Source of the DNA: Acidobacteriota bacterium
GTDB lineage: Bacteria > Acidobacteriota > CAIWXX01
DNA length: 64,000 nucleotides
Assembly: GCA_040755995.1 (NCBI GenBank)
Contig: JBFMAF010000020.1
Coordinates: 128,001-192,000, forward strand
Reading direction: 5' to 3'
The notes under the pieces were generated by a model. It worked only from the letters and a program-made list of their open reading frames with translations. It was not told where the DNA came from and did no database searches. The position numbers were made by a program, and so were the translations under genes. Positions 1 to 64,000 of this stretch are shown piece by piece (position 1 is the first letter of the stretch; every line of letters begins with the position of its first letter).

Positions 1-1
1 G

Positions 2-1105
2 CGTGCGGATGGCGAGCAACGGAGCCCAGCCGTACTGGACCTTGGGCGTCATCGACTCGCTGTAGGCATGCCGGGCGGCGGCTGCGGATCGCGAATCGAG
101 GAGCGGCCAGACGGATTCTCCCTGCACCTCTTCCGGGATCAGTATCTTCGCCGCAGACAGCAGTGTGGGGTAGAGGTCGATGGTCCTGACCTGCGCGGCA
201 ACCCTGGTCCTTTCCACCCACGGCGCCACCAGAAGGAACGGCACGTGCACGGCGTAGTCGTATATGAAATACCCATGTGTCAGCTCGCCGTGGTCCCCGA
301 GCCCCTCGCCGTGATCCCCGATGATCGCGACCACGGTGCGCTCGCGCACACGGTGCTCGTCCAGCCACGCCATGCAGCGCCCGATCTGTTCGTCCATGAA
401 GGCTATCTCTCCATCGTAGAGCCCGACGATTCCTCCGCGTTTGTACTCCGAGAGGTACGGCTCAGGGGGTGCGTATGGAGTGTGCGGATCGTACAGGTGT
501 ATCCAGGCGAAGAACGGCCTGTCGCCGTGGTTGTCCAACCAGGATAGCGCCGCGCTGACGACCTGGTCGCCCGGCCGCTGGACGAGGCCGAGGTCGAGCT
601 TCTTGTACTTCTTGAGGTCGAATTGATCGTCATAGTGATGGAATCCCTGGTTGAGGCCCCAGCGCCCGTCCAGAACGAAGGCACCGACGAATGCGCCGCA
701 GTCGTACCCCTGCGCGGCGAACGCCTCGGCCAGCGTCTCGTGCGCCGCTGAAAGCGCAGTGTTGCCGTTGACTCGAACGCCGTGGCAGGTTGGGTAGAGC
801 CCGGTCATGATCGAGGAGTGCGACGGGAGCGTGAGCGGCGAAGAGGCAACGCACTGCTCGAAAAGCACTCCGTGTTTCGCGAGCGCATCCAGGCTGGGCG
901 TCCGCACCGAGCGGTACCCGTAGGCGCCCAGGTGGTCGGCGCGTGTGGTGTCGAGAGTGATCAGCAGTACATTGGGCCTGTCGATTTCCGGCGTACGGGT
1001 CCCAGCAGGGTGGTCGGGCCGTTCACGAAGAGGTGCAAGGAGGAGGCCTGCGAGGATTGCGAGCAATGGGGCCGCGACCGCGAGAGCGGCCTTCTTCCTC
1101 CTCAC
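2..1105 (-). CDS. Sulfatase-like hydrolase/transferase (alkaline phosphatase superfamily), 3' end runs off the window
   Basis: Translated by hand (absent from ORF track because it has no stop in the window). GTG start, N-terminal hydrophobic anchor, then PNVLLITLDTTRADHLGAYG, SPLTLPSHSSIMTG, FFAWIHLYDPHTPY and IIGDHGEGLGDHGELTHG. Confidence 0.85.
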   Translation of the reverse strand, partial: MRRKKAALAVAAPLLAILAGLLLAPLRERPDHPAGTRTPEIDRPNVLLITLDTTRADHLGAYGYRSVRTPSLDALAKHGVLFEQCVASSPLTLPSHSSIMTGLYPTCHGVRVNGNTALSAAHETLAEAFAAQGYDCGAFVGAFVLDGRWGLNQGFHHYDDQFDLKKYKKLDLGLVQRPGDQVVSAALSWLDNHGDRPFFAWIHLYDPHTPYAPPEPYLSEYKRGGIVGLYDGEIAFMDEQIGRCMAWLDEHRVRERTVVAIIGDHGEGLGDHGELTHGYFIYDYAVHVPFLLVAPWVERTRVAAQVRTIDLYPTLLSAAKILIPEEVQGESVWPLLDSRSAAAARHAYSESMTPKVQYGWAPLLAIRT

Positions 1106-1341
1106 CAGAGTGCCCCCCACGGGACTTCTCGCGCATTGGAGGAGGACGACGGGACGACCGCCGATCGGCCCAGTGTACCGTCACTCGCGAGGCTGAAGAG
1201 CAATGCCCGCATGCCGTACATTCCTGGCATTGTAGCACTGAGTCTATCCAGCGCGACATAGGTCGCGCTGTACATGCCGGCGGTCCATCGCGATTCGTTT
1301 CAGGCGATCGCCGGCCCGGCGCAGCCCGCGGGGATTTCTCC

Positions 1342-1370
1342 TTGAATCGTCGAATCCTCCGGGCTATAGT
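1342..1370 (+). promoter_or_regulatory. Putative sigma70 promoter of the TBDR gene
   Basis: TTGAAT-N17-TATAGT about 120 nt upstream of the ATG at 1490. Confidence 0.5.
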
Positions 1371-1489
1371 ACGAGTCACTGAGCAGATCCTGCATCACAG
1401 CTCGTCGTGCTGCTGGGGATTCCTGGGGGCCGGAAGGCGAACGATGCGATTGATCAGTGGCATTCTACGATGCACACGGAGGCTCCAAG

Positions 1490-4400
1490 ATGGGACGATC
1501 ACCGCTTCCGATGCGATCTCTGTTCTTCGTCGCTCTTATTGCTCTTCTCGTACCCGATCGAGTTCCCGGCCAGTCTATCCAATACGGGAAGCTGACCGGG
1601 AGAGTCACGTTACAGACAGGTGAGGTTCTTCCTGGGGCGAGTGTCGACCTGAGCAGCGACGCTCTTATTTCGGGCAGCCGCTCCACGGTGACCTCACTGG
1701 CCGGCAACTATGCATTCCCGAACCTGCCTGTGGGGAAATACCGAGTGACAGCGTCACGCGAGGGGTTCAAGACTGTGATTCGCGAGGACATCGTCGTATC
1801 CGCAGACGCGGTCGTCACTCTGGATCTGGTGATGGAGCTGGGTGAGATTTCGGAGAGTGTGGTTGTGACGGCGTCAGGGCCGGTCGTCGACAGCAGGACC
1901 TCCATAGTCGCGACGACGCTGGATTCGGATATGCTGGCCAGCCTTCCGACGGCCCGTGATGCCTTCTATGATCTCACGTTGACGGCCCCGGGCATGTTCG
2001 ATGCCGGCAAGGTTGCGGCCTGGATGCCGAGCCCGACGGCGTACGGGTCAGGCACCAACGAGAACGTCTTCATGGTGAACGGTGTGAACACGACTGATCC
2101 GCGCGCAAGCTCATTCGGCTCGCTCGTCAGAGTGAACTACGATCTGGTGAAGGAGGTGCGGATCGCAGCTCTGGGCAACAAGGCCGAGTATATCAACGCG
2201 ACTGGTGTGGCAGTAGATGTGGTGACCAAGTCGGGTGGCAATACGTTCAGCGGCACTCTCAGCACCTACTTCCAGCTGGGCAAGCCGGCGAACAACGTCC
2301 CGGATGCAGACGATGATCTGGGCCGGGACTGGCTGAGCGTCGGCCAGCTCGCACGACTTGTGACGACGACCGAGAAGGACCAGGAATTGAGCCTCTCGCT
2401 GGGCGGGCCCATCGTCAAGAACAAGGTCTGGTTCTTCGCCGCGTACGATCACGCGAAGGAGGATCTCAAGGAGTCGGTCTGGCCGGTGCTGGTTGAGAGC
2501 ACCGATCGCTACTTCGATTTCAAGGTCTCCGCGCAACCATCCGAGAACAGCAGCATCTGGGGGGCCTGCCACATCGAGAGGAACCTCTTCAACGGGGACT
2601 CCTACGGACAGGAAGTCCCGTGGGACGCGTCGATGACGTATGACCTTGACCAGAACATCAACGCGATCTCTTCCGAATGGCAGTATTTCCCCAGCCGCTC
2701 GAACCTGTACTCGGCCAAGTATCTGGGGTTTTGGAGCGACTGGACGCCGCGACTCCCTCAGGATGCGCCCGCGAATCCGGGCTACGTCAATTGGTGGAAG
2801 TGGAAGGAGTTCGGTGTCGACGGGCACTTCCCTTGGATCGAGGCGAATTACTGCAGCCGCCATACCGTACAGGCGGACGTCACTCACTACGTGGAAGACT
2901 TCCTCGGCGAGCAGGACATCAAGTTCGGCGTCCAATACACTACCGGCAAGGGGAACTACATCGGCGGGTATTTCGCCGGCTATGCCAACTACGCGTATCC
3001 GCTCCGATGGTACCAGGACATTCAGTACTGCAAGGATGCGTACGGCGACACCGGCATGCTCTGGTACGTCAACCAGGTCCACATGCCGCCGTTCGAAACC
3101 GTTCGGAAGTACGACCAGGCTGGGCTGTTTCTTGATGATCAGTGGAATCCCAGCAGGCGCCTGACGCTCAATATTGGACTGCGCTTCGATCGAATGACCA
3201 GCCGGTACGGTGACGGGAAGGTTTATGACATACCATCGGATCCGCATGACCTCAAGTCCTCGCTGAGCGCCGTCCGGGATCGCGAGGGAACGGGGGATGT
3301 ATTCAACTTCAAGACTCTCTCTCCACGGCTCGGGCTGACGTACTCCCTGACCGAGGACGCGCGGACGGTCTTCCGAGCGAACTACGGCCGGTACTACGTG
3401 CCGATCGGGCTCGACAGCCTCGGCGTGATGGGACCCGACATGCCGCCCATGCGTCTGCACCGGCTCTACATCAACATGCCCTGGGAGGTCGTCGATACGA
3501 ACGGCAACAACTATATCGATCCGGAGGAGGTCGAGGCCGCGGCGCGGTTGCTGAAGGGCTACAAGCCTTACGCGGATGAGTGGGAGGAATGGGATCCGTC
3601 GTGGCGATGCAAGGTGGCCGACGGCACGAAGCCGGAGCACACCGACCAGTTCACGCTGAACTTCGAACGGGAGATAGTTCGAGACCTGTCCTTCTCGGCC
3701 ACGGCCATATACAAGAGATCGAGCAACATCCTGGCCAACTGGCCGATCAACCGCGCGACAGGGCAGCCGTTCGAGTATGAGCGTGTGCCCTACACGACGA
3801 AATACGGCCAGACCGTCGATCTCTGGAGCATCGTCATGAAAGACTACAACGGCGACGGCCGCATAGACGGCGGCGACCTGCGTTGGATCATGATGAACAC
3901 CGACTACGAGGTGCGCAACCTGCCCAAGAGCATCGACGGTGTCGATACGGATCGGTCGTACGGCGGCCTGCAGCTCGTCCTGAACAAGCGATATTCCAAC
4001 CGCTGGCAGTTGCTGCTCTCGTTCCTCTACTCGAGCTCCAACGGCCCAGCCAATCGCACCAACTCCCAGGACTTCAACATCGAAGGACCGATGGTGATGG
4101 GCAGAGCCTGGCTCAGCACCCTGAACCAGCTGGTGAACAACACCGAAGGCCCGCTGCCCTTCACGTCGAAATACGAATTCAAGGCGTCTGGTTCGTACCG
4201 CGTCCCGAAAGTGGAAATGGACGTGGGCGCGCGCTTCCGGTACAACTCCGGGCGCCCCGTCTGGTGGCTGGATGACTTCCCGGTAATAACTCCGTGGTCA
4301 TCACCCCCGGGCGGTGTTGTCAACACGGGGAACAAGGCCATAATCGTCGGCGTCGATCCCAAGAATCCTCTCTACCTCCCGCCCGCCAGCATCCTGGACC

Positions 4401-4582
4401 TGCGCCTGGAGCGCGCCTTCGATCTCGGCAAGGACACCTCCTTGCGCGTGATTCTCGACTGCTTCAACGTCTTCAACGCCGGGACGATCACCAACATCGA
4501 CTATCACTACAATCCGGGCACGGCGACCGGCCTGATCTTCCCGCCACGCAAGCTGCGAGTGGGCGTCTCGTACGTGTTCTAG
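1490..4582 (+). CDS. TonB-dependent outer-membrane receptor (Oar-like, N-terminal carboxypeptidase-regulatory-like domain)
   Basis: GGAGG RBS, signal peptide, GKLTGRV...LPGASV...GKYRVTASREGF domain, plug motif VDVVTKSGGNTFSG, SPRLGLTYSL, terminal LRVGVSYVF. Confidence 0.92.
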   Translation: MGRSPLPMRSLFFVALIALLVPDRVPGQSIQYGKLTGRVTLQTGEVLPGASVDLSSDALISGSRSTVTSLAGNYAFPNLPVGKYRVTASREGFKTVIREDIVVSADAVVTLDLVMELGEISESVVVTASGPVVDSRTSIVATTLDSDMLASLPTARDAFYDLTLTAPGMFDAGKVAAWMPSPTAYGSGTNENVFMVNGVNTTDPRASSFGSLVRVNYDLVKEVRIAALGNKAEYINATGVAVDVVTKSGGNTFSGTLSTYFQLGKPANNVPDADDDLGRDWLSVGQLARLVTTTEKDQELSLSLGGPIVKNKVWFFAAYDHAKEDLKESVWPVLVESTDRYFDFKVSAQPSENSSIWGACHIERNLFNGDSYGQEVPWDASMTYDLDQNINAISSEWQYFPSRSNLYSAKYLGFWSDWTPRLPQDAPANPGYVNWWKWKEFGVDGHFPWIEANYCSRHTVQADVTHYVEDFLGEQDIKFGVQYTTGKGNYIGGYFAGYANYAYPLRWYQDIQYCKDAYGDTGMLWYVNQVHMPPFETVRKYDQAGLFLDDQWNPSRRLTLNIGLRFDRMTSRYGDGKVYDIPSDPHDLKSSLSAVRDREGTGDVFNFKTLSPRLGLTYSLTEDARTVFRANYGRYYVPIGLDSLGVMGPDMPPMRLHRLYINMPWEVVDTNGNNYIDPEEVEAAARLLKGYKPYADEWEEWDPSWRCKVADGTKPEHTDQFTLNFEREIVRDLSFSATAIYKRSSNILANWPINRATGQPFEYERVPYTTKYGQTVDLWSIVMKDYNGDGRIDGGDLRWIMMNTDYEVRNLPKSIDGVDTDRSYGGLQLVLNKRYSNRWQLLLSFLYSSSNGPANRTNSQDFNIEGPMVMGRAWLSTLNQLVNNTEGPLPFTSKYEFKASGSYRVPKVEMDVGARFRYNSGRPVWWLDDFPVITPWSSPPGGVVNTGNKAIIVGVDPKNPLYLPPASILDLRLERAFDLGKDTSLRVILDCFNVFNAGTITNIDYHYNPGTATGLIFPPRKLRVGVSYVF

Positions 4583-4619
4583 CGAGGCTACGCCTCAGAC
4601 GCACGAGGTTCTGTCGTAC

Positions 4620-4700
4620 CCAGGCCGGTGCCCGTACCCGTACCCGATTGGGACGCGCATCGGGAACGGGTACCAACCCCCGATTCACGGGGCTCGAGCT
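4620..4700. repeat. REP-like intergenic element with CCCGTA/CCCGTG hexamer repeats and an inverted arm
   Basis: gtgcccgtacccgtacccgat...atcgggaacgggtac between convergent genes; related tracts near 59230-59300 and 61512-61570. Confidence 0.45.
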
Positions 4701-4899
4701 CCGGCCGCCGCCACGGCACCACCACCCGATGCCCCCGGCTGGCCAGCGGGTCGGATGGATCGTCAATCCGCACTTCCTATGCCTCGGGCGAGCGATGGCC
4801 CCAAGCCCCAGCGGCATCCGCCAGACTTAGGTTCTGCGGCGCCGCCTCGCCTTGCCGGGTGGAAGAACACGTTGTCCCGCGAGCCCCGGCGGGCGATCC

Positions 4900-6873
4900 C
4901 TATTTCCCCGCGGGCTTCTCAGCCTTCGGGCTCTCCTTTGCGTCCCGCGCGCAACGGAAGCCGACGGCGAAGTCGAGCCAGCCGGTCTTTAGCGCGTTCC
5001 GGTAGTAGACGCGATTGCACATCTTCCCCGAGTGCCACCCGCCGCCGCGAATCACGAAAAACTTGCCGTCCGGGTTACACGGATTCGTCCCTGGAGATTT
5101 CTCGTAGTAGGCGGCGTCGTAAGCGTCGGCCACGTATTCGACCACGTTTCCGGCCATGTCACAGAGCCCGTAGCCGTTGGGCTTGAAGCTGCCGACCGGT
5201 AGCGTGCCGATCGTCTGCCGCGCGAAGTTTGCGTCTGCAGCGGTGAGCTCATCGCCATTCGGGAATGGCTTCTCCACAAGCCCTCCGCGGGCTGCGTACT
5301 CCCACTCCGCCTCCGTTGGCAGGCGCAGTCCCTGCCACTCGGCGAAGCTCTTTGCATCGTCGTAGCTGACTCCGACGATCGGATGGTTCGGGAAGTCCGG
5401 CCCGCAATGGAACCCGGCCATGCCCCAGAACACGGGGAGCTTCCTATCTGTGGCCGCGCAGAACTGGAAATACTCGGCGTTCGTCACCTCGGTCTTGTCG
5501 ATGTGAAACGAATCCAGCGTGACTTCATGAGGCGGGTTGTCGACGGGCGCGGATACTGCATCTTTCATGGAGCCGGCGGGTCTCCCCATCACGAAGGTCC
5601 CCCCGGGCACGAGCACCATCTTGCCCAGGCGCTTCTCGGACGCCATGCCATCGACGGGCAGGCCCTCGATCTCTGCGAGCAGGCCGGGGCAGCGTCGGCA
5701 CTGCGGGTACAGCTCCATTGTCTTCTTGACGCTGGCGAGCGCGGCGTCGCGGTCGCCCTTCAGCTTGTATGCCTCCGCAAGCGCCACATGGGCGAGGGCC
5801 GATTTGGGAGAGATATCGACGGTGAGCTTCAGGAGATCGATCGCCTCCTTCACCTTCGCTTCGCCCATCCACAGTCGCGCTACGGCGATAAAGCGCCCTT
5901 CGGCCGACGGCGCCTGATTCGGGCTCGCTGCGCGCAGCTTCTCAACGAGAGGCGCCGCCGCACCCGTGTCGTCCGACAACACGGCGTTCAGGATGACGTT
6001 CTCGTTCAGAAAGTCGCGCACGAGCCTGTTGAACTCTTGCGGCTGCTCCATGTGAACAAGGTGTCCGGCCTTCGACACAACCTCGCGCTGTACGTCGGGC
6101 AGCCCGGCCTCGATCGCCCCCGCATGCACGAAAACGTCGGGGATGTCGTACTCACCGATCAGGATCAGTGCCGGGGCCGAGACCTGCCCGAGGATCTTGA
6201 CAGCCTGCGTCGGATCACGCTTCTGGAACGAGTCGTTCTCCGGGGGGAAGTTCTGCGGATTCTGATCGAGAAGTCGCCGCGCCTTGTCGCGGGCGACTCG
6301 GTTCTCGGGATAGATGGCATACGGGTCCCTTTCGATGAAGTACTCGCGGAGAAGCTCGGGGGACGCTTTGATCTCCTCAGTCAGCCGCCCGCCCCTGCTG
6401 AAGAAGTGATCGCTGTAGCCCATCCCCGAGACGACGGCGCCCACGAGCACGAGCGATCTGACCTTGTCGGGGTGGGCGAGAGTGAAGTCGATGGCTAGTC
6501 TGCCACCGGCGGAGCAGCCGATCAGGTCGGCCTTGTCGACCTTGAGCTGCTGGAAGAGCGATTCGAGGTCTTCCAGGTTGGAGTACGGCTCGGTCGGTTT
6601 CGGCGACCGGCCGTAGCCGCGCCGATCGTAGCGGATCACGTGGTGGTCCTTCGACAGCTCGGTGAACTGATCGTCCCAGGTCTCGCGGTGGAGCAGCCCG
6701 TCATGGATGAGCACGATCGTGTCACCGGTGCCTGCAGATTCGCAAAAGAGCTCTCCATTGCCGGAATGGACAAACCCGGACTCGACCACGGCCTTCCCCG
6801 TCTCCGGCGCTGCGGCCAGCGCCGCAGCGGCACAGCCTAGACCGACGACCAGCACGCACGTGGGCATTCTCAT
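4900..6873 (-). CDS. Secreted alpha/beta hydrolase-TPR-FGE/SUMF1-fold fusion protein
   Basis: AAGGAGG RBS and signal peptide; LIHDG, YDRRGYGRS, nucleophile elbow GCSAGG, AGHLVH; TPR-like helices; C-terminal FGE motifs TEVTNAEY, RLPTEAEWEYAARGG, DMAGNV.E, GFRCARD. Confidence 0.85.
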   Translation of the reverse strand: MRMPTCVLVVGLGCAAAALAAAPETGKAVVESGFVHSGNGELFCESAGTGDTIVLIHDGLLHRETWDDQFTELSKDHHVIRYDRRGYGRSPKPTEPYSNLEDLESLFQQLKVDKADLIGCSAGGRLAIDFTLAHPDKVRSLVLVGAVVSGMGYSDHFFSRGGRLTEEIKASPELLREYFIERDPYAIYPENRVARDKARRLLDQNPQNFPPENDSFQKRDPTQAVKILGQVSAPALILIGEYDIPDVFVHAGAIEAGLPDVQREVVSKAGHLVHMEQPQEFNRLVRDFLNENVILNAVLSDDTGAAAPLVEKLRAASPNQAPSAEGRFIAVARLWMGEAKVKEAIDLLKLTVDISPKSALAHVALAEAYKLKGDRDAALASVKKTMELYPQCRRCPGLLAEIEGLPVDGMASEKRLGKMVLVPGGTFVMGRPAGSMKDAVSAPVDNPPHEVTLDSFHIDKTEVTNAEYFQFCAATDRKLPVFWGMAGFHCGPDFPNHPIVGVSYDDAKSFAEWQGLRLPTEAEWEYAARGGLVEKPFPNGDELTAADANFARQTIGTLPVGSFKPNGYGLCDMAGNVVEYVADAYDAAYYEKSPGTNPCNPDGKFFVIRGGGWHSGKMCNRVYYRNALKTGWLDFAVGFRCARDAKESPKAEKPAGK

Positions 6874-7288
6874 GGCATCCTCCTTGGTCATGACTGGCAC
6901 CCTCGATACCACGTACTACGTCCGGGCAGTGCGGCGGTTTCGCCGGCGTGGGCCGCTCGAGCACCCCGGCTCAGGCCGTGCCGGAGAGTGCTCTACGTCG
7001 AATCTCCCGGAACCGCGATTCGGGCCCTCGGACGGATCCGGAATCCCGCCCGGCCCGCCTCGAAGCCCTCCTTGGACCGATTTTAGGAAACTTTTAGCCT
7101 TGGATTAGCGAACCTTCAGGACTGAGCGCCTCTCCTGCACTACATCCTGCGTGTGAGTGAGACGAATTCCGATTGCCGACGACAGCGTGTGAGTATCCGC
7201 GGGTCCAGGGCTGTCCAAGAGGGCGACGAACGGCTCGCGAATGGCCGATCAATCATTCGAAGGGGTAGTCCCCTTCAGGGAGTCTAAC

Positions 7289-9388
7289 ATGAGAACCAGG
7301 GTCGATTTCTTGTTTCTGTCTGGCGCGGTCACATTCCTACTCGCCCTCACACGTCCCCCACTCGTATCCGCCGGATCTGACGCGGCGCACCAGGGTCGGG
7401 GGTCCGGCCTGGTCAGGGCCGGCACCGCGGTGGCTGTGGCCGAGGCTGTCTTGGATGATCTTGTCCGGGAGGGGAAATCCGGTTGGACCGCACAGTCACG
7501 TGCCGTGGCGGCCTACCCGATCTACATCCCGGGGATCGAAGGAGTGTCCTTCCACGAGATCAAGATCACGACGGGTGGCAGAGACTCCGGGTACATCCTT
7601 GTCAACGTGAACAAGACCGATCTTCAAGTCCCTGAGCTGACATCCGAAGCGACGACGTTGCATGAGATCTACAGGGAGAAGACGGGACGCCGCGACCTGA
7701 AGATCTATCGATACGACTGGTTCAGGAGCGTTGCTGTCAGGACGTCCGGAGGCAAAGAGACGATGGTCGCCGCCATCGGCTTCTCTGGACACACAGACGT
7801 CGCACTTCTCGATGGCCCCGGCCCGGACGAACTGCGCACAAACGTGGCCGAGTACGACCAGGCATATCGAAAGGAGGCCGGGCAGAAGCGGTGCGTCCCA
7901 TACTACCTGAAGGAAGAAATCGATCTGGAATACCTCGAGATCGAGTCGGCTGCGCAGCTCGAAAGGATCGACGGCGTTTCCACCAATCGGATCAGGTCGC
8001 CCCTGTCCGGCGATACTCACACCCGCTATTTCCTGAAGTACATCATGCGTGTCGACGGTGCCCGCGCCATGTCCGGCGATTTCGATTCCGACGGCCGCAA
8101 AGACGATGTGGGCGCATTCAATCAGGACGCATGGACGTTCTCCTTCGACTACGATCACAATATGACCCAAGACGCCTCATTCACACGATGGGGGCTGGGC
8201 GACGATCGTCCGCTGGCAGGTGATTTCGACAGGGACGGCTTCGAAGACGATGTCGTGCTCTTTCGTCCGTCTAGTTGTTACTGGTACGTCGACTTGAATC
8301 GGAACGGGAACACAGACAAGACCGTGATCAGGTGGGGCAATCCCGGGGACATCCCGGTTGTCGGGGATTTCGACTCTGACGGGCACGAGGACGACCTGGG
8401 AGTGTTCCGGCCCTCGGACAGAAAATGGTACTACGACTACGATCATGACCGGACTACCAACTACATAAGTAGACCATGGGCCAACTCCGGCGACATACCG
8501 CTGGTGGGTGATTTCGATCGGGACGGGTATTTGGACGACGTGGCAGTCTTCAGATCCACCGATCGAAAGTGGTACTACGACTACAACCACAATGCGACAA
8601 CCGACGCGACGAGCGGCCCGTGGGCGGAGAACGGGGACCAGGCGCTGAGCGGCGACTTCGATGGTGACGGATTCCGTGACGACATTGCAATCTACAGACC
8701 CACTGACGCCAGCTGGTGGTACGACGACAACCGTGATTCGAGCACGGATACTAACTACGGGCCGTGGGGGGAGACAGGGAACAACTGGCATCTCCCTTCG
8801 TGGCATCAACCACAGAATGGGGATGGATACCCCGTGGGGTGTGGCAACACCGCCTGGGCAATGGTCTATGCCTACTGGAAGCACTTCAAGGGGAAGACGG
8901 CGCTCTTCAACGGAACCGACTTGACCAACCTGACCAGGGCCAGCGCCTGTGACAGCGGGATTGTCAACCAGGTGATGTGGGCACTTGCGGACTACAACGA
9001 TACGTTCTGGGGCGGGTCGGGTTCCGACAAGTGGGGCGCAACCCTGCCGGGAGACATGCCCCATGGGATCGACTATGCAAGGGCGAAAGGATACGCCAGC
9101 GCCAGCTGCGGACACTGGCAGGGGGCTGACGTGAGTAAGTGGACAGCCATTCGCGATGAGATACGGAGCGACAGGCCTGTGATCCTGTACATCACCTTGG
9201 ACCACTACATCTGCATCGAAGCTGTCCACTACATCGATCGCGGCAGAGGGAAGGAGAAGGTCTACGGCTATCTGGGCAACTGGGGCTGGGGCGAAACCGG
9301 GAGCATTACCCACAAGTGGTTCTACACTCGACCGTTATGGTGGGATCCTCACTACAACACTTACAACGCCTACTTCCCGCGAATGTAG
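7289..9388 (+). CDS. Secreted papain-fold (C10 streptopain-like) cysteine protease with prodomain and five FG-GAP/VCBS-like repeats
   Basis: Signal peptide; five ~49-aa GDFDxDG..DD..VFRP repeats (about 8071-8770); catalytic motifs WHQ...VGCGNTAWAM, DHYICIE, YLGNWGWG. Confidence 0.8.
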   Translation: MRTRVDFLFLSGAVTFLLALTRPPLVSAGSDAAHQGRGSGLVRAGTAVAVAEAVLDDLVREGKSGWTAQSRAVAAYPIYIPGIEGVSFHEIKITTGGRDSGYILVNVNKTDLQVPELTSEATTLHEIYREKTGRRDLKIYRYDWFRSVAVRTSGGKETMVAAIGFSGHTDVALLDGPGPDELRTNVAEYDQAYRKEAGQKRCVPYYLKEEIDLEYLEIESAAQLERIDGVSTNRIRSPLSGDTHTRYFLKYIMRVDGARAMSGDFDSDGRKDDVGAFNQDAWTFSFDYDHNMTQDASFTRWGLGDDRPLAGDFDRDGFEDDVVLFRPSSCYWYVDLNRNGNTDKTVIRWGNPGDIPVVGDFDSDGHEDDLGVFRPSDRKWYYDYDHDRTTNYISRPWANSGDIPLVGDFDRDGYLDDVAVFRSTDRKWYYDYNHNATTDATSGPWAENGDQALSGDFDGDGFRDDIAIYRPTDASWWYDDNRDSSTDTNYGPWGETGNNWHLPSWHQPQNGDGYPVGCGNTAWAMVYAYWKHFKGKTALFNGTDLTNLTRASACDSGIVNQVMWALADYNDTFWGGSGSDKWGATLPGDMPHGIDYARAKGYASASCGHWQGADVSKWTAIRDEIRSDRPVILYITLDHYICIEAVHYIDRGRGKEKVYGYLGNWGWGETGSITHKWFYTRPLWWDPHYNTYNAYFPRM

Positions 9389-9537
9389 CCTGCAGGATGT
9401 CACTGTGCGAAGAGCAAGATCGGTCGCAAAGCGACGGCAACGGACAGGACTCGACCCGGGGGGCGATGGATTGCCGTGGGAGAGTCCGGACAGCCGAGCC
9501 GGGCGAGAAGTCAGTCAATCATTCATAGGAGCTTGAC

Positions 9538-10800
9538 ATGAGAGCAAACGTCGTTTCGCTGGTTCTGTTTCCAGCGCTGGCAATCCTGCTTGCCTTCAAC
9601 ACGCCAGAGGCGGCAGCAGTGCAGTCCGAGACCGCGCAGCAGGAGGTTATGTATTTCGATGAGAACGGAGTCGCCTACCTGCCGGGCGACCTCTATGCTA
9701 CCGACCATGTCGCAGACGGCGCGGCATACTGGAACCTGCGCTATGTGCCTGCGACGGGCGCAGGAGGGTTCACCCAGGGTTCTCCAACCAGCGAGCCCGG
9801 CCACTACAAGGAGAACCAGTTCCAGCACATCCTGACCCGGAACATCGCTGTGATGGAGACCGAGGTGAGTCGGCAGATGTGGGCTGACCTGCTGGCGAAA
9901 CAAGCCAGCCTGCCGCCCGATCCCAGCCCTTCCGCGGTGCCCACGAACCACCCCTGTCAGGCGTCATGGTGCCAGTCTGTGCTATTCGCCAATCTGCTTT
10001 CCGTTCAGCAGGGGCTCACGCGCTGCTACCACACCGATAGCACCAAGAGCACGCCAATCGATGCCACGAACTACACGGCGGGCGGCTACTACTGCGACTT
10101 CGACGCGAACGGGTATCGGATGCCGACGGAGGGAGAATGGGAGTACTTCACCAGGGCCGGGACGACGACACCCTTCTCGATCAGCGAACCGAACTACAAC
10201 GCCGCCACCATGTACAGTTGCACAGCCGGAGTGCTGCCCAACCTGGAGTCAGTCGCGGTCTACTGCGCGAACTCGGTTGCCACGATGCCCGTCGGCAGCC
10301 TGCTGCCGAATCCATGGAACCTCCGTGATGTCCATGGCAACCTCTACGAGTGGTGCTGGGACTGGGCGGATTTTTACCCTCCGGCTGGCCAGACAGACTA
10401 CGCCGGTCCTGCCACGGGAGCGGCCCGCATCGTCCGGGGCGCGGCGTACCACTCGATTCCGGTCAACTGCCGCTCAGCCACGCGCGCGGGTGGTGCACCG
10501 GGCATCGTGAGCTCATACGTGGGCTTTCGTCTGGTCAGAACCCTCGCGTCCCCGGTCATCACCATGATCAAATCGAAGAAAGCGATTCGTGGCAGTCCAG
10601 CCACGATCTTCGGAACCGGCTTCTCGGCGACCAAGAGCGGCAACGCCGTCTACTTCGGTAAGAAGAAGGCCGATCTCAAGACTGCCACGGCAACCAGGCT
10701 CCAGGTGACCATCCCGTCCAAGTGCAAGAAGGGAGTCGTGGGTGTCTATGCCACGGTCAACGGCCTCAAGAGCAATACGTTCAATTTCCAGGTGAGGTGA
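9538..10800 (+). CDS. Secreted FGE/SUMF1-fold protein with C-terminal IPT/TIG-like domain
   Basis: AGGAG RBS, signal peptide; [36 protein letters not shown]-terminal PVIT...GTGFS...VYFG Ig-like domain. Confidence 0.85.
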   Translation: MRANVVSLVLFPALAILLAFNTPEAAAVQSETAQQEVMYFDENGVAYLPGDLYATDHVADGAAYWNLRYVPATGAGGFTQGSPTSEPGHYKENQFQHILTRNIAVMETEVSRQMWADLLAKQASLPPDPSPSAVPTNHPCQASWCQSVLFANLLSVQQGLTRCYHTDSTKSTPIDATNYTAGGYYCDFDANGYRMPTEGEWEYFTRAGTTTPFSISEPNYNAATMYSCTAGVLPNLESVAVYCANSVATMPVGSLLPNPWNLRDVHGNLYEWCWDWADFYPPAGQTDYAGPATGAARIVRGAAYHSIPVNCRSATRAGGAPGIVSSYVGFRLVRTLASPVITMIKSKKAIRGSPATIFGTGFSATKSGNAVYFGKKKADLKTATATRLQVTIPSKCKKGVVGVYATVNGLKSNTFNFQVR

Positions 10801-10809
10801 GTGACCATC

Positions 10810-12129
10810 ATGAATCCAGCAATCGCCCTTGCGTGTGTCTGTTTGATCGCGCTGCCGCTTGCGAGCGCCGAGGTGGCAGCGGTCTACTACGTCACCCCGG
10901 GGACGCCCACCGGCGGCGAAGACGGCTCCAAGGCCAACCCATTCCATTCCATCCAGCACGCCGTGACGGCCGCCGGCAGCACAGCCGCCACGGTTCGCGT
11001 GGCTGGAGGGGAGTACACAGAAGCCATCACGATCAGTCCCGGCATCCAGCTCTATGGGGGGTATGACCGCGCGGACTGGAAGCGGAAGTCGAGCCAGGTG
11101 TCGATTGTGCACCAGACTGGCAGCGGTGTCGATTTCAGCGGGGCCTCCGGAGACGAGTACCCTCCGATGGCGGTTCTTGACAGGTTCGAAATCCGAGGCG
11201 ATCCGGAGGTCGAGGATGCCCCTGTTGACATCGGATCGCCCCTGGGTCACTCGACGGTGCGGGCCACGGTTCGTGACTGCACGATCTACCCATCGAAAGC
11301 GCCCTTGAACCCGTCCCGCGACTCCCAGGCGATCTACGGCAGACTGTGCAACGTGAAGCTGCTTTCGAACAAGATCCTCGCGCGGGACGGCTTCATGGAG
11401 CGGGGCGAAGCGGTGGCACTGTACAGCGCCTCCGGCGAAATTCGCGGCAACCAGATCCTGCGGTTCGCCAGCCCCCTTTTCATCAGCTACCCGGGGGACG
11501 GTTCACTGAGCGTGAGCCGCAACACGCTCCTCGGGCTCGGGGGAATATCGATCTCCAACGGCGCCTCGCCGTCCATCGTGGACAACAGCGTGAAGCTCGA
11601 GCAGTACAGTGGCGGCTGCAGCTACGTCATTCACAACGACGCCTCTGTTGCAGCCTCTCATCCTGTCATCCGCGGCAATCGCTTCTTCATCGGTTGGCAG
11701 GGGCGCGGCATCTGCGAGTACGGCGACGAGGCCGATCCGGCCGAGTTGACCAAGAACCGCTACTACATGGGATCCGAGGCAACGTACGTCTATTGGGACT
11801 ACGACTCATCCGCCGACGGCAAGATCTACGACATCGACGATCTCAACAACCTCAGCGACATTCCAAAGATCGGCGGGAATACGTTGGCGCGCTGCTATTC
11901 GATCACCGGCATCGTTGATGACGCGCCCGAGGACACGGTCGTGAGAATCACAGGATCGGGAAGAACTGAGTCCATCCCAGCCGACGCACGCGGGTACTAC
12001 CAGTTCATGAATCTGCTCCCGGGCGCATACGTCGTAACGCCCGTGAGCTCTCAGGGCGAGTTCATACCATCGAGTGCGAAGGTGCAGATCGGCAAGAAGG
12101 ACATCGTTTTCAATTTCATTTCGAAATAG
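10810..12129 (+). CDS. Secreted right-handed beta-helix (DUF1565/pectin-lyase-like) protein with C-terminal carboxypeptidase-regulatory/Cna-B-like domain
   Basis: Signal peptide; YYV...DGSKANPFHSIQHAV...VRVAGGEY start typical of beta-helix proteins; C-terminal YSITG...DARGYYQFMNLLPGAYVVTP. Confidence 0.75.
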   Translation: MNPAIALACVCLIALPLASAEVAAVYYVTPGTPTGGEDGSKANPFHSIQHAVTAAGSTAATVRVAGGEYTEAITISPGIQLYGGYDRADWKRKSSQVSIVHQTGSGVDFSGASGDEYPPMAVLDRFEIRGDPEVEDAPVDIGSPLGHSTVRATVRDCTIYPSKAPLNPSRDSQAIYGRLCNVKLLSNKILARDGFMERGEAVALYSASGEIRGNQILRFASPLFISYPGDGSLSVSRNTLLGLGGISISNGASPSIVDNSVKLEQYSGGCSYVIHNDASVAASHPVIRGNRFFIGWQGRGICEYGDEADPAELTKNRYYMGSEATYVYWDYDSSADGKIYDIDDLNNLSDIPKIGGNTLARCYSITGIVDDAPEDTVVRITGSGRTESIPADARGYYQFMNLLPGAYVVTPVSSQGEFIPSSAKVQIGKKDIVFNFISK

Positions 12130-12142
12130 TGCAACGGAGGTC

Positions 12143-12628
12143 ATGATGAAAGCCATCTATCCGGCGTTACTGCTGGTCCTGGTGACATCTGCGCCTGCCT
12201 CGGCCCTGATGAGAAAGGTCAGCATCGAGGAGGTCACGGCGCACTCCTCGCAGATCGTGCTGGGGACCGTCATCGAGAAACACGCGGAATGGACACCCAC
12301 ACGATCGATTGTCACCACGGTGAAGGTGCAGGTTGAAGAGCGGATCATGGGCAGCTCCGGCGAGAGCTACGTGACGATCTCGGTGCCGGGGGGTGAAGTC
12401 GGCGAAATCGGCCTGATGGTGTCGGACATGCCGCAATTCGAGATCGGCCAGCGTGCCCTGATCTACCTCAACCGTTCGTTCCGACCGGGCCAGCACTGTG
12501 TGGCTGCCGCATTCCAGGGCAAGTACACCCTGGAGGGAGGCAGGGTTCTGGAGACAGGAGCGGCGGAACACGAGTTTGTCGAAGAGGTTCGCGTGGCCGC
12601 CAGGAACGAAATGGAGAGAAGAAAATGA
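12143..12628 (+). CDS. Secreted OB-fold (TIMP/NTR-like) protein, partner of the matrixin
   Basis: GGAGG RBS, signal peptide; SIEEVTAHSSQIVLGTV...VQVEERIMG...VPGGEVG...MPQFEIGQRALIYL pattern; stop overlaps the matrixin start (ATGA). Confidence 0.65.
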   Translation: MMKAIYPALLLVLVTSAPASALMRKVSIEEVTAHSSQIVLGTVIEKHAEWTPTRSIVTTVKVQVEERIMGSSGESYVTISVPGGEVGEIGLMVSDMPQFEIGQRALIYLNRSFRPGQHCVAAAFQGKYTLEGGRVLETGAAEHEFVEEVRVAARNEMERRK

Positions 12629-13233
12629 GCAGGCAGACTCTCTTCCTTGCTGCCGTTCTCGCGTTCGCCCTGTTCATCGCAGCCGACGCGACCGCCTACC
12701 AATACGACGGCGTCCGTTGGGACGGCACATCCGAGATCTACTACCTCCACACATCCGTCAGTGCGTGGTCATCTCCAATCAGGGCCGCAGGCGACGTCTG
12801 GACCAAGGCGGGATCGAAGTTCAGCTTCGTGTACAAGGGCACGACTGAGGCCCGCGTGAGCTGGGATGAGGATGATATCGACCACAAGAACATCGTCATG
12901 AAAGGCGTGCTGTGGGGACCGGAGTATGCCGGCATTCTCGCGCTGAACCACACGTGGTACAACACGACTACGAAGAGGATCATCGACTCCGACATCATCT
13001 TCAACACCTTGAGTTGCCACTACCTGTGGGTCACGGATGGATCCGACGACGGCTATGACGTACAGGATGTGGTGACACACGAGATGGGGCACAGCCTGCA
13101 GCTCGGGGACCTCTACTCGGCCAAGGATGCCGAGAAGACGATGTACGGCTACGCCGAGTGGGGAGAGACCAAGAAGAGAACCCTGCACGCCGACGACATC
13201 GCCGGCATCAAGGCCATCTACGGATCGAAGTAG
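12625..13233 (+). CDS. Matrixin-like metzincin metalloprotease
   Basis: Signal peptide; DSDIIFN, YDVQDVVTHEMGHSLQLGD zinc motif, Met-turn KTMYG, LHADDIAGIKAIYG. Confidence 0.88.
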   Translation: MSRQTLFLAAVLAFALFIAADATAYQYDGVRWDGTSEIYYLHTSVSAWSSPIRAAGDVWTKAGSKFSFVYKGTTEARVSWDEDDIDHKNIVMKGVLWGPEYAGILALNHTWYNTTTKRIIDSDIIFNTLSCHYLWVTDGSDDGYDVQDVVTHEMGHSLQLGDLYSAKDAEKTMYGYAEWGETKKRTLHADDIAGIKAIYGSK

Positions 13234-13384
13234 TCATGCCGAGGACCAGACGCGGCGACGCGGGGAGGGGCCTCGTGCGCGTCTCCGCGTCTCATGCCAT
13301 CCGTTGCGCCACGGCTCCGGAGGTGATTTCAACCACAGGGCTGCATGCCGGTGAGCGGCTGCAGCAATGTCAGGAGGTTCCATC

Positions 13385-15280
13385 ATGATTCGAAGTTACA
13401 CGGACAACGCCCCGGCCTCACCGGGACGGTCTCGCGTCGGGCGGCGGATGAATCCCAGGACGGCGCCTGTCGCTTCAGGGAGAACGCTATTGGCACGCAG
13501 GCAGACCATATGGCTGCGAAAGACGACCGCGGGCCTGGCCGCATGCGCGGCGATGCTCCTGCTGGGAGCTGCCGCTCACAGAGGAATACTCGCAGGAGGC
13601 GCGGAGGCGAGTGGGGTCCCAGAAATAGACGACGCCACCGCCGGGATCGCTTGCACCGCCACGGTCCCGAGCATGGGATTGACCGGCTCCCCTGTCCACT
13701 TCCAGGGCGCCGCGACACATGTGTGCGACACGCCTGGATCGCTGCTCCAGGTCGACCCGATCGTCGGCAACCTCCGCTGTGTTCCGGCGGGCACGTTCAC
13801 ACAGGGCTCGCCGGCTGGCGAAGCCTGCCGCTACTCCAGTGAGGCTCAATTCACTCACACCCTGACAAGGGCGATCGCCGTGATGGAGACCGAGGTCACG
13901 CGGCAGATGTGGGCAGACCTGAGGACGGCCCAGCCATTGTTGTTGTTCTCGGATGTGACCGACACAACCTACAGTCCGGACATGGCGTGTCCCGTCCAGA
14001 ACCTGATGTGGCGAGAGTCGTTGGTCTTCGCCAATGTGCTTTCAGTCCAGTCCGGACTCACACGCGGCTACTACATGGATCCGAATTTTGCGACTCCACT
14101 GGACGGAAACAACTACCTCACAGGTACCGTCTACTGCAACTGGGACGCAGGCGGATACCGGCTGCCCAGTGAAGGGGAATGGGAGTACTTCTGCCGGGCA
14201 GGCACGACCGGCGCGTTTTCGGTAGACGAACCGAACTACGGATCCGGCAACTGCCTCGCCTGTCCGCCGACACCGTATCTGAACGGGTTGGATACCGTGG
14301 CGTGGTGGTGTGGGAACGCGTCGAATCGGACTCACCCGGCTGGTCAGAAGACCGCAAATCCATGGAACCTCAGAGATGTCCATGGCAACGTCTACGAATT
14401 CTGTTGGGACATCTATGCCGCCTATCCAACGGGCGCCCGGAGCGACTACCGAGGGCCCGAGATATCGAGCACAACGCGAACCTACCGTGGCGGCAGCTTC
14501 CTGGCTCCCGGCTTCAATAGCCGGTCGGCAATGCGCGACAACATCGATGAGTTGGACCGTCATTACGCCTGGGGCTTCCGCCTCGTGAGAACCATACCGG
14601 TCACCTTCGACTGGAACTTCGGAGACGGCTCCCCGAACTCAAGCCAGCAGAGCCCCACCCATCAGTATTCCACGGACGGCACCTACCACTGGTCTCTCAC
14701 CGCGACGGCGAGCGGGCAGACCTGTACCAAGGATGGATCTATCGAGATATCGAGCAGCTGTATACCCCCGGTCATCACGACCCACCCACAGAGCCAGACC
14801 ATACCCAGCGGACAGTCAGCCAACCTCTCGCTCACTGCCACCGGCACCGTTGTCTCATACCGATGGTACCAGGGAGCTGCGGGCGACACCTCTCATCTCC
14901 TGACGGACGGCCCTTCGAGCACATACACAACAGCTCCATTGACGACCACAACCTCCTTCTGGGTGCAGGCCTACAACACGTGCGGGACTGACAACAGCGA
15001 CGCGGCTACGGTCACAGTGACAGGCGGCGGTCCGGTGATCACGAAGATCAAGAGCAAGACGAGCAAGCCCGGGAGCTCTGCGACGATCTACATCACCGGC
15101 CACAGCACGGACAAGACAGAGCTTGCCGTCTACTTCGGAAACAAGAAAGTCAAGACGATCTCTAAAGTAACGTCCAAGTACATCAAGGTGACGATTCCCA
15201 AGGTGAAGAAAGGAACAGTCGCCGTGCACGTCAAGAGCAACGGAGTCGAATCGAACCGTTTCAACTTCCAGATCAAGTGA
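13385..15280 (+). CDS. Surface protein: FGE/SUMF1-fold domain + PKD + Ig-like + IPT/TIG domains
   Basis: AGGAGG RBS; FGE motifs [36 protein letters not shown]...PTHQY; Ig [12 protein letters not shown]...YRWYQG; C-terminal TIG-like domain. Paralogous to 9538-10800. Start position uncertain. Confidence 0.82.
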
Positions 15281-15332
15281 ACAGGGTCAGAGACACAGGT
15301 CACACCCAGGGAGTTGCAGCCACGGGTTTCAC

Positions 15333-15575
15333 GGGCTCTGCCTCTGGCCGATCTACCGGCTGATGGGCCGCGACTACGAGGCCGCCGTCATCTCGGCCGG
15401 CTTCTGCGGATTCATGCTGGGCACCACCGCCAACTCGATGGCGAACATGGAAACACTGGTCGAGCGCTACGGGCCGGCACCGAAGGCGTTTCTTGTGGTG
15501 CCGATGGTCGGGGCTTTCTTCATCGATTTCACCTACGCGCTCATCATCACTGCGTTTCTCAACTTCTGGCGCTGA
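15333..15575 (+). pseudogene. gltS: 3' fragment of sodium:glutamate symporter
   Basis: PIYRLMGRDYEAAVISAGFCGF...NMETLVERYGPAPKAFLVVPMVGAFFIDF matches the GltS C-terminus; the 5' majority of the gene is absent. Confidence 0.8.
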
Positions 15576-15956
15576 GCGAGCCGGAAGCAGATCATTCTCG
15601 CCCGGGCGTCTCATCACGATTGACCGATCTTGCGGGTTTCGGGCATGGCTGTCGCGTTCGTGTGCGAGAGTGTGCATGGACCTAGAGGCCCCCATCGGGA
15701 ACGCATTCGACCCGGCTGCTGTCCGACCCGCCAGTCGCGTCAACTGGCCGGTGTGTCCCGGCGAGGCGCTGCTCGCACCAAGGCGCGAGCCCCTGATCTG
15801 GGCGAGCGATAGTCTCTTGTGCAGTGTGAGGCTGTGTGGAGGAAGCAGGTCTCGCTGGGGTTCTGTGGGTTGAACCGATGTGGAAGGAAACGAGGGTGGA
15901 CGCGGCTCCGCTTGGACCCCGGTCCACTTCGAGGTACCGGAGAGGAGGTTCGGCAG

Positions 15957-16937
15957 ATGCGATACAATGACATCTCACAGCTTTGGGCTCATCGTCTGGG
16001 CGGGGTAAGAGACCACCTTTTCACTGCGGGGCTGACACTGCGCCGGGTGGCGGCCTACGCAGTCTGTGTCGTCTCCGCTATGCTCGGCCCGCACGGATTC
16101 GCTCACGGCCAGGATAAGCCGGCAGGCACGTTCGCGGATCTGCTCGACCTGGCCACTCAGTATGCCACCTCGTATGAGGAAGCCCTTTCGTCGGTCGTCG
16201 CAGAAGAATCATACGAGCAGCGGGTATACGCAACGGCGCGTCCAATCCAGTCGGGGCTCTCACTCGCGGCCCCCACAGCGATGCCACAATCCAAGTTGAT
16301 CTCCAAGCGTCTCCTGCGATCTGACTACTTGCTGGTCAAGGTGGAAGCTGTGGACGGCTGGGTGCCATTCCGTGACATATACGAGGTCGACGGGGAGCCC
16401 GTGCGGGAGCGGGATGACCGACTGGTGAAGCTGTTCCTGGAGTCGCCGGCCACGGCGCTCGAGCAGTCCAGCCGCATCATGTCTGAGAATGCCAGGTTCA
16501 ATGCAGGCGGGGTCACGCGGAACCTGAATCTCCCGACACTGGTGCTCACGTTTCTGACCCGTGAGCGCAGGCCACGGTTCACGTTTGCTCTGGCGGGAAG
16601 CGAGAGAGTCGGCGGGGTCTCGGCGGTGCGCATCAAGTACACTGAGACAGCCCGCCCGCCCATCATAAGTGGAGGCCCGGACGGCGATCTCGTCTCCAAC
16701 GGCACGATCTGGGTGGATCCCTCCTGCGGCCGTGTCCTGCGCACAGAACTGCTGTTGAAGAGCACCGCGGTCAAGGCCAAGATCACAGTAGCGTACGGGC
16801 CTGACACGAAAGCCAACATATGGGTCCCTGTGCGAATGACGGAGAAGTACGAAAGTGCGCAGCAGACCATCGAAGGGGAAGCGAGCTACTCCAATTTCCG
16901 CCGCTTCCAGGTCGAGACCACTCCGTCTATCGAGTAA
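15957..16937 (+). CDS. Hypothetical exported protein of the type found beside acidobacterial VWA proteins
   Basis: GAGGAGG RBS; VVAEESYEQ, RLLRSDYLLV, WVPFRDIYEVDG, IWVDP..GRVLRTEL, ASYSNFRRF (beta-rich); directly upstream of the VWA gene. Confidence 0.7.
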   Translation: MRYNDISQLWAHRLGGVRDHLFTAGLTLRRVAAYAVCVVSAMLGPHGFAHGQDKPAGTFADLLDLATQYATSYEEALSSVVAEESYEQRVYATARPIQSGLSLAAPTAMPQSKLISKRLLRSDYLLVKVEAVDGWVPFRDIYEVDGEPVRERDDRLVKLFLESPATALEQSSRIMSENARFNAGGVTRNLNLPTLVLTFLTRERRPRFTFALAGSERVGGVSAVRIKYTETARPPIISGGPDGDLVSNGTIWVDPSCGRVLRTELLLKSTAVKAKITVAYGPDTKANIWVPVRMTEKYESAQQTIEGEASYSNFRRFQVETTPSIE

Positions 16938-17019
16938 GACCGTGTCCTGCTCCGACCCCCAGAGGCTCTGCTATGCCATCAGTAACGCACCCTGGGCTGG
17001 ATCTCGTGGAGGTAGAGGA

Positions 17020-19245
17020 ATGAGGCGAATCACCGGGGCTTTGCTCGTTACGCTCGCGATATCTGGGTTGCCGCTCGTCTCCAACGCTGAAGAGGTTTCT
17101 GAAAAGGCGGGTGTGACGCTTGTGGAAGTACCGGTGTACGCCACCGACCGCGATGGGAAGCCGGTCGTCGATCTTCGGATGGACGAGTTCGTCGTGGAAG
17201 AGGACGGGAAGCCGCAGGAGGTCCTGTTCGTGCAGAGGATCGTCGCCGGCCAACCCGCCGATGAGGCGGCCTCGAGGGACGCCGGGGATGCGTCTGCGCT
17301 GCCTCCGGAGGGCGGCGCACTGGCCGTTCAGCGGCATTTCGTGCTGGTGTTCGACCTCACCTTCAACACACTGGAGGGGCTTGGCAGAGCACGCCAATCC
17401 GCCTGGCGTTTCGTCACCGAGAAGCTTGCGCCGGACGAGAAGGTTGCGGTGTTCTCCATCTCCCGAACAAAGGGCCTTCGGATGTGCTCGAACTTCACCA
17501 GCGATCGCGGGAGGCTCGCCGAAGCCATCGCCGACCTTGTCGGCACGGGTGCCGACGGCATGTTGGAACGGTCCGCAGGGCTGGTGGAAAGACCGGTCTC
17601 CGGCATTGACCTGGCTGATGCCAGGATGCCCGGCCTCGGCGCGGCTCCTGCCTCGACCGACGGGCTGGAGGTCATGCTGGCCAACCTGCCCCCACAGATC
17701 GCAGACAACATTCAGCACGTCCAGCGCTTTGACAGATTCGCGCTGAGGACCGCCGTGCTGGACTACCTCGAGACCCTGCGCAATCTCGCCCTTTCACTCA
17801 ATGTGCTGCCGGGCCGCAAGATCGTGATCCTGTTCTCGACCGGCTTCGACGCCGGCAAGGCCTTCTTCAACGAGGAGGATGCTCTCAGCGGAATGGGGAC
17901 AAACTACAGCGAGACGATGGACACGACGGCCAGGATCGTCGACAGCGCGAGCCTCGATCAGGCCAAGGCGGTCATGGGCTACTTCTCGACTTCGGATTGC
18001 CGCCTCTTCGCGGTCGATGCTGCCCCGACCGCGGGCTTCAGCGTCGATGGAGGGTCCACGGTCGCGCACCAGCAGGCCACGGCTCAACGCGCCAGCCAGG
18101 ACTCGCTCGCGATACTCGCCTCCGAGGCCGGCGGACGGTTCTTCAAGGCCGCCTCGGCGCCCGACCGGACGCTCGGTGTGATCGAGGAGGAAACACGGCA
18201 GTATTATCTGCTGGCGTATACACCGCCCGCCGGGGAGGAGAAGGGTGCGTACCACGACATCCGCGTCAAGGTGTCACGGCCTGGATTGACCATCGTCAAC
18301 CGCAAGGGCTACTACGACAGGAAGCCCTTCAACGCGTACTCGCCTCTAGAGAAGGACCTGCAGGTCGCCGAGATACTTCACAACAACCGCGAGCTGACAC
18401 ATATCGAGCTTTCCAGCCTGCCGCTCGGATTCCCGGCCCGGCCCCCGACTGCGGTCGGACTGACGCAGGTGTTGCTCCACCTCTTCCTCCCCGGCCCCCC
18501 GAACAGTCGGGTGCTCGGACGCGACACCGAAGCTTTCGTCTTTGCGTCGGACGCCGACGGAAAGATCGTCGACTTCTTCCGGTCCAAATGGCAGATCGCC
18601 AACGAGGAGCAGATGGAGCGGGCTCGGCGAGCTGGCATGAGCTGTACAGAGCAGCTCTTCCTGCGCCCGGGCAGCTACACGCTCAAAGTAGTGGTGCGGA
18701 ATGTCGAGACAGGTGCTGCTGGATCACGAAATCTCCAGATCGTCGTTCCGGACTTCAACAGGGCGACACTCTTCATGGCAACCCCGTCCTTCTTGTCATC
18801 AGGGTCTGGCAGTCTAGCGATTTCGTCACTCTTCTCGCAGAAACCGGCTTCGCAGGGCGAGAGCACGAATTCCAGCTATCCTCTCACCCTCGCGGGAAAG
18901 ACCTACGTTCCCGCCATTGCTCCCGAAATGGCGCCCCAGCAGGAGATACCCGTGTTCCTGAAACTCTACAACGTGCACCTGGATCCGAAGACGAGCAAAC
19001 CCCATCTCCAACTGCGGTGGCTTATCGAGAGCCTGAACGGTACGGCCCAGCAACAGGCGGACTGCCGGCCCGATCGACACAGCATCTCCCCTGACGGCTC
19101 GGCCGACTTCCTCTTCCTCTTCAAGCCGCCCCAGCTCGATCCGGGCGACCATCTTCTCCGAGTCATGGTGGAAGACTCGGTCAGCGGTGAAAGCGCGAGC
19201 GGGGCACTGTACTTCCAGACGGGCGGGCCCAGTCAGGGACGATAG
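17020..19245 (+). CDS. VWFA-related acidobacterial-type domain protein
   Basis: Signal peptide; VEVPVYATDRDGKPVVDL..DEFVVEEDGKPQ, FVLVFD, LPGRKIVILFSTGF, LASEAGG, YYLLAYTP, YHDIRVKV, RKGYY. Confidence 0.85.
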   Translation: MRRITGALLVTLAISGLPLVSNAEEVSEKAGVTLVEVPVYATDRDGKPVVDLRMDEFVVEEDGKPQEVLFVQRIVAGQPADEAASRDAGDASALPPEGGALAVQRHFVLVFDLTFNTLEGLGRARQSAWRFVTEKLAPDEKVAVFSISRTKGLRMCSNFTSDRGRLAEAIADLVGTGADGMLERSAGLVERPVSGIDLADARMPGLGAAPASTDGLEVMLANLPPQIADNIQHVQRFDRFALRTAVLDYLETLRNLALSLNVLPGRKIVILFSTGFDAGKAFFNEEDALSGMGTNYSETMDTTARIVDSASLDQAKAVMGYFSTSDCRLFAVDAAPTAGFSVDGGSTVAHQQATAQRASQDSLAILASEAGGRFFKAASAPDRTLGVIEEETRQYYLLAYTPPAGEEKGAYHDIRVKVSRPGLTIVNRKGYYDRKPFNAYSPLEKDLQVAEILHNNRELTHIELSSLPLGFPARPPTAVGLTQVLLHLFLPGPPNSRVLGRDTEAFVFASDADGKIVDFFRSKWQIANEEQMERARRAGMSCTEQLFLRPGSYTLKVVVRNVETGAAGSRNLQIVVPDFNRATLFMATPSFLSSGSGSLAISSLFSQKPASQGESTNSSYPLTLAGKTYVPAIAPEMAPQQEIPVFLKLYNVHLDPKTSKPHLQLRWLIESLNGTAQQQADCRPDRHSISPDGSADFLFLFKPPQLDPGDHLLRVMVEDSVSGESASGALYFQTGGPSQGR

Positions 19246-19400
19246 CCGTGTGAGCCCGTTGCGGCGGCTGCAGGCGCATACGTTGGCGGAGATGATGCGG
19301 CGGGCACGACTCCCATCCCACCGTTGTGCTCAGGTTCGCCCCCCAGGTTCGGAGCGCCTGAACACGGTGACAGTTCTCGCGAGGTCTTCGCAAGAACCAT

Positions 19401-19925
19401 GTGGCATCGACGAATCACCGCGACAAGGGGATGGCCGGCAACGTCGGAGTACTTGCCAACTCGATCTACAAGGACAAGAAGATTATCCTCTGGGCCCACA
19501 ATTTCCACATCTCGCGCAATGCCGCGGACACGCTTGAATACGAGGGAATCGTGAACATGGGCCGCTGGCTGTCAGAGAAGTTCCAGTCCCAGCTCTACGT
19601 GCTAGGCCTATTCATGTATCAAGGAACGGCCGCGTGGAACAACAGGAGCGTATACACGCTCACCGATCCGCTGCCGAACAGTACCGAAGCCATCCTCTCC
19701 GAGAGCCTGCAGGAATACTGTTTCGTCGACATGCTCGGCCAAGAGAATACAGCCGGCACGTCATGGATGTTCCAGGCAATCCCGTATAAGGAATGGGGAT
19801 GGGGGAATTATGTCATGACGCCGCGGAACCAATACGACGGTCTTCTCTTCATCAGGAATGTCAATCCGCCGACGTACTTGCCCCGAGGAGCAGCGCGCCT
19901 TTGCGCTGCGCAATCCGGACACTGA
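19401..19925 (+). pseudogene. C-terminal fragment of an erythromycin-esterase (Ere/TIKI-like) family protein
   Basis: RDKGMAGNV...KIILWAHNFHI...MGRWL...QYDGLLFI is the C-terminal half of the family; the N-terminal GExxH region is missing and the 3' end overlaps the convergent gene. Confidence 0.7.
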
Positions 19926-22182
19926 GCTCGGCGGAGTATGCGAGGTAGCGATCAGCTTCCAGGAGTGTCGTCCTCTTCAGTAACTCGCAATCGAACTGCA
20001 GCGGTCCTTCGAACGCCGGCTTGCCGTTCACGATGACCCGAACCGGGGCGCTGGGCTTTGCGAGGAGTTCGGGACGAAGCAGCAGCCGCATCGCCTGCAC
20101 GTTCCGCGCTGTCACGACGATCGTGTTGTCCTCGCGGATCTCCCCCGAGACGTTAGCGACTCCCTGGCCCTTCTCCTCAATCCGGACCCAGTAGTGCCGC
20201 GGAAACGCCAGGGTCCCAAGCTCGAACTCGATCCGCCGCGGGAACGGGTCGCGCACGTGCTTCCGCAGGAACGGGAAGAAGAGCTCGCCGTCGCCTTCAA
20301 TGCTGATGTCATGCCCGCGCCCCTCTAAGATGCGCATCTCCACGGGAGCGAAGCGGCGTAGCTGCCGCAGCCGGTCAACCGTCTGGCGTGTGGCCCTGCA
20401 ATCGATGGTAGTGTCGCGCTCCCCGTGGATGAACAGCAGAGGCACGTTGTCGGTGTTTCCTGCCGCAGGCGGCGCACCCCAAGGGACGAACACACCGGCT
20501 CCCTCTAGCGAGACGGCGGCGGCCAGCCGCTGAGGCATCTGCGTGGCAAGCGCGAAGGCGCCCGTCCCCCCGTTGCTCCATCCAACTGCGCACACACGAT
20601 TCGGATCGATCCTGACAAGCCCTTCAACCTCCTTGACCAGGTTCTCAACCATGGCGCCGGTCCATTCCTCCCACCACGACTCCCGAGCCTGCGGGAAGAG
20701 GACGACATAGCCGGTCCGACTGATGATGTTGAGAAACGCAACCAGGCCCATTCGAGCGCGCCCCGGCCCGCCGCTCATGCAGATCACCAGCGGGAAAGGC
20801 GCGTCTCCGCGGTAGTCCGCCGGGATGTGCAAGATGTACGGCCATCCCTGGTAGCCCGGGGAGGCCATCGGCCGAAGGGTCGTCCCGGGGACAATCCGAG
20901 CGGTCCCTCCTGCCATGCCTCCAGATTGATCACCGCCCAGGCACTGCTCCACTGCCGATGTCGCAACTCCTTCGGCCCGAGACTGCTCCGGAAGGGGGAC
21001 GCGCGAGAGAAGCTCGTAACGCCGCAACACATCCGGAGGAGTGCCGAGCGACCCACGTTGCTCCACGGAGAGGCGGCCCCGAGCCCACTGGAGAACTGCC
21101 TCTCCCATGAACGGGTCGATGTCCTTGATCGAAAGCTCGATGATAGCGCGCGCGTCGTCCTTCGGCACGGTCTCGAGCATCCGCACGGCGAGGCGCCGGA
21201 CGAGCGGATCCGGGCTTCGCGCCAAGGCCACGAGCTGCGTGGTCGCAGGAGGCCCGAACCTGCGGGCGTATGCAAGCGAGAGCACAGCTTGTTGTGTGGG
21301 GATGTCGCCGGAGTCGAGCAGAGGGTAGAGCGCGGCCGGTGTGGCCGGAAGAGCGTCTTCGAGCATGCACGATTCCAGCACAGCGATGCGCGTGTCGGCG
21401 CGGGCAAGCCATGTCTGCGGGTCTTCCCCGCGCGTCCGTTCAAGGAGTTCCGCGGTCCACTTCTCCGACACTCGCGCATGCGGCACCGGATACGCTCCCG
21501 TGTACTCCAGCCGCTGCAGCAACCCGCTGGACGGGCAGTGCCAGTAGACCAGGCTCACGCCCGCGAGTGGACCCGTGCCTTCGACCCTGATGCAATCAGC
21601 GTCGCCAATTCTCTCGCGACCCACCCACCGGAAGGTCAAATCCAGTGAGCTCACCCCCTTCCAGCTGCTGCCCTCATTGACCGGCACGTTAGGTAGCCCT
21701 TCGATCTCGTGCAGGCATGGGAGGAATTCACTGGTGACTTCGCGGATCGCCGCCCACGCCAGAGCCGGCCACCCGTGCGCGTCGACCCGGTTCACCTCGG
21801 CCCTCGGCACCAACCTCGGTCCCAAGCTTTCGGCGTACTGTGTGCGCTCACTCTCCGTCAGGTCCACCCCCTCTTCGGTGTACTGTACAAGCTCCGATCT
21901 GATGTCGCCCCGCTGAACCGCCACAAGGGAATGGCTGTCCGAGGCCGATACCACCAGAACGTGGGCGGTGCACTGTGTGAGTGTCACATACTCGAAGTCC
22001 GAGTCCGTCCCGTGTGAGGTGCGCTCGGTGCGTTCGCGATAGACGAAATGATCTCCCGCACGCAAGTCATAACGCATCTCGACGCCGTTGTCCTCGGCGA
22101 CGAGCGAGCTGCACATGCTGATGAATAGGCCCGTCAACGCGATTGTCGCCACGCGAATGCAGGATGGGGTTCGCGATCTCAT
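19861..22182 (-). CDS. Secreted multidomain protein with HEAT-like repeats and C-terminal alpha/beta hydrolase (esterase)
   Basis: Signal peptide; DPLVRRLAVRML HEAT-like segment; YILHIPADY...PLVICMSG, IDPNRV..GWSNGG, FIHGERD, GRGH triad motifs. Confidence 0.78.
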   Translation of the reverse strand: MRSRTPSCIRVATIALTGLFISMCSSLVAEDNGVEMRYDLRAGDHFVYRERTERTSHGTDSDFEYVTLTQCTAHVLVVSASDSHSLVAVQRGDIRSELVQYTEEGVDLTESERTQYAESLGPRLVPRAEVNRVDAHGWPALAWAAIREVTSEFLPCLHEIEGLPNVPVNEGSSWKGVSSLDLTFRWVGRERIGDADCIRVEGTGPLAGVSLVYWHCPSSGLLQRLEYTGAYPVPHARVSEKWTAELLERTRGEDPQTWLARADTRIAVLESCMLEDALPATPAALYPLLDSGDIPTQQAVLSLAYARRFGPPATTQLVALARSPDPLVRRLAVRMLETVPKDDARAIIELSIKDIDPFMGEAVLQWARGRLSVEQRGSLGTPPDVLRRYELLSRVPLPEQSRAEGVATSAVEQCLGGDQSGGMAGGTARIVPGTTLRPMASPGYQGWPYILHIPADYRGDAPFPLVICMSGGPGRARMGLVAFLNIISRTGYVVLFPQARESWWEEWTGAMVENLVKEVEGLVRIDPNRVCAVGWSNGGTGAFALATQMPQRLAAAVSLEGAGVFVPWGAPPAAGNTDNVPLLFIHGERDTTIDCRATRQTVDRLRQLRRFAPVEMRILEGRGHDISIEGDGELFFPFLRKHVRDPFPRRIEFELGTLAFPRHYWVRIEEKGQGVANVSGEIREDNTIVVTARNVQAMRLLLRPELLAKPSAPVRVIVNGKPAFEGPLQFDCELLKRTTLLEADRYLAYSAELSVRIAQRKGALLLGASTSAD

Positions 22183-22322
22183 GACCAGCCAAACCTCGAC
22201 ACCGCCACTATACCACGACCATCCGAGGGTGCTCGTTCAGCCTGGTGCGAACGGGATTCATGTGGTGACGAAGCGGCCCAGCCTGCGCCGGGCCGGGGCG
22301 AATCGGGGCAGCGACAAGCGGC

Positions 22323-24572
22323 CTAGCGAGGTGTTGTGAATCCCAGACGCTGAGCGTGGATGCGGGCCCGGCAGACGATCGGAGAAATGACCTCCGTCCA
22401 GGCAAGGCAGCCGGGGTAGGCCTTCAACGCTTCTTCATCTCGCCCGCCGAGGTGGAGGTACTCGAAGGCGAAGAGACACCGTCGCTCTGCCTCGATCATC
22501 AAGTCGGCATCGAATGCCTCAAGCGAGAGGCGGTCCAGGAACAACGATGCAATCTTGGGGAGATCGGGGTCGGGTGAGCTCAGCAGCGTCACGAGTGACT
22601 CCTCGGCGTGCGCCCCCTGCCCGTTCTCGAGGTACAGGAGACCCAGGTCGAGACGGCCGTATTCACCCATGTCCGTCAGCGACGAGCCCGACACCAGCGC
22701 GGACTTCACCAGAGCGGCCGCAGCACGGATGTCTCCGCTCGACCACTTGGCGAAAGACGAGTACTCTGCGAACAGGGCGCCTGGATACGGATCATTGGCC
22801 AGCCGCGCTTCCATCTTCCGCGCAACCTGTTCCGCTCCTGCCGCTCTCCCAGCCATGCACAGGACCATGGCCTGTCCGTAGAGACCGCGGAGAGAAAGCC
22901 GCACATTCACCTGCTGGAATTCCCTTTCCATCTGATCGTAGATGGCCAGGGCAGAGTCGTAGTCGCCGGCCATCACGTACACAGTTCCGAGGTACTCCAG
23001 GGCCGCGTGGCGCGGTTTCCCGATCCTCTTCTGGGTCTTGAGGAAGTCAAGCAGACCATCGCGTCGCCCGGGATACGTGGGATGAATGAGGCCGATATGC
23101 AGCGCGGCGCGCTCCGTGAGCAGGGGGACGTCTTCGAAGTGCTCCACAATGAACTTGTGCGTATCCACTGCACGGTCGAGGCGGCCGGTGTAGTAGAAAC
23201 GATCCGCCAACAACAGCAGATCGCTCGCGATCTGATATCGCTGATCCGGGTCGGTAGTAGTCGCCTCGAGATTGATGAAGTGGCTGAACGCGGATTCGAG
23301 GTCACCCTGGAGGGCCAGGGTCCTCCCGGCGTTGATCACGGCCACGCTCTTGAAGTAGTCCGAGGCAGGAGAGGCGCCCACGGACTGGAACGCGGAGAAT
23401 GCATCCGCGTACTGCTTCCGCTCCAGGAGGCACATTCCCAGCTTGAACAACGCCTCGCCCGCCACCGGCTTCCCCTCCTGGTCACGCACAACCCTCTCGT
23501 ACAGGTCCTGAGCGGCAGCGACATCGCCGCGGATGAACAGCTGGTCCCCGACCGTCGTAGGTTCGACCGCCTCGGCCAGCCGCTTCCGGTAGATCCGCAA
23601 GTTGTCGATCCTAATGAGGCCGTCGTAGGTGCCTATCCGCACGACCGAGCAGTCTCTGGCGCTCAGTGGTATCGGGTCCAGGCAGCGAATCTGAACGCGT
23701 CTGTCCAGCGCCACTTGAAGTTCGCTCCCGCTCCGAACCACGGAGGCATGATAGGACCTGTCGCCCTGCAGCGACGGACAGCGGTCAAGCTTGATCTCCA
23801 GGTTGTTGCGGTCTATCTCGGCAACCTCCTGGTCCGCGCCGATGGAGAGACAATACCCGCTGGGCTGCGCGTCGTGGCCGTTTCGAAGGAAGAGCGCGAT
23901 CTCCTTCTTCCCACTGAAGGGGGCGATGGAAGCGTCGAAGTCGATCCGTACGTCCTCCGGGAACTCGCGCACCAGATCGATACTGACGAAGCCGCTGCCC
24001 GATCCGCGCAGTCCGCCGAAGTTGATGTTCCACGTGCCGGATATCGGCAAGAAGTTCGGGCCCGGATCCTGCCGCTCGAAATCGTCCGAGAACTCCAGAG
24101 CCCACTCGGTCGAGTCGTCCCGGACTCCCAGGAGCTGCCATGCGGCCATGGACAGCAGCACCACCACGCCGATCGTCGATCCGATGACCGCACGGTGGCT
24201 GAGAAATCTCTGCCACGCGCGCCGCGGAGTGCGCTCGGAGACTGCCGCTTGCGGCGACTTCGCATCCTCTGTGCGCACTGCCGCTTCACCGGTCCACATG
24301 TATCCTTCACGGGGGATTGTCTTAATCAGATCGCCGCCTTCGGCCAGCGCCTTCCGCAGGTCGGAGACCTGCACTGTCAGAGCTTCGTCGCCGACAACCA
24401 CATCCGGCCAGAGCTTCATCATGAGATCGCGCCGGTTCAGTGGCACACCCGGATTCTGGAGGAAGATCATCAGGAGGTCGCGGGCCTTCGGAGTGATCGT
24501 GACGCTTTGCTCTCCCCGGACCAGAATTCGCTCGACCGGATTCAGCTGATAGCCATTGAACGAGTAGATCAT
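22323..24572 (-). CDS. CadC/ToxR-like transmembrane one-component regulator (wHTH-TM-lectin-like-TPR)
   Basis: OmpR-type wHTH (ITPKARDLL...LWPD...LRKAL...IKTIPREGY), one TM segment, FSDDF...IRIDNLRIY beta-sandwich, several TPR repeats. Confidence 0.82.
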   Translation of the reverse strand: MIYSFNGYQLNPVERILVRGEQSVTITPKARDLLMIFLQNPGVPLNRRDLMMKLWPDVVVGDEALTVQVSDLRKALAEGGDLIKTIPREGYMWTGEAAVRTEDAKSPQAAVSERTPRRAWQRFLSHRAVIGSTIGVVVLLSMAAWQLLGVRDDSTEWALEFSDDFERQDPGPNFLPISGTWNINFGGLRGSGSGFVSIDLVREFPEDVRIDFDASIAPFSGKKEIALFLRNGHDAQPSGYCLSIGADQEVAEIDRNNLEIKLDRCPSLQGDRSYHASVVRSGSELQVALDRRVQIRCLDPIPLSARDCSVVRIGTYDGLIRIDNLRIYRKRLAEAVEPTTVGDQLFIRGDVAAAQDLYERVVRDQEGKPVAGEALFKLGMCLLERKQYADAFSAFQSVGASPASDYFKSVAVINAGRTLALQGDLESAFSHFINLEATTTDPDQRYQIASDLLLLADRFYYTGRLDRAVDTHKFIVEHFEDVPLLTERAALHIGLIHPTYPGRRDGLLDFLKTQKRIGKPRHAALEYLGTVYVMAGDYDSALAIYDQMEREFQQVNVRLSLRGLYGQAMVLCMAGRAAGAEQVARKMEARLANDPYPGALFAEYSSFAKWSSGDIRAAAALVKSALVSGSSLTDMGEYGRLDLGLLYLENGQGAHAEESLVTLLSSPDPDLPKIASLFLDRLSLEAFDADLMIEAERRCLFAFEYLHLGGRDEEALKAYPGCLAWTEVISPIVCRARIHAQRLGFTTPR

Positions 24573-24839
24573 CGGCCCGCCCCAGTATCGATGTCCTCGG
24601 GCATCCTAGCATATCTCCCCTGGTGCCTCCAGCCGGCCCGCGTGCGTGACGGAGCGCCATGTGACTATATCGGTTTACCTGCTCGCCGTGGCGAATCAGC
24701 CTAAGTACAGATAGAGCGGGTGCCGGCGGCGGGTAGAAGCCGGTATAGGCTCCGAGGGCGCCCCCCCTTTACTCCTGGGTCCGGTTTGATTACCCTGTTA
24801 ACCGTGAATCGGAGTGGGCCCGCAGGGAAGGAGGCACCA

Positions 24840-26717
24840 ATGGCATACGGCTACGCCGGCAGGATACTGAAGGTCGACCTCGGCACGGGTAGGGTCGAGA
24901 CAGAGGAGACGCTCCAGGGAGACCGCGCGAAGTACCTGGGCGGGAAGGGGCTTGCCACGCGCATCCTGTACGACATGACGAAGCCGGGGCTGGACCCGTA
25001 CGACCCGGCGATGCCGCTCATCTTCTCGACCGGCCCCGTCACCGGTACCAGCGTCCCGCAGTCAAATCGTTTCGTCGTGACGACGCGCTCGCCGCTCACC
25101 GGTGCCATCGCGAACTCCACCTGCGGCGGCGACTTCGCGACCAAGCTGAAGCTCGCGGGTTACGATCTGCTGGTAGTGACGGGCAAGGCCAAGAAGCCTG
25201 TTTGGATCGAGATCCGCGAGGACAAGGTCGCGATCAAGGACGCCGCACAGCTCTGGGGGAAGGGCACTGCAGAGACGCAGGAGAAGCTCCCGCGCGACTG
25301 CGGCTTCGCCGTGATCGGCCCCGCGGGCGAGAACAAGGTTCGCTTCGCCTGCGTCGTCTCCGGCCACCGGGTGGCGGGACGGACGGGTGTGGGCGCCGTG
25401 ATGGGCTCGAAGAATCTCAAGGCCGTTGCGGCGACAGGATCGAAGAAGTTCGAGATCATGGACGAGAAGGAGCTCCGGGAGTTCCACAAGCACATGGTCA
25501 AGTTCCTCAAGGACCACCCGATGACCGGCGGAATCCTGCCGCGGCTCGGAACGGCGAACCTGGTGCAGACAACAGCGGGCCGCAACATCATCCCGACGTT
25601 CAACTTCCAGCAGGGCCACCACGCCGAAACGATCAACCTCACGGGCGAGGAGATGGCGGCCCGGCACCTGGCGAAGCAGGGCGGATGCGTCGCCTGCCCG
25701 ATCAGGTGCGGGCGGCAGGTGAGGCACGAGGGGAGAGTGACGAAGGGCCCCGAGTTCGAGACGATCGGCCTCATGGGGAACAATCTGGGCGTTTTCAACC
25801 TGCCGGATGTCTTCACTCTCGGGGCGCTATGCGACGATCTCGGCATGGATTCGATTTCGACTGGCAACAGCATCGGATTCGCGGCCGAGCTGAACCAGCG
25901 CGGGATGTGGAAGAACGGGGTGGAGTTCGGCAAGGCCGATGCGATCGCAGAGCTGCTTCGGAAGATCGCTCATCGCGACGGCGTCGGCGACGAAATCGCC
26001 GAGGGGACGAAGCGAATGGCCGAGAAGCACGGCGGTGTCGATTTCGCGATCAACGTGAAGGGACTCGAGCTGCCCGCGTACGATCCGCGAGGCTGCTTCG
26101 GGCAGGGGCTGGAGTACGCCACGACGCCGCGCGGCGGATGCCACATAAACGGTGCCACGATGTACCTCGAGGCCACCGGGCCGATCTGCCTCGACCCGCA
26201 TTCCATCAAAGCCAAGCCGCCGCTCGTCGTGCTTCAGCAGAACCTCGCCGCGGCGATCAGCTCATCGATATTCTGCCAGTTCTCCGCATACGCGGTGATC
26301 CCAAAGCAGGCGTTCGGTCTCGACCCGCAAGGGACGCTGTACCACCTCATCACCACGGCGCTTCTCAACTCGGGCTTCGTCCTGAGGCTGGCGGTGCAGA
26401 GCCACATGCCGCTCAAAGTCTTCTGGTTCGAGAAGTACCTGTCGATGATCTTCGGCCGCCGGGTGACCATGGGCGAGTTCGTCGAGTACGGCAGGCGCGC
26501 GTTCCAGATGGAGAAGCTTTACAACTGCCGCGAGGGTTTTGCGCGCAAAGACGACACGCTGCCGGCCCGTCTGCTCAACGAATCCACCTTCAAGGACGTG
26601 ATGAAGGCCGGCGTTCCGCTCGACGACATGCTCGACGAGTACTACCGCATACGCGGCTACGACAGCAACGGAGTGATCACCCAGAAAGAGCTCGACCGGC
26701 TGGGGATTCGAGCGTGA
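24840..26717 (+). CDS. aor: Aldehyde:ferredoxin oxidoreductase family (W/Mo-bis-PPT, 4Fe-4S)
   Basis: AAGGAGG RBS; YGYAGRILKVDL, RSPLTG, IGPAGEN, GAVMGSKNLKA, CVACPIRC, GPEFET, CDDLGMDSIS, YDPR, RGGCH, DTLPARL. Confidence 0.95.
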   Translation: MAYGYAGRILKVDLGTGRVETEETLQGDRAKYLGGKGLATRILYDMTKPGLDPYDPAMPLIFSTGPVTGTSVPQSNRFVVTTRSPLTGAIANSTCGGDFATKLKLAGYDLLVVTGKAKKPVWIEIREDKVAIKDAAQLWGKGTAETQEKLPRDCGFAVIGPAGENKVRFACVVSGHRVAGRTGVGAVMGSKNLKAVAATGSKKFEIMDEKELREFHKHMVKFLKDHPMTGGILPRLGTANLVQTTAGRNIIPTFNFQQGHHAETINLTGEEMAARHLAKQGGCVACPIRCGRQVRHEGRVTKGPEFETIGLMGNNLGVFNLPDVFTLGALCDDLGMDSISTGNSIGFAAELNQRGMWKNGVEFGKADAIAELLRKIAHRDGVGDEIAEGTKRMAEKHGGVDFAINVKGLELPAYDPRGCFGQGLEYATTPRGGCHINGATMYLEATGPICLDPHSIKAKPPLVVLQQNLAAAISSSIFCQFSAYAVIPKQAFGLDPQGTLYHLITTALLNSGFVLRLAVQSHMPLKVFWFEKYLSMIFGRRVTMGEFVEYGRRAFQMEKLYNCREGFARKDDTLPARLLNESTFKDVMKAGVPLDDMLDEYYRIRGYDSNGVITQKELDRLGIRA

Positions 26718-26728
26718 AGGAGGTCTGA

Positions 26729-26977
26729 ATGGCACGCCTGTACTTTCCGTTCGAAGTCGCCGAGAAGGCCGGGAAGAAGTCTCTGGCGCTCGATGCGCCT
26801 GACATCGAGACGTTGCTGCAGAAGGGCTCGGCGGAGACCGGCGCGGACCTCCTCGATGCCTCGAAGAGGTGTGCGATCCTCGTCAACGGCCGGAACATCT
26901 GGTACCTCAAGGGCTTCTCCACACCGCTGAAGCCCGAGGACGAGGTCTGGTTCGTCGCCATCTCGAGCGGCGGGTAG
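26729..26977 (+). CDS. moaD: MoaD/ThiS-family sulfur carrier
   Basis: 82 aa; ILVNGRNI...TPLKPEDEV...; C-terminal GG; directly downstream of aor. Confidence 0.85.
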   Translation: MARLYFPFEVAEKAGKKSLALDAPDIETLLQKGSAETGADLLDASKRCAILVNGRNIWYLKGFSTPLKPEDEVWFVAISSGG

Positions 26978-27160
26978 CGCGAGCCACAGAGTGGCGTGAC
27001 AAGGTCGTGTGTGCCCGCGCCGAGACGCCTGCTCTGAACCCGATCGGCGCTGGACCTACCTGACGGCCCCGGCCGGCTCGGTGCCCGAGCGCCCGGCCGG
27101 CCACAGCTCTCCCGCGGCTGGGGGTGGCCAGGCCGCTGGCGCGGGACGTGTCGAGAGCCC

Positions 27161-27619
27161 TCACTCACCACGCAGGCTCCGGCGGATCTCGTTCTCCCAC
27201 TCGCCGATCATCTGCTCGTGCTCCTCCTGCGTGAAGGACCTCACGAGATCGTCGCCGTCTGCTGAGAGCGCCGTATAGTCGTATCGCACGGCAGCTCGCG
27301 TCGTCGAATGATCCACCGCGCGGCACTCGACGACGACGCGGGCGATGAACCATCCCGGCGTGTGGCGATGATACTCGACGAAGTGGTGCTCACGGTCCAG
27401 GTGCGTCAGGACCCATACGGTCTCGAGCCCCCGCCACCGCGTCGTGAAGACCATGCCTTGAGTCGTGTCTCCTCCGGCCGGCCAGATGTACTCAGGGTCC
27501 CAGTCCGTGGCCCAGGACCTCTCACCCTCAGGCGTGAACAGTAGGAACGCCTCCTCGACGGGCCGCCACACCGTGAGCTCGGCCTCGCGCCTGGCGTGTG
27601 CATGCTTCGAATCGGTCAT
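27161..27619 (-). CDS. SRPBCC (START/Bet v1)-like protein
   Basis: PVEEAFLLFTPEGERSWATDWDP...C-terminal helix MIGEWENEI; paralogue of 27930-28556. Confidence 0.7.
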   Translation of the reverse strand: MTDSKHAHARREAELTVWRPVEEAFLLFTPEGERSWATDWDPEYIWPAGGDTTQGMVFTTRWRGLETVWVLTHLDREHHFVEYHRHTPGWFIARVVVECRAVDHSTTRAAVRYDYTALSADGDDLVRSFTQEEHEQMIGEWENEIRRSLRGE

Positions 27620-27933
27620 TGCTTCCGTCCCTTCGCCGGCGTCCCGCGCCCTTCGTACAGCCGGTGGCTCGCCTCGGCCGTCAGGTCGAGGCCGTAGAAC
27701 TGTCTGAGCTGTGCGATCCGCCGCAGATTGGCCTGATCGAACGGAAGCTTGCCCTCGAAGACGTGCAAAACAATCCCTTCGACGAGATCGCCGAGCGTGA
27801 TATCGTGATACTCTGCGAGCGTCTTCAGAACCTTGAGCAGCCGCTTCTCCACCCGCACTCCGGTCTGCGCGCGCTCGACCAGAATCCGCTCGCGTTGCAC
27901 CGCTTGCCCCTTCTCCGTCTTGCGTTCCCTCAT
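27616..27933 (-). CDS. Small ribbon-helix-helix-like DNA-binding protein
   Basis: ERAQTGVRVEKRLLKVLKTLAEYHDITLGDLVEGIV beta-alpha-alpha pattern; GGAGG RBS; 4-bp overlaps with both neighbours. Confidence 0.65.
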   Translation of the reverse strand: MRERKTEKGQAVQRERILVERAQTGVRVEKRLLKVLKTLAEYHDITLGDLVEGIVLHVFEGKLPFDQANLRRIAQLRQFYGLDLTAEASHRLYEGRGTPAKGRKQ

Positions 27934-28556
27934 TGCCCGCCTCCCTTGTCTGGCTTCGCCTGCGGCCGGGCCCCCGACAGCTGGCGGCTGTCCGGCAGTG
28001 ATCGGCCTGTGGTCAGATAGTGATTCATCGCAGCCTCCCACAGCTTCATGTACTGGTGGAAGAGCTCACCGGCATGCATCTCCACGGCGCGACTACCCGA
28101 CTCCGTCAGTGCCGTCCATTCGTAACTCACCCGTGCCACGCTCCTGCCCGGCGCGCCCCCCTCAACCTCGATACGGAGCAACGTCAGGCGGTTCTCGGGG
28201 TTCACGAGAATCATCTCGGCGAACCCTTTCTCGGCGTCGAAATGCCGAACGAACCAGATCGTCTGCTGGTCTCCATCGCGCGTACGGAAGATCGTCCCTT
28301 CGCCGTTGCAGCCGCCTTCGCAGCGTACGAACTCCGGGTTCCATCCGTCCACCCATTGCTTCTCTCCTTCCGGCCCAAACAACGGGAAGACGATTTCCGG
28401 TGGCGCAGCGAGGCTCAACAGGAAGCTCCTCGATAGACTCTTCGCGCTCAACGGCACCTCGGCTCCCGCCAGCGGCTGCGTGTCCAGCGTCGCAAGAACC
28501 GCCGCCGACAGCGTCACCGCGCAGGCACCCATTGCCCTTCTCCACCTGCCATTCAT
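27930..28556 (-). CDS. Exported SRPBCC-like protein
   Basis: AAGGAG RBS, signal peptide; PPEIVFPLFGPEGEKQWVDGWNP...MKLWEAAMNHYL. Confidence 0.7.
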   Translation of the reverse strand: MNGRWRRAMGACAVTLSAAVLATLDTQPLAGAEVPLSAKSLSRSFLLSLAAPPEIVFPLFGPEGEKQWVDGWNPEFVRCEGGCNGEGTIFRTRDGDQQTIWFVRHFDAEKGFAEMILVNPENRLTLLRIEVEGGAPGRSVARVSYEWTALTESGSRAVEMHAGELFHQYMKLWEAAMNHYLTTGRSLPDSRQLSGARPQAKPDKGGGQ

Positions 28557-28602
28557 CTGCCTCTCCTTTCTGTCATCGCTTCGCTCATGTGACCCAGTGG
28601 AC

Positions 28603-28668
28603 GGTACATGTATCCCTGTGTACCCATGTACCAAGGTAAATCATACAATCCCGGCAAAGGCATGTCAA
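28603..28668 (-). promoter_or_regulatory. sigma70 promoter with downstream G(G/A)TACA repeats (candidate operator)
   Basis: Minus strand TTGACA (28663-28668)-N17-TATGAT (28640-28645), then GGTACAT-GGGTACAC-AGGGATACAT-GTACC (28603-28632). Confidence 0.7.
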
Positions 28669-28860
28669 GGGCTTCTCGGTGCACGGCTCTTCAGCACGCT
28701 GCCCCGGCTTGACACCAGGAGTCCCTGCGCAGATGATTGCGCGGTGACCGGCCGAGAGTCGAACCATCCTGCCAGACGGCTTCTGGCGGAGCGGCCGGGC
28801 GCCATGGCGCCTCTGCCGGATACGACGGCCCGGAGCCGGCGTTGCTGCGAGGAGGAGAGA

Positions 28861-30570
28861 ATGAGCATGAGAAGCAAGTGCGCTGTTTTCGCCTGGGCTG
28901 TCCTACTTGCCGTCACGCCGTGCTTCGCTGAACAGGCCGAACTTGTTCTGATCAACGGCCGGATCGCGACTGTCGACAAGGCCAATCGCATCGCGCAGGC
29001 CGTCGCGATCAAGGGCGACAGAATCCTGGCGGTGGGTTCCGGCGAAGAGATCCGTGCGTACATCGCGGCCGGCACGAAGGTCGTGGACCTTCGGGGCGCC
29101 TTCGCCATGCCGGGCTTCATCGAATCGCACGGCCACCTGCTGTCGCTCGGCCGCTCCAAGATGCAGCTCGACCTCACCCGCGCCCGGTCGTGGGACGACA
29201 TAGTCGCGATGGTGGCCGAGGCTGCCAGGGAGGCCCGGCCCGGCCAGTGGATCGGCGGCCGCGGCTGGCACCAAGACAAGTGGGATAATGTGCCAGAACC
29301 GAATGTCCAGGGGCTGCCGTTGCACGACAAGCTGAGCTCCGCGGCCCCGCGGAACCCTGTCATCCTCGTGCACGCCAGCGGCCACTCGTGCCTCGCCAAC
29401 GCGAAGGCCATGGAGCTGGCCGGCGTGAACAAGGACACCAAGTCCCCGGGCGGCGGGGAGATCGTCAAGGATGCATCCGGCATTCCGATCGGCGCCTTTC
29501 TCGAGAATGCGCAGGACTTGATCTACGATGCGCTGAACAAGCACGAGATGATGATGCCGGCCGCTGAACGCGCCGCGCTCGAGGAGAAGGCCCTGGATCT
29601 GGCGCAGGCGGACTGCCTCGCCAAAGGCGTGACCTCGTTCGGCGATGCCGGCGTCTCGTTCGGGACGGTTGACATGTACAAGCGGCGTGCCGAAGCCCAC
29701 ACTCTCGGAGTGCGTATCTACGCCATGGTGAGCGAGAACAATGACTCTCTTGAGAAGCGGCTGAGCCAGTACAAGTGCGTCGGGCTCGGAGACAACTTCC
29801 TGACCGTGAGGGCCGTGAAGCGGCTGATCGACGGCGCGCTGGGCGCGCGCGGAGCATGGCTGCTCGCCCCGTACGCCGACCTCACATCGAGCACCGGGAT
29901 GTGCACGGAGCCGCTGCCGGAGTTGAGAAGGACAGCCGAGATCTGCATCCGCGAAGGCTTCCAGCTCTGTACGCACGCGATCGGAGATCGCGGCAATCGG
30001 GAGGCGCTCGATATCTACCAGGAGACGTTCGCCGTGCATCCCGAGAGACGCGATCTCCGCTGGCGGATCGAGCACGCGCAGCACATAGACCCGGCCGACA
30101 TCCCGCGCTTCGGCAAGCTCGGCGTCATCGCCGCCATGCAGGGCATCCACTGCACCTCCGACGCCCCGTGGGTGATCAAACGACTCGGAACGGAAAGAGC
30201 CGAGGCGGACGCCTACGCCTGGCGCAAGCTGATCGACAACGGTGCCGTCATCTGCAACGGCACGGATGTTCCGGTCGAGGACGGGAATCCGATCCCGTCG
30301 TTCTACGCGTCGGTCACGCGAAGGCTGAAGGACGGCACCACCTTCTTCGCCGCGCAGCGGATGACGCGCGAGGAAGCTCTGCGGTCGTACACGATCAACG
30401 GCGCGTTCGCGGCCTTCGAGGATACGATCAAGGGATCGATCGAACCCGGCAAGCTGGCGGACATCGTAGTGCTCTCAGGCGACCTCCTGGCTCTCCCCGA
30501 CGATGACGTCCCCAAGGTGCGGGTGCTGATGACCATCGTCGGCGGGCGCGTCGTCATCGACGCACGATAG
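28861..30570 (+). CDS. Secreted amidohydrolase (Amidohydro_3, YtcJ-like)
   Basis: GAGGAGG RBS, signal peptide; PGFIESHGH, DGALGARGA, THAIGDRG, RIEHAQ, GTDVPVE, GSIEPGKLADIVVL. Confidence 0.92.
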   Translation: MSMRSKCAVFAWAVLLAVTPCFAEQAELVLINGRIATVDKANRIAQAVAIKGDRILAVGSGEEIRAYIAAGTKVVDLRGAFAMPGFIESHGHLLSLGRSKMQLDLTRARSWDDIVAMVAEAAREARPGQWIGGRGWHQDKWDNVPEPNVQGLPLHDKLSSAAPRNPVILVHASGHSCLANAKAMELAGVNKDTKSPGGGEIVKDASGIPIGAFLENAQDLIYDALNKHEMMMPAAERAALEEKALDLAQADCLAKGVTSFGDAGVSFGTVDMYKRRAEAHTLGVRIYAMVSENNDSLEKRLSQYKCVGLGDNFLTVRAVKRLIDGALGARGAWLLAPYADLTSSTGMCTEPLPELRRTAEICIREGFQLCTHAIGDRGNREALDIYQETFAVHPERRDLRWRIEHAQHIDPADIPRFGKLGVIAAMQGIHCTSDAPWVIKRLGTERAEADAYAWRKLIDNGAVICNGTDVPVEDGNPIPSFYASVTRRLKDGTTFFAAQRMTREEALRSYTINGAFAAFEDTIKGSIEPGKLADIVVLSGDLLALPDDDVPKVRVLMTIVGGRVVIDAR

Positions 30571-30590
30571 GCGCGCCGGCGCGTTCTTGT

Positions 30591-30757
30591 GCCGCCCCTG
30601 CGGGGCTCGCCGATCTTGTGCACATCGTAACCCAGGGCTGAAGCCCTGGGCTATCGTTCTTTCGCCCCTCGGGGGCTCCCGGAGAGGCGGACAATGTTAC
30701 TGAGCTAGGCGCAGGGGTGACGCCCGGGGCTACGGTTCTTTCGCCCCTTCGGGGCTC
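30591..30757. repeat. Cluster of short GC-rich REP-like palindromes
   Basis: gcccctgcggggc, cccagggctgaagccctggg, gcccctcgggggc and gccccttcggggc hairpins between convergent genes. Confidence 0.75.
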
Positions 30758-30789
30758 CGGGAGGGAATGTACCAGGTCCGGGGGACGGC

Positions 30790-31170
30790 TCAGGCAAAGA
30801 GGGCGCCGTGTTCGGCGAGGAGCTCGCGAAGCAACGACCGGTGGCACTTGGTCTCGTCGGCACAGTAGCATCCCACCGAGAAGTTGGTTTGCTTCGAGAG
30901 CGCCGCGAGGAAGTCGAGCAGGTGGCTTCTTTCCTTCATCTCGATGCGGTATCGCCGGGCGAATGCGCGCCAGCTCCGGTCATCGTCGGCCGCATGTGCG
31001 GATTTCAGAAGCGCTTCGCTGGGCGCGAGCTCCGGCAGCCAGGCGTCGTAGAAGTTGCGCGACGCGAACTCGGCCTTTGGAACGCCGCGCGGCGGCCGCC
31101 GCACGGTTCCGATGCGGAGCCCCTCTGCTTCCAGGCGCGGGCTCCCCAGGCGGACTACGTGAATCGCCAT
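30790..31170 (-). CDS. DUF488 family protein
   Basis: GLRIGTVRRPPRGVPK, WLPELAPS, RRYRIEM, GCYCADETKCHRSLL. Confidence 0.85.
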   Translation of the reverse strand: MAIHVVRLGSPRLEAEGLRIGTVRRPPRGVPKAEFASRNFYDAWLPELAPSEALLKSAHAADDDRSWRAFARRYRIEMKERSHLLDFLAALSKQTNFSVGCYCADETKCHRSLLRELLAEHGALFA

Positions 31171-31182
31171 CTTGTCCCCCCC

Positions 31183-31665
31183 TCAGGCTTCCAGTATCAG
31201 GCAGGTAGCTGTGGCGTACGCGTAGAGGCGCCCCTGGGCGTCTTCCATCCGCGCTTCGGTCAGCGCCGTGCGCTTGCCGCGATGCAGCACCTTGCCCACT
31301 GCGCGCAGGACGCCGGTGTCCGGCTGCACAGGGCGCACCAGGTTCACCTTCAACTCGATCGTCGTATAGCCCACGCCCTTTGGCAGCAGCGTATGGAGCG
31401 CCACGCCGAGCGGCGCGTCGAGCACTGCTGCATACCAGCCGCCGTGCACGCTGCCGATCGGGTTGTACGCCCACGGGCCGGCCTCGGTCTCGAACACGGC
31501 CATCCCCTCGGCAACTTCCACCAGGCCGAAACCCAGCGTGACGCCGATCGGCACACGGCGCCGCTCGGCGATGAGCCGGCGGTTGTACTCGATGCCCGGC
31601 AGATGGCGCGCTTCGCGCCCCAGCTCGATCGGGTCGTCCCAGGTGGTCGTGCGACTGTTCTCCAC
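31183..31665 (-). CDS. PaaI-family thioesterase (hotdog fold)
   Basis: YNPIGSVHGGW.AAVLD, TTIELKVNLVRP, GKVLHRGKRTA, YAYATATC. Confidence 0.9.
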   Translation of the reverse strand: MENSRTTTWDDPIELGREARHLPGIEYNRRLIAERRRVPIGVTLGFGLVEVAEGMAVFETEAGPWAYNPIGSVHGGWYAAVLDAPLGVALHTLLPKGVGYTTIELKVNLVRPVQPDTGVLRAVGKVLHRGKRTALTEARMEDAQGRLYAYATATCLILEA

Positions 31666-31759
31666 TGTGCTCTCTCCCCTTGCTCGATCAGCCGGAAGCC
31701 TATCAGGCCCTCTTCACGGGCGCAACCGCGCTGCGGCGGGTTGTAGGAGTCTCTCGAGT

Positions 31760-31787
31760 GTGCTACGATTCTAGAGAATGGTAGCAC
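31760..31787. promoter_or_regulatory. Putative NikR operator
   Basis: Perfect palindrome GTGCTAC-N14-GTAGCAC about 30 nt upstream of the ECF metal-transporter start codon. Confidence 0.7.
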
Positions 31788-31816
31788 GAGATCGTCGACT
31801 CGAGGACTAGAAGCCG

Positions 31817-32848
31817 ATGCACATGGCGGATGCGCTGCTGTCGCCGGCCGTGGGCGGCGCGATGTGGGCTGCTGCTGCCGGCGTCATGGCCTACAGCGCG
31901 CGCAAGGTGAAGCGCACGTTCGACGACCGCCGCGTTCCGCTCATGGGCGTTCTGGGTGCTTTCGTATTCTCAGCTCAGATGATCAACTTCTCGATTCCGG
32001 GCACGGGTTCGAGCGGGCATCTGGGTGGAGGCATGATCCTGAGCATTCTGCTGGGACCGAGTGCTGCCTTCGTCGTCATGGCATCTGTGCTTGCGGTGCA
32101 GGCGCTGCTGTTCGCCGACGGCGGGCTCTTGGCGCTGGGCTGCAACATCTTCAATCTCGGCTTCATTCCGGCGTTCGTCGCCTATCCGCTGGTTTATCGC
32201 CCTCTTGCCGGCAGCGCCGGCTACGGCACCCGCCGGGCGATTGCCGCCGTCCTGGCGTCAGTCGTGGCTTTGCAGCTGGGTGCCTTCTGCGTAGTGCTCG
32301 AGACCACGCTTTCCGGCGTTTCCGAGATCCCGTTCGTGGCCTTCTTGCTGTTGATGCAGTCGATCCACCTGGCGATCGGGCTGGTGGAGGGAGTGGCGAC
32401 TGCGGGTGTCATAGGATTCATCGCGAGGGCCCGGCCGGAGCTGCTGTCGCAGGATCGGGCGCGGGCGGCCGCCTCGCGACCCATCCTCGCAACGTTGGTC
32501 GTGATCGCGATCGTATCGGGCGGCGCCTTGTGCTGGCTAGCGTCATCCAGGCCCGATGGGCTCGAATGGTCCATCGCGCGAGCCACGGGAAAGGAAGAGA
32601 TCGCCGGCGCCCGCGGCAGCGTTCATCGATGGATCGAGTGGGCGCAGAAGAAGGTCGCGCTCCTGCCCGGCTATGGGTTCCGGCCCGAGGCGGGGGCGGC
32701 GCAGTCACAAGATGATGACGCGGCACGAGGGGGCGCTGTCGGCGTCGATCCAGGAACGCCTGTGTCCGGGCTCGTGGGCGGCCTCGTCGTGCTCGCACTC
32801 GCCGCCCTGATCGGCTGGCTGCTGAAGCCGCGACGCACTGCGGCATGA
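31817..32848 (+). CDS. nikMN: ECF Ni/Co transporter S-component NikM/CbiM fused to PDGLE (NikN) domain
   Basis: N-terminal MHMADALL metal-binding motif, GSSGHLGGG, QALLFADGG, HLAIGLVEG, RPDGLEW. Confidence 0.9.
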   Translation: MHMADALLSPAVGGAMWAAAAGVMAYSARKVKRTFDDRRVPLMGVLGAFVFSAQMINFSIPGTGSSGHLGGGMILSILLGPSAAFVVMASVLAVQALLFADGGLLALGCNIFNLGFIPAFVAYPLVYRPLAGSAGYGTRRAIAAVLASVVALQLGAFCVVLETTLSGVSEIPFVAFLLLMQSIHLAIGLVEGVATAGVIGFIARARPELLSQDRARAAASRPILATLVVIAIVSGGALCWLASSRPDGLEWSIARATGKEEIAGARGSVHRWIEWAQKKVALLPGYGFRPEAGAAQSQDDDAARGGAVGVDPGTPVSGLVGGLVVLALAALIGWLLKPRRTAA

Positions 32849-33669
32849 CGCCGCCCGGCGGCACGCGCATGGCTCTCGGCGACTATGTCGAAATCGGGCG
32901 CATGGATGAGCTCGGGCGCCTGGACACCCCTGTCCACCGCCTCGACGCTCGTTCGAAGGCGATCGCCACTGTGGCCTTCATTGTGGTCGTGATGTCGTAC
33001 CACCGGTACGAGATCTCAGCGCTCCTCCCTCTCTCTCTCTACCCGCTCGTCCTGATCACGATCGGCGGTCTGCCGCCCGGCTACCTGTTCAAGAAAGTGA
33101 TCATCGCGGCTCCGTTTGCGCTGCTGGTCGGCGTTTTCAATCCGCTGCTTGACCGGCAGACGCAAGCCAGCATCTGGGGATACTCGATTTCGGGCGGGTG
33201 GCTGTCATTCGGCTCGATCATGATCCGTTTCGTGTTAACGGTCACCGCGGCGCTCGCGCTCGTCGGCTGCACGGGCATTCACCGGCTCTGCGCCGGCCTC
33301 GAACGCCTCGGCCTCCCTCGAGTTCTTGCCGTCCAGCTCCTGCTTCTCTACCGCTACATCTTCGTCATCGCAGAGGACGGGCTGAGGATGCTGCGGAGCG
33401 TCCACATGAGATCCACTGGCACGCGCTCGCCCGGCCTCCGCACCTACGCCTCCCTCATCGGACACCTGCTCTTGCGGTCACTCGGTCGCGCCCACCGGAT
33501 CTACCAGGCCATGATCGCGCGCGGCTTCGACGGCGAGATCCGCGTCCTGAGGCCGGGGCGGTGGGGATGGTCCGAAGTCGTATTCACGACAGGCTGGCTC
33601 GCGTTCTTCGCGGTCGCCCGGGCGTGGAACCTCGCAGAGGCGCTCGGCCGGCTGCTCACTAGGACATGA
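32845..33669 (+). CDS. nikQ: ECF transporter T-component NikQ/CbiQ
   Basis: PVHRLDARSK, LYRYIFV, RIYQAMIARGFDG. Confidence 0.9.
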   Translation: MTPPGGTRMALGDYVEIGRMDELGRLDTPVHRLDARSKAIATVAFIVVVMSYHRYEISALLPLSLYPLVLITIGGLPPGYLFKKVIIAAPFALLVGVFNPLLDRQTQASIWGYSISGGWLSFGSIMIRFVLTVTAALALVGCTGIHRLCAGLERLGLPRVLAVQLLLLYRYIFVIAEDGLRMLRSVHMRSTGTRSPGLRTYASLIGHLLLRSLGRAHRIYQAMIARGFDGEIRVLRPGRWGWSEVVFTTGWLAFFAVARAWNLAEALGRLLTRT

Positions 33670-34418
33670 CGATGAGCCATCATATCGTAGCGGTCCGCGA
33701 TCTGTGCTTCGCTTACCCGGATGGGACACAGGCGCTGAAGGGGATTTCTTTCGAGATCAGGCACGGCGGTGCCGTGGCTCTGATTGGCGCCAACGGTGCC
33801 GGCAAGTCTACGCTCCTGCTGCACCTCAACGGTTATCTGACGCCGTCCTCCGGAGAAGTGCGCATCGGCGAGACGCCGCTCACCCGGCAGACCGCGGCGC
33901 TTGCCCGGCGAGCGGTCGGGATGGTCTTCCAGGACCCGGACGACCAGCTGTTCATGCCGACAGTTTTCGATGATGTCGCATTCGGCCCGCTGAATCTCGG
34001 GCTGGCGCGGGAGGAAGTGGAGAGACGCGTCGGCCGGGCGCTCGATCGGGTCGGGATGCCTCATCTGCGCAACCGGCCGCCTTACAAGCTCTCTGCGGGG
34101 GAAAAGCGCGCCGTCGCCATCGCCACGGTCCTGTCGATGGAACCGGACATACTGGTCATGGACGAGCCTTCGACTCACCTGGACCCGCGCGGCCGGCGGC
34201 GGGTGATCGAACTGCTGAAGTCTTTCGAGCACACGAAGATCATCGCCACTCACGACCTGGAGCTCGTCGTGGAAGTCTGCCCGCGGGTCATCGTGCTGGA
34301 TGGAGGCCGTGCGGTGGCCGAGGGTGCCACCAGCGAGATCCTGGACGACGAGCCGCTGATGCTCGCCCACGGCCTCGAACGCCCGCACATCCTGCGGCAC
34401 CAGCACCCGCACATTTGA
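33666..34418 (+). CDS. nikO: ECF transporter ATPase NikO/CbiO
   Basis: GANGAGKST, FQDPDDQLF, LSAGEK, MDEP, ATHD. Confidence 0.92.
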   Translation: MTMSHHIVAVRDLCFAYPDGTQALKGISFEIRHGGAVALIGANGAGKSTLLLHLNGYLTPSSGEVRIGETPLTRQTAALARRAVGMVFQDPDDQLFMPTVFDDVAFGPLNLGLAREEVERRVGRALDRVGMPHLRNRPPYKLSAGEKRAVAIATVLSMEPDILVMDEPSTHLDPRGRRRVIELLKSFEHTKIIATHDLELVVEVCPRVIVLDGGRAVAEGATSEILDDEPLMLAHGLERPHILRHQHPHI

Positions 34419-34527
34419 CGCATCGACCGGCTCGGCCCGCCGGACTACGGGAACACATTGCATATGGCAACAGACTCCGACAATGTGCGAGAATAGGGCG
34501 CGGGCAGTAATAATTGAGGAGGCGCTC

Positions 34528-36069
34528 ATGCCGAAGGTCGAAGGTCCACCACCCCCACCACCACCGCCGCCCCCGCCGTCCGGCACCCCCACTGAGGGGG
34601 GAGGCACGTATACCGTGAGGAGGGGCGATACGATGACCGGGATCGCCCGGCAGCATCAGGTACCGCTCAATGACCTGATCCAGGCAAATCCGCAGATCCA
34701 GAACCCCGACCGCATCTTCCCGGGCCAGGAGCTGAGCATCCCCGCCAGACAGCAGCCGGCCGTGCAGGCACCGCCTGTTGATCGATTCGAGCCCTCTCAG
34801 CCGAATGTCTTCGGGCAGCTCGTACAGCCCCAGCTGACACCGGTTCAGGTCGACCAGAATACGCGCGCGTCGACGGTAGCCGACCTCGACCAGGCCATGA
34901 CCCGCACCGGTCAGGGTATGAACGCGACCGAGCGCCAGGCGCTCGAACGCCACCTCAACGGCCTCAGCGGTCCGGCGCTCCAGAACGAGACGCAGTTCCT
35001 TCGCGATCACGTCGTGAACTCGCCCAACGCCGACCGAGCGGCCCGGACGTATCTCGAGCTCCGCGACATGCAGAGCGCCAACCCGAGCCGGATCAACAAC
35101 GACGTCGTGCACACGCTGACGCGCGGTGTTGCGGATCGCCGCACTGACGCCGCGGCCGGTCAGGAAGGCCTCATGGGCCGGCAGCAGGCGATCGACGCGG
35201 CCACGGCGCTTACTCGAATGCCGCAGTCCGAGTACAACCGTGTCACGCAGATGCTCAACGGCGCCGGACAGCGCGGGGGGAGTCCGATACCGGGAGCCGA
35301 TGCGCAGACGGAGCGCGCGCTGATTCTGGAGTCGGTCGCGGCGCGCCGCGATCAGCTCTCGAATCCGCCCGTTTGGGACCGGATCCGCAATGCGGTGGGC
35401 CAGCCGTCGCGAGCGATGAGCGATATCCAGACTTACGCCGACCAGATCCGAGGCACGCCGCGCAATGAGCTGATACAGAATTCGACCGTGCTCGATCTCA
35501 ACGGCGACGCCGCTGCCGAAGCGCTGCAGCAGAGGTTCAGCCATTCTTGCGCTCCGACTACCGCTCAGATAGCACGGGCCGAAGTCGATCCGATTTACGC
35601 GAGGCAACTTCACCAGGAAGCTATCCATTCGACGGCGATGGATACGGCCATCGGCCGCGAGCAGCGGGCGTCGCTTGAAGAGCACGGCGGCGTCGCCGTA
35701 GCTCGTGACGCAGCCGGCGGACGCGGGGTGAACACTGCGCTGCCGCTCAACGATCTCGCCGCACCGTACACCAATCGCACGTACACGCGGAATGAGCTTG
35801 CCGACACGCCCGATGCCCGCCAGCAGGCGCTTGATCGTGCCGATGCCCTGCTTCGTCGCGGGGTCGACGTGCCGGTCGCCGTGGCGTGGGATGGTGGAGG
35901 CGGCCATGCGCAGATACTCACCGACGTACGCGGCTCCGGCAACAACCGGGAGTACCTCCTGACCGACCCGTACAACGGCGAGACGCGCTGGCTGCGCCAC
36001 CAGGACATCGTGAACGGGCACACCAATTTCGCATGCGGCACCGGCCGGCTGCGCGCCACGTTCGAGTGA
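34528..36069 (+). CDS. LysM-domain protein with Pro-rich N-terminus and C-terminal papain-like (C39-like) peptidase domain
   Basis: GAGGAGG RBS; poly-Pro; LysM YTVRRGDTMTGIA...ANPQIQNPDRIFPGQELSIP; C-terminal LQQRFSHSCAPTT...GGGHAQIL...LTDPYNG (Q/C/H/D). No Sec signal peptide. Confidence 0.8.
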   Translation: MPKVEGPPPPPPPPPPPSGTPTEGGGTYTVRRGDTMTGIARQHQVPLNDLIQANPQIQNPDRIFPGQELSIPARQQPAVQAPPVDRFEPSQPNVFGQLVQPQLTPVQVDQNTRASTVADLDQAMTRTGQGMNATERQALERHLNGLSGPALQNETQFLRDHVVNSPNADRAARTYLELRDMQSANPSRINNDVVHTLTRGVADRRTDAAAGQEGLMGRQQAIDAATALTRMPQSEYNRVTQMLNGAGQRGGSPIPGADAQTERALILESVAARRDQLSNPPVWDRIRNAVGQPSRAMSDIQTYADQIRGTPRNELIQNSTVLDLNGDAAAEALQQRFSHSCAPTTAQIARAEVDPIYARQLHQEAIHSTAMDTAIGREQRASLEEHGGVAVARDAAGGRGVNTALPLNDLAAPYTNRTYTRNELADTPDARQQALDRADALLRRGVDVPVAVAWDGGGGHAQILTDVRGSGNNREYLLTDPYNGETRWLRHQDIVNGHTNFACGTGRLRATFE

Positions 36070-36071
36070 GG

Positions 36072-36599
36072 ATGAACCGCACGTGCCGAAGAGCGCGCGG
36101 CCTCATCGTGACGACTGTGCTGGTCGCGGCCGGGTGTCTTTCGGGCACTGCTGAGAGGGGTGAACGAATGAAGCTGCCATTTGAACCCGACGCCAAACGG
36201 TGTCATGAGGATCTGAAGCAAACGAATGCCGCCTACCAGCAGGGGTTCGCGGCGCTGCGCGCGCTGGCGGATTCCGACAGCCCGTTCGACGAGCGCCTCC
36301 ACCGGTTCATGAAATCGCACGAGGCGACGCTGGCGGCGGCGCAGACGCAGCCGCAGCGCCAGACGTGGGTCGAAGAGGATGTTTACTTGTGCTGCGTTTG
36401 GGACCTTCTCCAGTCCATGTTTGCTGCCGAGGCTCAATCGATTGCCGGCAGCTCCCGCACGGTGGCGGAGAAGAGAGGCGCGCTCGACGAGCTCTCGAAA
36501 CGAGTCGACAAGCTTCCGTTCGGAAGCCCGCTCTGGAGAGACGGACCGCGCGCGAGGATCCAGAAACGGTTGGCGGACGCCCGCGACGCGCTGTCGTGA
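36072..36599 (+). CDS. Putative helical lipoprotein (candidate immunity or partner protein)
   Basis: Basic N-terminus, hydrophobic stretch and VAAGC lipobox-like motif; starts 2 nt after the LysM gene stop. Confidence 0.55.
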   Translation: MNRTCRRARGLIVTTVLVAAGCLSGTAERGERMKLPFEPDAKRCHEDLKQTNAAYQQGFAALRALADSDSPFDERLHRFMKSHEATLAAAQTQPQRQTWVEEDVYLCCVWDLLQSMFAAEAQSIAGSSRTVAEKRGALDELSKRVDKLPFGSPLWRDGPRARIQKRLADARDALS

Positions 36600-36624
36600 G
36601 TCCGCCGGATGAGGAGAATCTGAT

Positions 36625-37062
36625 ATGGAACTCAAGGAGCTGCTGGCGATACAACCGAGGGACTATCTGAAGGACGGGCTGCTCGGCCCGACAGGCGAGA
36701 TCCGCGACCGGGTCAACGGCTACTACTCGCTGGCGATGGCGTACAGGTGCCGCGAGGAGGGCCTCACGCCCGACGTGCTGAAGCGGATCGTGACGCGGCT
36801 GGAGGATGTGGCGAAGGGGCACGAGAAGGAGCTCGACGACAAGGGGCGCCCATCGCTCGACCAGCCGGCGCGCTCTGCGTTGCAGAGCGTCCAGGCGATG
36901 CCGGAGGTCAAGCAGTCAGCGACCTGCGCAGCGATCTTCCAGGCGGCGATGCCGCACTTGACCGAGTGGAAGAGCTACGCGGCGTTCGCTCTGCACGTCG
37001 ACCGGATCATGGCGCAGCTGGCGCTGATCGTCGCGGCCAAGGCCATGGGGGAGCAATCGTAG
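36625..37062 (+). CDS. Stand-alone Csm2 (Cas11, type III-A small subunit)-like helical protein
   Basis: GAGGAG RBS; YLKDGLL..TGEIR...GLTPDVLKRI...AAIFQAAM..LTEWKSYAAFALHVDRIMA resembles the Csm2 layout by eye. ORF confident, family assignment tentative. Confidence 0.55.
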   Translation: MELKELLAIQPRDYLKDGLLGPTGEIRDRVNGYYSLAMAYRCREEGLTPDVLKRIVTRLEDVAKGHEKELDDKGRPSLDQPARSALQSVQAMPEVKQSATCAAIFQAAMPHLTEWKSYAAFALHVDRIMAQLALIVAAKAMGEQS

Positions 37063-37380
37063 CGACGATTCGACGGAGGGCCGGGGACCGTGTGATGGCG
37101 AGGTTGTCTGTCTACTCGCGCTGCTGACTAGTTTCGTGAAAGGCTGACAGCGGCTAGCGCGACCTTCGCGCGTAGTTCCGGATGGCCTTGTCGGTGCGTC
37201 CTTCGAGGGCGTGTGGGGCGATCCGGCCGCACTCGCCGGTCCCGTTCTGTGGGGCGCACAGAGACAGGCACTTCTGGCTCCTGTTTCTGCTCTTCACGCA
37301 GCCTGATGGTCTCCCGGCCAGTCTGATTTGTCGGCGCTGTTTCATCGATCCCTCCTCCAAGAGACTGACTATATCAGATC
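36881..37380 (+). repeat. Direct repeat A, copy 1 (3' of Csm2-like gene + small Cys-rich gene + promoter)
   Basis: Colinear, diverged copy at 42757-43253 (tgcagagcgt.caggcgatgccgga ... ctgactatatcagatc). Confidence 0.92.
37154..37345 (-). CDS. 63-aa basic Cys-rich small protein, copy 1
   Basis: Extended -10 TGaTATAGT (37368-37376) and GGAGGAGG RBS; C16/C26/C30/C39/H45; intact second copy at 43027-43218. Confidence 0.7.
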   Translation of the reverse strand: MKQRRQIRLAGRPSGCVKSRNRSQKCLSLCAPQNGTGECGRIAPHALEGRTDKAIRNYARRSR

Positions 37381-37408
37381 ACCAACCCTGGTGATTTGGG
37401 CAGGAGCT

Positions 37409-37658
37409 CTAATCGCGGAATCCGCGCATGTCGCGGACACCGGAGGTGATTCGCGCAATGTCGATCTCGGCGCCGTCGCCGATGCCGTGCACTGTGAACT
37501 GTTTCGAGGGCAGCTCCAGGACGCCGAAGGTGGAGCTGGTATGGACCGATTCGCGTGGCGGAACATCGCGGAGGATGCTCCCGGGGTTCACGATCAGCCC
37601 CTCGCCCATCGCACGAAGGGCGAAGGGTACATGTCTGTGTCCCACGATGAGCACAGCG
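37409..37658 (-). pseudogene. Metallophosphoesterase (YfcE-like) 3' fragment; direct repeat B, copy 1
   Basis: VLIVGHRHVPF...LIVNPGS...TFGVLEL is the C-terminal GHxH/NPGS part only; copy at 41514-41763. Confidence 0.7.
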
Positions 37659-37722
37659 GCACGACGGGAGTTTAGGATGCCGGGCGTCCGCAATGATAGA
37701 CTCCTCTAGTCGGGAGGTCGTC

Positions 37723-39021
37723 ATGGACGCTGCTGGCAGAGGAGATATCGACGTCATCGTGGTGGGGAGCGGACCGGGGGGAGCAAGCGTGGCGAGGGAC
37801 CTGGCCCGCTGCGGACAGCGCGTCCTCATCTTGGAATGGGGTCCGGGTGGGCCGATCAGTGGCACCTTCGCGCAGTTCGCGAGGGAGTTGGCGGTTCCAG
37901 GCAAGAGCTTGCTACTGACGAGCCAGCTTCTCGGAATGGTTCGTGGTATCACCACGGGCGGCAGCTCGGTCTTCTATTACGGCACGTGCTTCCCGGTTCC
38001 GCTCGAGATGCTCGCAGCCTACGGGGTGGATCTCGCACAGGACGTCGCGGAAGTGCGCAGAGAACTTCCGGTCGGGCCCCTCAAAGACGAGATGATGACG
38101 CCGATGGCCACCCGGCTCATGGAGAGTGCGCAACGTCTCGGCTTCAAATGGCAGAAGCTCGACAAGTTCATGTACCAGGACCGGTGGAAGCCCGAGTACC
38201 GCTTCGGCTACTACGGCGACCTGCACGGCGTGAAATGGAGCGCCCGCATGTACGCCGAGGAAGCGGTGGCGCACGGCGCGGTCCTCGTCAACGGCGCGAA
38301 GGTGGAATGCGTGATCGTCGAAAACGGGGTGGCCACCGGGGTCGAGTATCGGAAAGACGGTGGCCGATGCACGGCATCCGCGCCTGTCGTCGTGGTGTCA
38401 GCCGGCGGAATCGGCTCACCTCTGATTCTGCGCAACAGCGGCATTCGTGAGGCGGGCTACGATTTCTTCTTCGATCCGCTGATCACGGTGTGCGGGACGA
38501 TCAAGGACGTGACGCTGCATCACAACGAGATTCCCATGTCCGCCGGGGTCTTGATGAAGGACGAGGGGTACGTGATGACCGACATGGCCCTGCCACCTTC
38601 GAACCACGTGGCCCTTACCGCGCAGGTCCTGCGCTTCGACAAGCTCATCGCCTTCCGTCACACGGCGCGCATCATGATCAAGGTGAAGGACCGGCTGAGC
38701 GGCCATCTCACCGCCCGGGGCGGCGTGCGCAAGAAGCTCGCCGGTGAAGACGCCGGCAAGCTGTTGCATGGGTACGCCAACGCCAGGCGCATCCTTCGGG
38801 AGGCGGGCGCCCGGGACATTTACAAGACGTGGTACCTCGCGGCGCACCCGGGCGGAACCGTCAAGATCGGTCAGCTGGTCGACGCCAACCTGCAGACGCG
38901 GTACCGCAACCTGTACGTCTGCGATTGCTCTGTCATCCCCGAAGCCTGGGGACTGCCGCCGGTCCTCACCCTCGTGAGCCTGGGCAAGCGGCTGGCACGA
39001 CATCTTGCGGGCGAACGGTAG
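37723..39021 (+). CDS. GMC-family FAD oxidoreductase
   Basis: GGGAGG RBS; DVIVVGSGPGG, GGSS, VVSAGGIGSP, AHPGGT, NLYVCDCSVIP, PVLTL. Confidence 0.9.
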   Translation: MDAAGRGDIDVIVVGSGPGGASVARDLARCGQRVLILEWGPGGPISGTFAQFARELAVPGKSLLLTSQLLGMVRGITTGGSSVFYYGTCFPVPLEMLAAYGVDLAQDVAEVRRELPVGPLKDEMMTPMATRLMESAQRLGFKWQKLDKFMYQDRWKPEYRFGYYGDLHGVKWSARMYAEEAVAHGAVLVNGAKVECVIVENGVATGVEYRKDGGRCTASAPVVVVSAGGIGSPLILRNSGIREAGYDFFFDPLITVCGTIKDVTLHHNEIPMSAGVLMKDEGYVMTDMALPPSNHVALTAQVLRFDKLIAFRHTARIMIKVKDRLSGHLTARGGVRKKLAGEDAGKLLHGYANARRILREAGARDIYKTWYLAAHPGGTVKIGQLVDANLQTRYRNLYVCDCSVIPEAWGLPPVLTLVSLGKRLARHLAGER

Positions 39022-39319
39022 CTAGTAGGAACGAGCAGCGAGGACAACGTGACGCCGCGCGCACAGCGCTGGACTCGATCAAGCTGTGGAGCATGAAACC
39101 TGCCCTCGCGACGCTGAACAAGAAACATTACCCGTGACCGATGTGCGAGTTCTGGTGCCATACGAGAGGCCGCCGGGGCGTAGGTGAGGGATGCCGTTCT
39201 GGCGCGCCACCGTGCAAGCATCCTGATCTAAGGAAAGGTGCTTCATGCCCGTCACCATTCCTCCCGCCGAGGCTCTCCTGGGAGCGCGCTGTGAGGGGCT
39301 TGCGCTTGGGGTTGTACTT

Positions 39320-39433
39320 CATGGCGAGCAGCGCCTGGTTCGAACAGATGTGGCTCGTGGCGTTTTCTCGAGCGACATGCTGCTCGCGGCCCTCCTTCAC
39401 CAGCGCCAGCGCCTTCCGCCCCTTCAGATCGTC
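39320..39433 (-). pseudogene. gcvPA: Short internal fragment of glycine decarboxylase P-protein subunit 1
   Basis: REQHVARENATSHICSNQALLA matches the conserved REQHIRREKATSNICxNQAL motif; no further homology on either side. Confidence 0.65.
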
Positions 39434-39501
39434 GCTGCATGCAGCACGCAGCAAAACACCGCTGGCTCTGGCTGTGTCAGGGCATACTGCGTTTCGGATT
39501 C

Positions 39502-39530
39502 TTGACATCACAGAGCATATCCGATAGTAT
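39502..39530 (+). promoter_or_regulatory. sigma70 promoter of vapBC, probably leaderless
   Basis: TTGACA-N17-TAGTAT with the ATG 7 nt after the -10 and no SD; a CATA-N8-TATG inverted repeat overlaps the -10. Confidence 0.7.
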
Positions 39531-39537
39531 GTTTTGT

Positions 39538-39747
39538 ATGCGAACTACGTTGGATCTGCCGGAAGAACTCGTCGAGGAAGCTCGCCGGGCATTGGGGTTC
39601 AAATCCAAGACTGATACTGTCATCCTGTCGTTGCAGGAGCTGATTCGCCGGGGCCGCATCACTGAGTTGAAGAAGATCATGGGATCGGTCCGCCTCGAGC
39701 TTGACCTCGACAGGAGCCGGCGACGACCAGGCCGATCAACCCGGTGA
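39538..39747 (+). CDS. vapB: VapB-family antitoxin
   Basis: [36 protein letters not shown]; overlaps the PIN toxin start. Confidence 0.88.
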
Positions 39748-40130
39748 TCGTCGTCGACACATCGGTGTGGGGAGCGGCCCTGCGTCGCGGGCAAGGGCCG
39801 GAGGCCCGTCACCTCACGGGACTACTCGATTCTGATCTCGTTGCGCTCGCCGCCCCCGTCAGGATAGAGATCCTTGCAGGTGCATCACAGGAGGACCGCT
39901 CGCGACTCCGCCGCGTCTTGTCGGCACTTCCGGTTCTCTATCCGAAGGAATCTACCTGGACACTAATCGATGAGTGGGTTGACCGCGCGGCAGCGGCTGG
40001 AGAGCGATTCGGTTTTGCCGACCTGCTCATCGCCGCGATCACAGCTGAGAGCGGAGCGGAGATCTGGTCTCTGGACTCGGACTTCGAGCGAATGGTGCGA
40101 CTCGGGTTCTTGCATCGTCACCGGGCGTGA
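39744..40130 (+). CDS. vapC: VapC PIN-domain ribonuclease toxin
   Basis: [28 protein letters not shown]. Confidence 0.9.
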
Positions 40131-40493
40131 GTGAGGCCGCGAGCTGCTGCCTCGTGCTTACAACACGTGTATGCAGTCGATCACCGACTGAGGGTATCTC
40201 GACTCCGTCAGCGTTTGTATGGCAGGGCAGATGTGCGCGGGACCGCGAAAAGCGTGCTGACTTGGAGGAGGTGCACCATTATTTCGAATCGAGGATTGCG
40301 AAGGGCTGTCCTGTTGGGCGCAGGCTTGATACAACTGGCGGTGCTGCCGACGGCGAGAGCAGGGTCGAACGGGGATCAGTGGATCGGTTCGCCCGATACA
40401 CCCAACTTCGCATACGTAATGGGCACCGGCTACTACGAGCCGCCGGAGGTTCCGATGCCCGAATCCCTTGTCGACGTTCTCGAACAGCGCCAT

Positions 40494-40943
40494 CTATGCA
40501 GCGTCGAGCTCATCAAGAACGATCACCTTCAGCTCGCTGACGCGCTTCATAGTGGGATCATTGGTCAACAGGGCGTCGCAACCCGCCGCGAGCGCGGTCG
40601 CGCCTTGAAAGGCATCCGCCAATGTCAGGTTGTGACGCGCCCGCAGTTCGGCCGCGCGTGCTGAAACATGCTCATCGATCCGTTGGAACGACGTGTTGTC
40701 TCCGTTGACGATCAGGTCCGAGAAAGCCCGAGTCGCCTCTTCATTTCGGAGCCGGAGCGGGTGGACCAGGCATTCAGCGAGCGTGACGGGCGAGGTGACG
40801 GCCTGTAGGGCGCCCGAATCGATGCGCTCGAATACATGCGTTACGATCGGGAGGTACAGCAGGTTCTTCTCGACAAAGTAGATGACGGGCGCCGTGTCCA
40901 GAAAGACGAGGCGCACACCTTGCGGACACTCGACGAGTGTCAT
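40494..40943 (-). CDS. vapC: VapC PIN-domain toxin
   Basis: VFLDTAPVIYF, TLAECL, LADAFQ.ATA, LLTND; ATGA overlap with the upstream antitoxin. Confidence 0.9.
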   Translation of the reverse strand: MTLVECPQGVRLVFLDTAPVIYFVEKNLLYLPIVTHVFERIDSGALQAVTSPVTLAECLVHPLRLRNEEATRAFSDLIVNGDNTSFQRIDEHVSARAAELRARHNLTLADAFQGATALAAGCDALLTNDPTMKRVSELKVIVLDELDAA

Positions 40944-41194
40944 CCCGTGCGCCTCAGATGGCCTTCCCGTTGTATGTCCGAATCGCGGCGCATGCGAGAT
41001 ACCCACGCCTGCGCGTCTTCTCCCGTCAAGGGGCAAGGGACGATCCCTGCGATCTCCATCCACTTCCGGCGCGGTCTCGAAGGCTCATCCGCGCGGCTGA
41101 CCTCCTCGACCAGATGCGCCGCGAGACGGAGCTTCTCTCGCGGTGGCAAAGCACTTGCCTGAGCGATCAGGTCGTCGAGCAAGGTGGATGCCAT
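40940..41194 (-). CDS. Putative antitoxin of the PIN toxin; direct repeat C, copy 1
   Basis: 84 aa, upstream of and coupled to vapC; TTGCCG-N16-TATAAT promoter and AAGGAGG RBS; paralogue at 46960-47214. Confidence 0.75.
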   Translation of the reverse strand: MASTLLDDLIAQASALPPREKLRLAAHLVEEVSRADEPSRPRRKWMEIAGIVPCPLTGEDAQAWVSRMRRDSDIQREGHLRRTG

Positions 41195-41297
41195 GCCGCC
41201 TCCTTGGCCCGATTATACACGGCCCGGTCTCACCGGCAAGGGCGCCGCCGCGGTCAGACAATGTGGCGAGGTAAGTTTCCTAATTGGGAACCGAGGT

Positions 41298-41490
41298 TCA
41301 CGGCCAGAGTTTCTTGTCGACCTTCTCGAGCACTGAGATCGACTTGTTGAACCTGGTCGCCTCAGTCTTGGTCCAAGTTCCGAAAAGGTGATCCAGTGAG
41401 TCACCGATCGTGTCCGCATGAATCCCTGGGCCTGCAATGCCCGCACCCTTCTTCATGAGCGGGATCGCAGCCTGATTGAGCGATCGACGG
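41298..41490 (-). pseudogene. C-terminal fragment of a VapB-type antitoxin
   Basis: SLNQAA..LMKKGAG...IGDSLDHLFGTWT..EA..F...EKVDKKLWP pattern; N-terminal DNA-binding strand and cognate toxin absent. Confidence 0.5.
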
Positions 41491-41513
41491 GCGTGGCGAT
41501 TCAAGACTGGGCG

Positions 41514-41763
41514 CTAATCGCGGAAACTTCGCATATCGCGGACGCCGGCGGTGATTCGCAGTATGTCCATCTCCGCGCCGCCGGCAATCCGATGCACAGT
41601 GAACCGCTTCGACGGCAGCTCCAGGACGCCGAACGTCGCACTGCTGTAAACCGATTCCCAACGCGGGACATCCCGGAGGACGCTCCCTGGATTCACAATC
41701 AGCCCCTCGCCCATCGCATGAAGGGCGAAGGGTACATGTCTGTGTCCCACGATGAGCACAGCG
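41514..41763 (-). pseudogene. Metallophosphoesterase 3' fragment; direct repeat B, copy 2
   Basis: Colinear diverged copy of 37409-37658. Confidence 0.7.
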
Positions 41764-41946
41764 TCGGGCGCTCGCCAGCCGGATGCTCGAAGCGTCAGGG
41801 CCACTGGCGCCAACAAGAAAAGACCGGGAGCCGTCGGAAAAACAGGCACCTGCTTTGTATACTATAGGTAAGCGAATAGGGATCCCAATCGGAGCTGGGC
41901 GCACTCGTAGTGTCTGCACTCGCGGGCACGGAAAGGAGAGGAAACC

Positions 41947-42174
41947 ATGCACCCTGGTTGGTCGATAGATCCGAATGCGGAGTGTTACCTGCCGCCAGGT
42001 GCCACGCATCACCTGGCCAGGATGTTGGAGTCCGGGCCGGATCGGTTTGACGAGATCCACGGAATACGCCGCCCGCGGTGGTTCGAATTCTGGAAGAAGC
42101 GGAAATGGGAGGCGCTCGTGGAGGAGTTGAAGAGTGATATCCGGGAGATCCTGCAGCGAAACGCCGCAGGATAG
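41947..42174 (+). CDS. Small hypothetical protein (possibly a remnant)
   Basis: Strong AAGGAGAGG RBS; 75 aa with RPRWFEFWK; no recognised domain. Confidence 0.4.
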   Translation: MHPGWSIDPNAECYLPPGATHHLARMLESGPDRFDEIHGIRRPRWFEFWKKRKWEALVEELKSDIREILQRNAAG

Positions 42175-42273
42175 CCCAGCTCGCAGCTGTGGACTGGACC
42201 CATCGGGTAGATTCAGGCTGGATGACGGTTCCTTTGCTCCCTCACCACGTAGACACTGCGCGCCGTCGGCCGA

Positions 42274-42750
42274 TCAGCAATTACCGGGGGCTGCCGACCC
42301 CCTTGCGACACGAATCGCCAATAGGATCGCCCGATGCAGGGACTCGAACCCATGACCTGGGCAGGATACCCACGGTCTTCCAGCTTCGCTCGCCGCGCGC
42401 CGGAGAAACCGCCCCAGGCCGGTCCTCACGAAGCGCATCAACACCAGGACATCGGATTGCCGAATCCGAGTCTCACACCCCTGTCTGAGCCTCCCCCAAC
42501 TACTGCCCCAGCCGGGGAAGATGAACTCAAGACTACAACCCGGCTCCTCTGCGGCGATCGCCGTGCGAAGATCGTCACCATAGGCAGCTTGCGTCTCGTT
42601 ACCCCCGATGAACAACACCCGGACTGGCATTGTTCGAACAGCCGAGGGAGCGCTAGGCGCAGCCTCCGTCGAACACGCCGCTACCAGAAGACGACGTCTT
42701 AGCGCCTCGATCGATTCCTTCGACTCCCCAAGGTGCTCCAGACGTAGCAC
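42274..42750 (-). pseudogene. C-terminal fragment with DUF2325-like Rossmannoid domain
   Basis: VRVLFIGGNE...SDVLVLMRFVRT.L...RRAA...RPWV; its 5' end abuts the boundary of repeat A copy 2 (42757). Confidence 0.5.
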
Positions 42751-42756
42751 GATTTC

Positions 42757-43253
42757 TGCAGAGCGTGCAGGCGATGCCGGAAGTCGGCCAGTCGGCGACG
42801 TTCTCCGCGATCTTCCAGGCGGCGATGCCGCACTTGACCGAGTGGAAGAGCTACGCGGCCTTCGCCCTGCACGTCGACCGGATCATGGTGCAGCTGGCGC
42901 TGATCACCGCAGCGAAGGCCATGGGAGAACCAGCGTAGCGGAAGATTCGACGGCGGGCCGGGGACCGGGTGACGCCGAGGTTGTCTACTCGCGCGGCCGA
43001 CTGATGACGTGAAACGCTGACGCCGGCTAGCGCGACCTTCGCGAGTAGTTCCGGATGGCCCTGTCGGTGCGACCTTCGAGCCCGTGTGGCGCGATCCGGC
43101 CGCACTCGCCGGTCCCAGCCTGCGGAGCGCACAGAGACAGGCACTTCTGGCTCCTGTTTCTGGTCTTCACGCAGCCTGATGGTCTCCCGGCCAGTCTGAC
43201 TTGTCGGCGCTGTTTCATCAATCCCTCCTCCAAGCCACTGACTATATCAGATC
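42757..43253 (+). repeat. Direct repeat A, copy 2 (Csm2-like 3' remnant + intact small Cys-rich gene)
   Basis: Colinear with 36881-37380. Confidence 0.92.
43027..43218 (-). CDS. 63-aa basic Cys-rich small protein, copy 2
   Basis: Same length, RBS and -10 as 37154-37345; all Cys/His kept, six mostly conservative substitutions. Confidence 0.7.
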   Translation of the reverse strand: MKQRRQVRLAGRPSGCVKTRNRSQKCLSLCAPQAGTGECGRIAPHGLEGRTDRAIRNYSRRSR

Positions 43254-43435
43254 GCCCTGCGTCTTTCTGGGGCATGTGGGGAGGGGTATCTTGGTGTCTC
43301 TGCATCTGCCCTGCCAAGACGGCTGTTCGTTGACATGGCGACCGTCTCGGCCTACATTCTGGTGGCGCTGCACAGGGTCGGGCTCATCGAAGACGAGCTC
43401 GAGCAGCTCAAGGGGGTGCGAGACAACTGCCGACC

Positions 43436-44427
43436 ATGCACATCTCGATCCGGGTGCCCTGGCACGACGACCGGTGGTCAGGAAAGGTGTGTCGACGACC
43501 ACGCGAGAACATCGAGTGCCTCGCCTTGCGAAGGATTGTAGATAGAAAGAACGACGACCAGGAAGAACAATGCGCCGAGATCGGGATGGGCGAACTCGAT
43601 GAGCAGAAGCGCCCCCCCTGCGCCACGGAGCGCGCATTCTTCATGGCGGACTTCGAATTGGAGAGGTTGGCAACCCATCCCTACAAGGGGAAGAACCCCC
43701 TTTACGACGCTTTTCTCCCCACTCCGTTTAAGCATCCGGCTTATTCGGCCGCATGCATTCCCTTCCGCTGGATGCTGACCGAGCAGGTCACAGGGGATGA
43801 GCGGAAACGGATCAAGAGCCTCGCCGAATCACTCCGCCTCGGATACGACTCGCATAGAGAACCAAAGCTCGACAGAGAAACCGACTGGGTACAGGAGTTC
43901 CAGAATCAGCGCTGCCTGCTCGATACCTGCTTCAGTGGAATCGAGCCAGATGAGTCTCTGTGTTTCTTCTACGCCAAGAGCACGCCGATGTCCAAATCCA
44001 ACCGACGAGTCATTGTAGGAGTAGGCAGGGGCCGACCCAAGGAGAATGCGCGCCTTTGTCACTGCCGCGCTCGAGAACGCTGCGGACAGAGGACACACTC
44101 TACTGCCGAGGGACCTAGTTATCGATGCCGTTCAGGAACGCGAGGCTTGCCCGAAAGTGCCATGCACGAGGGACGTACTGGCTGCCGCCGAGGAGACCTT
44201 CGATCCGGCAGTGCTCATCATTAACCGAGATGGAGGCGAATCGTTCTACCAATTGGACCGATTCGTGGCGACACGGCGATTGATAGCGACCGAGGTCGAG
44301 AAGCGACTGAAAGGCAAGCGGCACGAGAGGGACCTCCCCTGGCACGACATGGTTAGCCAGTCATTGCCTGCGTTGCCTGACGAAAAGACAGAACGCGCCA
44401 TCGAGAAGAAGGCCCGAGAGGAGAAGG
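43436..44427 (+). pseudogene. Remnant of a large RecD-like (SF1B) helicase gene: two fused fragments, truncated before Walker A
   Basis: HISIRVPWHD..W.G.VC..P..N..C...SLCFFYAK...RVIVGVG (43436-~44030) joined out of frame to DPRRMRAFV..LE.AA..GHTLLP...KAREEK (~44033-44427). Recognised by eye; no P-loop follows. Confidence 0.6.
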
Positions 44428-44856
44428 ATGCGCATCTGCGGGCTGGCTTCATTCAAACGCTGGGCTCAGAGCTTCGGAGGTGATGTGGAAGTGATCAAGC
44501 CGGCGTAGGACAGGGCGAGGGACTCCGCGAGCGCCACGCCGCTACGACTTCTTCCCTTCCTTGCAGGAATCCCCCCGGTTCCTCTTGTTCCTGCTTGAGA
44601 ACAATGGAAATGAACCTGTGCTTGGAGTAGCATGCGGGCAGGTGACACCGATGGAAGTCTGCCACTGGAAATGCAGGGCGCCCGGGAATCGCACAGCCAC
44701 GCTGTCGATTGAGGAACGGGAGCGAGACCGTACTCGACTGCTCCACAGCAGGCCTCCGGAAGCGAGGCATTATCACGCGCGCACCGTACTGCCGCTACAT
44801 CCAGGCCCGTCGGGCTGACCACTGCAAAGGCAATGGCACCACAGGAGAGAGAGCAC

Positions 44857-46005
44857 ATGACAGATGAAACAACGCTCGTCGTGCGCAACTTCGCGCAGAT
44901 CGAAGAGGTGAACCTCAGCTTCGGGGACTTGTCTGTGCTCGTGGGAGCCCAGGCGACGGGGAAGAGCTTGGCGCTGCAGTGGATGAAGACCGCGATCGAC
45001 GGCCGGCAGATCGTCTCTGCACTGCGCGATGCGGGGCAGGATGTAAGAGATCCCAAAGTTCTTGTCGACTTGATCTTCGGGGTCGGCATGGCTGCCGCCT
45101 GGCGCAGCGATTCCAAGGTGATCTTCAACGGCAATGAAATACGGCCTGCAGAGATCCACAAGATCGGCAACGGTAAAGAAAAGGCCTTTTTCATACCGGC
45201 CCACCGATCGATTCTCATCAGCGACGGGTGGGCGGCACCTTTCCAGAAGCTCACCTCGGATACGCCGGTCGTCGCGAGGATTTTTAGCCAGAATCTCTTT
45301 GAGCGCTTCAGTGCTCGTGGCAGCGGCGATCTGTTCCCGCTTCCACGGGTGCTGAAAGGGCAATACCGCGAGATCATCGATTCAGCCGTATTTCACGGGG
45401 GTGTGATCGGCCTTGAACAGGACCGGCAGCACGCAAAGCGCCTGAGGCTGAAGTATGGCGAATCTCAGCTTCCATTCATGACGTGGACCGCTGGACAGCG
45501 CGAGTTCACTCCGCTGCTTCTCGGGCTTTACCACCTGCTTCCACCAAGGCGACTCGTGAAGCAGCCCGAGATCGATTGGGTGATAATCGAGGAACCGGAG
45601 TTGGGGCTCCATCCGGAGGCTGTGACAGCGTTCCTGCTTCTCACGCTCGATCTCCTGTGGCGTGGCTACAGGGTGGTGCTCTCCACTCACTCGCCGCACG
45701 TGCTGACGGCGATTTGGATGCTTAGGAGGCTCCGGCAGCATAACGCGCGTTGGCAGTTGCTCTGCGATGCGTTCGATGTGCGACGATCTCAGGACTTCCA
45801 GAAGGTCGCGGAGGCCGCGCTTCACAAGAGCTACCGCGTCCATCTGCTGGAGTTCGGTCCGGACGGCAAAGTGCGATCCTCAGACATCTCCAACCTCGAC
45901 CCTGAAGCTAGCGATGAAGGCGAATCCGGCTGGGGCGGGCTGACGGGCTTCAGCTCGCGCTTCGGCGATGCCGTACGAAAGGCCGTAAACGAGAGCGGCC
46001 GATGA
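44857..46005 (+). CDS. Soluble ABC-type ATPase (AAA_15/AAA_21, OLD/AbiEii-like clade)
   Basis: VRNFAQI, Walker A GAQATGKS, FIPAHRS, signature WTAGQRE, Walker B/D-loop IIEEPELGLHP, H-loop LSTHSP; no permease nearby. Confidence 0.88.
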   Translation: MTDETTLVVRNFAQIEEVNLSFGDLSVLVGAQATGKSLALQWMKTAIDGRQIVSALRDAGQDVRDPKVLVDLIFGVGMAAAWRSDSKVIFNGNEIRPAEIHKIGNGKEKAFFIPAHRSILISDGWAAPFQKLTSDTPVVARIFSQNLFERFSARGSGDLFPLPRVLKGQYREIIDSAVFHGGVIGLEQDRQHAKRLRLKYGESQLPFMTWTAGQREFTPLLLGLYHLLPPRRLVKQPEIDWVIIEEPELGLHPEAVTAFLLLTLDLLWRGYRVVLSTHSPHVLTAIWMLRRLRQHNARWQLLCDAFDVRRSQDFQKVAEAALHKSYRVHLLEFGPDGKVRSSDISNLDPEASDEGESGWGGLTGFSSRFGDAVRKAVNESGR

Positions 46006-46559
46006 AGCCGGACCGCAGGAGGCGCGTGCAGCAAACACCGATCCGCGCCGCTCTGACCACGACCTCAGGCTTGAGGTCCCAGGTCCGAGACTATCTTGGG
46101 GCGATGAAACATGCCCATCTCGCCCATGTTGACATGTCCCTGCGAACGGAATTCGCGGACAGCATGAACCTCGACGAAGCTATGCGACGCGGACACAGCA
46201 GGGAGAGCCGGTGGGACTACCTGCTTGGTCACGAGCCCTCCACCCTCGTCATCGGCCTCGAACCGCACTCCGCGGCCACACGTCAAATCTCTACGGTCAT
46301 CGCGAAGCGCAAGGCTGCTTGGCGCCAGCTCAGGCCACACCTCAAACCCGGCGCAACCGTAGCCGCGTGGCTGTGGGTCGCATCGGGCGAGGTCCATTTC
46401 GCGGACACGGAAAAGGCTCGGCGGCAGCTCGACCAGCATGGCATCCAGTTCGTCGGCAGGACCTTGCAGCGAAAGCATATACCTCGCCCCGCCGGAGGAA
46501 AGGCAAGGACCACTGCCCCTACTAGTCGCGAATGCCCTCGTCCTTGCTGCACCGTATGA
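46002..46559 (+). CDS. ATPase-coupled hypothetical protein, putative PD-(D/E)XK-like nuclease
   Basis: ATGA overlap with the ATPase; LDE...RWDYLLG...IGLEPHSA...VIAK...WLWVASG layout of acidic and basic residues. Confidence 0.55.
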   Translation: MKPDRRRRVQQTPIRAALTTTSGLRSQVRDYLGAMKHAHLAHVDMSLRTEFADSMNLDEAMRRGHSRESRWDYLLGHEPSTLVIGLEPHSAATRQISTVIAKRKAAWRQLRPHLKPGATVAAWLWVASGEVHFADTEKARRQLDQHGIQFVGRTLQRKHIPRPAGGKARTTAPTSRECPRPCCTV

Positions 46560-46715
46560 CGAGGTTGCCCAGCGGCCGGTTGAGCGCGTCGGCCACGCCC
46601 TCCGCCTTGCTCCTCCCCGCATCGGCCCCGAACGCGTTGACATCGACGCCGACTGGTCAATCAGAAACAAGATGCATCCGGGATTGCTGCGACTGATCTC
46701 TGCTGCGTATGCCAT
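46522..46715 (-). pseudogene. 5' remnant of a TerY-like VWA protein
   Basis: MAYAAEISRSNPGCILFLIDQSASM (MIDAS DxSxS), then a frameshift to ...KAEGVADALNR..NLVIRCSKDEGIRD*; truncated. Confidence 0.7.
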
Positions 46716-46959
46716 GGTCATTTCCTCCCTTGTCTTCCATGCGTCCACAGACAATGTCGACCGTGGCGCGACAAGATTCTTGCCGCGGCTGCCAAACCGT
46801 GTGAATGAAGAAGCGATCTACAGCGGATGATCGATGGACCGATTGTCGGGTCTGTCGTCATTTATCATGCCAAATGACGACGGCGCCGTCAGGCCGGCTG
46901 CACCGACAGCACGGCTGCACAGGCGATGGAGATCTGCCGGGCAGAACAGTCGAGGAGCG

Positions 46960-47214
46960 TTATCCCGCTCGATTCAAGCGACCTTCGCGCTCTGTGTCCG
47001 AGTCGCGCCGCGTGCGAGATACCCACGCCTGGGCGTCTTCCCCTGCCAAAGGACAGGGGACGATGCCTGAGATCTCCAGCCACTTCCGGCGCGGGCTCGA
47101 CCGCTCATGCGCCCGGTTGGCCTCCTGGATCAGATGCACCGCGAAACGCAGCTTCTCCTGTGTTGACAGGCCATTGGCCCGCGAGATCAGGTCGTCAAGC
47201 AAAGTGGATGGCAT
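46960..47214 (-). CDS. Orphan antitoxin; direct repeat C, copy 2
   Basis: 84-aa paralogue of 40940-41194 with a conserved promoter (TTGCCC-N16-TATGAT); downstream toxin lost. Confidence 0.7.
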   Translation of the reverse strand: MPSTLLDDLISRANGLSTQEKLRFAVHLIQEANRAHERSSPRRKWLEISGIVPCPLAGEDAQAWVSRTRRDSDTEREGRLNRAG

Positions 47215-47425
47215 CTCGCCTCGCTAATTCCATCATACACGGCCCCATCTCACGGGCAAGGACGTTGCACCAGAGTCTCTCACGATGCGGAACCAAGACT
47301 CGCCCGATTGCTCAAGGGTCAGGCTCGCGCCAACATAGCGCACAGGGGTACTGAGGCCAACCAGGTTCAATGGCTCGCGCGATGAATGTGCGAGATCCCG
47401 CCGGATAGTTGCGGGACCGCCCTGG

Positions 47426-49192
47426 CTACGCCACTTCGAGCCACCTGAACCAGATCGGGTGGTTCTGCTTGTACCAGCTCAAGACGTGGCGCATGAAGTC
47501 CTTCTTCTCCGGCGGCACTACCGTGTCGTCGACACGGTCGAAGAAGATCCGGATTCCCTCGTCGCCGATGAACTCGAGCGCCTCCGAGTACCAGGTCTGA
47601 AGCTCGTTCCGGATGCGACCCGAGTCGGATATCTTCACGGGCCGGGTCTTGTAGTCCTGGCCGGCGTAGAACCGGTCGAGCAGCGGCGAGAAGACACGCT
47701 TGCTCTCTTCAAACGTCTCCAGCAGCCTCAGGGTCAGCGCTATTTCGCGGATCCCGCGCTCGCTGGTCGCCCTGGTCGTGACGCGATACGTCAGCGGCCC
47801 AACCTCTTCGACTCCGTCCACACCCGCGTATGGATCCGGGAGCATGTAGCCGGCCAGCGCGAGCCCGCTCCACTCCTTCTTCGGGAAGAAGTCGTCGACG
47901 GTCACGGTTCTTCGAGCGAGCGGCATGCCGGCCGCCGCGGCGTGGCGCAGTATCCCGCGGTAGAGATCGACATCCTTGTCGGTCGCCTGACGACCCAACA
48001 GATCCGCGAGGTCCCGCGGGAACGTCGCCGAATCGGGGTCGAGGTGCATCAGCTGAGCCTCGCGCCTGTACGAGGCGTCGAACTTGGAGGAGAAGACAGC
48101 CATCGAAGTCGTGAGATCGAGCATCGGATCCAGACTCGCGGCCTGAATCGCCTCGGCGGTGGCCGCATAGCCGTCGCAGAGGAGAAGATGCGTGTTTCCT
48201 TCCGGATCCTGAAAGGGACCGACCGCGTATGTCGGAGCGTAGGTCCCGGATTCGCCGAACGCGGGGCCGCCTCCGGGCACCACCCATCCATCCTCGACCA
48301 GGTGCGCTCCGGCGCTCCTCCACTCCTCCCACAGCTCCCCGATGCGCGGCTCGCGCGCCCTGCCTCCGAGCGTCCACACGTGCACATGCTCCGGTCGAAT
48401 CCCCGGGTACGTGGCGCGAATGCACTCCATCACGAGCGCACGCGGCGCCAGGTAGTTGAGCAGGACAGAGCGGTCGGCGGCGGTCTCGACGACCTTGCGC
48501 GGCAGCGCAAGATAGCCCATGTAGCCCTCGTACGGCAGCGCGATCCGCAGCGGCTGATCGAAAAGATGGAGCACACCCATCGGCCCCGTTGGCGAGCCCT
48601 TGACGAAGCGCGATGTGTTCTCCAGCGTATCGATCGCGGCTCCCCAGATCGTGATGCCGTTGCGCTGCCTATCCGCCCAGAAATCCTCCCAGCGGTAGAA
48701 CGGATCGTTGATGAGGCGATGGACGAGCCTGTCGACATACCGGGCGACCTGCGGGCGCGCGTACACGCGACCGAACCCGAGCAGCGGATTGGAGCCCATC
48801 TCGGGCGTCTCGCCGACCTTCGGCATGAGACCCTCACCAAGGCTCACCATGACCGCGTGGTTCTCCGGGAGCCCGCGCGTGAGATACCACAGCGCCTCGC
48901 TCATCGCGTAGGCAGAGATGGCGTCGGCATCCTTCTTGACGAGGTTCAGGCTGGACTTGTCGAGCCCCTTGCCTTCGCCGTACCTCCCGAACAGACGGGT
49001 TCCCAACGCGGTCACTGCAGCCGTGACAATGAAACCCTTCTCCAGCGCGGGCCCGACGAAGGAGAACTCGCGCGTGCGGTCTCCCCGCACCATCCTCTCC
49101 TCCACGTTCTCCAACCAGAGGTGGAACCGGCCGAGAATCGACTTGGTGTCGAACGCCCACTGTGCGAGGTGATTTTCATGCTCCATGTGCAT
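47426..49192 (-). CDS. Divergent, enlarged GlpX (class II FBPase)/FIG-superfamily-like phosphatase
   Basis: VTAAVTA...GR...KKDADA.SA.AM, VSLGEG, AIDTLENT, WRSAGAHLVEDG and GYAATAEAIQAA parallel the GlpX motifs; extended -10 TGcTATAAT at 49279-49287. Confidence 0.6.
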   Translation of the reverse strand: MHMEHENHLAQWAFDTKSILGRFHLWLENVEERMVRGDRTREFSFVGPALEKGFIVTAAVTALGTRLFGRYGEGKGLDKSSLNLVKKDADAISAYAMSEALWYLTRGLPENHAVMVSLGEGLMPKVGETPEMGSNPLLGFGRVYARPQVARYVDRLVHRLINDPFYRWEDFWADRQRNGITIWGAAIDTLENTSRFVKGSPTGPMGVLHLFDQPLRIALPYEGYMGYLALPRKVVETAADRSVLLNYLAPRALVMECIRATYPGIRPEHVHVWTLGGRAREPRIGELWEEWRSAGAHLVEDGWVVPGGGPAFGESGTYAPTYAVGPFQDPEGNTHLLLCDGYAATAEAIQAASLDPMLDLTTSMAVFSSKFDASYRREAQLMHLDPDSATFPRDLADLLGRQATDKDVDLYRGILRHAAAAGMPLARRTVTVDDFFPKKEWSGLALAGYMLPDPYAGVDGVEEVGPLTYRVTTRATSERGIREIALTLRLLETFEESKRVFSPLLDRFYAGQDYKTRPVKISDSGRIRNELQTWYSEALEFIGDEGIRIFFDRVDDTVVPPEKKDFMRHVLSWYKQNHPIWFRWLEVA

Positions 49193-49459
49193 CCGGCGCC
49201 CCTTTCCACACAAGGACTCGGTCTGACGAGAGGGCCGGGCTCTCGCCGATCCCGACCCCTGCCATGTGCTACTCGGGGATTATAGCACCGGGAGCCCTCC
49301 GTGGTGCTATCGAACCTGCCTCTACATGAACTCCCGCTTCTTCGGAAACCGAGCCCGAAGCCCGCGTTGGTACAGGACCGAGGATTGGATTCTTTCGGAG
49401 AAGAGAGGCCCGAAACCGGCGTCTGAGTCGTCCGTATGATCGAGAAGGAGGAGAAGTCG

Positions 49460-51343
49460 ATGATGCGTGTGTCGGTGGTCTTGTCGGTGCTGGCGTTGTG
49501 TGCGGTCGCGGCGGGGGAGGAGGGCATGATCGAGTTTGATCCAGACCGCTGGGACATGGCTCAAGCGAAGGTAGTGGATCATCTTGGTCGAAAGGCGCTG
49601 ATGGGTACGGCCAATCTCAAGGCTCTCGAGTTCGAGAACGGCGTGATCGAGGTGGATGTGGCCGTGACCGGCGCGCGGTCTTACCCTGGGATCCTCTTCC
49701 GTACTCAGCCGGGCGGCCACTGGGAACGCTTCTACATCCGCCCGCACCGTGCCGGCTGTGTCCCACCTTCACTCTACACGGACGTGCTGCAGTACGTGCC
49801 GGCGTGGAACGGCGTTGACTCATGGCAGCTCCACACCGGCGCCGGCCGCACGGCCGGGTTCACGATCCCGTTGAATCAGTGGGTCCGCGTGAGGCTGGAA
49901 GTCTCAGGGACGCAGGCTCGTGTGTTCGTGGGGGAATCAGCGCAACCGGCGCTTCTGATCAATGATCTACAGCACGGCGGAAGCAAAGGAGGGATCGGGC
50001 TGATGGGGCCTCTCGACGGCACAGCATACTTCTCCCGGTTTTCATACCGCCCGGACGACGCGTTGCGCTTCGACCCGCCTCCGGTCCCGAACACAGCGCC
50101 GGGGATAATTTCCAAATGGCAGCTGTCGAAGCCGTTCAAAGCCCTCCGCATCGACACCGAGAAGACACCGGAAGCGCAGGGATTGACCGACCTCGGCTGG
50201 CAGGACGTGGTCGCCGACTCGGCGGGTGTTGTGGATGTGTCGCACCGCTACGGCCGCAGCGGCGAGCCCGACTGCGTGTTCGCGCGCACGACGATCAGGG
50301 CCGATGCGGAGAGGACGCTCAAGTTGAACCTGGGGTATAGCGATATCATCAGTGCATTCATCAACAGCGATCTAGTCTTCACTGCGAACAGCGCATACGG
50401 CTCCCGCGATCCGTCTTTCCTCGGTGTTCTCGGCTTCAACGACACGCTGTACCTGCCACTTCGAAAAGGTGACAACGAGCTGCTCCTGGCCGTCACCGAG
50501 TTGAGCGGCGGCTGGGGCTTCATGGCGCAGGATGCGGACACGGTCTTTCTGGCACCCGGAGTGGAGATGGCCTGGGAGACCCCCAAGGAGCTCTCGCTGC
50601 CCGAGTCCGCCGTGTACGACCCGGTCTCCGGGGCCGTCTACGTGTCCAACTGGGACGGGTACAATCGCGGCGGCCCCGAGGCGAAGCAGTTCATCAGCAA
50701 GATCTCGCCGGACGGCAAGCTCGACAAGCTGCAGTGGGTAGCTGGCCTCAGGAACCCAACCGGTCTGGCCACCCATGCTGAGAAGCTGTACGCGGTAGAG
50801 GCGAATTCGGTGGTAGAGATCTCCATTCCGGAAGCGAGAATCGTGAAGCGTCATGATCTTCCGGGCTCGGCCATGCTGAACGACATCACGGTTACCCAAC
50901 AGGGGGACCTCTATATTTCGGACACGCGGAAGGGGGTGATCTTCAGGCTCGCCGGAGGGAAGGCTGAAGAGTGGCTATCCTCGCCCGAGCTCGCGCGTCC
51001 CAACGGCGTGCACGTGCGAGGTGACGCGCTGTTGATCGGTTCGATGGGCGACGGGTGGGTCAAAGAGATCAAGCTTGCGACGAAAGAGATCCGCAAGATC
51101 GCCGATCTGGGCCCCGGCATCATCGATGGGATCGAGAGCGATCAGGCAGGCGGTATCTTGGTCTCGCATTTCAACGGGAGGCTCTTCCGTATCGGGCCGA
51201 ATGGGGAAGTGACGAAGCTGCTGGACCTGACGGCCGGCCAGACGAACATCGCCGACATCGGTTACATTCCGGGCAAGAACATGGTCATCTGTCCCGCGAC
51301 ACTGAGCGGGAGAATCGGGGCGTATCGGATTGGCGGAAGGTGA
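49460..51343 (+). CDS. Secreted protein: DUF1080/ConA-like domain + beta-sandwich + SMP-30/gluconolactonase-like beta-propeller
   Basis: AAGGAGG RBS, signal peptide; FENGVIEVDV..YPGILFR, PESAVYD, LRNPTGL, LNDITV...LYISD, PNGV, DGI. Confidence 0.75.
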   Translation: MMRVSVVLSVLALCAVAAGEEGMIEFDPDRWDMAQAKVVDHLGRKALMGTANLKALEFENGVIEVDVAVTGARSYPGILFRTQPGGHWERFYIRPHRAGCVPPSLYTDVLQYVPAWNGVDSWQLHTGAGRTAGFTIPLNQWVRVRLEVSGTQARVFVGESAQPALLINDLQHGGSKGGIGLMGPLDGTAYFSRFSYRPDDALRFDPPPVPNTAPGIISKWQLSKPFKALRIDTEKTPEAQGLTDLGWQDVVADSAGVVDVSHRYGRSGEPDCVFARTTIRADAERTLKLNLGYSDIISAFINSDLVFTANSAYGSRDPSFLGVLGFNDTLYLPLRKGDNELLLAVTELSGGWGFMAQDADTVFLAPGVEMAWETPKELSLPESAVYDPVSGAVYVSNWDGYNRGGPEAKQFISKISPDGKLDKLQWVAGLRNPTGLATHAEKLYAVEANSVVEISIPEARIVKRHDLPGSAMLNDITVTQQGDLYISDTRKGVIFRLAGGKAEEWLSSPELARPNGVHVRGDALLIGSMGDGWVKEIKLATKEIRKIADLGPGIIDGIESDQAGGILVSHFNGRLFRIGPNGEVTKLLDLTAGQTNIADIGYIPGKNMVICPATLSGRIGAYRIGGR

Positions 51344-51356
51344 GAGGAGGCAACAG

Positions 51357-51953
51357 GTGGAACGCAGGGTGATCTTGGGGGCATTCGGCAGATGTTGCGT
51401 GGGGGCCGGCCTGTGTGCCGCCATGCCGAAGCTGGCGCTCGGCACGGAGCAGGCTGCTGAAGACGAGTCGGTGGGCCACAGCTGCCAGGAGAAGATCGAG
51501 TTTGCCGAGGGTTGGATCAAGCGACTCATGGATGTGCTCGACCAGACGACCGACGGAGAGACGCGGCGGAGAATAATGGAGGCGAATGGGCGTGCCTGTG
51601 CGGCCAACTACATCGCGAGCAGCGGCCGCGAGATCAAGCCCGTGGCGTTCGCAGACTGGGTCGAACGGTTAAAGCAGCGGCCGGACGACGGTTCAATCAG
51701 AGTCGAGGGCCGGACGATCTACTTCCAGTATCTGAAGAACTACCAGGGGCTCGATGCCCCAGAGTCATTCTGCCTGTGCCCTCTGGTCGAATCCAAGCCC
51801 AAGGGGATTTCGGGCACTTACTGCCAATGCTCGGTCGGCTACATCCGAGAGCTCTTCAGCCGCACCTTCGGGCAGTCGGTGCAGGTAGAGCTGCTCGACT
51901 CGGTGCTGCGCGGCGGCAAGCGCTGTAAGTTCAAGATTGAGGTGGCGGCCTGA
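51357..51953 (+). CDS. Tat-exported Cys-rich DUF6144/V4R-like protein
   Basis: GAGGAGG RBS, ERRVIL twin-arginine-like leader; GRACA, CLCPLV, TYCQCSVGY, VELLDSVLRGGKRCKF. Confidence 0.7.
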   Translation: MERRVILGAFGRCCVGAGLCAAMPKLALGTEQAAEDESVGHSCQEKIEFAEGWIKRLMDVLDQTTDGETRRRIMEANGRACAANYIASSGREIKPVAFADWVERLKQRPDDGSIRVEGRTIYFQYLKNYQGLDAPESFCLCPLVESKPKGISGTYCQCSVGYIRELFSRTFGQSVQVELLDSVLRGGKRCKFKIEVAA

Positions 51954-52177
51954 CGGCCACCGCGTGAGGTCGCGGTCAGCCGCCAGGCTCCGATGTTCGG
52001 AAACGAACAATCGGTGTTCCGCTGCCGGACAGTCTTGTGGGCTGGGTCGCTCGAGGAGACGACCCGTCTCGGACGGCCGATCATTGAGAGACGGGGCGTC
52101 AAGCGCAACTGCATGATTCGCAGGGCCTGGCGAACCAGCCAGGGGCGGCTCACCAGCCGTGCCCGGTGACAGGCACG

Positions 52178-52193
52178 TGGCACGGGAGTTGCT
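52178..52193 (+). promoter_or_regulatory. sigma54 (-24/-12) promoter
   Basis: TGGCAC-GGGAG-TTGCT, an exact consensus match about 115 nt upstream of the ABC ATPase gene. Confidence 0.75.
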
Positions 52194-52308
52194 ATACTCG
52201 CTTGGTGAGGGATAACTGGTACTTCGGCTCCGGCCGCTGCACGCAACCAGGAAGTGAGTGCGCATCTCTTGCGGGTTTTCGATTGCGTCGAAGACATGAG
52301 GTGAGACA

Positions 52309-53055
52309 ATGATCAAGCTGAGAGGCGTCACCAAGTTCTATTCATCGGGGTTCGTCAAGACGTTCGTACTGCGCCGCGTGAATCTGGACATCCGGGAGGG
52401 CGAATTTGTTTCCATCATGGGACCGTCAGGCGCTGGGAAGTCGACCTTGCTGCATATCGTCGGGATGCTTGATGATGCCTCCGAGGGTGAGTATCACTTC
52501 TTCGACCAGCCGGTCCACACGCTGAGCGAGCGGAAGCGTACAGAGCTCCACCAGCGCAACATCGGTTTCGTTTTCCAGAGCTACCATCTCATCGATGACC
52601 TGACAGTCTACGAGAACCTGGAGACGCCCCTGCTGTACAAGAAGGTGCCCTCCTCTGAACGCAGGAGTCTGGTGGCGGAGACTCTGGACCGATATCAGAT
52701 CGTCGCAAAAAGGGATCTGTTCCCCAACCAGCTCTCAGGCGGGCAGCAACAGCTCGTCGCGGTCGCGCGCGCGCTGATAATCAGGCCGAAGCTCATTCTC
52801 GCCGATGAGCCGACTGGCAATCTGAACTCGAAGCAAGGCGGAGAGATCATGACGCTCTTCACGCAGCTCAACCGCGAAGGCACGACGATTCTCCAGGCCA
52901 CGCATTCCGAGAAGAACGCCTCTTACGGCAGCCGTATCATCCACCTTCTAGACGGGTGGGTGGACAGGGAAGAGGTCTTGAGGCGCACCGATCCGGGCGC
53001 GGGGCAGGCCGCCGGTGACTGCAGAGCCCTCGAGGGGGCCGGGCAGAGGACATAG
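52309..53055 (+). CDS. Stand-alone MacB/LolD-type ABC ATP-binding protein
   Basis: GPSGAGKST, IGFVFQSYHL, LSGGQQQ, LADEPTGNL, ATH; no adjacent permease. Confidence 0.92.
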   Translation: MIKLRGVTKFYSSGFVKTFVLRRVNLDIREGEFVSIMGPSGAGKSTLLHIVGMLDDASEGEYHFFDQPVHTLSERKRTELHQRNIGFVFQSYHLIDDLTVYENLETPLLYKKVPSSERRSLVAETLDRYQIVAKRDLFPNQLSGGQQQLVAVARALIIRPKLILADEPTGNLNSKQGGEIMTLFTQLNREGTTILQATHSEKNASYGSRIIHLLDGWVDREEVLRRTDPGAGQAAGDCRALEGAGQRT

Positions 53056-53134
53056 AGCGGACGTCTTTCAATACTGAGCGCACGCAGCGTGCGGCGAACT
53101 CCACTGACAGGCGACGGCCTCTCGCCTCTGGCGC

Positions 53135-55549
53135 TCATTGATAGCTGAATGTCCCCACGGTGGTGGACGTAACACTGGAGGTCACCTTGACGTCGGCGGT
53201 TCCGGTCCCGGGCGGGCTGTAGCAGATGATGATGTTGGGATCGACGAATCGGATGCCTGAAGCCAGCGTCGATCCGAAGAGGACGTTGAACTGGGTGCCG
53301 GAGGTGCCGGCGGGAGCCAGAATCGTGACGAGCGTGCCGCCGGCGGCGGGCCCCGATGTAGGTTCGACGTTGCCCGTCGCAGGGAGCACTATGAACTCGA
53401 ACGGATTGCTCTTCTTGCTGCCGACCTGAACAGTGACGGAACCCGTCTTGGCGCCGGACGGCACGGCGACCCGGATGCTGCTGGTCGACCATGATTGCGC
53501 CGCTGCGCTCGCGACCGTGCCAAAGAGCACCTTGCTGCTGTCCTGGGACGCGCCGAAGTTGCTGCCGTCGATCGTGACGCTCTCTCCGGCTTTGCCGTAC
53601 GCCGGTGATAGTTGCGTGATCGCGGGCCCGCCTTGCACTGTCTTCATCGCGTACGAGTAGACACCCTGATTCGTCCCTATGGCATACTTGCCGGCCTTGG
53701 TCCGGTCGATGTTGACATCGTTGATCCAGAAGGAGCCCAGGCCCGTCGAGTCGAAACTGCTCCAGGTCTCGCCGTGGTCGTTCGACACTGCCAACGCTCC
53801 GTAGCCGCCTCCGAAGACCCGTTCCGGCTCGAACGGGTCGAACGTGACGAAACCCTTGGCCGCGTCAGTCCACGGCTTCCAGCTCTGCCCCCCGTTTGCG
53901 CTCCTGTAGATGCCGTCCCATGTGGATGCGTAGAGTATTGCTGGCGCGGACGGGTCGAACGTGATCCGCCGTATCATGGCGTCCTTCAATCCGCTGCTGC
54001 TGTTTTTCCATGCGGCTCCGCCGTTGGTGCTCCTGAACACCTTGCCCTTCTTCGTTCCCACGTACACGTTCGAGCTGTCCGTGGGATCGACGGCGATAGC
54101 GGTGACGTCCTTGTCGGTGAGGCCGCTGTCGATTCGCTGCCACGTCTCGCCCTGATCCGTGCTCTTGACGATGCCGGTGCCGGGATTGCCCGGCACCAGT
54201 CCCTTGATGCACGCGAGGTAGATCACGTCCTCGTTCGCCGGATCCAGGGCCAGCGCCGAGCCACCCTCTTCAGCGTTCGGCGTCCTCAGCTCCCACGTCT
54301 TCCCACCGTTTCGGCTGATGGCAATCGATCCTTCCGGATCGCAGATCGACGCCACGACCAGGTTGGCGTCGGCTTCGTGGATCTGGATGTCCGTCACGTT
54401 CCAAACTGGCTCCTGCCCGCTGCAGAGCGTCGCCGGCTTCCATGCCTTGGCGTCGTTCTGGCTCCAATACAGGATCTTGTATGGGAGCGCGAAGATCTGC
54501 TTCGGACGATCCGGATGCGCCTGCACCCGGCCGACATACTGCCCGTCGAGCCCCGTGTTGGTGAGACGCCACGACTTGCCCGCGTCTTGCGAGCGGAAGA
54601 CGCCTTGACCGAATCCCCCGATGAACACAACGCTCGTTCGATTCGGATTCACCGCGACGCTCCACAGGTCGTTCGGGTCCACCGAAAGCTCGCTCCATGT
54701 CGAGCCGCCGTTTGTGCTCTTCCACGCCTTGTCGTGGACGGCATAGACATTCTGCGAATTGGCCGGATCGACTGCAACTGTTCTCGTGAACCCGTCCAGC
54801 ACCTTGGACCACTTGCCGCCGCTGTCGGTCGTCTTGAACACTCCTTTGCAGCCGCCGGCGTACAGGACCTTCGGGTTCTTCGGGTCTATCGCCAGCGTGT
54901 TCTCGCAGTCGCCCAGATCCAGCCCGTTGCTGATCTCCTGCCAGGTCTTCCCGCCATCGGTCGTCCTGAACGCCTTCCTGTTGGCCATCAGCACATAGAC
55001 GCTGTTCCCCGTCTGCGGATCTACTTCCACCTGAGGTATGCTGTTCCCACGAGTATCGGCCGTTTCAATCGACGACGGCCGCTTCATCCACGTCTTGCCT
55101 CCATCGGTGCTCTTCATCGCGCCGTGCGAGTACGTCACCGCGTAGACAACCTGCGGGTAGGTCGGATGGAATTCCATGTCGTAGATGCCGTCTGCACCTT
55201 TGTACAACGGGCCTGCGATCGCCTGCCACGTGGTTCCCTGATCTGTGCTGCCGAACACACGGTCGCCGCCGGCGGCGAGCATCGAACTGGGACTCTTTGG
55301 ACTGATCCTCACGACCATCTCGTTCGCCCGAGCCGCGCTCGGCGTGAGACGCTCCCAGCTCTGGCCGCCGTTCCTGCTCCGGAACATCCCCGGCGGCCCC
55401 CAAGCGAAGACGATGTCCGCGTTCTGCGGATGGAAAACGAAGCCGGTGAATACGCCGCCGTATGGACCATTGGATGTCCACTGGTTGTCGCCGGCGGCGC
55501 AAACGAGCGAGAACGCGAGGACGAGAGGGACGTCTGTCCAGAGTCTCAT
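53135..55549 (-). CDS. Secreted BNR/VPS10-repeat beta-propeller protein with two IPT/TIG domains
   Basis: Signal peptide; many S.DGG.TW Asp-boxes; C-terminal PAITQLSP..G..VTIDGSNFG and PTSGPAAGGT.VTI domains. Confidence 0.88.
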   Translation of the reverse strand: MRLWTDVPLVLAFSLVCAAGDNQWTSNGPYGGVFTGFVFHPQNADIVFAWGPPGMFRSRNGGQSWERLTPSAARANEMVVRISPKSPSSMLAAGGDRVFGSTDQGTTWQAIAGPLYKGADGIYDMEFHPTYPQVVYAVTYSHGAMKSTDGGKTWMKRPSSIETADTRGNSIPQVEVDPQTGNSVYVLMANRKAFRTTDGGKTWQEISNGLDLGDCENTLAIDPKNPKVLYAGGCKGVFKTTDSGGKWSKVLDGFTRTVAVDPANSQNVYAVHDKAWKSTNGGSTWSELSVDPNDLWSVAVNPNRTSVVFIGGFGQGVFRSQDAGKSWRLTNTGLDGQYVGRVQAHPDRPKQIFALPYKILYWSQNDAKAWKPATLCSGQEPVWNVTDIQIHEADANLVVASICDPEGSIAISRNGGKTWELRTPNAEEGGSALALDPANEDVIYLACIKGLVPGNPGTGIVKSTDQGETWQRIDSGLTDKDVTAIAVDPTDSSNVYVGTKKGKVFRSTNGGAAWKNSSSGLKDAMIRRITFDPSAPAILYASTWDGIYRSANGGQSWKPWTDAAKGFVTFDPFEPERVFGGGYGALAVSNDHGETWSSFDSTGLGSFWINDVNIDRTKAGKYAIGTNQGVYSYAMKTVQGGPAITQLSPAYGKAGESVTIDGSNFGASQDSSKVLFGTVASAAAQSWSTSSIRVAVPSGAKTGSVTVQVGSKKSNPFEFIVLPATGNVEPTSGPAAGGTLVTILAPAGTSGTQFNVLFGSTLASGIRFVDPNIIICYSPPGTGTADVKVTSSVTSTTVGTFSYQ

Positions 55550-55708
55550 GTGGCTTCCCCTCCGCGAGAATCCATTTCGCTACCTACGTAGATTAGGCCG
55601 CGGACACCACCGGGTCAAGCAGGTCCGAGGCCCCGGGTGGGTCCACGGTCTGTGGGGTTGTCAGCAGCGGACATCGTCCGACTGTGGTGCTCACAGGTGC
55701 CCTGTCTA

Positions 55709-55810
55709 TCCGCAGATCGCGCAGATTGAACGGATTTCGCAGATTACAACACACCGAGCATTGGTGGATTTCAATCTGCGTAGTCTTCGTGAATCTGCGC
55801 GGGCTGTGGA
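55709..55810. repeat. REP-like imperfect hairpin (cgcagat ... atctgcg)
   Basis: Three cgcagat units followed by two aatctgcg units, intergenic. Confidence 0.65.
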
Positions 55811-55866
55811 TTTCCCCTCCACCCGTCATCGTAGAGGCCCCACATCGCCGAGCATTGCGCCAGGAA

Positions 55867-58383
55867 TCACGGTTCTCGAGGTTCCTGATCGTCTCGGAGC
55901 TCCTGGCTCGGCGGCCCCTCAGTCAGCCGGCGGTTGAGGTCCCGCCGCTGCTCGATGACGTCGCAGTAGCACTCGCAGTCGGCATCCTGACCATAGCGCA
56001 TCTGGATGTCGAGCGTGTCGTCCAGAAATCCCCCGTAGTAGGCCTGGGCCGATGCCCAATCGCCGAGCTTCTCGTACGCAAGACCCAGCTGGTACTTGGC
56101 CTGGTAATCGTCAGGCTCCCGCTGGACCAGGCTGCTCAGAACGGAGACCGCCTCTTCGACCCGCCCTGCTCCCAGGTATGCCCTGGCGAGCAGCACATCC
56201 TGCGAGCTGCCGCGTCTCCCGATCGCCGGATCCGTGAGCAGCTCGATCGCGCGCTGGTACCTCCCGCTCTCGTTGTAGAGCTCCGCGAGGCGGTTGCGTG
56301 AGTAGCTGGCGGAATCGAGCCGGATGGCTTCGATGAACGCGGCCTCCGCCTCTTTGATCCGGTGCAGCTTCTCGTATAGCGAGCCCATGTTCTCCAAGAT
56401 ATCCTGATCCGGCCCGTCCCGGTCGATGACCTTCTTGTACCAGAAGACCGCACGCTCAGGCGCGTCGATCCTCTCCATAGCATCGCCGGCTTCTTCTTCG
56501 AACGTGCGCCAGGCCATCCCTGCCTCCGTCCGGCGCCTCCAATTCTGATCGAGGACCCGTTCCACCCTCTCGATCCCCTCCAGCTCCCGAATGACCTTGA
56601 GGTACTCGGCTTCAAAGTAGTGAATGGAACCGGGTCGGGAGAGCGGGTCGTTACCACCGTAGTAGTATTTCTCGAAGTACTTGCGCGCCTCCTCGGGCTG
56701 CTCATGCCGCACCGCCAACAACGCCAGGAAACGGTAGCCGTCGTTCTGTCCGCGCACTGCAGAACCGGAGCGGATGAGCTGATCGCCCAGCTCCCTGGCT
56801 GCATCGAATTGCTCGTTTTCCATGAGAAGGCGGAATAACCGTTCAGCAGAGGACGTACCGTCCGATTCGAGGGCCATGGCCTTTCTGTACTCCGCGACGG
56901 CCTCCGCGGTCCTCTTCTGTTTCTGGAAGACCTGAGCCAGCTCGAGATGCGGCTCGGGCCGCGCCGGCTCGGCGGCGGCCCATGCCTTCAGGTGATCGAC
57001 CAGGCCCACCTGGTCGCGACTCTCGGCCAGAAAGCGAGCCAGGAGCGATTGCAAGCCCTGCGCGCCGGGGCCGTGCTTGAGCCTGTCGCGTATCGCAGAG
57101 ACGATCTCTCCGCTACGGCCCGCCTTGACCAGCTCCTCCACATGGCTCGAGATCTCGTAGTACTGTCCGGAGCCTCCCTCCCAGTGGTAGTCACGCGGCA
57201 CCTCCGGCAGGGGGGTGGAAGACGCCCGATCTTCATTATTCGATGCGCCGAGCTTCAGCCAATCAAGCGCCAGGTCCGTGAGACGGTCTACTTCCCCGCA
57301 CGTGACCAGAGCGTCCGCGATGCTCGACCGGAACTCACTGTCAACCTTCTTCGGTTCCGCGGCGGCTATCAGGTCGAGCGCAAGCCGGCAGCTGCCATAC
57401 GCTGCCAGCTGGTAGGCCGCGCCAATCGACGCCCGCAGGCGCTCGGCCGGGTCCGCGATGCTGTTCAGCAGCTCGTGGACCCTGTCAGGCTGCCCGAGGC
57501 GTGCGTAGACTCCGGCGAGCGAGGCCCTGGCGAGGTCGGTCCGGCCTTCGTCCCAGGCCGAATCCTCGCCTGTTCCGGCTTGAGCGCCTCGCTCGAGAAG
57601 CCGCTCGTAGCAGCTGGCAGCCTCGACATCCAGATCATGAGATTCGAGCGAGTCGCAGAGGACGCCGAGAACGCGGTCGCCGAGCTGGCCTGACAAGGTG
57701 TCACTGAGCACCTGCTTCAACTCCTCACGAGAGATCGCCCGCGAGGCTGCGGGCTCGCGGCTCTGCAACCAGGCGATGATCGCGTCTTCATCCTGGGGGA
57801 ACCGGGTTCGCCACTCACGCAAGAGTTGATCGTACTGGACGCCGCCGAGCTGAGCGTAGACGTATGCCACGGCCCGGTAGGCATGCGGATCGTCGGGGTG
57901 GGTCTCGAGGAATCGCTCCAGCAATTCCCGAGCACGCTTCGGATCGCCCCGGCCCCAATAAGCCCGCGCGGACAGCTCGAATCCCTCGACACGATCCGGC
58001 CACTTCTGCGTCACATACGCGGCGATCTCGAGCCTCTCGGCCGGAGCATCGAGCAGCTCAGCGAGCTTCAGATGCGCATCGATGTCGCCTGGCACCGCCT
58101 TCACCCAGGCGCGTGCAACAGGTATCGCCTCCTTCATTCGCGAATCCCAGAGGCGCCGCCAGTCTTCCCCTTCGTATGGGACCTCGAGCAGCCTCTCGAT
58201 CAGCAACCGGTAGTTTGCACTGTCCTCGGGATTGGACCGGATCTTGTTGCGAAGCTCCTGCAGCTGCCTGCTCGCTTCCTTCGCAGCCTCCACCGGGTCC
58301 GCCGGCTGCTGAGCCGGCTCTGCCGATTGGACGTGTGAGAGCCCGATCGCGAGAGCGATGATCACTGCGGTACATCGGTTCAT
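55867..58383 (-). CDS. Secreted tetratricopeptide-repeat protein
   Basis: Signal peptide; numerous TPR helices (e.g. AKYQLGLAYEKLGDWASAQAYY). Confidence 0.85.
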   Translation of the reverse strand: MNRCTAVIIALAIGLSHVQSAEPAQQPADPVEAAKEASRQLQELRNKIRSNPEDSANYRLLIERLLEVPYEGEDWRRLWDSRMKEAIPVARAWVKAVPGDIDAHLKLAELLDAPAERLEIAAYVTQKWPDRVEGFELSARAYWGRGDPKRARELLERFLETHPDDPHAYRAVAYVYAQLGGVQYDQLLREWRTRFPQDEDAIIAWLQSREPAASRAISREELKQVLSDTLSGQLGDRVLGVLCDSLESHDLDVEAASCYERLLERGAQAGTGEDSAWDEGRTDLARASLAGVYARLGQPDRVHELLNSIADPAERLRASIGAAYQLAAYGSCRLALDLIAAAEPKKVDSEFRSSIADALVTCGEVDRLTDLALDWLKLGASNNEDRASSTPLPEVPRDYHWEGGSGQYYEISSHVEELVKAGRSGEIVSAIRDRLKHGPGAQGLQSLLARFLAESRDQVGLVDHLKAWAAAEPARPEPHLELAQVFQKQKRTAEAVAEYRKAMALESDGTSSAERLFRLLMENEQFDAARELGDQLIRSGSAVRGQNDGYRFLALLAVRHEQPEEARKYFEKYYYGGNDPLSRPGSIHYFEAEYLKVIRELEGIERVERVLDQNWRRRTEAGMAWRTFEEEAGDAMERIDAPERAVFWYKKVIDRDGPDQDILENMGSLYEKLHRIKEAEAAFIEAIRLDSASYSRNRLAELYNESGRYQRAIELLTDPAIGRRGSSQDVLLARAYLGAGRVEEAVSVLSSLVQREPDDYQAKYQLGLAYEKLGDWASAQAYYGGFLDDTLDIQMRYGQDADCECYCDVIEQRRDLNRRLTEGPPSQELRDDQEPREP

Positions 58384-58698
58384 AGCAACCCGCCTTTCTG
58401 AACGCCATCCACCTACCTGACCGTCGAGACACCTTGCACCATGAGGACATCGAGCTGAATCGGACACCGCAACCAGCATGCGGTATCATATACTACGGAC
58501 GTAGTAACGTGTCGCCCGCACGAAGAGGCCGGACGCCCGTTGACCAAGCCGGGGATCCCCGGCGCGCGTAGAAAGCACCGACCCTTTGGTGGCTGCGAGG
58601 AACACATATCAAGATGTTAGGGGGCCCCGAGGCGCTTGTCAAATCCGGGTTGACAGAACGCTCCAGAAGCGGCACGATCTTGGCAAAAGCGAGGACAC

Positions 58699-59205
58699 AT
58701 GGCTCAGAAATCGAAGAACTCGTTTGGAACCATGCAACGGCGCGCGCGTGCGAGGCGCGGGGATCGCGAGCGCCAGCCAAGGGCTGGAAAGAAGACGGCT
58801 TCCGGCGAGATCGGCGTCGTGAAGGCCTTCATCGCGGCCATCAACCGGCGGGCCCCTGCTGAGATCTCTCGCCTCATGGCGGAGGATCATACGTTCGTCG
58901 ATTCCAGCGGCGGAACCCACTCCGGACGCGCCGGCATGACGGCTGGATGGGAGCACTACTTCCGCATGTTTCCCGACTACGCGATACGAGTCGACTGCAT
59001 CCTGGGCGAGAAATCGCTGGTGGCCGTTTTCGGATCTGCATCTGGAACATACAACGGCAAGCGAGGCCTGGTCCCGGAGAACAGAATCGAAATGCCGGCC
59101 GCCTGGAAGGCCGTGGTGGAAAACGACACGGTGAAGCTCTGGCAGGTGTTCGCGGATTGGACCGATGGCCACAGAGTAATCAAAGAGGACGCTGAAGCGG
59201 GCTAG
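58699..59205 (+). CDS. SnoaL-like/NTF2-fold protein
   Basis: VVKAFIAAIN, LMAEDHTFVDS, W..YFRMFPDY, PAAWKAVV, WQVFAD. Confidence 0.8.
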   Translation: MAQKSKNSFGTMQRRARARRGDRERQPRAGKKTASGEIGVVKAFIAAINRRAPAEISRLMAEDHTFVDSSGGTHSGRAGMTAGWEHYFRMFPDYAIRVDCILGEKSLVAVFGSASGTYNGKRGLVPENRIEMPAAWKAVVENDTVKLWQVFADWTDGHRVIKEDAEAG

Positions 59206-59332
59206 ACAGCCGAAGACCTCATCGCCTGCATGCGGTCCCGGTCCCGTACCCGGCCAGGCACGCGCACGCGCGCCGGCCTGCGGCTCGTGCACGGGGGCGG
59301 GGTCCCGATCGATCGGTCCGACGCCCCGTCTC

Positions 59333-59366
59333 ACTATGCAGCGCGACCTGAGTCGCGCTGCATAGT
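59333..59366. terminator. Perfect 15-bp stem-loop between convergent genes
   Basis: ACTATGCAGCGCGAC-ctga-GTCGCGCTGCATAGT; no clear U-tract. Confidence 0.6.
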
Positions 59367-59384
59367 CTCATCGACCGAGAAACG

Positions 59385-61463
59385 TCAGAACCTCAAGAAG
59401 TACGCGTCGAAGACGCTCTGGTGCGGGTCGTACCAAGTGGGACGCGAGTAGAACCACCGCGGCGCGAAGGTGTCCGACCAGCCGAAGTTCGCGAGGTAGC
59501 CGACGGCATCTGACCCGCGGCGTTCCACGTAGACCGTGGCCTCGATGACGGGATAGTGGTTCGGAAAGCCCCAGCCTTCGGCATTGACAAGCAGGATCAC
59601 GGGCCTGTCGGCCCGAATCTCGGCGTCTATCGCATCCCACTTGTTGTACTCTCCGCCCCTCCAGCGCACCACACTGGCGGAGGAGTAACCTTGATCTCTG
59701 GCGTACTCGACACCATGCTCCTGCTTCCACGGATACGTCATCCCATACTTGTCGCCGTCCGCGTGCGTCCCATACACGGTCTCGCACAGGTCGCCGATCT
59801 CCCACATGACATCGGAAATCGGGCCGCCGAAGTAGCAGTCGCGGTCCCGGGAAAGCTTGCTCAGGTTCAGACCTGGGAACAGGTTGGTCTTCGACTTGAA
59901 CCGCTGCCAGTATGCGTAGATCATCGCCCACGCCGTGTTGCCGCAGCCCACCGGGTAGTCGGAGTCGTCGAATGGTTGAGTCCAGGACGGCGTGCGCCAC
60001 CACACGCCCGTGGGGCCCCATGGGCCGCGAGTCCTCGTGGCGTCGGTGGCCCCGAGGCGATTGACGTCGTAGTACCACGTGCCATCGGTTGACCGGAACA
60101 CGCCCACGTCGTCGGCGTATCTATCGAAATCGGCGTCGATCGCAAAGGGCTTGTCTCCTTCGACCCCCCACGGACCGCTCCAGTCGTCGCTCGCGGCATC
60201 GCGGTTGTAGTTGTAGTACCACATCCTGGTCGACGGCCGGAAGACCCCGACGTCATCGACGAACCCGTCGCGGTCGAAGTCACCTGCGATCGGCAGGTCC
60301 CCGGCACTGCCCCATGCCGACCCGACCACGTTCGCTACACCGTTGTGGTCGTAATCGAAATACCATTTCCGCGAGGTGTAGCTGAACAGCGCAATGTCGT
60401 CCATGTACCCGTCGCTGTCGAAGTCGCCGGCCACCGGGCGCATCTGATCATATGTGCCCACAAGCGAGAGGGATGTGTCGGTCGTCGCGTTGTGGTTGTA
60501 GTCGAAGTAGTACTTCTTGTTCGATACGCGTAGCACGCACAGATCGTCCGGCCTGCCGTCTCGGTCGAAGTCCCCCGCGAACTGTATGTCGTCCTTGTTC
60601 GACCACGCACCCGCCTCCTGATCAGTTTCACCGTCATGATCCCAGTCGAAATCCCAAGTGCCGTCCACGGGATTGAACACGCCGACGTCGTTGGGGTACC
60701 CCGTCATGGGATCGCCGAACGCGCCGGCAACGGGCACGCCTCCGTCGGCGCGAATCACGTGACTCAGATAGTGCCTCGTCGTGGTGTCACGCGCTTCATC
60801 AGGACGTCTCCCCGCCGCCACGCATTCCCTGGCCCATGCATCCTGTTTCTCGTAGTCCCGATCAAGAGACTGCTTGTCGTAAACCGGCAAGCACCCCTTC
60901 CCGCGCACGATGCGCTCGAAGTTGCTTGTCAGCGCGCGGATGCGCGCGGCGTTCTCGCGGTTCTCCACGCCATCAAGTCTCCGTACTCTGGGCGTGCCGT
61001 CGAAGCCGATCGCCGCCAGAAGCTCGAAGCGGCCCGTGCGCCCATCTCTCGCCCTCGCGGCGCTGCGGAGCCAATCGTACCGGTAGACTCGAAGATCACG
61101 CCGGCCGGTCTCCTTCATGTACCGCTCAGTCAGCGTCGGCCCTTGCATCGCGACTTCGGGGATCTCGATGTCCGCCCGGTTTGCCGTGACGAGCACATAG
61201 CCCGCGTCCACCTCCCCGGTGCGGACCTTTACTTCGTAGTAGGAAACGCCCTCGATGCCGTCGATATGCAACGGGTAGGCCGCCACGGCCCGCGTGTTTG
61301 TCGTCCACCCGGACTTGCCCTCCCGAATCAGATCGTCGAGAACGGGCTGCGCCGCCAGCATGGCTTCAGCGGCCGAAAGCCTCGGCGCCGCCTCGACAGG
61401 CCGCACACCCGGCAGCATGGCGAGAAAAGACACCAACGTGAAAATACCCCTGCGTGCGTTCAT
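59385..61463 (-). CDS. Second C10-like cysteine protease with prodomain and five FG-GAP-like repeats
   Basis: Full-length paralogue of 7289-9388: LDDLIREGKSGWT, YRYDW.RS, GDFD repeats, WTQ...VGCGNTAWAM, NHYPVIE, YLANFGW. Confidence 0.8.
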   Translation of the reverse strand: MNARRGIFTLVSFLAMLPGVRPVEAAPRLSAAEAMLAAQPVLDDLIREGKSGWTTNTRAVAAYPLHIDGIEGVSYYEVKVRTGEVDAGYVLVTANRADIEIPEVAMQGPTLTERYMKETGRRDLRVYRYDWLRSAARARDGRTGRFELLAAIGFDGTPRVRRLDGVENRENAARIRALTSNFERIVRGKGCLPVYDKQSLDRDYEKQDAWARECVAAGRRPDEARDTTTRHYLSHVIRADGGVPVAGAFGDPMTGYPNDVGVFNPVDGTWDFDWDHDGETDQEAGAWSNKDDIQFAGDFDRDGRPDDLCVLRVSNKKYYFDYNHNATTDTSLSLVGTYDQMRPVAGDFDSDGYMDDIALFSYTSRKWYFDYDHNGVANVVGSAWGSAGDLPIAGDFDRDGFVDDVGVFRPSTRMWYYNYNRDAASDDWSGPWGVEGDKPFAIDADFDRYADDVGVFRSTDGTWYYDVNRLGATDATRTRGPWGPTGVWWRTPSWTQPFDDSDYPVGCGNTAWAMIYAYWQRFKSKTNLFPGLNLSKLSRDRDCYFGGPISDVMWEIGDLCETVYGTHADGDKYGMTYPWKQEHGVEYARDQGYSSASVVRWRGGEYNKWDAIDAEIRADRPVILLVNAEGWGFPNHYPVIEATVYVERRGSDAVGYLANFGWSDTFAPRWFYSRPTWYDPHQSVFDAYFLRF

Positions 61464-61812
61464 CTATGTCCTCCAGAATCTCGCAGAAGAACGGGGCTGG
61501 CCAAATCGGGCCGCCCGTGCCCGATGACCAACCCGAACGAAACGGTGGCCACCCCCGACCCCACGGCTTCCCGTTCGTCGCTTCATGCTCTTCATGTCCT
61601 GCCCGCTATCTTGCCGGATGCGTGCCACCAGGCAGGTGACCGCTAAGTCGATGCAAAACCAGGGGGTTGTCCCACACGCCTGAGTACTTCCTTCAGGGTA
61701 CGATTCGTGCCTGGGAGCGGAAAGGCTATTGCTGTCTTTGACTTGGAACGCGTACCGCGGTTCTCACCGGCTTGGGGACCGGAGTACACGGGAGGCGACG
61801 CGGCATCATCGA

Positions 61813-63600
61813 CTAGAGCAGCGGTTGTACCATCAGCGCAGCCGGCAGCGACGCGGCGGCCCACGCCAGAGCGGCACGCGCGGCGGGGCGCCAGGCTCGA
61901 CAGCGGATCAGCTGCCAGAGAGCCGCCGGAACGCCGAATAGCAGAAGTGGAGCGACAAGCGACATGAAACCGACGTCGAAGTACAACCAGCCCGCGGGCA
62001 GTCCAACCAGTGCCGCCCCAGTGCCGTTGAGAATCAGCCGGAAGATCCGCACCGGGCGCACGATGCGATAGAACGATGCGCCCAACCCGGCGGCCACAAC
62101 CAGGCAACCCAGCGCATACCAGAGATAGGGGTAGAGAATGGCACCCAATTGAAGGTCCTCCTCCATGCTCCACTTGCTCGTCTGGAGGCGGCCCATCTCG
62201 GCTGCCATCCTGCGGAACGTGCTCACGATCTCGGGCGTCACGCCGGGCACGCTCCGGAGGTCGTCGATTGTCTGATAGGGCGATCCTTTCAGTATAGACT
62301 CGGCCAGCGGCCGATCCACTCCCGGCACACTCACCAGATCAACAAGGGAAGCGGCGTTCAGCTCGAACGTGTGCGTGCGGCGCAGACCTCGGAGCTGGTC
62401 GAAGAGCGTTGTGCCGGTCTGGAAGCGGTCATTGGCAAGCCATATCGCCGGGGCGGCAGGCAGGGTCTGTCCGAGGAGTGCCTCCTTCAGAAGCGCGTCC
62501 ACATCGCCGGCTTCCTCTGGGAACTCGATCTTGTACGCGTCGACCAGGCGCACGAGGTCGCGAGTCTTGTGAGTGCCGATCGCATGAAACAGCTTCAGGT
62601 AGACATTTTCGAGCGGGCTTACATCGGCCTGGCTTGTGCCGAACTGCGCGTAGAACGCCTCGTCACGGCGGCGCTGCTGCAATGCCTGCGAGGTCACGAA
62701 CCTGTAGAACAGGGTGCTCACGAACCCCTCGGTGGAGATCATCCGCGCAGCCGTCTTGCGAGGCCCGAACACGTCGCCGACACAGACGTTCTCCAGCAGA
62801 TACGCCCGGTACGGATCACCGGTGTTGAGGAGCCATTGGGGAACAGCGGCGTCCGAAGCAAATTCGTTGTTTTTCACTGCATGGTAGCGCAGCGCTTGCT
62901 CCGTCTCGGAAAACCACAGTGGGAAAGTCATTCTCCAGCGACCCGCTGGAGACCACCTGGCTGTCAGCTCACGGCCGTACGCCCGCAGGTTCCCGTAGGC
63001 GCGCTCTCGTCGCTCGGTGTCGAGCGCGAGTGCCCGCGTCGAAGGATCTGCGTCATCATCGTCGATCGCCATGACCTGGAAGTGTTCGGCGAACCCCTCG
63101 TCGAATGCGGTGTACGGATCGGTGCGCACACCGATGGCATGGACCTGGTTCGATTGGAGAATGTCCGAGACTCCGGCGAGCCGGGTCAGAATGATATGGC
63201 CCAGTTCATGGGGGAAGATCTGGTCCATGCTGCCGAATCGCCCGGTCAGGCTGCTGTCCATCCACAGATCCACATAGGCGGCGTGGCGCTTGTCTTCGTC
63301 GCCGAGGAAGAATCCATAGCAGGGGAAGCCTCCCTGCCTGGAGGACAGCAGCAGGTAGGCAGGTTCCGGAGGCGGCCCTCCTTTCTTCTGCAGATAGACT
63401 TGTTGATATCTGAACAGGCGCAGGCACCGCGCCGCAAGTCCTCGTGAGAGGATCTTGCTGACGGCCGTGTCGGTCGTCAAAGCGAGAACCGGCTTCCCGT
63501 CCCGTACTTGCCCCGTCTCCTTCAATAGCACGAGGGAATCTTGATCTGCAGACAGGACGCCGGCGCTCATCAGAAAGACCGCGCAGATGATCAGAGCCAT
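61813..63600 (-). CDS. Membrane-anchored gluzincin-like metallopeptidase with ComEA-like helix-hairpin-helix domain
   Basis: GGAGG RBS, signal peptide; HELGH...EGFAE; ELNAASLVDLVSVPGV...AESI...PYQTIDDLRSVPGV; about four C-terminal TM segments. Confidence 0.75.
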   Translation of the reverse strand: MALIICAVFLMSAGVLSADQDSLVLLKETGQVRDGKPVLALTTDTAVSKILSRGLAARCLRLFRYQQVYLQKKGGPPPEPAYLLLSSRQGGFPCYGFFLGDEDKRHAAYVDLWMDSSLTGRFGSMDQIFPHELGHIILTRLAGVSDILQSNQVHAIGVRTDPYTAFDEGFAEHFQVMAIDDDDADPSTRALALDTERRERAYGNLRAYGRELTARWSPAGRWRMTFPLWFSETEQALRYHAVKNNEFASDAAVPQWLLNTGDPYRAYLLENVCVGDVFGPRKTAARMISTEGFVSTLFYRFVTSQALQQRRRDEAFYAQFGTSQADVSPLENVYLKLFHAIGTHKTRDLVRLVDAYKIEFPEEAGDVDALLKEALLGQTLPAAPAIWLANDRFQTGTTLFDQLRGLRRTHTFELNAASLVDLVSVPGVDRPLAESILKGSPYQTIDDLRSVPGVTPEIVSTFRRMAAEMGRLQTSKWSMEEDLQLGAILYPYLWYALGCLVVAAGLGASFYRIVRPVRIFRLILNGTGAALVGLPAGWLYFDVGFMSLVAPLLLFGVPAALWQLIRCRAWRPAARAALAWAAASLPAALMVQPLL

Positions 63601-63734
63601 CGTCGAACCTCCATTCACAACTCCCTACGCGGCCTTATCTGCGGCGGTTCCAACTTCTTTGCAGCGCGTCACACAGTGCGCCGGCTTCTTGAACCTGTTG
63701 TGCACCTATGACGCGCTGTATAGAATGCGCGCTG

Positions 63735-64000
63735 ATGAGCCTGCTGGAGCCCGAGCCGGAACGTCAGCCAGCCGCGCGCAGTAGATCGCTGGTGATTGCC
63801 ACGGGAGTCGTGGGCGTGGGCGTCCTGGTGCTTGTGCTCGCCGGTGTGCTCTGGGTGCGCCACAGACGGGCCACGCCCGCCGAGGGGCCGCGGCCGGTCG
63901 CACGGGCGGTCGAGCCGGTTCCGGCGCAGAAGGAAGCGAAGTCGAAAATCGCTTTGCCACCAGCTCCGATGCCCGCGACTGCTCGACAGCCCGCCCTGGG
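63735..64000 (+). CDS. Membrane-anchored hypothetical protein, 5' part only
   Basis: MSLLEPEP...VIATGVVGVGVLVLVLAGVLWV TM followed by a Pro/Ala linker, open to the window end; TTGTGC-N17-TAGAAT ends 8 nt before the ATG. Confidence 0.55.
   Translation, partial: MSLLEPEPERQPAARSRSLVIATGVVGVGVLVLVLAGVLWVRHRRATPAEGPRPVARAVEPVPAQKEAKSKIALPPAPMPATARQPAL

Follow-up and report, generated by a model that had tools for sequence, protein, structure and literature searches.

A Csm2-like protein of an Acidobacteriota bacterium as the candidate cytoplasmic partner of a predicted exported protease

What does a protein with the layout of Csm2, the small subunit of type III-A CRISPR complexes, do outside any CRISPR-cas locus? 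The question was raised by a 64,000-nucleotide stretch of an Acidobacteriota genome (the window; Table 1), in which a first-pass annotation had picked out a stand-alone Csm2/Cas11-like gene. The annotation had proposed either a Cas11 fold exapted for protein binding or a trans-acting modulator of type III complexes. Its observation held for the ORF, the motifs, the similarity to Csm2, the repeated 3′ end and the lack of a CRISPR locus; it did not hold for the isolation of the gene. Between its two interpretations, we retained protein binding and abandoned the CRISPR modulator. Our best reading, which leans on a modelled complex, is that the Cas11 fold was reused as a cytoplasmic cap, chaperone or antitoxin, of a predicted exported protease.

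Table 1. Positions of the features within the window
Feature	Coordinates	Strand	Description or basis
Protease gene	34528..36069	+	513 aa; predicted exported effector with a low-complexity leader (no signal peptide), a LysM domain, a helical domain and a papain-like cysteine protease domain
LysM domain of protease	34609..34743	+	PF01476, E 2.4e-15
Docking helix P-x-VWDRIRNAVGQ of helical domain	35365..35403	+	predicted docking site, interface of modelled complex
Predicted catalytic Gln (35527), Cys (35548), His (35905), Asp (35965)	35527..35967	+	conservation, papain fold
Predicted lipoprotein gene	36072..36599	+	175 aa; second conserved partner gene; hydrophobic leader ending AAGC; no Pfam family
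RBS GAGGAG of Csm2-like gene	36611..36616	+	sequence
Csm2/Cas11-fold protein gene	36625..37062	+	145 aa, ATG start; predicted cytoplasmic partner of upstream protease
YLxxG(F/Y)xxxxGxxR N-terminal motif	36664..36705	+	also present in one subfamily of cas-linked Csm2
LTPDVLKR, degenerate counterpart of Csm2 helix-2 T-S-x-Q-L-R motif	36763..36786	+	profile alignment
5′-truncated remnant of second Csm2-like gene	42757..42938	+	open frame covering the last 60 codons; sequence upstream unrelated
Duplicated block	42757..43256	+	88.7% identical over 504 bp to 36881-37383

Relationship of the Csm2-like protein to Csm2 and to type III CRISPR loci

All the layout motifs listed in the first-pass annotation are present in the ORF: YLKDG...GEIR at residues 14–27, LTPDVLKR at residues 47–54 and WKSYAAFALHVDRIMA at residues 115–130. 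In the alignment of the Csm2-like family, Tyr14 and Gly18 are each kept in 86 of the 92 members. Inspection of the alignment by eye revealed no signal peptide in the protein. Its AlphaFold2 model has a pLDDT of 92 and is almost all helix; matches in the Atlas scored 0.82 or less. With the model as query, the first 11 Foldseek rows were all Csm-complex chains (best E 0.053), and in another structure search Csm chains took 24 of the 24 first entries. VIA-align, run against 48,161 chains, placed Csm-complex chains in the top five positions (Z 9.7, 9.1, 8.9, 8.6 and 7.1; first non-Cas match 6.5), the best with rmsd 3.2 over 123 aligned residues. Compared to Csm2/Cas11 (PF03750; PDB 6MUR, 6IQW, 6IFK, 9ASH and 6NBU), the helical fold is the same, with Z of 8.6–10.2 and rmsd of 2.5–3.2 Å over 104–123 residues; according to the tool's own guidance, Z values of 9–10 are below the caution level for helical bundles and may be due to chance, so we turned to sequence profiles.

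Close relatives (n = 13) were collected from 5.8 billion proteins, and their profile was run against 1.8 billion representatives, which returned 101 proteins including P0107, a true tandem Csm2 (E 4e-4). Of the 14 cas-linked Csm2 proteins that the same phylum provided, we set aside L069 and L070 as near-copies of L071; hhalign of the 92-member family profile against the other 12 gave a probability of 94.7% and an E of 6e-8 over 124 columns. The reversed profile reached a probability of 0.1, and the reversed and 30 block-shuffled profiles scored at most 21, against 51 for the true one. Against four hand-picked cas-linked Csm2 proteins, the probability was 96.2%. The family thus matches cas-linked Csm2 by profile, yet the curated models name nothing: Pfam has no match for the query or 12 close homologs, PF03750 hits only P0107 among 97 wider matches, the NCBIfam Csm2 models match 0/92 family members, and PADLOC names no family for the protein. 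The closest Csm2 subfamily (L068, L073, L074 and P0107) also starts with YLxxGYFDxxGxL. P0107 itself combines two Csm2 domains with a zinc-finger domain, and the N-terminus of L073 (L073:1318-1815) is rich in Cys; no short relatives of P0107 turned up when we searched for them.

A quickly built tree of 112 rows sets the family apart as its own clade, separated from 14 Csm2 domains by a long branch with support of 100. The tree is unrooted; the direction from Csm2 to partner was taken from the narrow range of the Csm2-like family. In the available text of PMC10289348, Csm2 helix 2 contacts the target RNA, its Arg is required for cleavage and the RNA-binding surface is basic. All 12 cas-linked Csm2 proteins have the helix-2 Gln and Arg, whereas the aligned columns of the family hold Gln in 9, Arg in 10 and Lys in 27 of the 92 members; judged from the motif, the helix-2 column would correspond to R41/R49 of Csm2. 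The median pI of the family is 5.2 and 13 of the 92 members are basic, compared to 9.5 and 12/12 for cas-linked Csm2. The SQLR and AY..R motifs, which the first-pass annotation had described as degenerate in this protein, are degenerate across the whole family (SxQLR and AY..R). Computed at the sequence level, these features suggest that the Csm2-like protein has lost its RNA contacts. It agrees with Csm2 in fold and profile homology and departs from it in motif, charge and context: unlike Csm2, the family is acidic, has no cas neighbours, and is linked to, and predicted to bind, a protease. Descent from Csm2 is our best reading of these data.

Two other accounts of the Csm2 likeness have to be considered. 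It may reflect convergence of small helical bundles, so that the protease partner is unrelated to Cas11. The silence of Pfam and NCBIfam fits such an account, as do the low identity of the structural alignments (8–12%), the probability of only 17% when a narrow 14-member profile (A1) is compared with the same set of 12 Csm2 proteins (A4), and a profile search of PDB sequences that returned no Csm2 chain. (The top match of that search, I-CreI variants with E 5e-4, covered two short helical stretches only and was dropped.) We nevertheless consider convergence very unlikely: two structure tools rank Csm chains first, the wide profile is far above its controls, and the search of 1.8 billion proteins reached the true Csm2 P0107 unsupervised. 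The other account, that of a trans-acting modulator or spare small subunit of type III complexes, has in its favour the Csm2 fold and the CRISPR loci of some carriers. Contig C11 of the host genome (99.84% complete) carries a type III-B locus that includes a Cmr5 of its own as well as Cas10 and an array, the carrier G025 has a type III-A Csm2 (1/7 carriers of the phylum sample), and the carrier G083 has RAMP genes. However, the host system already possesses a small subunit, RAMP genes are absent in 4/5 other carriers (two of these 95–96% complete, and G056 with four family copies among them), and the gene is tightly linked to a non-CRISPR protease. Relatives were not found in viral contigs, phages or plasmids, and a mobile anti-CRISPR reading was therefore dropped. 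We regard the modulator account as extremely unlikely. Complementation of a csm2-less system, raised by the suggestion to look for a type III system lacking csm2, was likewise rejected: Csm2 is absent from the host genome, and its type III system is a III-B one equipped with Cmr5.

The lack of cas genes and arrays noted in the first pass was borne out. No CRISPR array of at least four repeats was found on this contig, the eight Cas proteins of the host's own locus had no match in the window, and as probes they matched none of the 16 Csm2-like loci described below. Also found in the III-B locus (G000:C11:96500-111000, L030) are a fusion of Cas6, reverse transcriptase and Cas1, a further RAMP gene and a gene for a 363-aa protein without a Pfam family.

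Operon linkage and the predicted protease-partner complex

The Csm2-like gene is not a stand-alone gene. It is the last gene of a conserved three-gene operon, in which the gene for the LysM/helical/papain-like protease comes first and that for the lipoprotein second. The start of the protease was picked from an upstream GAGGAGG; the leader end AAGC, read by the lipobox rule, is what we take to mark the second product as a lipoprotein. Host contig C21 carries another full-length paralog (32% identical), likewise behind a second protease gene. We counted 16 Csm2-like loci, with L002/G131, L003/L037 and L005/L006 each taken once and the remnant left out. Ten of them lie directly behind the protease (0–1 intact gene between), two are fused to its helical domain, three stand behind the lipoprotein only and one is alone (L084); lipoprotein homologs occur at 7/16 loci. 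Among these, the lipoprotein-only locus L038 ends at a contig edge, and the L034 fusion is interrupted by a frameshift close to its start. Seen from the protease side (n = 13), ten loci have an adjacent partner, two have none and one is cut (L057, L058, L055). Among the 401 genomes of the phylum sample, seven have strong matches to the Csm2-like family and six have the protease/helical family, all six being among those seven; the borderline genomes G097 and G268 (E about 9e-4, inside long frames) were excluded from all counts.

Fusions recur in the databases. In five proteins, a Csm2-like domain is attached C-terminally to the helical domain; these fusions occupy three separate, weakly resolved places in the tree, and in P0070 the Csm2-like domain is fused to a C-terminal PG_binding_1 domain. 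At L033:6807-7247 and L035:6640-7119, lipoprotein homologs without a signal peptide precede the Csm2-like gene with no protease nearby, and L002 has a second, broken lipoprotein copy.

The protease model (pLDDT 96) matches papain-fold proteases. Its best Foldseek matches are the antibacterial toxins 8ssk and 9l5u; against 8ssm it has a Z of 11.6 over 131 residues, a match confined to the peptidase domain. The Gln, Cys, His and Asp residues are invariant in 29/29 sequences (the query and the best 28 of 35 matches). The 36 homologs, of 338–673 aa, contain only LysM-type domains, PG_binding_1 or no Pfam domain, and some come from Myxococcaceae and named Corallococcus species. As a lead only, the Atlas places similar helical-plus-papain proteins in clusters labelled peptidoglycan-binding or having WXG100 domains. 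Like Cpe1-Cpi1 (PDB 9L5U, PMC12136450) and StbD-CT-StbI (PDB 8SSK/8SSM), the pair described here combines a Cys-His-Asp papain fold behind a helical domain with a small downstream partner gene (79–239 aa for the immunity genes of such pairs), and the partners in those two systems bind outside the active site. Different from both systems, no T6SS or CdiA carrier (PAAR, VgrG, Rhs, CdiA) was seen in the 36 homologs, with neighbours judged by eye; some proteases carry LysM or PG_binding_1; and there is an additional lipoprotein. The partner folds also differ: Csm2-like here, a beta-sheet protein in StbI and no structural homolog for Cpi1. The S1 Table of PMC12136450 lists papain toxins from Acidobacteriota and Myxococcota, which could include members of this protease family.

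We then predicted the complex between the Csm2-like protein and a protease fragment (window 34834-36066, so that the first 102 protease residues are outside the model). The score was 0.77 (runs 0.77, 0.73 and 0.78), and the best of three controls reached 0.01; the mark for this score is attained by 116/157 solved pairs and 2/215 mismatched ones. The runs share at least 94% of the contacts, with partner pLDDT of at least 90. In the model, the interface is formed by one helix of the helical domain, which would lie far from the catalytic residues. In L040 and P0150, a Pro-rich stretch takes the place of this docking helix, and the corresponding partners are without the W115-K116 patch and the segment that faces the helix (about residues 63–81). 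The L040 pair is seen directly, the P0150/P0012 pairing indirectly, and the paired loss probably represents one event. Distances of protease and partner are uncorrelated (Mantel rho 0.16, p 0.25 for 13 pairs; 0.29, p 0.19 for nine pairs), and between the host paralogs the proteases are 43% identical, compared to 32% for the partners. The modelled complex supports binding between protease and partner, and we think it quite probable that the two proteins are physical partners, whichever role the Csm2-like one plays.

Export genes and the role of the partner

None of 26 protease N-termini carries a hydrophobic signal (top 10-residue hydropathy 1.09, vs 2.69 for the lipoprotein). By eye, they resemble the N-terminus of the SctP-like protein of the host's own export cluster. 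This cluster (G000:C10:29800-46200; L042, L043) is the one non-flagellar type III export cluster of the host; it has FHA-domain proteins and matches to SctJ, L, N, O, P, Q, S, T and V, with a single SctN and a single SctV. There is no flagellin in the host genome, and none of the 13 export-cluster ORFs scanned is a secretin, needle or translocon protein. The set is like the needle-less T3SS* of Myxococcus xanthus in its Sct proteins, its FHA proteins and its export apparatus/sorting platform without a flagellum; it differs in belonging to an Acidobacteriota host, and TadB/C-like single-domain genes were not seen. T3SS* is required for Myxococcus prey lysis according to the accessible text of PMC12075869 and PMC10849154, the former of which speaks of its effectors as potential; neither names a cargo or chaperone in that text.

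Across the phylum, a strong YscO-like export marker (E below 1e-10) occurs in 24/401 genomes, comprising 6/7 carriers of the Csm2-like family and 18/394 non-carriers. Both carriers outside the phylum (G401 and G403) also have type III export clusters, and myxobacterial-like type III export genes are found in 8/9 carriers. Carriers fall in three families of the phylum, so their co-occurrence with the marker is not independent, and 18 marker-positive genomes, including both same-family relatives, are without the module; the link to export is therefore suggestive only. G041 (95% complete) has two family members, one behind a lipoprotein and one a fusion, and neither SctV, SctN, SctO nor a full protease was found in it. 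G403 has the Csm2-like gene and no protease was found there; this lone gene lies about 30 kb from the type III cluster on the same contig. The G403 cluster ends (L096:4801-6752) with a small gene, presumably for a TPR chaperone by its look, and a 445-aa protein with a leader of this kind. Judged by eye, other genes near the loci (L058:1-2490, L033:8344-8970 and L032:3786-4187) also begin with low-complexity leaders resembling these (MKI.., MEIKSRI..), and their products are possible further substrates of the export system.

The mechanism that we propose is as follows. The Csm2-like protein, derived from Csm2 and relieved of RNA work, would be the dedicated cytoplasmic partner of the upstream protease. 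It would clamp a single exposed helix in the helical domain of the protease, at a distance from the active site, and in this way keep the enzyme soluble and inert inside the producer until it is exported, most likely via the host's non-flagellar, myxobacterial-like type III apparatus. The partner would thus act like a class IA type III chaperone of a different fold, and the lipoprotein would provide protection outside the cytoplasm. We hold this chaperone-like reading tentatively, at a little less than an even chance. The first-pass proposal of a Cas11 fold exapted for protein binding finds backing in the computed homology, the loss of basic RNA contacts, the conserved partner gene, the fusions and the predicted complex. 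Linkage and co-occurrence are computed as well, and the contact is a prediction; the export route, the toxicity of the protease and the preference for a chaperone over a pure immunity role are our inferences. The cap reading is supported by the linkage (10/16 adjacent, two fused), the complex score, the paired docking-helix loss and the protease N-termini without a hydrophobic signal, and, by analogy, by a partner that is small, acidic and beside its client as class IA chaperones are, together with the export genes of the carriers. Against it stand the two protease genes without an adjacent partner, the retention of two family members in G041, the protease not found in G403, the 18 marker-positive genomes that lack the module, the mid-protein position of the docking helix and the uncorrelated distances.

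In the available part of PMC3837300, the class IA chaperones ShcA, ShcM and DspB/F are small, acidic and encoded adjacent to their client. The Csm2-like protein shares these properties, as well as the lack of a signal peptide, the position beside one client (whose effector status we infer), a predicted contact away from the catalytic domain and type III export genes in its hosts. It differs from them in its all-helical model, in an export system without a demonstrated needle and in the predicted mode of binding, which is to a folded helix in the middle of the protein instead of an extended N-terminal beta-motif. No class I chaperone appears among the 50 listed folds, and FliS-type chaperones reach a Z of 5.1–5.8.

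A pure immunity protein or antitoxin would have no part in export and would neutralise the protease in the cytoplasm of the producer and of its kin, through contact with an exosite or a cell-entry helix. This reading is the strongest competitor, and in our judgement it is unlikely. The order of a toxin followed by a small gene fits it, as do the orphan copies at L033, L035 and L084, the likeness of the protease to antibacterial papain-like toxins, and the faster divergence of the partner between the host paralogs. The retention of the family in G041 without export genes or a full protease suits immunity better than chaperoning. Partners of such toxins, moreover, bind away from the active site, as far as the text at hand of PMC12136450 and 10.64898/2026.05.07.723447 goes. 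However, Cpi1 and StbI bind the peptidase domain, whereas the site predicted here is on the helical domain; the LysM and PG_binding_1 domains on several proteases point to a stage in the cell wall or periplasm, out of reach of a cytoplasmic protein, at which the lipoprotein is available for protection; and the protease genes that lack an adjacent partner speak against immunity too. A subunit or adaptor that leaves together with the protease and aids target docking or entry would explain why P0070 joins the domain to PG_binding_1 and why the helical-domain fusions keep an export-like leader ahead of the Csm2-like domain. Type III substrates are exported unfolded, however, the free copies have neither leader nor signal peptide, and a fusion persists in G041 without export genes; we consider co-export quite unlikely.

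If the protein is such a partner, the small subunit would join the CRISPR parts reused outside immunity, and in an uncommon direction, from RNA binding to protein binding. In the available text, a review of CRISPR exaptation (PMC8730458) treats Cas11 only inside CRISPR effector complexes. Our search of a mostly open-access literature found no non-CRISPR Csm2 family; effector-partner pairs are already known, and a Cas11-derived partner was not found in print. The module would offer a candidate substrate and helper for a needle-less type III system, and the protease homologs in named Corallococcus species make the export question testable. The immunity reading, too, would mean a new protease-inhibitor fold. 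A further-reaching version, which we consider possible and rather doubtful, is that a CRISPR subunit became a new class of export chaperone for needle-less type III systems, that the protease is its cargo and a prey-lysis effector of the kind postulated for myxobacteria, and that the module is a marker of contact-dependent killing by uncultured members of the Acidobacteriota and Eisenbacteria.

Duplicated block and the region downstream of the operon

As the first-pass annotation had noticed, the 3′ third of the Csm2-like gene recurs downstream. The copy is part of the 504-bp duplicated block and is best read as a truncated remnant; it spans about 40% of the gene with 88% nucleotide identity, and its codon differences comprise 11 synonymous and seven non-synonymous ones. 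Both copies of the block keep a small basic Cys-containing ORF on the minus strand (37154-37360 and 43027-43317) without a PADLOC match. Near 42340 lies a tRNA-like stretch that ARAGORN does not call.

The window from 37150 to 47300 is a patchwork of decayed and duplicated pieces. The metallophosphoesterase fragments at 37406-37658 and 41511-41763 are 84% identical, and an antitoxin-like gene is duplicated at 40926-41244 and 46946-47264 (78%). By eye, PIN-like toxin genes are found at 39744-40130 and 40494-41063. Candidate defence genes lie at 43436-46559, where a PDC-S68-matching fragment is accompanied by an intact PDC-M56A/B pair.
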